Made by a program: the position numbers and the translations under genes | In this document: positions 1 through 12,248 of the stretch, in pieces | Layout: the number at the start of each line of letters is the position of its first letter | How positions within the stretch are numbered: the stretch's first letter is position 1 | Virus record (IMG/VR): IMGVR_UViG_2617270998_000003 | Span: 1 to 12,248 of that record | From: a virus | Taxonomy: Duplodnaviria; Heunggongvirae; Uroviricota; Caudoviricetes | Reading direction: 5' to 3' (one strand) | Length of the DNA: 12,248 bases | The notes under the pieces: model-generated | The model's database searches: none | Told to the model about the DNA's origin: nothing | The model's input: the letters and a program-made list of their open reading frames with translations, nothing else

Positions 1-2
1 GG

Positions 3-710
3 CCTCATTCCGACTGGCACAGCGAGAACATGACCACAATGCGACACGCGCCGGGTGCAATCCGTCTGTGCTGGCACTGCGATAACCAGCTGCGCGATCA
101 GTTCACGGAACGGCTGGAATCAATGGCAACGGATAACTGTGCCCGCTGGGTGTTGTCTGTTGTGCGTCGGGATCTCGGTTTTGATGACAGTCACGTTGTG
201 ACAATGCCGGAACTGTGCTGGTGGCTGATTCGTAATGATCTGGCGGATGCCTTACCGGAAAGTGCAGCCCGTAAGGCACTGAGATTACCGAAGCCTGTTG
301 TGCCGTCTGTTACCCGGGAAAGTGACCTTGTGCCTTCGGTTCCTGCCACCAGCATCATCCAGGATAAGGCGAAAAAGGTGCTGGCGCTGAAAGTGGATCC
401 GGAGTCGCCGGAGTCTTTTATGTTACGCCCAAAACGTCGCCGCTGGGTTAATGAAAAGTACACGCGCTGGGTTAAGACACAGCCGTGTGCATGTTGTGGA
501 AAGCCCGCTGATGATCCCCACCACCTGATAGGTCACGGTCAGGGTGGAATGGGAACAAAAGCGCATGACCTTTTTGTGTTGCCTTTGTGCAGAAAGCATC
601 ACGACGAGCTGCATGCGGATACCGTGGCATTTGAAGAGAAGTATGGCTCCCAGCTGGAGCTGATATTTCGTTTTATCGATCGTGCGCTGGCAATTGGCGT
701 ACTGGCCTGA
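3..710 (+). CDS. DUF968-like phage protein with C-terminal HNH-like Cys/His cluster; 5' end probably lies outside the window
   Basis: Frame is open from nt 3 with no stop before the first ATG at 30 and no obvious SD at 30. C-terminal motif CACCGKPADDPHHLIGHG...CRKHHDELH. Position directly upstream of Q matches ydfU-like genes of lambdoid prophages (recalled, not searched). Confidence 0.6.
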   Translation, partial: PHSDWHSENMTTMRHAPGAIRLCWHCDNQLRDQFTERLESMATDNCARWVLSVVRRDLGFDDSHVVTMPELCWWLIRNDLADALPESAARKALRLPKPVVPSVTRESDLVPSVPATSIIQDKAKKVLALKVDPESPESFMLRPKRRRWVNEKYTRWVKTQPCACCGKPADDPHHLIGHGQGGMGTKAHDLFVLPLCRKHHDELHADTVAFEEKYGSQLELIFRFIDRALAIGVLA

Positions 711-727
711 TTTTGTGGAGAAAGGTG

Positions 728-1093
728 ATGCGTGATATTCAGATGATACTTGAACGTTGGGGAGCATGGGCTGCGAGTGATAACTCTGGTGTTGATTATT
801 CACCTATAGCTGCTGGGTTTAAGGGACTTCTTCCCTATACCAGCAAGAAACGCTTGGCTTGTTCGGATAGTGATGCATTAATTATTGAAGGTTGTCTTGC
901 TCGTCTAAAGCAAAAAAGACCTTATGAGCATTCGCTTCTTGTGGCACATTATTTATACAGAATATCCAAGCGTAAGATTGCAAAGGCGCGTGGAAAGGAT
1001 GAGAAATTGATACGTATAGAAATACAGCTAGCCGAAGGATTTATTGATGGCTGCCTTTCCATGCTAGATCTAACATTAGATTTGGACGTTTAA
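728..1093 (+). CDS. Q: Late-gene antitermination protein Q (Q82/QuuQ-like)
   Basis: ATG at 728 preceded by GGAG (717-720); the track's 713 start is a TTG. N-terminus MRDIQMILERWGAWAA...IAAGFKGL closely resembles E. coli prophage Q antiterminators as I recall them. Lies upstream of the lysis cassette. Confidence 0.8.
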   Translation: MRDIQMILERWGAWAASDNSGVDYSPIAAGFKGLLPYTSKKRLACSDSDALIIEGCLARLKQKRPYEHSLLVAHYLYRISKRKIAKARGKDEKLIRIEIQLAEGFIDGCLSMLDLTLDLDV

Positions 1094-1096
1094 TAA

Positions 1097-1128
1097 AATA
1101 CGCCCCATGCAGGGGCGTATTATTTACT
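1097..1128. terminator. Bidirectional intrinsic terminator between the convergent Q and KAP NTPase genes
   Basis: Perfect 10-bp stem AATACGCCCC (1097-1106) / GGGGCGTATT (1112-1121) with 5-nt loop ATGCA; T/A-rich on both sides (TTAATAAAA upstream, TATTTACT downstream). Sits between stop codons at 1091-1093 and 1124-1126. Confidence 0.65.
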
Positions 1129-2455
1129 GAATGAATGACATTTGATTGATATATTTTATCAATAACTCTCTGGGTGTAGTGCTCCAAAAATTTAGGTGGT
1201 CATAATCAGTATAAACTTTGGTGAACCTTTTTAGTTCTTCATCACTTTTAGGAGCAAATCGCTCATTAAGAGTAATACTGTCTTTAATTATTCCAAAGAA
1301 TACAATTGATATTTTAGGGATTTTCGAACTCATCTCATAAGAATAAGGTATCTCTTTTATTTTAAGCAGGTCTGCTAAATAAGATATAGATTCAGCGGTA
1401 ATTTCGTGTTTTAGTTTTTCCTTGTCACCAAAGCAATGTATGAAGACAGCTACGACAAAGATCATATTTATAAAACGATCACTACTGTTGTCTTCATTGT
1501 CGTTTAACAGTTGAAAAATGTTAAGATTGCGTGAAAATGTTTGTGTTTCACGTAATGATAAGTTGGTTCGTTGAATTAAATCACGGATAAAATAACCTGA
1601 TAAGCTATTGATTTCATTTAATGATCTTGTTTTTTCTACAAGGTAATTCCAATATATAACAGAGGCTTTACATACGTCGTGACCATTTATCAAACATGTA
1701 TCTGGAAGCGTGATGGTATATTTTATAAACTTGTCAAGATACTTTTGTGAGTTAATACTATAACCATAAATATGATTTATCGATGCTCTTAATTGTTCTG
1801 TGTTTGTAACTAAAATAAAAAAGACATTATTGATGTCAAAAATGTGTTTTATTGTTTCAATGACATTTGTTGAAAAACTCGGCTTACATCGGTCTAATTC
1901 ATCAATTATAATTACTATCTTTTGATTTTCTGAAATACTTTCGATGCAAGATTTAAGTGAATTTATGTTTTTCTCTGATTCCATATGGTCTTCAAGCAAA
2001 TTTTCAATAGTCCCATCTATTGCTGCATTGCTTGCTTTCTTCATCGCATCTTGGAATTCTTCGGCAACTTCACTAGCCTCCTGTCGTAAAAACCAACCTG
2101 CACCAGCTTTTAGTACAGTTTTTAAACCAAATCGAATTGCAGGAAGAGATCTCTTAATGAAGTGTTGTTTTTCTTCCTCAGGCAAAATGCTGGCAATTGC
2201 AGAGGTTATGAGAAGTAATGGAGATTCTGCATGATCCCCTTTAAAGGCATCAATATAAACAACTTTAGATTCGGGTTCTTGCTCAATAATGAGATTTTTC
2301 AGTTTGATACTAAATTCTGATTTCCCTGTTCCCCATGCGCCATCTATTACCAGTGGTGAAATGTCTGCCTCTGGTTTTAGCAACTTGATGATATTTTCAG
2401 CGATGTTTCTTCGTTGGAACTCGTCACGTTCAGTGAACGATAGTGTATCTAACAT
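1124..2455 (-). CDS. KAP-family P-loop NTPase (PifA-like), 443 aa, in an AT-rich insertion
   Basis: Walker A GAWGTGKS near residue 40; Walker B with the KAP-type hhhhDELDR signature (IVIIIDELDRCKP); no evident transmembrane helices. Only minus-strand gene in the window; about 32% GC versus over 50% in flanking phage genes. Confidence 0.8.
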   Translation of the reverse strand: MLDTLSFTERDEFQRRNIAENIIKLLKPEADISPLVIDGAWGTGKSEFSIKLKNLIIEQEPESKVVYIDAFKGDHAESPLLLITSAIASILPEEEKQHFIKRSLPAIRFGLKTVLKAGAGWFLRQEASEVAEEFQDAMKKASNAAIDGTIENLLEDHMESEKNINSLKSCIESISENQKIVIIIDELDRCKPSFSTNVIETIKHIFDINNVFFILVTNTEQLRASINHIYGYSINSQKYLDKFIKYTITLPDTCLINGHDVCKASVIYWNYLVEKTRSLNEINSLSGYFIRDLIQRTNLSLRETQTFSRNLNIFQLLNDNEDNSSDRFINMIFVVAVFIHCFGDKEKLKHEITAESISYLADLLKIKEIPYSYEMSSKIPKISIVFFGIIKDSITLNERFAPKSDEELKRFTKVYTDYDHLNFWSTTPRELLIKYINQMSFIQ

Positions 2456-2517
2456 AATATAAACCTGTTAACTCCTACAGTAAAAAACGAATAATACGAC
2501 TTTGGGATTAAAAATCA

Positions 2518-2546
2518 TTAACGCGGTCCGCAAAAATTCTTGTAAT
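2518..2546 (+). promoter_or_regulatory. Candidate late promoter (PR'-like) and Q-utilisation region
   Basis: TTAACG (2518-2523), 17-bp spacer, TGTAAT (2541-2546); located about 35 bp upstream of a strong terminator and about 200 bp upstream of the holin, as for lambda PR'/tR'. Hexamer match is imperfect. Confidence 0.4.
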
Positions 2547-2578
2547 CTGTTAAGAGTGGTTACTTCGCCACACAGCTT

Positions 2579-2610
2579 AAACCCGCCATTGAGCGGGTTT
2601 TGTCTTTTCT
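2579..2610 (+). terminator. Intrinsic terminator (tR'-like) ending a short late-leader transcript
   Basis: 8-bp stem AAACCCGC (2579-2586) / GCGGGTTT (2593-2600), 6-nt loop, then TTTTGTCTTTTCT. Confidence 0.6.
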
Positions 2611-2752
2611 GGGCCTTGGTATTCGTTGGGCTTGGTCTATCTAGTACTTATCCATTGGCTCGACTTCTTTTACGTTTCCGCTTCTGATTTGCGGTTCGTG
2701 GTACTCCCTCAATTTACACCTCCTGTATCGGCGAGGTGAGAGATAACTACAA

Positions 2753-3079
2753 ATGCCTCATAACCCAAATACCTGGCTGGAGTTGTTCCAGAGCTGGTGG
2801 CGTGGAGATACGCCTCTTGGCGCAGTGATTATGTCGATTGTTATGGCTGGATTGCGCATTGCCTATTTTGGCGGTGGTGGTGGGGGGAAGCGAAAAACGC
2901 TCGAGATTTTGCTCTGTGGTGCTCTGACGCTGACTTTTGCATCCGCTCTTGAGTATGTCGGATGGCCTAAATCACTTTCTGTTGCCATTGGTGGCGGTGT
3001 TGGGCTGATTGGTGTCGATGCAATTCGTGGGGCTGCAATGAGAGTGATCGGTAACAAGTTTGGTGGCTCTAAGGAGTAA
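2753..3079 (+). CDS. S: Holin, lambda S-like (class I, three predicted TMDs)
   Basis: 108 aa with hydrophobic segments and a charged C-terminus; resembles lambda S in architecture; immediately precedes the endolysin with stop 3077-3079 and the R SD AAGGAG at 3071-3076. Confidence 0.8.
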   Translation: MPHNPNTWLELFQSWWRGDTPLGAVIMSIVMAGLRIAYFGGGGGGKRKTLEILLCGALTLTFASALEYVGWPKSLSVAIGGGVGLIGVDAIRGAAMRVIGNKFGGSKE

Positions 3080-3082
3080 TTT

Positions 3083-3559
3083 ATGCAGATACTAAATTCC
3101 CAGCGTAAAGCTTTCCTGGATATGGTGGCATGGTCAGAAGGAACGGATAACGGGCGACAACCGACACATAATCACGGTTATGACGTTATTGTCGGTGGTG
3201 AACTCTTCACTGATTACTCCGACCACCCTCGCAAACTTGTCACGCTAAACCCAAAACTTAAATCAACGGCTGCTGGACGCTACCAGATTCTTTCCCGATG
3301 GTGGGATGCTTACCGTAAACAGCTTGGTCTGAAAGACTTCTCCCCCAAAAGCCAGGACGCAGTGGCATTGCAGCAGATTAAAGAGCGTGGCGCTTTACCG
3401 ATGATTGATCGCGGTGATATCCGTCAGGCTATCGATCGTTGCAGCAATATCTGGGCTTCACTGCCGGGTGCAGGTTACGGTCAGTATGAACATAAAATCG
3501 GTGACCTGATTGCCCGATTTAAAGAGGCTGGTGGGGGGGGAAATGAAGTTGAGTTATAA
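3083..3559 (+). CDS. R: Endolysin, lambda R-type lytic transglycosylase
   Basis: Near-identity over long stretches to lambda R as I recall it (QRKAFLDMVAWSEGTDNGRQ..., HGYDVIVGGELFTDYSDHPRKLVTLNPKLKST, RYQILSRWWDAYRKQLGLKDFSPKSQDAVALQQIKERGALPMIDRGDIRQAIDRCSNIWASLPGAGYGQ). SD AAGGAG 3071-3076. Confidence 0.95.
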   Translation: MQILNSQRKAFLDMVAWSEGTDNGRQPTHNHGYDVIVGGELFTDYSDHPRKLVTLNPKLKSTAAGRYQILSRWWDAYRKQLGLKDFSPKSQDAVALQQIKERGALPMIDRGDIRQAIDRCSNIWASLPGAGYGQYEHKIGDLIARFKEAGGGGNEVEL

Positions 3560-3977
3560 GCTGATTATCGCTGCTTTTTTCGTTACTGCCATTGGTTCTT
3601 TCATCTGGTCAGCCAGCTACTACTACAGCAAATATCAGTACGAAAAGAAACGTGCTGATGAGGCTGTACAAAATGCTGAATCAGCAACTGCCATTACCAA
3701 TAACGTCCTGCAATCAATGCAAATCGTCAATACAGTTTGGGAGGCTAACCAGCATGCAAAACAGCAGATCGCACTGGAGTCACAGAGAACCCAGGAAGAT
3801 ATCAAAGTGGCTGTTGCGGATGATGATTGTGCTTCACGTCCTGTGCCTGCTGCCGCTGCTGACCGGTTGCGAAAGTACGCGGACAGTTTACGTAACAGTA
3901 CCTCCAATTCCGCTTCCAGCTACTCTGACTTTGGAAACGCCAGTACCGCACATACCAGATACCCTGACCTATGGTGA
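3543..3977 (+). CDS. Rz: i-spanin (Rz-like), N-terminal TMD
   Basis: ATG at 3543 follows the G8 tract (3533-3540) and overlaps the 3' end of R; the track's 3510 start is a TTG inside R. N-terminal hydrophobic helix KLIIAAFFVTAIGSFIW and a charged, helical central region. C-terminal 25 aa are Ser-rich and atypical. Confidence 0.65.
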   Translation: MKLSYKLIIAAFFVTAIGSFIWSASYYYSKYQYEKKRADEAVQNAESATAITNNVLQSMQIVNTVWEANQHAKQQIALESQRTQEDIKVAVADDDCASRPVPAAAADRLRKYADSLRNSTSNSASSYSDFGNASTAHTRYPDLW

Positions 3978-4068
3978 CAGCCTGGAGTTGAATGTGAGTC
4001 TGTTGTCGGCGTTGGAACAGTGTAATTTTGATAAAGCGACAATAAAAAGTATTGATGCTAACAAGTAA
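3820..4068 (+). CDS. Rz1: o-spanin (Rz1-like) lipoprotein, +1 frame relative to Rz
   Basis: ATG at 3820 inside Rz; signal peptide MMIVLHVLCLLPLLTG|C with lipobox LTGC; Pro-rich mature region VPPIPLPATLTLETPVPHIP. Extends 91 nt past the Rz stop. Confidence 0.6.
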   Translation: MMIVLHVLCLLPLLTGCESTRTVYVTVPPIPLPATLTLETPVPHIPDTLTYGDSLELNVSLLSALEQCNFDKATIKSIDANK

Positions 4069-4130
4069 AAGAGCCTGCACCTTTATAGAGATGATTCCAT
4101 GTTAATATCGCTCCTTTAACGGGAGGCATT

Positions 4131-4622
4131 ATGATGGATTGGAATATGTGGTCTGCTATTGGGGCTTGTGGTTCGGCTATCGCGTCTTTTGGGGCGTTGT
4201 GTTATGCCCGTAAGGCGTTAAACACATGGAATAGACAGGAGCAATTTAAAGTAAAGTTAGAGTTTAAGAGAGCTTTACTTCAGTTGGAGGATGCCTTTGA
4301 GGCAATGCCTGATAATTGGAATTCCGTACAGTATAGAATAGCCAAAACATTTGCGTCTCAGCGGGGCAACGATATATATAATGGAGTTGTTGAGGCTGAA
4401 AAACAGCTGTTTTATAAAAAACAAAACCTTAATTTAGCGTACGGACATTCCGTACAGGCATGGGTTTTGTGTGAAGAACTGTTTAAAGACAATACTATTC
4501 ATGATGAATGGAAAGCTTTCAGAATTAGTTATGATAATTACATTCTGAATGGTGGGAACAAAAATGATTATTTGCCAATGATAAAAAATATATATTCAAA
4601 AATTCCTGTGTTTAATGGTTGA
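4131..4622 (+). CDS. Hypothetical protein, 163 aa, N-terminal hydrophobic helix; AT-rich insertion
   Basis: SD GGGAGG (4121-4126) then ATG 4131 (second ATG at 4134). N-terminus WSAIGACGSAIASFGALCYA is TM-like. About 35% GC. No family recognised. Confidence 0.6.
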   Translation: MMDWNMWSAIGACGSAIASFGALCYARKALNTWNRQEQFKVKLEFKRALLQLEDAFEAMPDNWNSVQYRIAKTFASQRGNDIYNGVVEAEKQLFYKKQNLNLAYGHSVQAWVLCEELFKDNTIHDEWKAFRISYDNYILNGGNKNDYLPMIKNIYSKIPVFNG

Positions 4623-4634
4623 TTTCTATACGAA

Positions 4635-4659
4635 ATGGAAAATATGTTCCATCTTTTTT
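4635..4659 (+). terminator. Weak candidate terminator after the hypothetical gene
   Basis: 6-bp stem ATGGAA (4635-4640) / TTCCAT (4647-4652), loop AATATG, then CTTTTTT (4653-4659). Stem is AT-rich and may be too weak. Confidence 0.3.
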
Positions 4660-4670
4660 AGGGAAATTAT

Positions 4671-5021
4671 ATGCCCCCACGAACCCCAAAAGCCTGCCGC
4701 ATTCGAGGCTGCCGCAATACCACCACGGACCCGTCAGGCTACTGCGAAAGCCACAAAAGCGAAGGCTGGAAGCAATACAAGCCAGGACAATCCCGTCATC
4801 AGCGCGGCTACGGTTCGAAATGGGATGCTATCCGTGAACGTGTACTGAAGCGTGACAAGGGCCTGTGTCAGTTATGTCTGCGTGCCGGTGTGGTGCGTGA
4901 GGCGAAAACCGTTGACCACATCATCCCTAAAGCGCATGGCGGCACTGATGCCGACAGTAATCTGCAGAGTCTGTGCTGGCCCTGCCATAAGGCGAAGACG
5001 GCCCGTGAACGGTTAAAGTGA
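4671..5021 (+). CDS. HNH endonuclease, terminase-associated (HK97 gp74-like)
   Basis: Cys/His motifs CRIRGC...C, CQLC, DHIIPKAHGGTDADSNLQSLCWPCH; located directly upstream of terminase small subunit, as in HK97-like phages. Confidence 0.9.
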   Translation: MPPRTPKACRIRGCRNTTTDPSGYCESHKSEGWKQYKPGQSRHQRGYGSKWDAIRERVLKRDKGLCQLCLRAGVVREAKTVDHIIPKAHGGTDADSNLQSLCWPCHKAKTARERLK

Positions 5022-5047
5022 TAATAATTCTCAACTGTCTGAGGGGA

Positions 5048-5107
5048 GGGGCGGGTCAAATCTCTGTGACCTGACGTCTTCCGGACTGCCCGCCCCATCG
5101 TTTTTTT
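5048..5107. other. GC-rich dyad-symmetric element plus T7 run; candidate cos/packaging region or terminator
   Basis: GGGGCGGG (5048-5055) and its exact reverse complement CCCGCCCC (5089-5096) separated by 33 nt, followed by ATCGTTTTTTT (5097-5107); sits between the HNH gene and terS. Confidence 0.35.
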
Positions 5108-5146
5108 ATACCCGCGAAAAATGAAATTTAACCAGGAGTGCCGCAT

Positions 5147-5641
5147 ATGGCTGGAACGGTGGGGCGTTCCGGGCGTCGCCCCAAGCCAACGGCGCGCAAG
5201 GCGCTGGCCGGAAACCCCGGCAAGCGAGCCCTGAATAAAGATGAACCTGTTTTTACGCCCATCAAAGGTGTTGAGCCACCGGAGTGGTTCGCTGAAGAAG
5301 ATCTCCCTCTCGCTACGATCATGTGGCAACTGACAACTAAAGAACTCTGCGGTCAGGGCCTGCTATGCGTGACTGACCTGGCGGTACTTGAGCGGTGGTG
5401 CGTGGCCTATGAGTTCTGGCGACGTGCCGTGAAAAATATTGCCATACAGGGCAACACCATCACCGGTGCAATGGGCGGCAGGGTCAAAAATCCGGAGCTG
5501 ACCGCCAAAAAAGAACAGGAGTCCGAGATGAGCAGCACGGGTGCAATGCTCGGACTCGACCCCAGCAGCCGCCAGCGTCTGATTGGCCTGGCGGGGCAGA
5601 AGAAAGCCACTAACCCGTTTCTGAAAATCATCGAGTCATGA
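5147..5641 (+). CDS. terS: Terminase small subunit (P27/HK97 gp1 family)
   Basis: AGGAG (5134-5138), 8-nt spacer, ATG 5147; the track's 5138 start is a GTG within the SD. Basic N-terminus, conserved position upstream of TerL with ATGA overlap at 5638-5641. Confidence 0.85.
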
Positions 5642-7371
5642 GCAGGAAATCTTACCCCAACGTAAATGCTGCCAATCAGTATGCCCGTGATGTCGTGCGC
5701 GGAAAGATTGTGGCCTGCCAGTTTGTGATTCAGGCCTGCCAGCGCCATCTTGATGACCTGATGGCGGAAAAAAGTAAGTCGTTTCGTTACCGCTTCGACA
5801 AGGACCTGGCTGAACGGGCCGCGAAATTTATTCAGCTGTTGCCACACACCAAGGGGGAGTGGGCATTCAAACGGATGCCCATCACGCTGGAGCCGTGGCA
5901 GCTCTTTGTGATCTGCTGCGCGTTTGGCTGGGTCAATAAAGGCTCCCGGCTGCGCCGCTTCCGGGAGGTGTATACCGAAATCCCCCGTAAGAACGGCAAA
6001 TCGGCAATCTCTGCCGGTGTTGCCCTGTATTGTTTTGCCTGTGATAACGAGTTCGGCGCGGAAGTGTATTCCGGTGCCACGACGGAGAAACAGGCATGGG
6101 AAGTCTTTCGTCCGGCACGACTGATGTGTAAACGCACACCCATGCTGACGGAAGCGTTCGGGATTGAGGTTAACGCCTCAAACATGAACCGTCCGGAGGA
6201 TGGTGCGCGGTTTGAACCGCTGATCGGTAACCCCGGTGATGGTTCATCACCCCACTGTGCCGTGGTGGATGAATATCACGAGCACGCCACCGATGCGCTT
6301 TACACCACGATGCTTACCGGGATGGGGGCGCGACGTCAGCCCCTGATGTGGGCTATCACCACCGCCGGGTACAACATTGAGGGGCCGTGCTACGACAAAC
6401 GGCGGGAAGTCATCGAGATGCTCAACGGTTCGGTACCCAACGATGAACTGTTCGGGATCATCTATACCGTTGATGAAGGTGACGACTGGACCGACCCGCA
6501 GGTGCTGGAAAAAGCCAATCCAAATATTGGCGTGTCGGTTTATCGCGAATTTTTGTTAAGTCAGCAACAGCGTGCGAAAAATAACGCCCGTCTGGCAAAC
6601 GTCTTTAAAACAAAGCACCTCAATATCTGGGTGTCGGCGCGTTCGGCGTATTTCAACCTGGTGAGCTGGCAGAGCTGCGAGGATAAATCACTGACCCTTG
6701 AGCAGTTCGAGGGGCAGCCGTGCATTCTGGCCTTTGACCTGGCGCGTAAGCTGGATATGAACAGCATGGCGCGACTTTATACCCGCGAGATTGACGGTAA
6801 AACGCATTACTACAGTGTGGCCCCGCGTTTCTGGGTACCGTATGACACGGTGTACAGCGTCGAGAAAAATGAAGATAGACGGACAGCCGAACGCTTTCAG
6901 AAATGGGTGGAAATGGGCGTCCTGACCGTTACCGATGGTGCAGAGGTGGATTATCGCTACATCCTCGAGGAGGCCAAAGCGGCGAACAAAATCAGCCCGG
7001 TCAGTGAGTCACCCATCGACCCCTTCGGGGCGACCGGGCTGTCACATGACCTTGCTGATGAAGATCTGAATCCCGTCACTATCGTCCAGAACTTCGCCAA
7101 TATGTCCGATCCGATGAAAGAGCTGGAAGCAGCGATTGAATCGGGACGCTTTCATCATGACGGCAATCCCATCATGACCTGGTGTATCGGCAATGTGGTC
7201 GGCAAAAACATGCCAGGTAACGATGATTTAGTGAAGCCCGTCAAGGAGCAGGCGGAAAACAAAATCGATGGTGCGGTTGCACTGATTATGACGATCGGTC
7301 GGGCAATGCTCAAAGAACCTGACGATTTCCTCTCATCTCTTGATCCGGACGATGATCTCTTAATTCTATGA
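5638..7371 (+). CDS. terL: Terminase large subunit (HK97 gp2-like)
   Basis: 577 aa; size, position and acidic nuclease-like motifs consistent with TerL; gene order TerS, TerL, portal. Confidence 0.9.
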
Positions 7372-7529
7372 AATCACTAATTGCTGATGTTATCGGGCTG
7401 GCTGGTTTTGGCCTGCTTACGTGCGGGGTTTACCTGCAGTTTGGTATGGCTCCGGCTCTGATTTTGTCCGGTGCTTTACTGCTGGTGGGCGCACTGGCTA
7501 TGGCCAGAAGGGGGACGCGTGCTGCTTGA
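7368..7529 (+). CDS. Possible small membrane protein (53 aa, two predicted TM helices) between TerL and portal
   Basis: ATG 7368 overlaps the TerL stop (ATGA); translation [53 protein letters not shown]; absent from the ORF track because it is under 60 aa. No SD; could be non-coding. Confidence 0.35.
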
Positions 7530-8745
7530 TGCTCTGTTCAGAAGTAAATCACTGGAGAATCCTTCCACCCCGATAACCGGTGATGCCGTTGATACTGATG
7601 GGCTGTTCCGGGCAGACGTTTATGTCAGTCCTGAGACTGCGATGAAACTGGCTGCGGTGTATTCCTGTATCTATGTCCTGTCTTCCAGCCTTGCCCAGAT
7701 GCCGTTGCATGTTATGCGCAGGCACAAGGGGAAGGTTGAACCCGCACGCGATCATCCGGCGTTTTATCTGGTTCATGATGAGCCCAATACCTGGCAAACC
7801 AGCTACAAATGGCGCGAACTGAAGCAACGTCACATCCTTGGCTGGGGGAATGGGTATACCTGGGTGAAACGTAATCGTCGCGGTGAAGTCATATCCCTGG
7901 ATTGCTGTATGCCGTGGGAAACGACGCTGATGAATACTGGTGGCCGATATACCTACGGTTTGTACAACGAATATGGGGCGTTTGCGATCAGTCCGGACGA
8001 TATGATCCACATCCGTGCGCTGGGTAATAATCAGAAGATGGGGCTGAGTCCGATTATGCAACATGCCGAAACAATAGGCATGGGGATGAGCGGTCAGAAG
8101 TACACAGAAAGCTTCTTCAGCGGTAATGCCCGTCCGGCGGGGATAGTATCCGTTAAAAGCGGACTCAATAAGGAAAGCTGGGGCTGGCTTAAAGATCAGT
8201 GGCAGAAGGCATCGCAGGCGTTACGCCGCCAGGAAAACAAAACCATGCTGCTGCCAGCCGATCTGGATTACAAGGCACTGACTGTGTCGCCAGTTGACGC
8301 TCAGATCATTGACATGATGAAGCTGAACCGTTCAATGATCGCCGGTATTTTCAATATTCCTGCGCACATGATTAATGACCTCGAAAAAGCCACCTTCTCC
8401 AATATTTCTGCGCAGGCGATTCAGTTTGTCCGCTACACGATGATGCCGTGGGTGACGAACTGGGAGCAGGAGCTTAACCGTCGCTTGTTTACCCGCGCTG
8501 AGTTAGCCGCCGGGTATTACGTCAGGTTCAATCTGACGGGGCTTTTACGCGGAACTCCGCAGGAGCGCGCGCAATTCTATCACTTCGCTATTACCGATGG
8601 ATGGATGAGCCGTAATGAGGCCCGCGCATTCGAGGATATGAATCCGGTTGAAGGGCTGGATGAGATGCTGGTAAGCGTGAACGCAGCTAACCCGGCAGGA
8701 GATTTTAAGCCCCCAAAAAACGATGAGGGAAAAACCAATGAATGA
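7519..8745 (+). CDS. Portal protein (HK97 family)
   Basis: Over 400 aa following TerL; start uncertain. GTG 7519 has GGGGGA 4 nt upstream. The track's ATG at 7471 gives a Trp-rich N-terminus [11 protein letters not shown] that looks like out-of-frame membrane-ORF sequence. Confidence 0.8.
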   Translation: MLLDALFRSKSLENPSTPITGDAVDTDGLFRADVYVSPETAMKLAAVYSCIYVLSSSLAQMPLHVMRRHKGKVEPARDHPAFYLVHDEPNTWQTSYKWRELKQRHILGWGNGYTWVKRNRRGEVISLDCCMPWETTLMNTGGRYTYGLYNEYGAFAISPDDMIHIRALGNNQKMGLSPIMQHAETIGMGMSGQKYTESFFSGNARPAGIVSVKSGLNKESWGWLKDQWQKASQALRRQENKTMLLPADLDYKALTVSPVDAQIIDMMKLNRSMIAGIFNIPAHMINDLEKATFSNISAQAIQFVRYTMMPWVTNWEQELNRRLFTRAELAAGYYVRFNLTGLLRGTPQERAQFYHFAITDGWMSRNEARAFEDMNPVEGLDEMLVSVNAANPAGDFKPPKNDEGKTNE

Positions 8746-9340
8746 CCGTGAAATCCGTTGTTACAGCGGTGAGGTGCGTGCTGAGAGGCATGACGATAAC
8801 CCGGCGCACATTATCGGTTATGGATCGGTGTTTGACTGTCGTTCTGAGCTGATATTCGGTTCATTCCGCGAAATCATCCGGCCCGGCGCTTTTGACGATG
8901 TGCTTGGTGATGATGTACGCGCACTGTTTAACCACGATCCTAATTTTATTCTTGGGCGTAGTGCAGCAGGCACGCTGAATCTTTCAGTTGATGAACGCGG
9001 ATTACGCTATGACATCCAGGCTCCTGAGACACAGACCATTCGTGATCTGGTGCTGGCCCCGATGCAACGTGGAGATATTAACCAGTCATCTTTCGCTTTC
9101 CGTGTCGCCCGTGACGGTGAGGAGTGGTATCAGGATGAGGACGGGGTTGTTATTCGCGAGATAACCCGCTTTTCCCGTCTGCTGGATGTCAGCCCTGTGA
9201 CATATCCTGCCTATCAGGAGGCTGACTCGGCTGTTCGCTCCATGAAAGCATGGCAGGAGGCGCGCAACAGCGGCGCGCTACAGAAAGCCATTAATCAACG
9301 TATGGCGCGTGAACGCGTCCTGACCCTTCTTAACGCGTAA
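8738..9340 (+). CDS. Prohead maturation protease (HK97 gp4-like, S78 family)
   Basis: Position between portal and major capsid; start ATG 8738 with GAGGGA 8 nt upstream (ATG 8723 also possible); overlaps the portal stop. Confidence 0.85.
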   Translation: MNDREIRCYSGEVRAERHDDNPAHIIGYGSVFDCRSELIFGSFREIIRPGAFDDVLGDDVRALFNHDPNFILGRSAAGTLNLSVDERGLRYDIQAPETQTIRDLVLAPMQRGDINQSSFAFRVARDGEEWYQDEDGVVIREITRFSRLLDVSPVTYPAYQEADSAVRSMKAWQEARNSGALQKAINQRMARERVLTLLNA

Positions 9341-9350
9341 AGGAAACATC

Positions 9351-10580
9351 ATGAAACTGCATGAACTGAAACAGAAACGTAATACTATCGCAACTGACAT
9401 GCGCGCCCTGAATGAAAAAATTGGTGATAACGCATGGACGGAAGAGCAGCGCACTGAGTGGAACAAAGCAAAATCCGAACTGGAAGCGCTTGATGAACGA
9501 ATTGCACGCGAAGAAGAACTGCGTCGTCAGGATCAGGCGTACATTGAAAGCAATGAGGAAGAGCAGCGTCAGAATCTTGATCCGGAAAACAATTCGCAAC
9601 AGGATGAGAAACGAGCTCAGGTTTTTGATAAGTGGATGCGTCACGGTGCCAGTGAGCTGACATCAGAAGAGCGAAAGGCGTTGCGTGAACTTCGTGCCCA
9701 GGGTGTAGCTCAGGATGAAAAGGGCGGATATACCGTACCAGAAACATTCCTGGCGAAAGTTGTTGAGAAGATGAAATCCTACGGTGGCATCGCCAGTGTG
9801 GCACAGATTCTGACCACTTCTGACGGTCGCACCATGGAGTGGGCAACAGCTGATGGTACTTCCGAAGTTGGTGTTCTGCTGGGCGAAAATGAAGAAGCCG
9901 GTGAAGAAGACACCGATTTCGGTATGGGAAGCCTTGGGGCGCTCAAAATGACATCGAAAATCATTCGTGTGTCTAATGAGTTGCTGCAGGACAGCGCGAT
10001 CGATATGGAAGCTTATCTTGCCCGTCGCATTGCTGAACGTATTGGTCGTGGTGAAGCCCGTTATCTGATTCAGGGGACTGGTGCGGGTACGCCTAAACAA
10101 CCCAAAGGGCTGGCAGCATCAGTGGCCGGCACAACACAGACTGCCGCGGCAAATGCGGTGAAGTGGCAGGAAATTCTGGCTCTGAAACACAGCATTGATC
10201 CTGCATATCGTCGCGGACCGAAATTCCGCCTGGCGTTTAACGATAATACGCTGAAACTGATCAGTGAGATGGAAGACGGTCAGGGACGCCCTTTATGGTT
10301 GCCGGATATTGTTGGTGTGGCACCTGCTTCAGTGTTGAATGTACCGTATGTCATTGATCAGGAAATTGATGATATCGGGGCGGGTAAAAAATTCATATTC
10401 TGTGGTGACTTTGATCGCTTCATTATCCGTCGTGTGCGATACATGATTCTTAAACGTCTGGTTGAGCGTTACGCGGAATATGATCAGACCGGTTTTCTGG
10501 CCTTCCATCGTTTTGACTGTATCCTGGAAGACACCTCTGCCATTAAAGCGCTGGTGGGGAAAGGTAGCGTTGGTGGTTGA
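9351..10580 (+). CDS. Major capsid protein (HK97 gp5-like) with N-terminal scaffold-like delta domain
   Basis: 409 aa; charged coiled-coil-like N-terminus of roughly 100 aa (EELRRQDQAYIESNEEEQRQ) followed by capsid-fold region; SD AAAGGA; follows the protease. Confidence 0.9.
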   Translation: MKLHELKQKRNTIATDMRALNEKIGDNAWTEEQRTEWNKAKSELEALDERIAREEELRRQDQAYIESNEEEQRQNLDPENNSQQDEKRAQVFDKWMRHGASELTSEERKALRELRAQGVAQDEKGGYTVPETFLAKVVEKMKSYGGIASVAQILTTSDGRTMEWATADGTSEVGVLLGENEEAGEEDTDFGMGSLGALKMTSKIIRVSNELLQDSAIDMEAYLARRIAERIGRGEARYLIQGTGAGTPKQPKGLAASVAGTTQTAAANAVKWQEILALKHSIDPAYRRGPKFRLAFNDNTLKLISEMEDGQGRPLWLPDIVGVAPASVLNVPYVIDQEIDDIGAGKKFIFCGDFDRFIIRRVRYMILKRLVERYAEYDQTGFLAFHRFDCILEDTSAIKALVGKGSVGG

Positions 10581-10600
10581 TTAGTCTTTTTACGTAATAC

Positions 10601-10627
10601 AGCACGCCGCGTAATGCGGTTTTTTTG
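10601..10627 (+). terminator. Candidate terminator after the major capsid gene
   Basis: Short stem CCGC (10607-10610) / GCGG (10616-10619), loop GTAAT, then T7 (10620-10626). Stem is weak. A stronger 8-bp hairpin GTGCCCGC/GCGGGCAC (10627-10648) follows, abutting the next SD. Confidence 0.35.
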
Positions 10628-10658
10628 TGCCCGCGTTCTGGCGGGCACAGGAGGTTTT

Positions 10659-10982
10659 ATGCTGTTAAAAATGGAAGAGATTAAGCTTCAGCTTCGTCTG
10701 GATGATGATTTCTCTGATGAAGATGAGTTGCTTGAACTACTTGGGAAGGCCGCTCAGAGTCGGACGGAAAACTTCCTTAACCGTACGTTGTATGCAACCG
10801 CAGATGACAGGCCTGCGGATGATCCTGATGGGCTTGTGATATCTGATGATGTGAAGCTGGCGCTTCTGCTACTTGTCAGCCATTTCTACGAAAACCGCTC
10901 AACGGTTACAGACGTTGAGAAAATGGAGTTGCCAATGAGTTTTAACTGGTTGGTTGCTCCTTATCGCCTTATACCACTATGA
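10659..10982 (+). CDS. Head-tail connector protein (gp6-like)
   Basis: AGGAGG (10649-10654) then ATG 10659; N-terminus MLLKMEEIKLQLRLDDDFSDEDELLELL typical of gp6-type connector proteins; the track's 10614 start lies within the hairpin. Confidence 0.75.
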   Translation: MLLKMEEIKLQLRLDDDFSDEDELLELLGKAAQSRTENFLNRTLYATADDRPADDPDGLVISDDVKLALLLLVSHFYENRSTVTDVEKMELPMSFNWLVAPYRLIPL

Positions 10983-11389
10983 AAATTCGTCAGGCGCAGA
11001 CCAGCGCAACCTACATTCTGCCGGACCCCGGCGAACTGAATAAACGCGTCCTGATCCGCCAGCGGGTGGATATGCCCGCGGATAACTTTGGCGTGGAGCC
11101 TCAATACCCGGTTGCGTTCCGGGCATGGGCGAAGGTTATCCAGACCAGTGCCACCACCTGGCAGGAAACTGCGCAGACCGGAGACGCCATCACCCATTAC
11201 ATCACCATTCGCTACCGCCGGGGGATCACTGCTGATTATGAGGTGGTCTGTGGTGACAGTGTGTACCGGGTGAAACGTCAGCGTGATCTGAACGGAGCGC
11301 GGCGCTTTCTGCTGCTGGAGTGTACGGAGCTGGGTGCCGAAGAACAAATGGGAGGACGCAGTGGATCAGACAGCATTTTTACACGTTGA
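10979..11389 (+). CDS. Head-tail adaptor / head closure protein
   Basis: ATG 10979 overlaps the upstream stop (ATGA); size and position match head-tail joining proteins of HK97-like phages. C-terminal extent uncertain because the next gene overlaps. Confidence 0.65.
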   Translation: MKIRQAQTSATYILPDPGELNKRVLIRQRVDMPADNFGVEPQYPVAFRAWAKVIQTSATTWQETAQTGDAITHYITIRYRRGITADYEVVCGDSVYRVKRQRDLNGARRFLLLECTELGAEEQMGGRSGSDSIFTR

Positions 11390-11885
11390 TTTCAAACAAC
11401 CGGAGGAGATGGAGTTTAACCGTGCCAGGCTCCGAAGGGCATTTGTTCAAATCGGGCGTGTCTATATGCGTGATGCCCGGCGGATGGTGATGCGACGTGG
11501 TCGGTCTGCTCCAGGTGAAAACCCCGGCTATCAGACCGGACGACTTGCGCGTTCTATAGGTTATTACGTCCCCCGTAAAAGCTCCCGTCGTTCTGGCCTG
11601 ATGGTCAGGATTTCCCCTAACCAGAAAAACGGGCAGGGTAACCGGCGTTTTCCTGAAGGATCTGCGTATTATCCGGCGTTTCTGTATTACGGTGTGCGTC
11701 ATGCCGCATATGGGATGAGCAAAAAGGATAAGCGCCAGAAAAAGCAGCATTCATCCCGCTGGCGGCTGGCACCACGTAATAACTTTATGGCTGATGTCAT
11801 CGACCAGCGTCGTTACTGGACACAAAAGTTACTGTCCCGTGAGTTACAGCGGTCATTACGTCCTGTAAGAAGGAAAAAAACATGA
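11361..11885 (+). CDS. HK97 gp10-family tail-component protein
   Basis: Family-like motifs GYQTGRLARSIGYYV and YYPAFLYYGVRH; likely start GTG 11361 with GGGAGG (11349-11354) 6 nt upstream; track's start 11334 is also a GTG. Confidence 0.65.
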   Translation: MDQTAFLHVDFKQPEEMEFNRARLRRAFVQIGRVYMRDARRMVMRRGRSAPGENPGYQTGRLARSIGYYVPRKSSRRSGLMVRISPNQKNGQGNRRFPEGSAYYPAFLYYGVRHAAYGMSKKDKRQKKQHSSRWRLAPRNNFMADVIDQRRYWTQKLLSRELQRSLRPVRRKKT

Positions 11886-12248
11886 AACTGACGCCTGTTA
11901 TTGCTGCACTGCGTGCCCGCTGCCCGTATTTTGAAAACCGGGTGGCAGGCGCGGCCCAGTTCAAAAATCTGCCGGAGGTCGGAAAGCTGAGACTCCCGGC
12001 GGCGTATGTGGTACCGGGGGATGACTCTCCGGGAGAAAACAAAAGCCAGACCGACTACTGGCAGGAGCTGAAAGAGGGCTTCTCCGTGGTTGTCATACTG
12101 AGTAACTGGCGTGATGAGCGCGGTCAGTTTGCCTCGTATGATGTGGTGGACGATGTCCGGCAGATGCTCTTTAAGGCTCTGCTGGGCTGGAACCCGGAAG
12201 CGTGCGGTAACCCGATTACCTATGACGGCGGCACGCTGCTGGATCTGA
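11882..12248 (+). CDS. Tail completion / neck protein, 3' end outside the window
   Basis: ATG 11882 overlaps the upstream stop (ATGA); frame open to the end of the window (MKLTPVIAALRARCPYFENRVAGAAQFKNLPEVGKLRLPAAYVVPGDD...). Confidence 0.6.
   Translation, partial: MKLTPVIAALRARCPYFENRVAGAAQFKNLPEVGKLRLPAAYVVPGDDSPGENKSQTDYWQELKEGFSVVVILSNWRDERGQFASYDVVDDVRQMLFKALLGWNPEACGNPITYDGGTLLDL

Follow-up and report, generated by a model that had tools for sequence, protein, structure and literature searches.

A KAP-family NTPase gene inserted between the Q antiterminator gene and the pR'-like block of a lambdoid E. coli prophage is a candidate single-gene anti-phage defence system

Between the Q antiterminator gene and the late promoter of a lambdoid prophage lies an AT-rich gene for a KAP-family P-loop NTPase, on the strand opposite to its neighbours, which raises the question of what such a gene does for the element that carries it. 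The window, i.e. the whole stretch of 12,248 nucleotides analysed here (positions 1 to 12,248 of IMG/VR record IMGVR_UViG_2617270998_000003), represents the late-region junction of this prophage, which has HK97-type head genes (Table 1). When deposited phages were searched by megablast and blastn, the flanks of the KAP gene matched SfV/SfII/SfIV, cdtI and Stx phages, whereas the gene itself gave no match; the host element is an SfV/HK97-like lambdoid E. coli prophage in which the KAP gene is an accessory gene ("moron"). An earlier note, made from the sequence alone, had described the 443-aa ORF as the only minus-strand gene of the window, and among real genes this was confirmed: the other long ORFs with family matches were all on the plus strand, and gene calls made elsewhere on the same prophage also left the KAP ORF alone on the minus strand. 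The motifs GAWGTGKS and IVIIIDELDR named in that note were found at aa 39–46 and aa 180–189 of the ORF, and the AT-rich block that it had seen in a phage of higher GC content was likewise recovered, with 33% GC against about 50% in the flanks (CDS 0.329, GC3 0.273; block 1054–2509 0.331; left flank 0.504, right flank 0.476, structural genes 0.531). No Rfam family matched anywhere in the window at gathering thresholds.

Table 1. Features of the window around the KAP gene and their coordinates.
Feature	Position	Strand	Remarks
DUF968/HNH protein	30-710	+	start beyond window edge
Q antiterminator gene	713..1093	+	Pfam Phage_antitermQ, E 2.6e-51; likely true start ATG 728; left neighbour, convergent with KAP gene
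Inserted low-GC block relative to phage 1720a-02	1054..2509	.	Q 3' end, hairpin, KAP gene, KAP 5' region
Bidirectional terminator-like hairpin	1097..1121	.	10-bp stem, loop ATGCA, A/T runs on both sides
KAP-family P-loop NTPase CDS, 443 aa	1124..2455	-	PADLOC PDC-S20, PHROG 8614
C-terminal region, aa 318-443	1127..1504	-	all-helical, hypervariable; proposed sensor/specificity domain
Walker B VIIIDELDR, aa 181-189	1889..1915	-	D185, E186, L187, D188, R189, C190 invariant in 59 family members
Walker A GAWGTGKS, aa 39-46	2318..2341	-	G39, W41, G42, T43, G44, K45 invariant in 59 family members
KAP 5' region	2456..2517	-	SD-like AGGAG 2476-2472; candidate -10 TATTAT 2496-2491, poor -35
pR'/qut-like block	2518..2556	+	conserved in E. 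coli, Citrobacter, Cronobacter and insert-free phage 1720a-02
-35 TTAACG	2518-2523	+	part of pR'/qut-like block
Palindrome GCGGTCCGC	2523-2531	+	part of pR'/qut-like block
-10 TGTAAT	2541-2546	+	part of pR'/qut-like block
-10-like TAAGAG	2551-2556	+	part of pR'/qut-like block
tR'-like intrinsic terminator hairpin	2579..2600	+	downstream of late promoter; terminator scan; dG -14.1; conserved in 1720a-02
Holin S, first late gene	2753..3079	+	Pfam Phage_holin_3_1, E 7e-24; right-hand boundary of the slot
158-aa ORF at endolysin position	3083-3559	+	without Pfam match
Rz-like spanin, small unknown ORF, HNH endonuclease		+	further genes rightward
Small and large terminase, portal, prohead protease, capsid, head-completion genes		+	follow the HNH endonuclease

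The assignment to the KAP family was borne out by the HMM search that the earlier note had suggested: the Pfam profile KAP_NTPase (PF07693) matched with 238.8 bits (cut-off 20, E 9.9e-71), aa 15–317 aligning to profile positions 1–292 of 293, and the two motifs fit the family patterns GxxGxGK[ST] (Walker A) and hhhhD[ED]LDR (Walker B). The same note had considered about 200 C-terminal residues to be free of recognisable motifs; part of the C-terminus is indeed unassigned, but as the Pfam domain extends to aa 317 this part comprises about 125 aa. Among the defence models of PADLOC, PDC-S20 (PDLC04956) matched over nearly its full length (585.5 bits, E 2.5e-176, 3–442 of 450 positions), and three other PDC-S20 models also matched, while the PifA model (62 bits, E 1e-17, covering 13–255 of 720) and QatA (partial matches, E 1.9e-13) hit the NTPase domain only; the NCBIfam QatA model NF041923 scored 36.8 bits against a cut-off of 600. 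An identical protein in NCBI is annotated "KAP family NTPase [Escherichia coli]", and the corresponding phage protein family, PHROG 8614, carries no assigned function. Against PDB sequences, the family profile gave nothing meaningful (best E 0.5).

Comparison with phage 1720a-02 identified the KAP gene as a true insertion, since related phages join Q directly to the pR'-like block. BLAST aligned window positions 600–1053 with positions 2100–2553 and window positions 2510–2601 with positions 2608–2698 of the locus (L002) used for this comparison. The two segments adjoin in phage 1720a-02 without an insert, and the block ATTAGCGCGGTCCGCAAAAA...TAAGAGTGGT, with its terminator hairpin, follows at a distance of about 10 nt from the Q stop codon. 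The proposed insertion of the gene between Q and the late-promoter block was thus verified in a related phage in which Q abuts pR'; the inserted block itself falls in the Q/late-promoter interval as suggested, but its limits had to be redrawn to 1054–2509. The locus shows the features by which lambdoid morons are recognised, namely presence and absence between syntenic phages, atypical composition and a terminator of its own, and its architecture is that of a single gene.

The hairpin between the two convergent genes starts 4 nt past the Q stop codon and ends 2 nt before the KAP stop codon, with folding energies of -20.6 (plus strand) and -18.3 kcal/mol (minus strand). It was not listed by a simple terminator scan because its T-run is partly absorbed into the stem, and was assessed by folding and by comparison with relatives. 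In Citrobacter and Cronobacter a hairpin was found at the same position in which both stem arms have changed and the pairing has been kept (GCCCC/GGGGC in Citrobacter, GGGCCC/GGGCCC in Cronobacter), which is good evidence for a real terminator predicted to act in both directions. The separation of KAP from Q by such an element, as described in the earlier note, is therefore upheld by the strong fold on both strands and by the pairing kept in relatives.

By analogy with the lambda/lambdoid paradigm, the region 2518–2600 to the right of the insert is putatively pR'/qut/tR', a reading supported by the conservation of the block in E. coli, Citrobacter and Cronobacter despite diverged flanking DNA. 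The KAP gene precedes the pR'-like block on the minus strand, in agreement with the view that the cargo sits upstream of the late promoter in opposite orientation; in this it differs from cargo of the stx type, whose site is downstream of pR'. Expression from the prophage independently of late transcription had also been proposed, and is plausible from the orientation, although only a weak promoter match was seen on the strand of the gene. The candidate -10 hexamer is well placed, giving a leader of about 29 nt that contains the AGGAG, with a TTAATG at 19-nt spacing as a poor -35 that overlaps the -35 of pR' (about 2516–2523). A -10-like hexamer was also found 30–38 nt 5' of the KAP ATG in Citrobacter and Cronobacter. 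The top minus-strand matches (2484–2456 and 2471–2442) were discarded, as transcription from them would begin at or inside the start codon, and neither the promoter scan nor consensus matching of the upstream region yielded a convincing sigma-70 promoter. Expression of KAP in the lysogen is a plausible prediction.

The gene was present in about 50 of 5426 complete E. coli genomes (~1%), with about 96% DNA identity and always between Q and holin; 806 E. coli genomes contained the pR' block, among them the approximately 50 KAP carriers. The 90%-identity cluster of the protein in NCBI has 2139 members, many of them from Salmonella, and one identical sequence of this cluster was found on at least 1000 Salmonella contigs. 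Relatives in the same Q/pR' slot were found in Citrobacter (66% identity) and Cronobacter (44%), convergent with Q and 27–32 nt from its stop codon, and the KAP-linked Q proteins of these two genera, E. coli and Salmonella have a common C-terminus (...GCLSML.L.LD.D). Among the Cronobacter copies is one in a decayed remnant with host genes on either side, where KAP is intact. The same holds for a Salmonella copy of 90% identity, which lies intact in a phage remnant whose genes are arranged as oafA ... holin-KAP-Q-DUF968-NEL effector; from this gene order we identify the remnant as SPI-12. As the Q antiterminator of SPI-12 is STM2239, for which an effect on host fitness has been reported (PMC7380047), the Salmonella KAP gene is probably STM2238.

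Two further genomic slots were found to harbour relatives. One is the interval between cI and int in 186-like prophages of E. coli, Yersinia and Serratia. In phage 186, cI and int are on the lysogenic transcript, so these copies would be expressed in the lysogen. In a P2-related Vibrionaceae phage, the cI–int position has been described as a hotspot of defence (Rousset et al., PMC9122126). The other is the hsdS–hsdR interval of type I restriction-modification (R-M) operons, with the KAP relative co-oriented. Of 22 diverse loci (from Shewanella, Psychrobacter, Alteromonas, Aliidiomarina and others), eight showed this arrangement in a complete operon and a ninth in an operon truncated by the end of its contig; one more locus (L022) likewise carried a relative between hsdS and hsdR, and a YgjP-like gene was often found beside the KAP relatives in these operons. 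The neighbours are wholly different among the Q/pR', cI–int and hsdS–hsdR contexts, without a conserved partner gene. A tblastn search of true phage records returned relatives of at most 28% identity, i.e. no close homologue in deposited phage genomes, the sole match of 45% being a Salmonella houtenae contig within the phage collection.

The two halves of the protein have evolved differently. In an alignment of 59 family members, both Walker motifs were invariant, as were several His, Arg and Lys residues, and the mean identity to the window protein was 59% for aa 1–263 and 22% for aa 318–443. Between E. coli alleles, dN/dS was 0.13 for the N-terminal and 0.32 for the C-terminal part, and 21–25 of the 27–30 amino-acid changes fell after aa 257. 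This pattern of a conserved engine and a variable tail is as expected of an immune sensor. An AlphaFold2 model (pLDDT 81.7, pTM 0.77) was confident outside a helical insert (aa 113–154) that separates the two Walker motifs; this insert is the best-conserved stretch in sequence despite the lower model confidence. Transmembrane segments were not predicted, the highest 19-residue Kyte-Doolittle mean being 1.45 (usual threshold 1.6), and the segment with this value is a buried helix in the confident part of the model; a membrane-anchored form of the protein was rejected on hydropathy. Such helices are typical of KAP NTPases, but membership of the group is left intact, since PifA is also without transmembrane helices in published descriptions. 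Fold comparison of the C-terminus returned generic helical bundles only and no enzymatic effector fold, and no nuclease, protease, NADase or pore domain was recognised in the protein; in the model, the C-terminus looks like a protein-binding module.

How far does the protein resemble characterised systems? PifA of the F plasmid, to which the earlier note had likened it, is the classic case of a defensive KAP NTPase, aborting T7 infection in response to gp1.2 / gp10. The two proteins have the KAP NTPase domain in common, including an identical type of Walker A and a DxLDR Walker B. This likeness stands for the NTPase domain and fails for the rest of PifA: BLASTP aligned aa 11–251 only (24% identity), and hhalign (97% probability) aligned columns 14–258 with PifA 23–272 of 741 and nothing beyond, so that about 470 additional C-terminal residues of the 741-aa PifA have no counterpart in the alignment. 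In addition, the PifA gene lies downstream of pifC in a pifC–pifA operon, whereas the window KAP gene stands alone between Q and pR'. Because the similarity is limited to the NTPase domain, the window protein is, as judged by these alignments, no orthologue of PifA, and a T7-exclusion phenotype is not to be read from it. The closest solved fold was RdrA of RADAR (PDB 8fnt, 8fnu and 8hr8; sequence identity 11–14%), but RdrA has about 800 aa and is partnered by the deaminase RdrB, while no RdrB gene adjoins the window KAP gene. QatA and Tmn (YobI family), which also act in defence, are P-loop NTPases that belong to the KAP group or stand close to it. QatA has the partners qatBCD, in contrast to the window gene, which has no qatB, qatC or qatD neighbours and whose product scores far under the QatA cut-off; Tmn has two transmembrane helices inside its P-loop domain, whereas none is predicted here.

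More similar in organisation are single-gene KAP systems. EF_KAP and three metagenomic KAP fusions provide single-gene defence that depends on Walker B (PMC12632615; PMC13552941), and Reve is a single-gene KAP NTPase defence system from P4 hotspots (PMC13586616). All of them, like the window protein, consist of one KAP P-loop protein with an uncharacterised C-terminal region and are found in mobile elements, the likeness to Reve being judged from its published description. EF_KAP, which comes from Firmicutes, differs by a pair of transmembrane helices at its N-terminus and by a C-terminal region of 322 aa. The nearest entry of all is PDC-S20, of which the window protein is a member by its full-length HMM match, its single-gene architecture and the embedding of its relatives in type I R-M operons. 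PDC-S20 belongs to 145 "phage defence candidates" (PDC) predicted from their location inside BREX, DISARM and type I R-M loci ("guilt-by-embedding"; Payne et al., bioRxiv 10.1101/2024.01.29.577857), which the authors put into PADLOC explicitly as untested. In the screen itself, activity was confirmed for six types of embedded candidate system; later papers refer to PDCs as unvalidated or not all validated. A literature search retrieved no paper that names PDC-S20 and no report of anti-phage activity for this KAP protein family.

Taken together, the most likely role of the window KAP protein is to guard the lysogen against superinfecting phages, acting by itself as a sensor-switch, a reading to which we assign a probability of about 0.6. 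It accords best with the family assignment, the three defence-type contexts, the survival of the gene in remnants, its sensor-like evolution and the precedent of validated KAP systems. The defence or exclusion function proposed in the earlier note accordingly remains a candidate role, backed by the full-length PDC-S20 match and by relatives in defence-type slots, but it is not a new idea, since the family had already been catalogued as PDC-S20; there, the defence role is on record as a prediction and not as a finding. The association with genomic contexts is moreover the same kind of evidence as that behind the PDC list and is hence only partly independent of it. What is added beyond the listing are the prophage positions (Q/pR' and cI–int), the domain-level pattern of conservation and the fold comparisons. 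From these data we infer expression in the lysogen, oligomerisation, recognition of a trigger and an anti-phage outcome. The conserved N-terminal NTPase (aa 1–317, including an AAA+-type lid) would serve as motor or switch and the fast-evolving helical C-terminal bundle (aa 318–443) would recognise a phage-made protein; recognition would lead to NTP-dependent assembly into a ring-like oligomer, as in RdrA, and assembly would halt infection, either by an abortive collapse as with PifA or by direct trapping or remodelling of the trigger.

Other roles for the gene have some support each, but fit the whole set of contexts less well than defence does. The protein could act in the prophage's own late-gene control, as a partner or modulator of Q and pR' that affects late transcription, induction or the timing of lysis. 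It is wedged into the Q–qut unit, its convergent place is kept from E. coli to Cronobacter despite 44% identity, and DNA homology spans Q, KAP and pR' as one block (window 694–2572, 70% identity); KAP is also kept together with Q in remnants, including the one with the SPI-12-like gene order, where the fitness effect of STM2239 (PMC7380047) would fit such a role. We nevertheless hold this to be very unlikely, given that close relatives reside in 186-like prophages and type I R-M operons, both without Q, that phages of the same Q/pR' type work without KAP, and that a hypervariable C-terminus suits an arms race better than a fixed partner. The hsdS–hsdR copies could instead point to an accessory of type I R-M, i.e. 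a guard or helper of Hsd complexes by analogy with PrrC, which is kept latent via EcoprrI, in which case the prophage copies would need an R-M system of the host. The recurrent co-oriented position in those operons, often with the YgjP-like gene, speaks for it; the prophage copies of enterobacteria have no adjacent hsd genes, no partner gene is common to all contexts, and genes embedded in R-M loci are frequently autonomous defence systems, which is the premise of the guilt-by-embedding screen with its six active types, so that we regard an accessory role as unlikely.

AT-rich foreign DNA is typically silenced by H-NS in enterobacteria, and the gene might thus be a selfish or neutral passenger, addiction-like or silenced and without anti-phage benefit, or might have another role in lysogenic conversion. 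Consistent with this, the promoter search yielded no convincing candidate and the literature search revealed no phenotype. The purifying selection on the NTPase half and the invariance of the catalytic motifs across the family argue against a passenger, as do the intact gene in decayed prophages and the identical sequence shared by so many Salmonella contigs, which makes this explanation highly improbable. A more specific version of the defence reading is that the Q-linked KAP protein is an effector-less defence protein of an undescribed mode. In one version, a ring-forming NTPase may directly capture or remodel a phage protein or deplete NTPs; in addition, the fixed back-to-back place with pR' could couple expression to the state of the prophage and so provide self-immunity during induction. 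We regard this reading as unlikely.

If the KAP protein defends its host as proposed, the catalogue entry PDC-S20 would become a real system. How KAP NTPases stop phages has been a question since PifA, and a small (443 aa), soluble member without a recognisable effector domain would be a convenient model for their action. As a place for cargo, the interval between Q and pR' is unusual, and as the family is common in E. coli and Salmonella it could affect the host range of phages used in therapy.

The KAP NTPase encoded between Q and the late-promoter block carries a helical insert between its Walker A and Walker B motifs, a position at which transmembrane helices are located in classical KAP NTPases. 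In this protein the insert combines the top sequence conservation in the family (0.71) with the lowest AlphaFold confidence (pLDDT 41-54), and it may serve as a mobile contact surface or graze the membrane.

Feature coordinates on the window and on comparison loci
Feature	Locus	Coordinates	Strand	Description
Helical insert LKTVLKAGAGWFLRQ...AAIDGT	window	1889-2218	-	KAP aa 80-189, centre aa 113-154, between Walker A and Walker B
Q/KAP hairpin loop	window	1107-1111		5 nt
Q/KAP hairpin loop	L003	6014-6018 region		5 nt
Palindrome GCGGTCCGC	window	2523-2531		within late-promoter block 2518-2556
ORF overlapping Rz-like gene	window	3592-4068	+	other frame; lipobox-like LLTGC motif
Second low-GC ORF	window	4131-4622	+	163 aa; 37% GC; PHROG 6169, function unknown
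Colicin-like, GIY-YIG and SLATT-RT genes	L012	11240-15335		Citrobacter-type prophage contig
KAP copy	L106	8001-9332		90% identical; Salmonella Typhimurium contig AAYVPS010000009.1, inside phage remnant

In the late-promoter block, the perfect palindrome GCGGTCCGC and an invariant TAAGAGT directly 3' of the -10 element are both kept from E. coli to Cronobacter and also in phage 1720a-02, which has no KAP insert (window versus L010, L017 and L002). For this Q type they are the candidate Q-binding element and candidate sigma-dependent pause signal. In the terminator hairpin between Q and KAP, the loops of the alleles differ by reverse complementation (on the KAP strand, TGCAT in the window and in sister prophage L004 versus ATGCA in sister prophage L003) and the stem is identical; the entire palindrome appears to have been flipped.

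Downstream, a LysC/Rz1-like gene is annotated in two sister prophages (L004 and L109) at the position of the ORF overlapping the Rz-like gene, which by its lipobox-like motif fits a putative Rz1-type o-spanin partly embedded in Rz. The adjacent 163-aa ORF, for which Pfam and PADLOC searches returned no match, is flanked by spanin genes on one side and HNH/terminase genes on the other. In sister prophages the equivalent slot is occupied by a DUF6236 protein in L003, a minus-strand ClpP-like protease and a hypothetical gene in L004, an 83-aa ORF in L109, and the same ORF beside an IS66 insertion in L108. The interval resembles a variable cargo site, the second after the Q/KAP slot. Several defence or competition genes are stacked on one prophage in the Citrobacter-type contig (L012): besides its Q-KAP module it encodes, a few kilobases away, a colicin-like product, a GIY-YIG protein and a retron- or DRT-like pair made up of SLATT and a reverse transcriptase.

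The KAP gene was also found in phage remnants. The gene order of the Salmonella remnant (oafA ... tail-fibre assembly, holin, KAP, Q, DUF968, NEL/LRR effector) matches SPI-12. STM2238, annotated as 'putative phage protein', is probably the locus tag of the Salmonella KAP gene, and at least 1000 Salmonella contigs record one identical sequence from the KAP cluster. The SPI-12 Q antiterminator, STM2239, is SsrB-regulated and reportedly tied to host fitness (PMC7380047). In Cronobacter sakazakii (L017, L018 and L020), the DUF968-Q-KAP-holin-lysis genes are left as an isolated remnant, set between genes of the host (alaE, nrd operon) and fragments of the tail tip, and the KAP gene is intact there, suggesting that it is kept once the prophage has decayed.

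Follow-up and report, generated by a model that had tools for sequence, protein, structure and literature searches.

A predicted Q-dependent late promoter cassette separated from its Q gene by an antisense KAP NTPase module in a lambdoid prophage

The DNA analysed here, called the window throughout, is a stretch of 12,248 nucleotides from a virus record (IMG/VR IMGVR_UViG_2617270998_000003, positions 1 to 12,248). Its features are listed in Table 1. The gene for an antiterminator Q is followed by a minus-strand gene for a KAP-family NTPase and then, after a spacer of 297 nt (2456-2752), by the holin gene. The Q reading frame opens at a TTG at 713, and the Q stop codon occupies 1091-1093. Pfam family PF06530 covers the Q protein over its full length (E=2.3e-51). 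Both Q21 and Q933W have been placed in this family (Yin et al., 10.1101/651190). A single-sequence search of the window Q against PDB gave no match; an alignment profile of Q matched the Q21 structures 6JNX/6P18 (E=4.4e-10), indicating a distant homologue. The GC content drops from about 52% to 27-38% over 1100-2500 and goes back up past 2600 (flanks about 50%). On re-reading of the window, the coordinates that an initial annotation had given for Q, the KAP gene, the letters of the -35 and -10 sequences, the hairpin and the holin were all found to be correct.

Table 1. Features of the window around the Q gene and the first late genes. The roles of the elements within 2510-2610 are predicted.
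Feature	Position	Strand	Remarks
DUF968/HNH gene	30-710		
Antiterminator Q gene, Q21/Q933W family	728-1093	+	121 aa from ATG 728
GC-rich hairpin between Q stop and KAP stop	1097-1121		Left end of the inserted module
KAP-family P-loop NTPase gene, inserted cargo	1124-2455	-	443 aa; Pfam KAP_NTPase E=9.9e-71
5' region of KAP gene	2456-2521	-	
Left edge of cassette	2510-2523	+	A-tract, then -35-like TTAACG (2518-2523); homology across loci with different cargo begins here
Palindrome GCGGTCCGC	2523-2531	.	In promoter spacer, centre about -28; candidate Q-binding element
-10 element TAATCT	2543-2548	+	TAnnnT frame conservation; homologous to annotated 933W -10 TATCAT
TAAGAGTG across predicted start	2551-2558	+	Near-invariant across genera
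AAGAGT, candidate sigma-dependent pause element	2552-2557	+	Has key A and T; near-invariant
5'-terminal stem-loop of leader	2556-2572	+	GUGGU/GCCAC, +2 to +18; in MFE and centroid folds
Putative leader intrinsic terminator (tR'-like)	2579-2610	+	8-bp stem 2579-2600, then UUUUGUCUUUUCU
Untranslated stretch, terminator to holin	2611-2752	+	72-86% identity in SfIV, SfII and PA-2-type phages
Holin gene, first late gene	2753-3079	+	ATG at 2753; Pfam Phage_holin_3_1 E=7.4e-24
Endolysin gene	3083-3559		
Rz gene	3510-3977		
Terminase genes, small and large subunits	5138-7371		Pfam terminase domains

The interval between the KAP gene and the holin gene was compared with the late promoter region of Shiga-toxin phage 933W, a region also known from H-19B and Sakai Sp5 and the source of the StxS RNA. 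The 933W record annotates TTTACG-16-TATCAT as pR', together with a qut site and a hairpin given as a possible terminator. The region just 3' of the 933W Q gene, TTTACGATCGTAAAAATCTGCATATCATGATAAGAGTGGTTACATTGCCACGCAGTCGAACCCGCCGATGCGCGGGTTTTTTT, is plainly homologous to 2518-2604 of the window, and the window cassette aligns directly with the pR'/qut/terminator region, which reads TTTACGATCGTAAAAATCTGCATATCATGATAAGAGTGGTTACATTGCCACGCAG...CCCGCCGATGCGCGGGTTTTTTT. The two share a palindrome in the promoter spacer, a TAnnnT -10 element, the start region AAGAGTGGTTAC and a hairpin at about +25 to +50. Identity between their Q proteins is 45%. The -35 element of 933W overlaps the 3' end of Q with no cargo between them, whereas the KAP module intervenes in the window; the cargo of 933W (tRNAs and stx2) is in sense orientation downstream of pR', whereas that of the window is antisense and upstream. 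The palindrome is TTTACGATCGTAAA in 933W as against GCGGTCCGC in the window, the mapped tR' of 933W is a second terminator at +258, and the spacer between -35 and -10 is 19 bp in the window compared with 16 in 933W and PA-2.

The initial annotation had proposed TTAACG-17-TGTAAT as the promoter. The -35 element of this pair was retained, as TTAACG aligns with the annotated 933W -35 TTTACG. The -10 element was reassigned: the frame TGTAAT (2541-2546) is unconserved among homologues, whereas the frame 2 nt downstream, TAATCT, is conserved. When 44 distinct homologues from many genera were aligned without gaps, the hexamer just 5' of G(T/A)TAAGAG was TAnnnT with invariant A and T. The pair with TGTAAT was not called in the standard promoter scan because it has no A at position 2. 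In a relaxed scan the homologous pair TTAACG-19-TAATCT scored only 7/12 against the consensus. The region has 12 promoter-like sites, with 7.4 +/- 2.6 expected from shuffled sequence, which is no clear excess. By consensus alone, the candidate promoter is not above chance, and it is the conservation among relatives that raises it. The 19-bp spacer makes it weak on paper, and its basal activity uncertain.

The start site was placed with the help of transcript mapping in a related group. In near-identical Sakai phages, the distance from the pR' start to the 3' end of tR' is 258 nt, as determined by dRNA-seq and Term-seq (Sy et al., PMC7547250). This spacing was used for the assignment; the published Sakai coordinate is 141 nt off the homologous A, the genome version being different. 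Measured back over this distance from the U-run of 933W's second terminator, the start falls on the A of AAGAGTGG (+/-2 nt), which is homologous to A2555 of the window. By homology to the 933W/Sp5 start, late transcription is thus predicted to begin near A2555 (+/-1). An A-tract promoter, TTAAAA-18-AAAAAT (2508-2537), had the best score in the relaxed scan and would make TAATCT a pause element. It was rejected because its -35 falls in cargo-specific sequence and because the 258-nt spacing of 933W agrees with initiation past TATCAT and not with a start 11 nt before that point.

Phage 21, whose Q21 protein is represented by structures 6P18, 6P19 and 6JNX, has the same compact order of elements as the window: the -35, a spacer holding the Q site (a candidate one in the window), the -10, the start and, no more than about 50 nt on, a terminator. 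In the phage 21 record the -35 is TTGACA, the QBE (ATTGAGCA/AATGAGCA) fills the spacer and the -10 is AACACT. The SDPE TAAGCT is at +2 to +7 and the terminator at +3 to +50. The SDPE resembles TAAGAG(T) of the window, where the look-alike spans -4 to +3. There is no detectable DNA homology between phage 21 and the window; the QBE is a direct repeat, whereas the window candidate is a 9-bp palindrome. The pR' of phage 21 starts 7 nt past the Q stop. The logic proposed for the window is also that of lambda pR', 6S RNA and tR', where a constitutive promoter by Q has its Q site between the two hexamers, polymerase makes an early sigma-dependent pause and the leader is terminated. Lambda Q is of a protein family unrelated to that of the window Q (PF03589), its leader has 194 nt, and lambda pR' lies about 45-80 bp past Q with no inserted gene (positions in locus L129: 710 for the end of Q, 753 for the -35 and 788 for the start). 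The early transcribed sequences are nevertheless strikingly alike, with AACGATGGGTTAATTCGC in lambda and AAGAGT-GGTTACTTCGC in the window; the lambda element is AACGAT-GGG.

The pause element of lambda is at +1 to +6. AAGAGT of the window overlaps the predicted start, an unusual geometry. If it acts as in lambda, polymerase would pause at C2566/G2567. A second pause candidate, TACTTC (2561-2566), is homologous to TACATT of 933W (+7 to +12, annotated as qut) and is without the final T. At +1 to +15 of the window, nothing that has both the A and the T was clearly recognisable as a -10-like pause element.

The distribution of the cassette was examined by a DNA search of phage genomes. The 95-nt block 2510-2604 is present in 82 phage records, and its 19-nt core retrieves at least 120 viral contigs; within the window there is a single copy of the cassette. 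Among the contigs listed, Q was found upstream in 104. The gap was 583-2,883 nt in 98 of these and 1-7 nt from the Q stop in the other six, all IMG/VR loci (five of the PPyecE_EH1910 type, and L073). In prophage PPyecE_EH1910 the homologous block starts right at the Q stop codon. A second, unbiased sample of one genome per species was retrieved by way of Q only. Of its 80 Q loci, 66 have a recognisable cassette, which adjoins Q at 32 loci (-30 to +41 nt) and is displaced at 34, by 149-2,850 nt. In the window, Q and cassette are separated by 1,418 nt and are not immediately adjacent. Judged from these loci, displacement from Q is a variant feature and not a reason to exclude the window from the pR' cassette class. 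The proposal that pR' and its leader were displaced by about 1.4 kb from Q is borne out by the cargo-free relatives, in which the cassette adjoins the Q stop. The arrangement of the window itself is seen again in two loci (L083, identical, and L089), and the exact order Q-KAP-cassette occurs in 50 of 5,426 complete E. coli genomes at about 96% identity; XH988 and W619 are examples of E. coli strains with this prophage. By sequence comparison, the displaced arrangement is already present in the sequenced phages PA-2, DLP12, SfIV, cdtI and mEp390. Literature searches found no paper with the exact cassette sequence and none describing the displaced Q/pR' arrangement as such.

The palindrome in the promoter spacer was compared with the Q clade at 99 loci. 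The palindrome and the A-tract that follows it were always present, and the sequence of the palindrome tracked the Q clade with minor exceptions only. GCGGTCCGC accompanies the Q clade of the window (23 loci with 12 sequence variants and several cargo families) and also its sister clade (5 loci). A third clade has GCGTACGC (18 loci), the PA-2/DLP12 clade TTTACGTACGTAAA or TTTACAATCGTAAA (47 loci), a fourth clade TGTTATAACA (5 loci) and a single divergent locus GCGGGCCGC. Species-level loci from other genera carry different palindromes at the same position. The pairing of palindrome and Q clade is independent of cargo; cargo and downstream sequence reassort freely around it. The Q residues with the strongest differences between clades fall in a helix-turn-helix-like stretch, positions 78-100 of the window Q. 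Since the palindrome varies in step with the Q clade, it is likely to be the Q-binding site, which is the simplest reading of these comparisons.

These results suggest that 2510-2610 is a Q-dependent, pR'-type late promoter cassette of a lambdoid prophage with a Q of the Q21/Q933W family, and that an antisense module has come to lie between the two. We assign this reading a probability of about 0.8. It builds on the homology, the conservation, the layout and the covariation of Q clade and palindrome observed above. A cognate PF06530 Q is encoded upstream in the direction of the late genes, the predicted sigma-70 promoter has its homologue in the annotated pR' of 933W, and a putative terminator precedes the late genes. 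The late promoter that the initial annotation had placed beyond the KAP gene is supported by the homology of the block to annotated 933W pR', by a start that fits the 258-nt spacing and by the matching layout of phage 21.

According to this model, sigma-70 RNA polymerase would use TTAACG and TAATCT and initiate near A2555. Without Q it would halt at the hairpin 2579-2600 and its U-tract, and a transcript of about 50 nt, bearing a 5' stem-loop, would be released. After induction, Q from 728-1093 would bind the palindrome in the spacer and load on polymerase held early in the transcribed region. Polymerase carrying Q would then run past the terminator and transcribe the genes for holin, endolysin, Rz and terminase and those of the head. 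Ancestrally, the cassette would have abutted the Q stop codon. A self-contained, low-GC antisense module would have entered precisely at the gap of a few nucleotides that separates the Q stop from the -35 region, breaking neither neighbour and staying outside the late transcript. Promoter activity, the exact start, binding of Q to the palindrome, the pause site and the efficiency of the terminator are the predicted parts of this scheme. The system is of a known kind, and the arrangement is widespread and little remarked. New here are the corrected -10 element with its predicted start, the candidate Q-site palindrome with its clade code, and the slot for antisense cargo.

The RNA expected from A2555 has a minimum free energy of -18.8 kcal/mol and forms a 5' stem-loop and the terminator hairpin, a better fold than that of shuffled sequences (z=-3.1). 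Among the 44 homologues, 86.8% of cells in the 5' stem are paired, with one covarying pair (AU 11, GC 9, GU 5) and wobble variants, which is modest evidence that the stem is conserved as a structure. Protection of the long late mRNA at its 5' end is one role that the stem could have; it could also be part of a small RNA. Should the cassette mainly make a small regulatory RNA in the lysogen, with control by Q secondary, the product would be about 50 nt long and consist of the 5' stem-loop, a CA-rich linker and the terminator, like StxS or the lambda pR' leader. This role would account for the extreme conservation of the transcribed part, as the hexamers of the promoter are less conserved than the 50 nt transcribed, which hardly differ from one Q clade to the next. 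RNAs terminated downstream of pR' and acting as sRNAs are documented (PMC7547250), and prophage sRNAs of 51-60 nt near pR' are known (PMC4104026). Comparison across genera, however, shows linkers and terminators of variable sequence alongside a preserved TAAGAGTG and stem, a pattern that fits a role at the polymerase or at the RNA 5' end better than a fixed seed. Rfam gave no match in the whole window at E<=1, families AgvB, AsxR and STnc100 included, and only terminator-like chance matches in 2440-2780 at E<=10. The known prophage sRNAs AgvB and AsxR (PMC4104026) and the Pas sRNAs (bioRxiv 2026.05.13.724894) were set aside, being located elsewhere or unmatched. A small RNA would also be compatible with a promoter role. 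As the main function of the cassette in place of Q-dependent late transcription, it appears improbable.

The terminator of the pR'-type cassette consists of arms AAACCCGC/GCGGGTTT followed by TGTCTTTTCT. The hairpin was called independently by a terminator scan and folds with -11.6 kcal/mol (z=-3.8), which agrees with the terminator first proposed at 2579-2610. The leader of 50 to 60 nt expected earlier was about right, 2555 to about 2604-2610 giving about 50 nt. The terminator is homologous to the first annotated terminator of 933W. It is kept in most E. coli-type homologues, and a different hairpin occupies the same position in other genera; a few loci (L073, L121) are without it. The window hairpin is followed by only four U before a G, a shorter U-tract than that of 933W, and so may be leaky. 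No second terminator was called before the holin (2611-2752) in the terminator scans. Either the hairpin is efficient in its context, or the weak promoter limits leakage.

A leaky hairpin would suit a different role for Q, in which the promoter with its 19-bp spacer is near-silent until activated by palindrome-bound Q, so that Q is mainly an activator. The poor consensus match, the long spacer and the short, interrupted U-tract agree with this. The same is true of 933W, where polymerase evidently passes the homologous first hairpin without Q to reach the second terminator at +258 (PMC7547250), an observation that counts against the main reading. Proteins of the Q21 family, on the other hand, have been shown by structure to be antiterminators loaded at a paused complex (10.1101/651190). 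A terminator-like hairpin stands at the same position in most homologues with a sequence that differs between genera, and the annotated terminator of phage 21 is at the same place. Activation as the principal role of Q is accordingly given little credence, and antitermination from a pR'-type cassette is preferred.

The inserted module of 1.4 kb and low GC is made up of a hairpin terminator, the minus-strand KAP NTPase gene and its 54-nt 5' region. The hairpin at its left end folds with -17.5 kcal/mol on the plus strand and -17.6 on the minus strand (z about -4.5), making it a candidate bidirectional terminator. At the equivalent place the mEp390 record has terminators annotated on both strands. 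That the late transcript might start right after Q, from CTAACA-18-TAAAAT (1070-1099), and run antisense through KAP with 2510-2610 as an internal attenuator only, is hardly credible: the site is listed by the promoter scan at 9/12 and is followed by the hairpin 1097-1121, but it sits within the Q coding sequence, would start inside that hairpin, has no homology to any pR' cassette and lies among promoter-like sites not clearly above chance (12 vs 7.4 +/- 2.6), while the hairpin differs in each cargo family and so belongs to the cargo, and the conserved cassette with its Q-clade-specific palindrome is at 2510-2610.

The features of a moron were found for the module placed between Q and the pR'-type cassette. 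It is absent from PPyecE-type relatives, has a GC content of 27-38% and carries its own hairpin terminator; its promoter is only a weak candidate. PADLOC gave a full-length match of the KAP protein to PDC-S20 (E=2.5e-176) and a weaker one to PifA (1e-17), and on these matches its gene is a candidate for anti-phage defence. Within the phage collection the KAP gene gave one record, a weak match to a Salmonella genomic contig (33% coverage, 66% identity). The standard scan for minus-strand promoters gave two sites for KAP; both end at or past its ATG and therefore cannot serve the gene. The sole geometrically workable candidate came from the relaxed scan, TTAATG (2521-2516) and TATTAT (2496-2491) separated by 19 nt, a weak site at 8/12. 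With this site, the -35 elements of the KAP and late promoters would overlap on opposite strands. That 2456-2560 holds the KAP promoter, so that KAP and late control may share a compact region, as the initial annotation proposed, is a reasonable prediction. No conserved minus-strand promoter able to drive any cargo was found inside the cassette in the relaxed scan. The start codons of many cargo families are 12-60 nt from the cassette, and the same promoter question applies to them.

Cargo at this position is diverse. The 98 displaced loci among the matches listed hold 25 unrelated cargo families, with nearly all genes on the minus strand and a GC content of 0.31-0.42. An own GC-rich hairpin within about 60 nt of the Q stop is present in roughly 20 of the 25 families and is missing from two (fam2 and fam22). 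Two minus-strand genes lie between Q and the block in phage cdtI, IS1 with two minus-strand genes in Shigella phage SfIV, and a minus-strand porin (Lc/OmpD) in PA-2-type phages. Other cargo matched PDC-S42, an OLD/HEC-04-like ATPase beside a methylase and an NYN-like protein. On this comparative evidence, the Q/pR' junction repeatedly serves as a slot for antisense cargo. Cargo placed ahead of the late start and pointing in the opposite direction should be expressible in the lysogen and stay outside the late transcript. Tentatively, the few nucleotides from the Q stop to the pR' -35 may be dedicated to the exchange of antisense cargo units with terminators of their own, a good part of them defence-like, with the near-invariant cassette and the 3' end of Q as recombination anchors; together with the clade palindromes this would amount to a hotspot and a Q-specificity rule. 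The literature search found nothing specific on a defence hotspot at the Q/pR' junction.

The analysis predicts a late start and a Q target sequence for the window and places the KAP defence candidate outside the late operon. It also offers a rule for annotating pR' in thousands of Enterobacterales prophages: a palindrome with an A-tract, TAnnnT, G(T/A)TAAGAGTG and a hairpin. The palindrome code predicts pairs of Q and promoter, which is relevant to Stx phages with these Q types, and the Q/pR' junction is flagged as a productive spot for new prophage-borne defence genes.

The porin morons of PA-2 (lc) and DLP12 (nmpC) have the architecture of the window, with Q, minus-strand cargo with a terminator, this type of cassette and the holin. 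They differ from it in the cargo, a porin as against a KAP NTPase, in the palindrome (TTTACGTACGTAAA) and in the distance from cargo start to cassette, about 400 bp as against 54 bp. The essD promoter of DLP12 was reportedly described by Rueggeberg and colleagues as RpoE-dependent. In later work the essD promoter fragment is numbered -121 to +650 (PMC7918800), and the primers given there put the essD +1 about 350 bp upstream of the cassette. A published promoter at that distance upstream of a cassette of the same type, as placed from these primers, counts against the main reading. The window is without room for a DLP12-type promoter upstream of its cassette. By the position taken from the primers, the Q-responsive promoter of DLP12 and PA-2 may be about 350 bp downstream of the published essD promoter.

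The junction between the stop of the antiterminator gene Q and the -35 element of the pR'-like late promoter was surveyed in loci L009-L128 and L131-L210. At this position, 25 unrelated cargo families were found in 98 viral loci. With few exceptions, this cargo lies in antisense orientation and has a low GC content, and the majority of the families carry a hairpin terminator of their own. The cassette, comprising the pR'-like promoter and the short terminated leader, is displaced from Q in 34 of 66 recognisable cassettes when one genome per species is sampled. In the window the slot is occupied by a KAP NTPase gene, whose product also matches PifA (1e-17) and QatA. The gene is present at the Q/pR' site in 50 complete E. 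coli genomes, and in the phage collection a single record matched it, weakly (Salmonella genomic contig, 33% coverage, 66% identity).

Features of the window around the late-promoter cassette and the lysis genes.
Feature	Position	Strand	Remarks
Counterpart of the Q/pR' cargo junction	1094-2509		
KAP NTPase	1124-2455	-	PADLOC candidate defence family PDC-S20, full-length match, E=2.5e-176
61-aa ORF, TTG start	2502-2687	+	spans entire cassette
Spacer palindrome	2523-2531		candidate Q-binding element
Inverted repeat CACCTC...GAGGTG	2717-2738		just 5' of holin start
(G/T)-rich run	~2868-2889		within holin, encodes poly-Gly
Eight-G run	3533-3540		endolysin gene end, just ahead of Rz start
163-aa ORF	4131-4622		no Pfam match
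GC trough (0.30-0.32)	4400-4700		between lysis genes and terminase

The palindrome in the spacer between the -35 and -10 elements of pR' varies with the Q clade when the same position is compared in L001-L210 and in 933W (L130). The versions seen across Q clades are GCGGTCCGC, GCGTACGC, TTTACGTACGTAAA, TTTACGATCGTAAA, TGTTATAACA, TTCGTAACGAA, TGTAATTACA and TGGAATTCCA. This covariation, read from the sequences, suggests that the spacer palindromes constitute a readable specificity code for the Q subfamily. The early transcribed sequence of lambda pR' (L129 788-805), AACGATGGGTTAATTCGC, resembles AAGAGT-GGTTACTTCGC of the window (2552-2569), although lambda Q and the Q of the window belong to unrelated protein families. 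The likeness could arise from common polymerase or sigma constraints, or from a common ancestral module.

A 7-U tract follows the 933W hairpin that corresponds by homology to the terminator of the window (L130 1385-1407). Nevertheless, the published pR' RNA has its 3' end at a second terminator (L130 1588-1616), 258 nt from the start (PMC7547250). Thus, either the proximal hairpin is leaky in this phage or very short RNAs were missed.

In DLP12/PA-2-type loci (L005-L008), the conserved pR'-like cassette lies ~210 bp upstream of the holin gene. From the published primers and the -121/+650 numbering (PMC7918800), the DLP12 lysis-operon promoter of the literature is placed ~350 bp upstream of the cassette (e.g. 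near 2667 in L005), where it adjoins the porin gene start and not the conserved cassette. A fresh look at the Q-responsive promoter of DLP12/PA-2 may be needed.

Hypothetical proteins are annotated in some phage records at the position homologous to the 61-aa ORF; these and the ORF itself are probably not genes. The inverted repeat upstream of the holin gene is kept in SfIV and PA-2-type phages, and might affect holin translation. The 4131-4700 region, beyond the lysis genes, may be a further inserted gene. The eight-G run and the (G/T)-rich run of the holin gene could be prone to slippage or mark hot spots of sequencing error.

Follow-up and report, generated by a model that had tools for sequence, protein, structure and literature searches.

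The prophage region and its lysis genes

The DNA analysed here, referred to as the window, is a stretch of 12,248 nucleotides that corresponds to the entire contig JNMK01000047.1 of assembly GCA_000700305.1, from E. coli 3-475-03_S4_C1, and its content is that of the late region of a lambdoid prophage. It begins with the genes encoding a DUF968 protein and the antiterminator Q, which are followed, before the holin gene, by a gene on the opposite strand encoding a KAP-family NTPase. The lysis genes S, R, Rz and Rz1 come after a tR'-like terminator, and downstream of them lie an ORF, a gene encoding an HNH endonuclease and the genes for TerS, TerL, the portal, the protease and the major capsid protein. 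The coordinates of the features dealt with in this work are collected in Table 1.

Table 1. Positions in the window of the genes, sites and single-base differences discussed in the text (L147 is the near-identical contig described below)
Feature	Position	Strand	Description
KAP-family P-loop NTPase	1124-2455	-	443 aa; between Q and the holin gene
tR'-like hairpin	2579-2600	+	Followed by a T-rich tail; terminator-like site, 5' of the lysis genes
S	2753-3079	+	Lambda-family class I holin, 108 aa; PF05106
G6 run	2882-2887	+	Holin codons 44-45 (GGG GGG)
Difference from L147	2885		Window G, L147 T (holin W45G)
R	3083-3559	+	Lambda-type lysozyme (lytic transglycosylase), 158 aa; similarity to PDB 1AM7
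G8 run	3533-3540	+	Most of R codons 150-153 (Gly150-Gly153); SD-like leader of Rz
Difference from L147	3540		Window G, L147 T (R V153G)
Overlap of R 3' end and Rz 5' end	3543-3559	+	17 nt; Rz in the +1 frame relative to R
Rz	3543-3977	+	i-Spanin, 144 aa, DUF2570 family; PF10828
Rz1/LysC	3820-4068	+	o-Spanin, putative start ATG 3820; PF23793; lipobox LLTGC, Cys codon 3868-3870
ORF of 163 aa	4131-4622	+	Between Rz1 and the HNH endonuclease gene; GC 40%
Difference from L147	6828		Window T (majority allele in relatives, 53 T vs 11 C), L147 C

The gene encoding the KAP NTPase has a GC content of 28-38%, against about 50% elsewhere in the window, and in related prophages its place is taken by other cargo, namely a DNA methyltransferase gene or a pair of small hypothetical genes. 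This position is typical of a moron slot and may be a defence slot. The hairpin found upstream of S (AAACCCGC-CATTGA-GCGGGTTT) occupies the position of the late terminator tR', which is read through under Q antitermination, and in phage SfV a putative rho-independent terminator is annotated at the equivalent place. On the other side of the lysis genes, the product of the 163-aa ORF gave no Pfam match. This slot is highly variable and holds in the relatives genes encoding DUF6979 and KilA-N proteins, a DUF6236 protein, a GrlR-family gene or a hypothetical gene of 555 nt; in one of them (L135) an IS66-family element is inserted just 5' of the homologue of this ORF.

The product of S matched the Phage_holin_3_1 profile (PF05106) with 84.5 bits, the curated cutoff being 23.8, and its residues 3-102 correspond to positions 5-99 of the 99 positions of the profile, a full-length match that places the protein among the class I holins. 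No Pfam model matched the product of R, which was recognized by phmmer through its similarity to PDB 1AM7 (E = 1.7e-94, residues 4-157). It keeps the AWSEGT motif, with a Glu at position 19, the putative catalytic residue, and it belongs with the lambda R-type lysozymes, annotated as GH104 or GH24.

Downstream of R, the two genes encoding the spanins were identified. The match of Rz to PF10828 is marginal (27.2 bits, cutoff 26.6); read from the sequence, its N-terminus is hydrophobic (LIIAAFFVTAIGSFIW), and exactly the same protein is encoded on 105 contigs. Rz1 matched PF23793 with 57.9 bits (cutoff 27) and extends 91 nt past the stop codon of Rz, an arrangement that is overlapped and not embedded. 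The pair thus shows the features of a two-component spanin, namely a profile match and an N-terminal membrane anchor for the i-spanin, and for the o-spanin a +1 reading frame and a lipobox cysteine. The public gene call for Rz1 (3907-4068, 53 aa) does not contain the lipobox, which is included in the ORF that starts at ATG 3820. Two forms of the Rz C-terminus were observed, one in proteins of 144 aa (the window and some Salmonella) and another in proteins of 130 aa (SfV and most E. coli); the divergence begins at about residue 117, in the part that overlaps Rz1.

The start codon of Rz (3543-3545) is placed inside R, which ends at 3559, and the two genes therefore overlap by 17 nt. This ATG, which is also the one used in the annotated relatives, lies 2 nt past a run of eight G that encodes most of the last glycines of R, and the junction reads ...GAGGCTGGTGGGGGGGGAAATGAAG..., the C-terminus of R being ...KEAGGGGNEVEL. 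The initial annotation had called attention to this run and to a run of six G in the holin gene, and its coordinates and gene assignments (the tail of R, the start of Rz and the loop of the holin) proved correct. The holin loop indeed contains six consecutive glycines (YFGGGGGGKRK, codons GGC GGT GGT GGT GGG GGG), of which the G6 run encodes only the last two. The tail of lambda R that had been given for comparison, AGGTVREIDV, agrees with PDB 1AM7 up to residue 157, where the alignment ends.

Although G8 is the sole homopolymer of eight in the window, its presence is within what chance would give, because at least one G8 or C8 was also obtained in 41 of 200 dinucleotide-preserving shuffles of the sequence (mean 0.32). 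The GGGGGG matches in the window are four, against 4.87 expected.

The same gene order, with 88-92% DNA identity over S-R-Rz, is found in SfV, SfIV, SfII, e14-like prophages and several E. coli phages. The records of the Shigella phages and of these E. coli phages give the four genes as those of a holin, a lysin, an i-spanin and an o-spanin. The Shigella phages and the e14-like prophages share with the window the PF05106 holin, the lambda-type R, the DUF2570 Rz, the LysC Rz1, the overlap of 17 nt and the ATG of Rz. They differ from it in having GGGGTGGT or GGGGTAGT at the junction (with an R tail ...GGVVNE...), Trp45 in the holin and the 130-aa C-terminal module of Rz instead of the 144-aa one. 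Phage lambda has a close homologue of R, and in lambda as in the window the ribosome-binding site of Rz is coded inside R, the start of Rz being placed within R or at its end. The two tails differ, however, being ...AGGTVREIDV in lambda and ...KEAGGGGNEVEL in the window. Lambda has a 4-nt ATGA overlap, an Rz of the PF03245 type and an Rz1 that is fully embedded, whereas in the window the overlap is of 17 nt, Rz belongs to DUF2570 and Rz1 continues beyond the stop codon of Rz. The lysis cassette is thus an ordinary and known S-R-Rz-Rz1 module of the SfV/SfIV/SfII type, with nothing new biologically.

Alleles of the R/Rz junction and of the holin loop

We compared 142 homologous junctions, gathered from IMG/VR and metagenomes, from annotated phages and complete E. 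coli genomes, and from contigs encoding the identical Rz, in the segment between GCTGGT and AAATGAAG. The length of this segment is 8 nt in every one of the 142. The most common allele is GGGGTGGT (103 junctions), followed by GGGGTAGT (24), GGGGGGGT, which we call G7T (11), GGGGAAGT (3) and GGAGTGAT (1); the allele of the window, GGGGGGGG or G8, was found in none of them. Scanning IMG/VR for segments of 5-7 nt and of 9-12 nt returned 0 matches. In the metagenomes, where the scan was confined to alleles beginning with G6 and to lengths of 6-11 nt, only the 8-nt GGGGGGGT was found, and among the species representatives of GTDB alleles beginning with G6 gave 0 matches. A second GTDB scan returned one match with a gap of 9 nt, which was discarded as a chance match, since the gene that contains it, on a contig of a Lachnospiraceae MAG, is unrelated.

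Given that the segments are of fixed length and that no length variants were found, the runs are to be seen as substitution alleles and not as products of slippage. The idea of slipped-strand mispairing and length variation, put forward in the initial annotation, is therefore not borne out: what has to be explained is a pair of T>G substitutions and not indels. The same annotation had named a uniform length in deep read data and identical tracts in all relatives as the outcome that would speak against a mutable tract. Among the relatives the length is indeed uniform, but the uninterrupted tracts are absent from all of them.

None of 5,426 complete genomes of E. coli matched the 90 nt surrounding the run at more than 97.8% identity, and no G8 was found in the matches; at least one of the top matches, FT130, has GGGGTGGT in otherwise identical flanks. 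The contigs that carry the same cassette and an identical Rz (L135-L137 and L139-L141) present GGGGGGGT between R and Rz and, in the holin gene, GGGTGG.

The GGGGGGGT allele was observed in three flank backgrounds (L079/L145, L113/L126/L144 and L135-L141). To judge from these flanks, either the same T was changed to G more than once or the allele was spread by recombination among mosaic prophages. The T>G at position 3537, which gives rise to GGGGGGGT, was also found in many assemblies, one of them on a contig of 4.9 Mb, and from its distribution in these sequences it is certainly genuine.

Position 3540 is another case. The window has G there, and T is present in all 127 relatives that could be aligned at this position. 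The R protein of the window differs solely by V153G from a protein found on 53 contigs, and was itself found on one contig only, that of the window, with no Logan record. In the holin, position 2885 is G in the window and T in all of the 104 aligned relatives, in which the codon is TGG (Trp45). A pattern search of the holin captured 66 relatives, all of them with GGN-TGG (Gly-Trp), and in IMG/VR neither a length variant of the holin nor a G6 allele was found. The S protein of the window differs solely by W45G from a protein present on at least 1000 contigs; the exact protein was likewise found only on the contig of the window, with no Logan record.

A sequence nearly identical to the window is that of L147, the Logan contig ERR14002350_48 (33.3 kb), which comes from an independently sequenced run, ERR14002350, and was found through rare TerS and capsid variants that it has in common with the window. 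The whole window could be aligned to it and 12,245 of the 12,248 positions are identical (99.976%). At one of the three differences, position 6828, the base of the window is the majority allele of the relatives, so that only 2885 and 3540 are private to the window, and these two T>G changes are exactly the ones that build G6 and G8. ERR14002350 is a recent ENA run that looks unrelated to the window contig of 2014; L147 may represent the same strain or collection, resequenced.

In a first-pass spectrum, eight changes (three of them A:T>C:G) appeared to be private to the window. Six of these eight are shared with L147 and are therefore real polymorphisms of the lineage. A mutT-like mutator was set aside, as the window has no further private A:T>C:G change. 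Of the 36,744 substitutions of one base that are possible in the window, just 24 (0.065%) create a G or C run of at least six by T>G or A>C, and since both private changes fall in this class the process that produced them is not random but specific to G runs. Both are nonsynonymous, whereas the other differences of the lineage are mostly synonymous and shared with L147.

With regard to translation, the G-rich segment probably provides the glycine codons of the variable tail of R and, at the same time, the predicted Shine-Dalgarno sequence of Rz. Duplexes with the 3' end of the 16S rRNA were predicted at -8.3 kcal/mol for GGGGTGGT, -11.8 for GGGGGGGT and -11.0 for G8 when a 9-nt anti-Shine-Dalgarno was used, and at -12.2 kcal/mol for GGGGTGGT with one of 13 nt; the relatives with GGGGTGGT would thus have an extended Shine-Dalgarno that is equally good or better. 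G8 had been described as the only element of this kind 2 nt upstream of the Rz start. It is a plausible one, as are all the alleles (-8.3 to -11.8 kcal/mol), but the pairing spans approximately 3530-3540 and exists without G8. An altered strength of the Shine-Dalgarno was rejected as an effect of the change: G7T and G8 differ by less than 1 kcal/mol, and the initiation of Rz is therefore predicted not to be materially changed by T>G at 3540.

Origin of the G runs

On these comparisons, each of the two runs almost certainly goes back to a singleton substitution in an otherwise ordinary cassette, whose relatives do not vary in length at these sites. Because each of them amounts to one T>G that is absent from the other copies, they are most likely errors and at most private point mutations. 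An assembly error, which the initial annotation had mentioned as the simple alternative, is now the leading explanation, the changes at 2885 and 3540 being private with respect to both L147 and the relatives.

We think it likely that the two T>G substitutions are artefacts that arose in base calling or in the consensus of the draft assembly of 2014. The platform used for GCA_000700305.1 was presumably Illumina, as for such drafts of that year. At both sites the base that differs from L147 and from all relatives converts GGT into GGG, GGG[T>G]GG at 2885 and GGGGGGG[T>G]AAA at 3540. This class of change is the best-known systematic error of Illumina sequencing, for which the strongest motif is a GGT that is read as GGG (Meacham et al. 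2011, PMC3295828), and it speaks against real mutation. As in such errors, the T>G comes directly after at least two G on the same strand and is unique to one draft assembly. The resemblance is not complete, as these errors usually occur in individual reads and rarely survive into a consensus.

In nature the segment is interrupted and of fixed length, GGGGTGGT being its commonest form and GGGGGGGT that of the nearest relatives. If the changes are artefacts, the junction of the window would probably also read GGGGGGGT and the holin gene GGGTGG, and there would be neither a special element nor a tract of variable length.

It is also conceivable, if rather unlikely, that the two changes are real private mutations of the prophage of this isolate, in which case V153G in R and W45G in the holin would probably have little or no effect. 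Such mutations could possibly arise by primer slippage and realignment (transient misalignment) at the G runs, or as A:T>C:G changes via oxidised dGTP. Two consensus errors within 660 bp are many for a finished consensus, and strand-specific miscalls are normally outvoted by reads of the opposite strand. The T>G at 3537, genuine and present in three flank backgrounds, with its G7T R protein on the 53 contigs mentioned above, also favours real mutation, since it means that run filling in vivo, or its spread by recombination, does occur in this octamer. Moreover, the tail of R varies among the homologues (VV, TV, KV and TI), so V153G could be tolerated; a lambda lysozyme chain of 154 residues in the PDB (3D3D) suggests that the extreme tail is dispensable for folding, and a prophage gene is under selection only when the phage is induced. 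Against this, the sole private changes in 12.2 kb both fall in the rare class of substitutions described above and both alter the protein. Trp45 is invariant in the aligned relatives and in the holin found on at least 1000 contigs, and among about 15 billion proteins neither variant protein comes from any other assembly. Taking this together, it is best not to count G8 and G6 among the real features of this phage; at most they are private point variants that look neutral.

The initial suggestion that a change of 1 nt could modulate lysis corresponds to a contingency (phase-variable) tract, in which slipped-strand mispairing at G7 or G8 would switch the expression of the lysis genes. We consider this very improbable. 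G8 is the most slippage-prone site of the window, and on translation both frame outcomes give open and interpretable products: the loss of one G would fuse R to Rz in a protein of 297 aa, and the gain of one would cut R to 154 aa, its TGA stop codon sharing bases with the ATG of Rz and recreating an ATGA stop-start overlap of the kind that lambda has at its R/Rz junction. Nevertheless, the constant 8 nt of the junctions and the empty IMG/VR scans leave no length polymorphism, the uninterrupted tract is not conserved (the nearest relatives and L147 have G7T), and G8 is present only in this one record, where it is probably an error.

Poly-G contingency loci occur in Neisseria, Haemophilus and Campylobacter. 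The window resembles them in having 7-8 G in or next to a coding sequence, where a gain or loss of one base alters the frame, and differs from them in the constant length in relatives, in the lack of conservation of the run and in that no on/off products were found. E. coli is proficient in mismatch repair and is not known for poly-G phase variation in lysis genes.

A search with the 297-aa product as query found no fusion of R with a DUF2570 Rz among the cluster representatives of a protein collection of 5.8 billion clusters. The top matches (best query coverage 85%) were artefact-looking fusions of lambda-type R and Rz, which are irrelevant to this junction. Many proteins in the set (P0048-P0167) are lambda-type R-Rz (PF03245) or S-R fusions of 180-320 aa, encoded on contigs of about 3.5 kb from ENA and in assemblies of eukaryotes (Sphenostylis stenocarpa, Diplocarpon, Fusarium and Anthostomella). 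They have the look of lambda DNA, from controls or contamination, that bears indel errors and has found its way into the public protein sets.

We also considered the octamer as a hot spot of T>G run filling in vivo, going from GGGGTGGT through GGGGGGGT to GGGGGGGG and building an emerging contingency switch of lysis timing in E. coli prophages; this seems highly doubtful. If it were true, variants with one G more or less would toggle R between its normal form, a truncated form coupled to Rz through ATGA and a fusion with Rz that is tethered to the membrane. Finally, a programmed ribosomal frameshift at the run (for instance at G_GGG_GGA), leading to a second R isoform or to an R-Rz fusion, can practically be dismissed: G GGG GGA formally matches X XXY YYZ and the +1 frame is open into Rz, but the common alleles GGGGTGGT and GGGGTAGT have no slippery heptamer, so the site is not conserved, the -1 product would merely be an R shorter by 4 residues, and a downstream stimulatory structure is not evident.

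Significance

The RefSeq/UniRef entries WP_032236693.1 (R) and WP_032236692.1 (holin) probably owe their existence to two base calls. Homopolymeric "contingency tracts" that are taken from single draft assemblies need to be checked against near-identical genomes. The biological significance is small, as the type of cassette is well known and artefact is the most likely origin of the runs. Real changes would exemplify run-filling substitutions that make a mutable tract, of no evident function, at the junction of two overlapping genes.

Follow-up and report, generated by a model that had tools for sequence, protein, structure and literature searches.

LysB and LysC of phage P2 are the textbook example of overlapped spanin architecture. 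By the published definition (Summer 2007; Kongari 2018), an overlapped pair is one whose o-spanin gene begins within the i-spanin gene, in a different frame, and continues past its stop, whereas in lambda, which represents the embedded arrangement, Rz1 lies wholly inside Rz. Overlapped pairs are the commonest class, accounting for 228 of 528 two-component spanins (Kongari et al. 2018, PMC6139136); the same study lists SfIV and SfV as an i-spanin family and counts their o-spanins as members of the Mu family. Extension of an i-spanin by stop-codon mutation is also discussed there, with the remark that function can survive a small number of random additional residues, and loss of the i-spanin stop is proposed, only as a hypothesis, as a route from the overlapped to the embedded arrangement (Kongari et al., PMC6139136). 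The Mu proteins gp23 and gp23.1 have been shown experimentally to be spanins: amber mutants yield spherical cells, and lambda RzRz1 rescues a Mu 23.1 amber mutant (PMC9239132).

Here we describe a spanin locus in a 12,248-nucleotide stretch of viral DNA (Caudoviricetes; IMG/VR record IMGVR_UViG_2617270998_000003), referred to in its entirety as the window. A first-pass annotation had found the C-terminus of its Rz atypical, and had proposed either a genuine overlapped layout with a long Rz1 or an indel that disturbed an ancestral arrangement. Our analysis makes it very probable that a functional two-component spanin is encoded here, one that belongs to the Mu/SfV family and has overlapped genes and an unconstrained Rz tail.

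A complete lysis cassette ending in two spanin genes

Positions 2753-4068 of the + strand hold a complete lysis cassette in the order S-R-Rz/Rz1, with holin S as its first gene:

2753..3079, + strand: holin S, lambda family (PF05106, E = 7e-24; TIGR01594 holin_lambda, 118 bits, cut-off 55)
3083..3559, + strand: endolysin R, lambda R-like transglycosylase (phrog_90 endolysin, E = 1e-61)
3543..3977, + strand: i-spanin Rz, 144 aa, ATG at 3543, stop TGA at 3975-3977 (phrog_214, DUF2570)
3820..4068, + strand: o-spanin Rz1, LysC-like lipoprotein precursor, 82 aa from the ATG at 3820 (PF23793, phrog_456)

The 3′ end of the R gene and the start of Rz share 17 nt; in relatives, R is annotated as endolysin, GH24 or GH104. 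On its 5′ side the cassette is preceded by DUF968, antiterminator Q and a reverse-strand KAP NTPase, and on its 3′ side it is followed by a phrog_6169 protein, an HNH endonuclease and terminase subunits, surroundings that are those of the late region of an enterobacterial prophage. Among complete E. coli genomes, the best match reaches 96.2% over the whole window and 93.6% over the spanin region. A search of NCBIfam returned no model matching Rz, Rz1 or R. Since both Rz and Rz1 match spanin families and sit directly after the holin and endolysin genes, they are real genes and not chance open reading frames.

In profile searches, Rz matches phrog_214 ('Rz-like spanin') with E = 2.2e-46 and, marginally, Pfam PF10828 (DUF2570; 27.2 bits at a cut-off of 26.6, residues 11-110), which is the precomputed domain in all close Rz homologues; its match to phrog_13, the other Rz-like i-spanin family in PHROGs, is weak (E = 0.0024). 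No exact match to the full-length window Rz was found, the best protein identity being 91-92%. The protein is laid out as an N-terminal transmembrane domain (TMD), a long periplasmic helix, Cys96, a second helix and a tail. The predicted TMD, at about residues 5-24 (YKLIIAAFFVTAIGSFIWSA), is uncharged and hydrophobic, is preceded by Lys2, and falls inside the first helix of an AlphaFold2 model, where the pLDDT is highest (78-84). This model, computed from a 14-sequence alignment, places helices at residues 2-93 and 103-123 with a break at 94-102, and drops below a pLDDT of 50 at 120-144; its overall confidence is low (mean pLDDT 62.8, pTM 0.24), so that it supports the picture of helices and tail only weakly. 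Cys96 (TGT, 3828-3830) is invariant and lies in the linker between the two helices. Rz has, then, the predicted N-terminal TMD of an i-spanin and, judging from the model, probably also the mostly alpha-helical, Cys-containing periplasmic domain. In the homologue alignment, conservation ends with ...YADSLR at residue 117, which puts the end of the conserved core (...DDDCASRPVPAAAADRLRKYADSLR) at about that residue.

Rz1 matches PF23793 ('Rz1-like lysis system protein LysC') with E = 1e-15 and 57.9 bits at a cut-off of 27, its residues 13-80 covering profile positions 2-67 of 69, and phrog_456 with E = 9e-24 in a profile search. The ATG at 3820 lies 277 nt (3x92+1) from the Rz start and hence in the +1 frame, which ends with TAA at 4066-4068. 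The start itself is ambiguous from sequence, as ATG 3820, TTG 3814 (MRMMIV...) and ATG 3754 are all in frame, the last giving the 104-aa form annotated in two relatives (P0121/P0122); all three candidates lead to an identical mature lipoprotein after cleavage at the Cys. Annotation pipelines assign this o-spanin many starts, including a 53-aa version without signal peptide or lipobox, and attach names such as 'peptidase' to it, a practical difficulty for annotation.

The candidate signal peptide has the h-region MMIVLHVLCLLPLL, followed by the lipobox:

3859..3870, + strand: Rz1 lipobox L14-T15-G16-C17 (LLTG/C), read from the sequence

The Gly and Cys of the lipobox are nearly invariant among homologues, and the same DNA also encodes the conserved Rz motif ...AADRLR.... 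Position +2 is Glu, not Asp, and is Gly in most relatives; as expected of an o-spanin, Rz1 thus carries a predicted lipoprotein signal lacking Asp at +2. Mature Rz1, 66 aa counted from Cys17, has 8 Pro, a Pro-rich N-terminal half and a conserved C-terminal helix, with Cys68 (TGT, 4021-4023) invariant in 23 sequences, and this is the short, Pro-rich periplasmic domain with a Cys that characterises o-spanins. The +1 frame ends ...LELNVSLLSALEQCNFDKATIKSIDANK, and the helical, Cys-containing end noticed there in the first pass is indeed present. It is the C-terminal domain of the o-spanin: LELNVSLLSALEQCNFDKATIK lies inside the PF23793 match, is nearly invariant in homologues from Escherichia, Citrobacter, Klebsiella, Leclercia, Lelliottia and Dryocola, belongs to the Rz1 core conserved in 22 homologues, and aligns to the corresponding part of Mu gp23.1.

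The overlapped layout is shared by all related loci

The first pass had described an Rz1 with an LTGC lipobox and a Pro-rich sequence that starts inside Rz in the +1 frame and runs 91 nt past it, and we could confirm this: the Rz stop falls at 3977 and the Rz1 stop at 4068. The pair is accordingly overlapped and not embedded in the sense defined above. The overlapped layout proposed there stands as well; the further description of Rz1 as long does not, since at 82 aa it lies at the short end of the lengths annotated in relatives, mostly 81-115 aa.

To place this layout among relatives, we compared 86 fragments of 540 nt, comprising the window and 85 related loci from phage records, E. coli genomes, a Shigella genome and IMG/VR contigs; 57 of the fragments are distinct. 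Every one of the 86 is overlapped and none is embedded. The main layout classes are:

Rz of 130 aa, Rz1 running 157 nt past its stop: 36 of 86 fragments
Rz of 144 aa, Rz1 running 91 nt past its stop: 15 of 86 fragments, the window included
Rz of 130 aa, Rz1 running 160 nt past its stop: 13 of 86 fragments

The remaining fragments fall into several minor layout classes, three of these fragments having a 126-aa Rz. By Rz length alone, 68 fragments have 130 aa, 15 have 144 aa and 3 have 126 aa; the protein search adds lengths of 125, 133 and 138 aa.

The layout of the window, with a 144-aa Rz and an overhang of 91 nt, comes from E. coli, Shigella and IMG/VR viral contigs. At the protein level, a 144-aa Rz with nearly the same tail occurs in E. 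coli (P0001, on 22 contigs), in Salmonella enterica subsp. salamae (P0002) and in S. Johannesburg (P0119), the last being only 70% identical overall. A search of genome contigs with Rz gave only two loci, which belong to the same Shigella flexneri genome. The PGAP annotation of E. coli BCE049 and FT130 contains a 435-nt DUF2570 gene and lysC. Close homologues with the same overlap and conserved termini, whose existence the first pass had named as the observation that would speak against a disturbed arrangement, were therefore found (P0001, P0002, P0119, L005, L006, L008, L010-L019). The 144-aa alleles of BCE049, FT130, Shigella flexneri SFBU0723 and the Salmonella salamae and S. Johannesburg prophages are identical to the window in architecture and share the tail NSTSNSASSYSDFGN[AST]STAH[TP]RY[PS]DLW; the window differs from the BCE049-type alleles in the 5′ two-fifths of Rz, which are of the 720R4 type instead.

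SfV, SfIV, SfII and vB_EcoM-720R4 share with the window the S-R-Rz/Rz1 cassette, the +1 overlapped layout, the position of the lipobox and the cores of both proteins. They differ in having a 130-aa Rz whose stop lies 14 codons earlier, and in their Rz1 ends, which diverge after ...DKAGIR and are 3-8 residues longer than that of the window. The relationship extends to Mu, as BLASTP aligns Rz with gp23 (28% identity over residues 4-117, E = 4e-13) and Rz1 with gp23.1 (40% identity, E = 3e-14). The Mu pair, too, is overlapped, with an LLTGC lipobox lying over the i-spanin motif RPVPAxAADRLR as in the window, and each subunit has one periplasmic Cys in both systems. In Mu, however, the tail after DRLR is 16 aa long, compared with 34 aa in the window, the o-spanin overhang past the i-spanin stop is 202 nt as against 91 nt, and no holin is involved, a SAR endolysin being set free by gp25, whereas the window encodes a lambda-type holin and a soluble R-like endolysin.

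With lambda, the window shares the order of the cassette after S and R, the +1 frame of Rz1, the predicted topologies and presumably the mechanism; it differs in that Rz1 extends beyond Rz. In P2, lysC likewise begins within lysB, in a different frame, and its end lies 145 nt beyond that of lysB. Pairwise BLASTP found no similarity of the window proteins to LysB (E = 4.5) or LysC (E = 0.07, signal peptide only), and the links between the two pairs are the shared architecture and the match to the PF23793 LysC profile. We therefore dropped an assignment to the P2 family, despite the Pfam name LysC, and file the pair with Mu/SfV.

The Rz tail is shaped by the Rz1 frame

Two features describe the end of Rz:

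3894..3977, + strand: Rz tail, residues 118-144 (NSTSNSASSYSDFGNASTAHTRYPDLW), plus stop; delimited by pN/pS, codon-position diversity, pLDDT and the end of the Mu alignment
3933..3935, + strand: GGA codon (Gly131), alignment columns 391-393; a TGA stop in SfV, SfIV, SfII and vB_EcoM-720R4

The first pass had singled out the last 25 residues as Ser-rich. The segment (STSNSASSYSDFGNASTAHTRYPDLW) and its Ser-richness (7 Ser) are as described, the length being 26 residues and not 25. It was also correct that this C-terminus is unlike the end of a coiled coil, but the same is true of the whole family past about residue 117.

To compare selection in the two frames, we calculated pN/pS as Nei-Gojobori proportions on the 57 distinct sequences; the ratios below are descriptive and not a formal test, as overlapping frames bias them and the 57 sequences are phylogenetically related.

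Columns 1-276, Rz-only: Rz frame 0.35, Rz1 frame 0.54
Columns 277-351, dual-coding, end of the Rz core and Rz1 signal peptide plus lipobox: Rz frame 0.66, Rz1 frame 0.68
Columns 352-390, Rz tail and mature Rz1: Rz frame 1.44, Rz1 frame 0.43
Columns 391-432, tail extension of the window: Rz frame 1.97, Rz1 frame 0.29
Columns 433-504, Rz1-only: Rz frame 1.88, Rz1 frame 0.22

Codon-position diversity follows the same division. Columns 277-351 have the lowest diversity at all three codon positions, which we read as the signature of double constraint. In columns 328-390, diversity is 0.318 at Rz position 1, which is Rz1 position 3, and 0.181 and 0.152 at the others, the same pattern as in the Rz1-only region; over these columns, the Rz1 frame keeps a mean amino-acid identity of 0.77, compared with 0.60 for the Rz frame and 0.57 for the unused frame. 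Taken together, pN/pS, codon-position diversity, the AlphaFold2 model and the point at which the Mu alignment ends identify the Rz tail as unconstrained read-through. Past about residue 117, Rz is a family-wide unconstrained tail whose sequence is set by the Rz1 frame, and its Ser-rich character is that of a read-through of the DNA for Pro-rich mature Rz1, not of a damaged coiled coil. Because the Rz stop depends on Rz1 wobble positions, it drifts, being gained or lost through changes that are silent or tolerated in Rz1, and relatives show Rz lengths of 125, 126, 130, 133, 138 and 144 aa. The 144-aa allele of the window fits neutral drift of the i-spanin stop in an overlapped layout.

Alternative readings of the Rz terminus

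The unusual Rz terminus might also be read as the trace of an indel or frameshift, real or artefactual, which disturbed the ancestral layout and left the true Rz end as the Cys-containing segment of the +1 frame. While the Ser-rich, non-helical look of the tail would agree with this, as would a weak match of the Rz1 C-terminus to the C-terminal columns 137-175 of phrog_214 (E = 0.0015), which implies that some catalogued 'Rz' entries have an Rz1-type segment in frame, the nucleotide alignment with related prophage pairs that the first pass had suggested as a check leaves no room for an indel. The MAFFT alignment of the 57 distinct fragments contains zero gap columns, and the window aligns with SfV, SfIV, SfII and vB_EcoM-720R4 without gaps from the Rz ATG to column ~525, at 83-91% nucleotide identity. 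Rz in these four phages is 393 nt long and stops with TGA at columns 391-393; a single-base substitution of this TGA to GGA gives the window Rz its 14 additional codons, up to the TGA at 3975-3977. Furthermore, E. coli BCE049 and the window do not differ at a single base between Rz column ~254 and the start of the next gene, a span that takes in the Rz1 stop and the intergenic sequence. Since the overlap thus recurs unchanged in an independent complete genome, a sequencing artefact in it is excluded. The 5′ two-fifths of the window Rz are identical to the 720R4 type, with a mosaic junction between columns ~155 and ~254, and this switch from 720R4-type to BCE049-type Rz is ordinary phage mosaicism. 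Only one frameshifted relative turned up, APEC20/16, and its 1-nt insertion sits at column 67, in the TMD region and outside the overlap. The longest Rz among the 86 fragments has 144 aa, LELNVSLLSALEQCNFDKATIK was not found in the Rz frame of any relative examined, and this helical segment belongs to the lipoprotein family PF23793 and lies in the o-spanin frame in Mu gp23.1 as well. We consider the indel reading, including the proposal that an ancestral arrangement was disturbed, ruled out by the gapless alignments and the BCE049 identity, to the point of being extremely improbable. The phrog_214 match, together with the long open +1 frame (3592-4068), could also suggest a programmed +1 ribosomal frameshift in the overlap that yields an Rz-Rz1 C-terminal fusion besides the two separate products. 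Such a fusion was absent from the 120 Rz homologues listed, among which the 172-aa P0111 has an unrelated C-terminus, and no fused Rz was found in the loci or phage records inspected, nor could the profile match be traced to particular phrog_214 members. The Rz1 signal peptide and lipobox are conserved, as expected for independent translation, and frameshifting in spanin genes did not come to light in PMC6139136 or PMC9239132; the chance of such a mechanism operating here is vanishingly small.

A different question is whether the 14-residue extension (GNASTAHTRYPDLW) was selected because it adds a function to the i-spanin, such as tuning its contact with the o-spanin. Its recurrence could be taken in this sense, as the 144-aa allele is found in E. 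coli, Shigella flexneri and two Salmonella lineages, and its tail hardly changes even in P0119, whose Rz is otherwise only 70% identical. Yet the same DNA encodes conserved mature Rz1, which fully explains the conservation of the tail, and the pN/pS of columns 391-432 (1.97 in the Rz frame against 0.29 in the Rz1 frame) points the same way. The differences inspected within the 144-aa clade leave the Rz1 protein unchanged, and one alters Rz (Pro141 to Ser); the extension is also absent from most relatives, and the tail has a pLDDT below 50. A selected extension is thus very unlikely. We give a slim chance to the window being a natural intermediate on the way from the overlapped to the embedded layout, in which the extended tail might have begun to gain a role in contact between i- and o-spanin. 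The unconstrained tail, set by the Rz1 frame, remains the preferred reading.

Proposed mechanism

Homology to Mu gp23/gp23.1 suggests that Rz and Rz1 serve in disruption of the outer membrane. Rz would enter the inner membrane through its N-terminal TMD as a type II protein (N-in/C-out). After export, Rz1 would acquire its lipid at Cys17, undergo cleavage and move on to the outer membrane, a destination we infer because +2 holds Glu here and Gly in most relatives, and not Asp. Each protein may form homodimers, probably via Rz Cys96 and Rz1 Cys68, and the example of lambda Rz/Rz1 and Mu gp23/gp23.1 suggests that the two bind one another in a complex that spans the periplasm. Once the holin has freed the endolysin and murein is lost, the spanin complex would join the two membranes and complete lysis by destroying the outer one, through either fusion or disruption.

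At the DNA level, the locus falls into three zones. The first serves Rz only; the second is doubly constrained, by the end of the Rz core and by the Rz1 signal peptide and lipobox; and in the third, constraint comes from Rz1 only, with the Rz frame reading on to the next stop. As for the Rz1-binding surface, conservation points to the Rz core up to about residue 117 and not to the extreme C-terminus.

Lambda Rz and Rz1 contact each other through their extreme C-termini. Should the same be true of the window pair, a free-running Rz tail would be unexpected, which is a point against the present reading.

Implications

The pair is unremarkable within its spanin family, which is catalogued and whose biology is already known. 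The sole small point of note is that the window has the less common 144-aa Rz allele. The value of the comparison lies mainly in correct annotation: the part of Rz that is co-encoded with mature Rz1 is unselected in its own frame and its stop drifts, and an odd, low-complexity i-spanin C-terminus in an overlapped pair should not be taken for a frameshift.

Mosaic structure of the i-spanin gene

Over positions 3543-3800, when set against two related loci used for comparison (L001 and L005), the Rz gene of the window is a mosaic. Escherichia phage vB_EcoM-720R4 is identical to the window's Rz over alignment columns 1 to ~155, while a prophage of E. coli BCE049 is identical to the window from alignment column ~254 onward. 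This two-source pattern of identity implies a recombination junction within the stretch that codes for Rz alone.

Local sequence irregularities around Rz

Eight consecutive G residues (GGTGGGGGGGGAAATG, 3533-3540) lie directly 5' of the Rz ATG, within the final codons of the endolysin gene R. This run is unique to the window among the 86 homologous Rz/Rz1 fragments examined (1/86); relatives carry GGGGTGGTAA in its place, which has the same length and differs by two T-to-G substitutions, so that R ends in ...AGGGGNEVEL in the window but in ...AGGVVNEVEL in relatives. The run overlaps the presumed Shine-Dalgarno region of Rz, and could possibly be a homopolymer error or a slippage site.

In one related locus, from E. 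coli APEC20/16 (L007), a 1-nt insertion is present in the transmembrane-domain-coding part of Rz, at about 3210 of that locus (column 67 of alignment A3). PGAP marks this Rz as a frameshifted pseudogene, the one such relative found; it may be a prophage spanin gene in decay, or the insertion may stem from faulty assembly.

Annotation and C-terminus of the o-spanin

Database annotation of the Rz1 start varies between entries (3754-3820 in the window; 3508-3669 in each of the related loci L005 and L006), and many Rz1 entries are named 'peptidase'. The annotated forms are as follows.

Start forms of Rz1
104 aa: ATG at 3754, invariant, with GGAGG 10 nt upstream
84 aa: TTG at 3814 (MRMMIV...)
82-85 aa: ATG at 3820
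53 aa: PGAP 'LysC', start 3' of the lipobox; protein cluster P0206, 293 contigs

Because its start comes after the lipobox, the 53-aa form has no signal peptide.

The last 39 residues of Rz1 weakly match the end (positions 137-175) of the i-spanin profile phrog_214 (E = 0.0015), a similarity suggesting that some phrog_214 phage records contain C-terminal Rz/Rz1 fusions, the product of frameshifts or of wrongly called genes. The 86 fragments examined included no fusion of this kind.

Genes flanking the lysis region

Two further genes were assigned by profile matches.

Neighbouring genes
1124-2455, - strand: KAP-family P-loop NTPase, 443 aa (PF07693, E = 1e-70)
4131-4622, between Rz1 and the HNH endonuclease gene: protein of unknown function, 163 aa (phrog_6169, E = 1e-63)

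The phrog_6169 gene accompanies the allele with a 144-aa Rz and a short Rz1 in BCE049 and FT130, the two E. coli genomes for which the annotation was consulted (2/2). The NTPase gene sits between the antiterminator Q gene (713-1093) and the holin gene, on the opposite strand, a position between Q and holin being typical for a moron; its role may lie in defence or in another accessory function.

Follow-up and report, generated by a model that had tools for sequence, protein, structure and literature searches.

Lambdoid prophages are known to carry lysogenic-conversion and anti-phage genes as morons in their late regions, and several described systems can be set beside the locus reported here. 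Lambda Bor and E. coli Iss are small accessory envelope proteins of lambdoid prophages, outer-membrane lipoproteins of ~97 aa whose genes occupy the slot between Rz/Rz1 and the packaging genes. HK97 gp15 is a moron-encoded inner-membrane superinfection-exclusion protein of 62 aa with a single hydrophobic helix; its gene lies among the tail genes of the late operon, has an annotated/predicted terminator and is preceded by a leader with an SD-sequestering hairpin (SD, Shine-Dalgarno; -10.7 kcal/mol, z -1.57). Four-helix-bundle domains, namely NasR NIT, CheA P1, NarX/NarQ and chemoreceptor sensor domains, also belong to the closest known systems. As regards expression, the T4 genes e, soc, 49 and I-TevI carry an SD/AUG-sequestering 5' arm within or just after the promoter, and their read-through RNA is silent while the promoter-proximal RNA is translated (PMC3014915).

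The gene that we describe here, an ORF for 163 aa at positions 4131-4622 (+), shares with bor/iss its slot and, as a small accessory protein of the envelope, its general character. In contrast to Bor/Iss, which are encoded on the opposite strand, it lies on the late-operon strand, and has no lipoprotein signal and no sequence similarity to them; its predicted location is the inner membrane, from which most of the chain would project into the cytoplasm. With HK97 gp15 it has in common the moron position in a late operon, the single hydrophobic helix, a possible terminator and a predicted SD-sequestering hairpin in the leader, but the two proteins show no recognisable homology (hhalign probability 0.1%). 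The T4 genes show the geometry of promoter, arm and SD that is predicted for the leader of this ORF and of its homologues, with the difference that the transcription start is here a predicted one.

The window, i.e., the whole stretch of 12,248 nt that was analysed, is the late region of an SfV/HK97-like lambdoid E. coli prophage. It reads, in order, a DUF968 protein (30-710), antiterminator Q (713-1093), an AT-rich KAP-family NTPase on the minus strand (1124-2455; PADLOC PDC-S20 match, 2.5e-176), a lambda-type holin (2753-3079), lysozyme (3083-3559), Rz (3510-3977) with an embedded Rz1 that ends at 4068, the ORF, and an HNH endonuclease (4671-5021), 3' of which follow a P27-type small terminase, the large terminase, portal, protease and capsid genes. 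The preliminary description had proposed an intact 163-aa ORF of about 35% GC with its own GGGAGG ribosome-binding site, and all three points were borne out. The frame is uninterrupted up to its TGA stop (4620-4622), its GC content is 37.0% (GC3 35%) against 48-57% in the flanks (Rz 47.6%, HNH 57.3%, whole window 49%), and the SD GGGAGG lies at 4121-4126. There are two in-frame ATGs, at 4131 and 4134, which lie 4 and 7 nt downstream of the SD, respectively. An allele with 69% identity keeps only the second (the first being TTG), and the conserved start is therefore probably ATG 4134, which gives a protein of 162 aa. In the original GenBank record, the annotation covers just 51 aa of the ORF.

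We gathered related loci with a 10-sequence alignment as the query. A homologue sits between the holin-endolysin-spanin genes and the packaging genes, on the same strand, in more than 40 prophage or viral loci; in one locus (L030) no lysis gene is found in the 3.6 kb of contig upstream of the homologue. The exact protein of the window occurs in 154 blocks of the assembly collection, and in the lysis/packaging slot in 8 of the 8 places shown. It adjoins either a GH24/holin-S or a GH19/two-holin lysis cassette, and is accompanied by either of two different head modules and by tail modules of a siphovirus or a sheath-bearing type. The gene is absent from SfV, SfIV and vB_EcoM-720R4, where the flanks are 88-92% identical, and it can be present in one and absent from the other of two prophages that are otherwise 90-97% identical. 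Among 5426 complete E. coli genomes the gene family was found in 9, compared with 1109 that carry the neighbouring HNH-TerS module. The comparison of presence and absence across relatives that had been suggested beforehand thus shows the gene to be missing from SfV and from nearly all E. coli prophages with the same HNH-terminase module.

What takes its place varies. In four sampled relatives the slot holds iss on the opposite strand (L065 and L067), a small hypothetical ORF (L066) or nothing (L068), so that the earlier suggestion that this is the slot in which lambda carries bor proved apt: related E. coli prophages have iss exactly there. In phage 689R6 the slot is filled by a 168-aa ORF, which we considered as a homologue and rejected, since it is unrelated to ORF 4131-4622. 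In more distant phages, the homologue shares the slot with an Acb2/Tad1-family gene immediately upstream, with a DUF2560 gene and with glycosyltransferases downstream. The presence of an anti-defence gene of the Acb2/Tad1 type in some phages indicates that cargo other than defence genes can use the slot as well. Each of the 36 distinct homologues is poorer in GC than its own flanks (0.39 versus 0.50). By sequence, the gene thus shows both presence/absence among close relatives and a distinct composition, two of the marks of a moron. The reading of the ORF as an independent accessory gene, already proposed in the preliminary description, is further backed by the conserved -10 element, by terminators in homologues and by the shared cargo slot. 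We conclude that ORF 4131-4622 is very probably an accessory moron cassette, and one that, to judge from its distribution, behaves as mobile accessory cargo at a hotspot.

The protein had been described as matching nothing recognisable, and this was nearly right, the sole library match being to the phrog_6169 HMM (E 1.3e-63, 214.9 bits), which covers the full length (residues 1-162 on profile positions 4-164 of 165). As phrog_6169 is a family without an assigned function, membership in it explains nothing. A word-indexed search returned close relatives only, even with a profile query, and the family was therefore defined by an exhaustive HMMER search, which found 45 relatives among 1.84 billion cluster representatives. 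Full-length members are 138-220 aa long, share one common architecture and reach down to ~16-30% identity with the motifs kept. Close homologues are named 'hypothetical proteins' in Escherichia, Citrobacter, Salmonella and Shigella, and a few database entries (P0004, P0040, P0078) show truncation or rearrangement. Altogether, these searches describe phrog_6169 as a small enterobacterial phage family that is carried as rare cargo.

Searches for a function returned negative results throughout. Neither the ORF protein nor any of the 36 members matched a Pfam family at E ≤ 0.01, and SieB, Imm and the other Pfam exclusion families were among those to which the query and the 36 members showed no similarity at this threshold. 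An NCBIfam scan of the ORF protein gave no match, and PADLOC-DB 2.0 yielded 0 families at E ≤ 0.1 in the same search that matched the KAP NTPase to PDC-S20. Sequence and profile searches of the PDB gave nothing below E 0.01, and fold searches with the ORF protein produced no match pointing to a function. UniRef names two Salmonella members (P0003 and P0007) 'DUF4760 domain-containing protein', but we rejected this assignment because hmmscan of the query, P0003 and P0007 found no DUF4760 (PF15956), in P0003 and P0007 even at E ≤ 10, and because none of the 36 members matched it in Pfam at E ≤ 1. A literature search found nothing relevant on the phrog_6169 family, its members or DUF4760; a paper on Gifsy GiPD474 that was followed as a lead describes an unrelated ParA-like ATPase.

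The family architecture was derived from an alignment of 36 distinct homologue sequences (A4). It consists of a hydrophobic helix, followed by the motif A-L-x-(T/S)-W-x-x-Q-E-x-x-K-x-K-x-x-F-K-K, a M-P pair and a less conserved helical region that is marked by W111, E115, W127, Y137 and a C-terminal F-V-F. In the window copy, the predicted transmembrane helix (4149-4208, +) comprises residues ~7-26, WSAIGACGSAIASFGALCYA, and is rich in small residues. The juxtamembrane helix with its motif (4206-4313, +) carries A26, A29, W33, Q36, E37, K40, F45 and K46 as well as M59-P60, and its motif columns are invariant or nearly so in the alignment. The variable C-terminal helical-bundle domain (residues 64-163; 4320-4619, +) is exchanged between alleles. 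AlphaFold2, run with the family alignment, gave a confident model (pLDDT 90.6, pTM 0.77) with helices at residues 3-58, 65-76, 86-118, 122-140 and 148-156, in which the first, which includes the hydrophobic segment, is continuous with the helical bundle formed by residues 65-156.

A transmembrane-like helix followed by a soluble domain had been noticed at the outset; the segment is real and the helical domain could be modelled, but the segment is only moderately hydrophobic. Over residues ~6-25, its Kyte-Doolittle value of 1.42 in the window copy is below the usual membrane threshold and is the lowest in the family, whose mean is 1.80 (36 homologues). The net charge of the sequence flanking the segment in the family is -1.3 on the N-terminal and +2.9 on the C-terminal side, which, following the positive-inside rule, predicts an N-out/C-in orientation. 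Family members agree with one another in both hydrophobicity and flank charge. From sequence and model together, the protein is probably a membrane anchor of this topology, with ~six residues predicted to lie outside the inner membrane in the window copy. We also considered a lipoprotein on account of the IGAC at residues 10-13 and rejected it, as a basic n-region is missing and Cys13 has no more than 12 residues before it. Likewise, the N-terminus, MMDWNMWSAIGAC, has neither a basic n-region nor a lipobox-type signal, and the Bor-family profile in Pfam was unmatched.

Comparison with the 69%-identical allele gave dN/dS values of 0.09-0.15 for residues 1-62 and of 0.34-0.36 for the C-terminal part, and the ORF is therefore under purifying selection. 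The divergence between alleles is unevenly distributed. The L005 allele and the window share only 60-70% DNA identity across 4320-4678, which corresponds to the C-terminal 100 residues and a short spacer, whereas both flanks are 92-100% identical, and dS is ~1 in the C-terminal part compared with ~0.2 in the flanks. The drop in identity together with this dS difference leads us to read the C-terminal domain as an old, divergent module that has been swapped by recombination and not as decaying sequence.

We then turned to the signals around the gene. An extended -10 is predicted upstream of the ORF (+), with TG at 4100-4101, one intervening nucleotide and TAATAT at 4103-4108 (TGtTAATAT), and no recognisable -35 accompanies it. 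This hexamer aligns with a family consensus TAnAAT: the upstream regions of homologues share, ~30 nt before the start, a hexamer of the form TATAAT, TACAAT, TAAAAT, TAGAAT or TAATAT, while the rest of the upstream spacer is unalignable between them. Across 21 distinct upstream regions, which precede proteins that are only ~27-35% identical, the columns counted after covariance-model re-alignment read T 20/21, A 21/21, n, A 17/21, A 20/21 and T 21/21. At -40 to -26, such a hexamer is found in 18 of 27 family members, compared with 8 of 149 other gene starts in the same loci and with a rate of 5% at random positions inside equally AT-rich genes. A scan for two-hexamer consensus promoters upstream of the ORF called no promoter and, with no -35 present, it is the conservation of the -10 by itself from which we predict one. 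On the minus strand, promoter-like matches inside the ORF numbered 3, with 2.3 expected from shuffles. In a subgroup of three loci (L024, L028 and L035), TATAAT also pairs with the start-codon region, so that RNA pairing could partly explain the conservation of the hexamer there.

Immediately downstream of the -10 lies a stretch complementary to the SD. In the window this anti-SD arm is CTCCT (4111-4115, +), between the -10 and the predicted transcription start (~4115), and in the minimum free energy (MFE) fold of 4103-4136 it pairs with GGGAG (4121-4125) at -5.7 kcal/mol. As an individual structure the window hairpin is weak, with a z value of about -1.0 when 34 nt are folded and of -0.3 when 66 nt are folded. 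In the family the arm and the SD change together: besides CTCCT/GGGAG in the window, we find CACCTCA/TGAGGTG in many members as well as ATCCTC/GAGGAT and CCCCTCA/TGGGGGG. The mean MFE of the initiation region is -8.2 kcal/mol in the family compared with -4.0 kcal/mol in 54 SD-bearing controls (p = 6e-7), and the SD is fully paired in 18 of 25 members compared with 5 of the 54 controls. Positions of the helix are paired in 78.8% of cells versus 68.1% in shuffles, a value that 0 of 500 shuffles reached, and slid-partner controls pair in 40-61%. Compensatory changes occur in 6 of the 7 helix pairs, a covariation computed among related sequences on an alignment fitted to the structure. When the upstream regions were aligned with MAFFT alone, RNAalifold found no consensus structure because the arms are out of register, and it was the covariance model that re-aligned them; searched over 305 kb, this model matched only these upstream sites. 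Neither the region nor the related loci matched an Rfam family.

The two RNAs that could carry the gene differ in their predicted folds. The predicted own-promoter RNA is unstructured over 4115-4150 (0 kcal/mol), whereas read-through RNA folds at -12.5 kcal/mol in the window and at -18.4 kcal/mol (z = -3.2) in the L005 allele, in which the structure also takes in the start codon. We put masking of translation by an arm embedded in the promoter at a little short of an even chance for ORF 4131-4622. The predicted coupling itself, a -10 followed by an anti-SD arm that is conserved in the leaders of phrog_6169, is a new finding.

At its 3' end the gene is followed by a weak hairpin and a T-run (4635-4659, +) that might act as a leaky terminator. 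The hairpin and T-run noted in the preliminary description are both present, with arms ATGGAA (4635-4640) and TTCCAT (4647-4652) ahead of T6 (4654-4659), but as a terminator they are weak in the window copy: the stem has 6 bp with 2 G-C pairs, the fold of 4615-4672 is no better than shuffles (z = -1.33), and a terminator scan made no call. In many distant homologues the stop codon is followed directly by a strong intrinsic terminator, e.g., AACCGCC-TCCG-GGCGGTTTTTTATTG, and the L005-type allele has no terminator after the gene.

Taken together, we propose that a self-contained cassette sits at the junction of the lysis genes (holin, lysozyme, Rz/Rz1) and the packaging genes (HNH, TerS, TerL). 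It would encode an inner-membrane protein that spans the membrane once and leaves only a very short N-terminus in the periplasm, with a membrane helix whose richness in small residues would suit it to helix-helix packing, a highly conserved basic helix at the cytoplasmic face of the membrane and a variable helical bundle in the cytoplasm. The cassette's own -10 would be followed at once by five to seven bases complementary to the SD. Transcription starts ~7 nt after a -10, which places the predicted start (~4115) at the 3' end of the anti-SD arm, and RNA that begins there would lack the masking arm and be translatable. Q-dependent late read-through from the lysis genes, in contrast, would carry the arm and hide the ribosome-binding site. 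The resident prophage would then yield a small amount of the protein, whose synthesis would be held down in the late lytic phase of the phage. Such a pattern would suit a product from which the lysogen profits but which has no place in the late phase, or does damage there when overproduced. The arrangement resembles that of the T4 genes with an opposite temporal effect: gp55-type late promoters switch the T4 genes on late, whereas the sigma-70-type -10 of the ORF would keep late read-through off, as we infer from geometry and conservation. The proposal as a whole, which combines moron, topology, masked translation and a membrane role that benefits the lysogen, is put forward tentatively, and we think it somewhat more apt to fail in one of its parts than to hold in all.

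As for what the protein does, our first choice is exclusion or abortive interference at the inner membrane, a role in exclusion or defence that we regard as possible but less likely than not. It is favoured by the combination of a membrane anchor, a near-invariant proximal module and a swappable bundle, in which the conserved N-terminal module may serve anchoring and assembly and the C-terminal bundle target specificity. Against it stands that no defence, exclusion or toxin family was matched. A more specific version holds that the family comprises membrane exclusion or abortive-infection proteins which are made only in the lysogen and are silenced on the Q-antiterminated late RNA as a self-immunity of the inducing phage. 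The sigma-70 promoter would then itself encode the masking arm, with the membrane module as the effector and the C-terminal bundle as the specificity determinant. We think this version rather unlikely to be correct.

The position of the gene directly after holin, endolysin and spanin, on the same strand and beside three types of lysis cassette, raises the alternative that it is a late-expressed lysis accessory, an antiholin or timing modulator that binds the holin, with the hairpin setting a low protein-to-holin ratio. Lambda S is an example of translational tuning by RNA structure, and the small residues of the membrane helix recall holins and SAR domains. Nevertheless, identical or near-identical lysis cassettes exist without the gene (SfV, 720R4, L068), the same protein stands beside cassettes of the unrelated GH24/holin-S and GH19/two-holin types, and the L030 homologue has no lysis gene in 3.6 kb of upstream contig. 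A conserved -10 and strong terminators would also be superfluous for a gene read from the late transcript. We rejected membership of a holin or antiholin family, as there is no such match in Pfam and no holin match in PHROGs and as the same lysis cassettes do without the gene. A lysis role is thus improbable.

Carrying about the same small probability is a counter-defence or host-takeover factor for lytic growth, e.g., an inhibitor of a membrane-embedded host or prophage defence. The Acb2/Tad1-family gene directly upstream and the glycosyltransferases downstream in the slot of other phages would agree with such a factor, and a variable C-terminal domain swapped by recombination is what an arms race would predict. 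A masked ribosome-binding site on late read-through RNA speaks against a main role in lytic growth, however, and we found neither a sign of early expression nor similarity to known anti-defence proteins.

A slightly poorer prospect still is a lysogenic-conversion gene unrelated to phages, which would act on host envelope physiology or stress tolerance in the manner of the serum resistance of iss/bor. The moron architecture and the replacement of iss/bor at the same slot in close prophages are in line with this reading. On the other hand, with ~six residues outside the inner membrane, no lipobox-type signal and no basic residue before Cys13, a Bor-like surface role is unlikely, and the gene is rare (9/5426 complete E. 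coli genomes). Finally, a chance or decaying ORF without function, for which the 51-aa GenBank annotation and the truncated or rearranged members might be cited, is extremely improbable and as far as sequence analysis reaches already refuted by full-length homologues with conserved motifs down to ~16-30% identity, dN/dS well below 1, the confident AlphaFold2 model and the 154 assembly blocks with the exact protein.

Should neither its two-module build nor its regulation hold, ORF 4131-4622 would be an ordinary hypothetical prophage gene. As it stands, it represents an uncharacterised family of putative moron proteins whose genes show an unusual and conserved predicted link between promoter and hairpin. 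The two-module build, a near-invariant membrane and juxtamembrane part joined to a swapped C-terminal bundle, suggests a conserved action at the membrane with variable specificity. If true, '-10 then anti-SD' would be a simple way to insulate a gene inside a strongly transcribed late operon, and the same logic may hold for other morons, as the leader of HK97 gp15 looks similar. It would then be of use in telling beforehand which cargo genes of a prophage a lysogen expresses.

The ORF163 homologue shares the junction between the lysis and packaging genes with several other kinds of cargo. Two E. coli prophages closely related in the HNH-TerS module (L065, 96.4% identity; L067, 94.4%) carry iss, the bor homologue encoding an increased-serum-survival lipoprotein, in the same slot as ORF163 and in the opposite orientation (1382-1675 on the minus strand in each locus). 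In the related locus L041, an Acb2/Tad1 hairpin-domain protein (5316-5597; Pfam, 3.9e-17) is encoded directly 5' of the ORF163 homologue, and the same gene lies immediately upstream of the homologue in L042, L043 and L046. As the Acb2/Tad1 family comprises anti-CBASS/anti-Thoeris sponges, its position beside the ORF163 homologue shows that the slot also houses counter-defence cargo. In some phages, glycosyltransferase genes follow the ORF163 homologue and precede the HNH/terminase genes, as in L025 (6579-8036 and 8468-9061), L026 (6825-8339) and L053 (1561-3120). Matches were to phrog_1579 (L025, 2e-224) and phrog_854; the L026 and L053 ORFs were assigned to the same gene by sequence alone.

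The borders of cargo genes in this slot are marked, in distant relatives, by a repeated imperfect palindrome of ~37 nt with the layout CATTA(C/T)-n-[variable stem]-loop-[stem']-n-(G/A)TAATG. It was located, at approximate coordinates, in L037 (5866-5903), L010 (6980-7019), L026 (6531-6569), L054 (6512-6550) and L023 (6497-6535), and also occurs in L036, L047, L051, L025 and L041; it is not present in the window. The outer arms are conserved across loci, and the inner stems appear to covary. No Rfam family matched the element; possible roles are as an operator, as an RNA element or as a sequence marking a recombination boundary.

The window's other AT-rich insertion (33% GC) carries the gene for a KAP-family P-loop NTPase of 443 aa (1124-2455, minus strand), which lies between Q and the holin gene on the strand opposite to both. 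The protein's match to PDC-S20, a candidate defence family in PADLOC, reached 2.5e-176, and there were weaker matches to PifA and QatA. The Q-holin interval of related prophages holds different cargo, such as a TIR-domain protein in L068.

ORF163 itself is under-annotated at source: in the contig's public record, KDT80122.1 (51 aa, MCEELFKDNT...), a C-terminal fragment at window positions 4467-4622, is the sole annotation and stands in for the complete 163-aa protein. Elsewhere in the family, one prophage of Enterobacter sp. kpr-6 carries two diverged paralogues ~1.6 kb apart (L009 and L031, 5944-6465 and 8100-8660), and one database member, the partial Salmonella protein P0078, has the heptad SAIASFG/L tandemly triplicated within its membrane helix.

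The leader of the HK97 moron gp15 (L064, 1668-1709) has a predicted fold (-10.7 kcal/mol, z -1.57) that pairs both the Shine-Dalgarno sequence and the AUG, resembling the Shine-Dalgarno pairing predicted for ORF163 leaders. This modelled likeness hints that masking of the Shine-Dalgarno sequence is perhaps common among late-operon morons.

Follow-up and report, generated by a model that had tools for sequence, protein, structure and literature searches.

The interval between the HNH endonuclease gene and terS of this prophage (positions 5022-5146) carries a GC-rich dyad followed by a run of seven thymines, which raises the question of whether it is the place where the phage genome is cut for packaging, a signal in the transcript, or DNA without a remaining function. 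Positions refer to the window, that is, to the whole stretch of 12,248 nt that was analysed. A first-pass annotation had proposed the interval, with its dyad, as a candidate cos site. Our analysis assigns positions 5043-5131, with a probability of roughly 90%, to a cos site belonging to a lambdoid prophage of the SfV/SfI/phiP27 type, whose DNA is packaged by an HK97-like terminase and an HNH protein. This cos element has already been described in SfV, SfI and phiP27 and belongs to the HK97 type; the earlier finding is correct but ordinary.

The features that had drawn attention to the interval are all present in the sequence. The two arms of the dyad are exact reverse complements at the positions given for them, their spacer is 33 nt long (5056-5088), and the right arm is followed by ATCG (5097-5100) and then by the seven thymines. 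Complementarity alone does not go beyond chance, as some 16 different inverted repeats that are exact over at least 8 bp, with spacers of 3-60 nt, occur in the window, and an exact inverted repeat of at least 8 bp arose in 5.5% of mononucleotide shuffles of 5022-5146.

The genes around the interval form a packaging and head module (Table 1). The HNH, TerS and TerL genes all lie on the + strand and flank the predicted cos site. The HNH protein shares 38% identity over 65 aa with HK97 gp74 (E 1e-10), both proteins containing PF01844, and TerL aligns with HK97 gp2 in BLASTP at 26% identity over 520 aa (E 2e-30) with the same Pfam domains. Further downstream, on the + strand, follow a portal protein (PF04860), a prohead protease (PF04586, Peptidase_S78) and an HK97-fold capsid protein (PF05065, Phage_capsid). 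The module is thus of the HK97 type in its TerL, its HNH protein and its capsid, protease and portal, and homology of TerS to gp1 was not found by sequence. The TerS start codon at 5147 agrees with the SfV annotation (CDS 68-562, where base 1 of the record is window position 5080) and is preceded by an AGGAG Shine-Dalgarno sequence at 5136-5140. In the stretch from the lysis genes to the HNH gene, two + strand ORFs (3083-3559, 158 aa; 4131-4622, 163 aa) gave no Pfam match at E <=1e-3. Farther upstream, the gene of a KAP-family P-loop NTPase lies in a low-GC island (28-39% GC versus about 50-57% elsewhere); past its 3' end, a hairpin at 1097-1121 has a perfect 10-bp stem (AATACGCCCC/GGGGCGTATT) and a 5-nt loop. 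With the early/Q region on one side and the lysis cassette on the other, this gene has the appearance of a moron that was acquired, or of a candidate gene for defence.

Table 1. Features of the predicted cos site and of neighbouring genes in the window.
Feature	Position	Strand	Remarks
KAP-family P-loop NTPase	1124-2455	-	PF07693, E 1e-70
Holin	2753-3079		PF05106
HNH endonuclease, packaging accessory nuclease (HK97 gp74 homologue)	4671-5021	+	PF01844, E 2.2e-16
Fur-box-like 7-1-7 palindrome, TGATAAT-A-ATTCTCA	5019-5033 (motif window 5014-5033)		Overlaps the HNH stop codon
G-tract/TCAAATC box (G-box), GGGGAGGGGCGGGTCAAATC	5043-5062		Holds the left arm; last-packaged side, cosQ-like position
Left arm, GGGGCGGG	5048-5055		Inside the G-box
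Variable spacer of fixed length	5063-5083		Low information content, almost no indels
Nick-site block, GAC/YGC	5084-5089		Spans the predicted bottom-strand nick
GAC 5' of the predicted bottom-strand nick (5086/5087)	5084-5086		Nick predicted from the SfI 10-nt gap
Predicted cosN, 10-nt cohesive end, TGCCCGCCCC	5087-5096	+	Identical to the SfI end; contains the right arm
Right arm, CCCGCCCC	5089-5096		Exact reverse complement of the left arm
T-run (T7)	5101-5107		Conserved A/T tract, +5 to +11, first-packaged side
Candidate TerS binding site, cosB-like, ATACCCGCGAAAAATGAAATTTAA	5108-5131		+12 to +35 from the nick
TerS, P27 family	5147-5641	+	PF05119, E 3.7e-20
TerL (ATPase and nuclease)	5638-7371	+	PF03354, PF20441

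The assignment as a cos site is carried first of all by phages that are nearly identical to the window in this region. In Megablast searches against phage records, positions 4650-5650 were 94-98% identical to the E. coli phages SKA5 and 720R4 and likewise to the Shigella phages SfV, SfI, SfII and SfIV, and the linear records of those Shigella phages break inside the element. Over 5022-5146, one base (5028) differs from SfV and ten differ from SfI; within 5041-5146, SfV is identical and SfI differs at 5097 only. Because of this identity to SfV, and with a single base separating it from SfI, we take the element to be the cos site of an SfV-like prophage. For SfI, run-off sequencing of the termini of virion DNA and comparison with the prophage had revealed a 10-nt gap, 5'-TGCCCGCCCC-3', from which cos packaging was concluded (PMC3636060), and SfI, SfII, SfIV and SfV are all reported to use cos and not headful packaging (PMC3636060, PMC3851460, PMC3772137). 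Since the SfI gap is the same sequence as window positions 5087-5096, the right arm of the dyad is the cohesive end itself. A run-off gap seen from both ends means recessed 5' ends, so the overhangs would be 3' overhangs; in HK97, the ends carry 10-nt 3' overhangs and the HNH protein gp74 stimulates cos cleavage by TerL (PMC9410871). Together, the SfI gap and HK97 suggest that the ends formed here are fixed and carry 3' overhangs of 10 nt. In near-identical or homologous phages, packaging of the cos type with fixed 10-nt cohesive ends at the 10-mer has been demonstrated, and the termini of the present prophage are predicted from these relatives.

The ends of other phage records point to the same base. 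The phiP27 record (NC_003356) contains a misc_feature 'cos-site' at 21806-21815, CGCCCGCCCC, which aligns to 5087-5096. The SfI record ends in ...GGACTGCCCGCCCC, of which the last ten bases are TGCCCGCCCC, and starts with GTCGTTTT / GTCGTTTTTTT, placing its break at window 5096/5097. That of the Edwardsiella phage EPP-1 ends in ...TGCCCGCCTC, which contains a homologous C-rich 10-mer; the Burkholderia phage phiE125 record ends in ...GACCGCCCGCTTC and starts with GTCGAATTTT, and the HK97 record ends in ...GACCGCCGCCAAA and starts with GTTTGAAT. All four records, SfI, EPP-1, phiE125 and HK97, end with the homologous 10-mer and begin at the homologous next base. The location of cos between the HNH gene and terS, as put forward in the first-pass annotation, is thus borne out by the SfI run-off cohesive end, by the phiP27 cos-site and by homologous record breaks, and the alignment with cos regions of the HK97 family, suggested there as a check, places the breaks of HK97, phiE125 and EPP-1 at the homologous position.

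Not every related record begins at that base. Base 1 of the SfV, SfIV and VIT_AJPSC records corresponds to window position 5080 and base 1 of the SfII record to 5022; related phage records start at three positions around cos, and only those of SfI, EPP-1, phiE125 and HK97 have the nick that is supported by experiment as their first base. In the SfII record stands the note 'cos sites spanning bp 59-125', which corresponds to window 5080-5146. The differing linearisation points of SfV, SfIV and SfII show that the choice of end was not uniform among depositors, and we counted this against the assignment.

The bases of the cos site that are under constraint were delineated by aligning the cos regions of 80 non-identical HNH-cos-TerS loci from bacterial assemblies, one genome per species. 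These loci stem from Enterobacterales, Pseudomonas, Burkholderia, Comamonas and Pandoraea, and their TerS proteins are 48-99% identical to that of the window. Their diversity came from a scan of GTDB genomes with a 4-sequence alignment; a scan of IMG/VR with TerS returned only copies of 98-99% identity, which are useless for covariation. By information content, the 80 loci yield a composite cos site of four conserved blocks with almost indel-free spacing. Within the G-box, GGG (5049-5051) and AA (5059-5060) show little or no variation. An HNH gene is found upstream of TerS on the same strand in 75 of the 80 loci, at a variable distance of 76-375 nt; because this distance varies and that of the G-box is fixed, the G-box belongs to the cos site and not to the end of the gene. 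Internal dyads are not enriched in the spacer at 5063-5083 (3.48 versus 3.38 in shuffled sequences, with 47 of 300 shuffles at or above the native value), and a small hairpin or palindrome that appeared there by eye in several loci was dropped for the same reason.

In the nick-site block, A5085 is conserved in 100% and C5086 and G5088 each in 96% of the 80 loci. Together with ATC at 5097-5099, the GAC at 5084-5086 forms a partial twofold frame, GAC-N10-RTC, and a GAC-N10/11-RTC frame is present in 48 of the 80 loci as compared with 1% of shuffles. The resulting twofold symmetry is weak, and it is what one would expect where two strands are nicked in a staggered manner. The sequence of the overhang itself varies among loci, with TGCCCGCCCC, CGCCGCCTCA, CGCGCCCTCA and others. 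Three loci from Phytopseudomonas/Pseudomonas (L145-L147) keep the G-box, the T-run and ACCCGCG at the usual total spacing; in these, GACCGCCCGAAC is shifted upstream by about 8 nt, an additional segment, GACGGGGGGAGCC, comes after it, and there is no HNH gene within 700 nt upstream. Their cos region may be a rearranged variant.

If the dyad had a function as a pair, the two copies of GGGGCGGG, one on the top strand at 5048-5055 and one on the bottom strand at 5089-5096, could be inverted sites of a symmetric protein, or form a cruciform, that joins the arms for cleavage. Both arms do lie within conserved blocks, and exact 8-mer arms recur in a subclade of SfV, SfI, phiP27 and ST64B, with 41 bp, or about four helical turns, from centre to centre. 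Across the loci, however, the arms are no more complementary in register than after shuffling, and slid registers (55-74% of cells paired) are equal or better. The same holds irrespective of register: the longest complementary run between the G-rich and the C-rich segment averages 5.06 in native pairs versus 4.97 in cross-locus pairs, and 690 of 5000 permutations reach at least the native value. The cos sites of HK97, Klebsiella, Xenorhabdus and Pseudomonas keep the G-box, yet their overhangs CGCCGCCAAA, CGCCGCCTCA and CGCGCCCTCA share only 4-5 bp with it, and the fold of the single-stranded DNA is unremarkable (z = -1.52). The G-rich composition of one block against the C-rich composition of the other explains the complementarity, and we consider paired action of the arms very improbable. 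The dyad arises as a side effect where a G-rich box faces a sticky end rich in C, and it represents neither a hairpin nor a cruciform nor a terminator. As an element in its own right, the GC-rich dyad of the first-pass annotation therefore has to be given up, because its right arm is the sticky end, its left arm is an independent G-box and the two do not covary.

We likewise attach very little weight to the explanation that the prophage is defective, or a headful (pac) packager, and that the element is a functionless relic. No exact match to the window was present in 5,426 complete E. coli genomes, the best reaching 96.2% identity over 91%, and the present sequence data give no indication that the prophage can be induced. 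Against decay stand the intact ORFs of HNH, TerS, TerL, portal, protease and capsid, all with full-length Pfam matches, as well as the identity of the cos DNA at 5041-5146 to that of the viable phage SfV; against headful packaging stands the use of cos by SfI, SfII, SfIV and SfV in the studies cited above.

Least probable of all is that the dyad and the T-run act in the transcript, as an intrinsic terminator or RNA hairpin that ends the lysis-HNH transcript before terS: although the 8-bp all-GC stem can form in RNA, inner pairs shorten its loop, the segment 5040-5112 folds with an MFE of -26.9 kcal/mol and a U7 run follows 4 nt past the stem, this fold is no better than those of shuffled sequences (z = -1.55, equalled by 17 of 200 shuffles; z = -0.14 for 5022-5146) and leaves no trace in the homologues. 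RNAalifold found 0 consensus pairs in the 80 homologues, the eight pairs of the dyad are formed in 67.8% of cells over the 80 loci versus 69.0% after shuffling, and the covariation score is 0.140 versus 0.152, with 477 of 500 shuffles reaching the native value. Although only 6 of the 80 loci possess the 8-bp dyad, conservation of the T-run (T5103-T5106) is 95-100% throughout, also in loci without the dyad. No Rfam family matched, and a terminator scan reported none, although its loop limit of 3-8 would have missed this dyad anyway. Moreover, nothing resembling a promoter was called in the DNA that leads from the element to terS, so that the head genes must be transcribed through it. The earlier remark that a 33-nt loop is unlike an intrinsic terminator agrees with this result, given the length of the loop, the 4-nt gap to the U-run and the lack of structure conservation. 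The T7 run that had been noted together with the dyad does exist at 5101-5107; it is a conserved A/T tract near the probable TerS site and not the tail of a terminator.

Immediately downstream of the T-run lies the part of the cos site that is probably bound by TerS. The small terminase of HK97 binds at +15 to +29, CTAACCCGATTTTTT, where a C:G pair at +21 and an A-tract are essential (PMC11331095). In the window, ACCCGCGAAA occupies +14 to +23, and this motif, followed by AA and TTnA, is found upstream of TerS in 80 of 80 loci, with CCCGCG and AAA invariant. That CGCGAAA does not vary is in part a consequence of the method, as CGCG[AT]AA[AT], present in all 80 loci, served as the anchor for extraction. 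Because of its position, the type of motif (ACCCG plus an A-tract) and its extreme conservation, 5108-5131 is predicted to be the TerS site, in line with the first-pass annotation, which had expected terminase-binding elements in this interval. The protein itself offers little comparison. BLASTP detected no similarity between TerS and HK97 gp1, a profile of 27 TerS sequences matched gp1 with an hhalign probability of 0.1% and matched no PDB chain, and a single-sequence AF2 model of TerS reached a pLDDT of 39.5 and was unusable. Since TerS shows no similarity to gp1, the transfer of the HK97 model depends on the position of the DNA site and the likeness of its motif.

The G-box extends beyond the phages with a P27-family TerS. 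It is located 31 nt upstream of the overhang in the 80 loci and in HK97, phiE125 and F1055, whichever TerS family is present; in HK97, TCAAATC starts 31 nt before the overhang, at the same distance as in the window (the box lies at about 575-598 of locus L018, at the record end). In the Salmonella phage F1055 (L016, 560-620), the HNH gene, the G-box and the cohesive-end region are about 85% identical to the window, and right after the nick the sequence switches to a divergent TerS gene with a variant downstream motif, TTTTTACGCGCCAAAAA. The position of this switch implies a mosaic junction at cos, and in this single case a change in the type of TerS seems to go along with a change in the downstream motif. 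Because HK97 and F1055 keep the box despite an unrelated or divergent TerS, TerL, the HNH protein or the portal would be a likelier reader of the G-box than TerS. The G-box would most likely be a cosQ-like element that serves termination or the positioning of the nuclease. The papers on HK97 packaging consulted here map the downstream TerS site only and do not mention the upstream box.

Just upstream of the G-box lies a Fur-box-like palindrome, in which 14 of 19 positions agree with the consensus for Fur, GATAATGATAATCATTATC. A Fur-like score of at least 13 of 19 was obtained for 19 of 77 cos regions and for 1 of 348 background windows, and four regions score 16 of 19. Comparable palindromes are found at the same place in phiP27, HK97 and in Enterobacter, Rosenbergiella, Kosakonia and Pseudomonas loci, and the palindrome is absent from SfI, sal3 and F1055; it would thus be an optional accessory element of the cos region. 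Our literature searches retrieved no description of an upstream element or of a Fur box at HK97-type cos sites. As a tentative extension, which we hold to be possible but rather less than an even bet, the G-box may be the third functional element of HK97-type cos sites, a cosQ-like termination signal acting through TerL, HNH or portal, and the Fur-box-like palindrome just upstream of it in many lineages may recruit a host factor.

By analogy to HK97, the cos site in the window could work as follows. On concatemeric DNA, TerS would dock at ACCCGCG and the A-tract, about 12-35 bp downstream of the cut. TerL and the HNH protein encoded upstream would then nick the top strand at 5096/5097 and the bottom strand at 5086/5087, and these staggered nicks would leave 10-nt 3' cohesive ends, with TGCCCGCCCC as the right end. 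The sequence of this end is experimental in SfI, and the 3' polarity is suggested by the SfI run-off gap and HK97. Packaging would run rightwards from 5097, with terS entering first, until the next cos site is reached from the HNH side; the motor would pass the G-box, stall on TerS-bound DNA and cut. Stalling of the motor on TerS-bound DNA at the next cos site, followed by cleavage, has been proposed for HK97 (PMC9410871, PMC10359639, PMC11331095).

For the window itself, these results matter little beyond fixing where the genome of a common SfV-like prophage ends and hence how its linear map should be drawn. They confirm that reading the sequence alone can place cos in phages with an HNH protein and a terminase. 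A modestly useful by-product is a consensus of the HK97-type cos site at base resolution across Enterobacterales, Pseudomonas and Burkholderia, which marks the G-box, GAC/YGC, the T-run and ACCCGCGAAA as constrained and could predict the termini of prophages and of satellites that hijack such terminases. It also draws attention to the upstream box, which the in vitro packaging system available for HK97 would allow to be examined directly.

Among known systems, the cos sites of SfV, SfI, SfII and SfIV are closest to that of the window, with the same 10-nt end TGCCCGCCCC and 94-98% nucleotide identity in HNH, TerS and TerL; SfV and SfI differ by flanking polymorphisms only (at 5028 for SfV and in 5022-5040 for SfI). 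PhiP27 shares the G-box GGGGAGGGGCGGGTCAAATC, the exact 8-bp dyad, the ACCCGCGAAA motif and a P27-family TerS, whereas its DNA is about 71% identical overall, its TerS is about 47-50% identical and the first base of its overhang is C instead of T. Lambda is more distant. Its cos overhangs are 12-nt 5' overhangs, and it differs from the window in lacking an HNH protein, in its TerS (gpNu1), which is unrelated, and in an R-element/IHF architecture, with no sequence similarity. The TerS of the window belongs to PF05119 (P27 family) and not to Nu1, and the SfI overhang is 10 nt long with an implied 3' polarity, which sets the site apart from the lambda type. What lambda does share, with respect to the direction of packaging, is the tripartite order cosQ-cosN-cosB: an upstream termination element, the nick site and a downstream TerS element next to terS (PMC6739421). 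The G-box would take the place of cosQ in this layout by analogy.

HK97 differs in its overhang, CGCCGCCAAA, in a TerS without detectable sequence similarity, in an HNH gene that ends about 320 bp upstream of cos (65 bp in the window), and in the placement of ACCCG, whose start at +14 (5110) in the window is 4 bp nearer the nick than its start in HK97 (+18); the A-tract of HK97 is a T7, and in the window CG plus A5 follows. The joined ends of the HK97 record nevertheless read ...GGGCAGGGGGGGGGATCAAATC-N24-CGCCGCCAAA/GTTTGAATTTAACGCTAACCCGATTTTTTTAG..., where the slash marks the junction. As in the window, a G-tract with ATCAAATC starts exactly 31 nt ahead of the overhang, which is rich in C, 10 nt long and has GAC in front of it. 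Downstream, a stretch rich in A and T and then ACCCG with an A-tract follow, the ATG of TerS comes about 50 nt after the nick, and TerL and the HNH protein are homologous.
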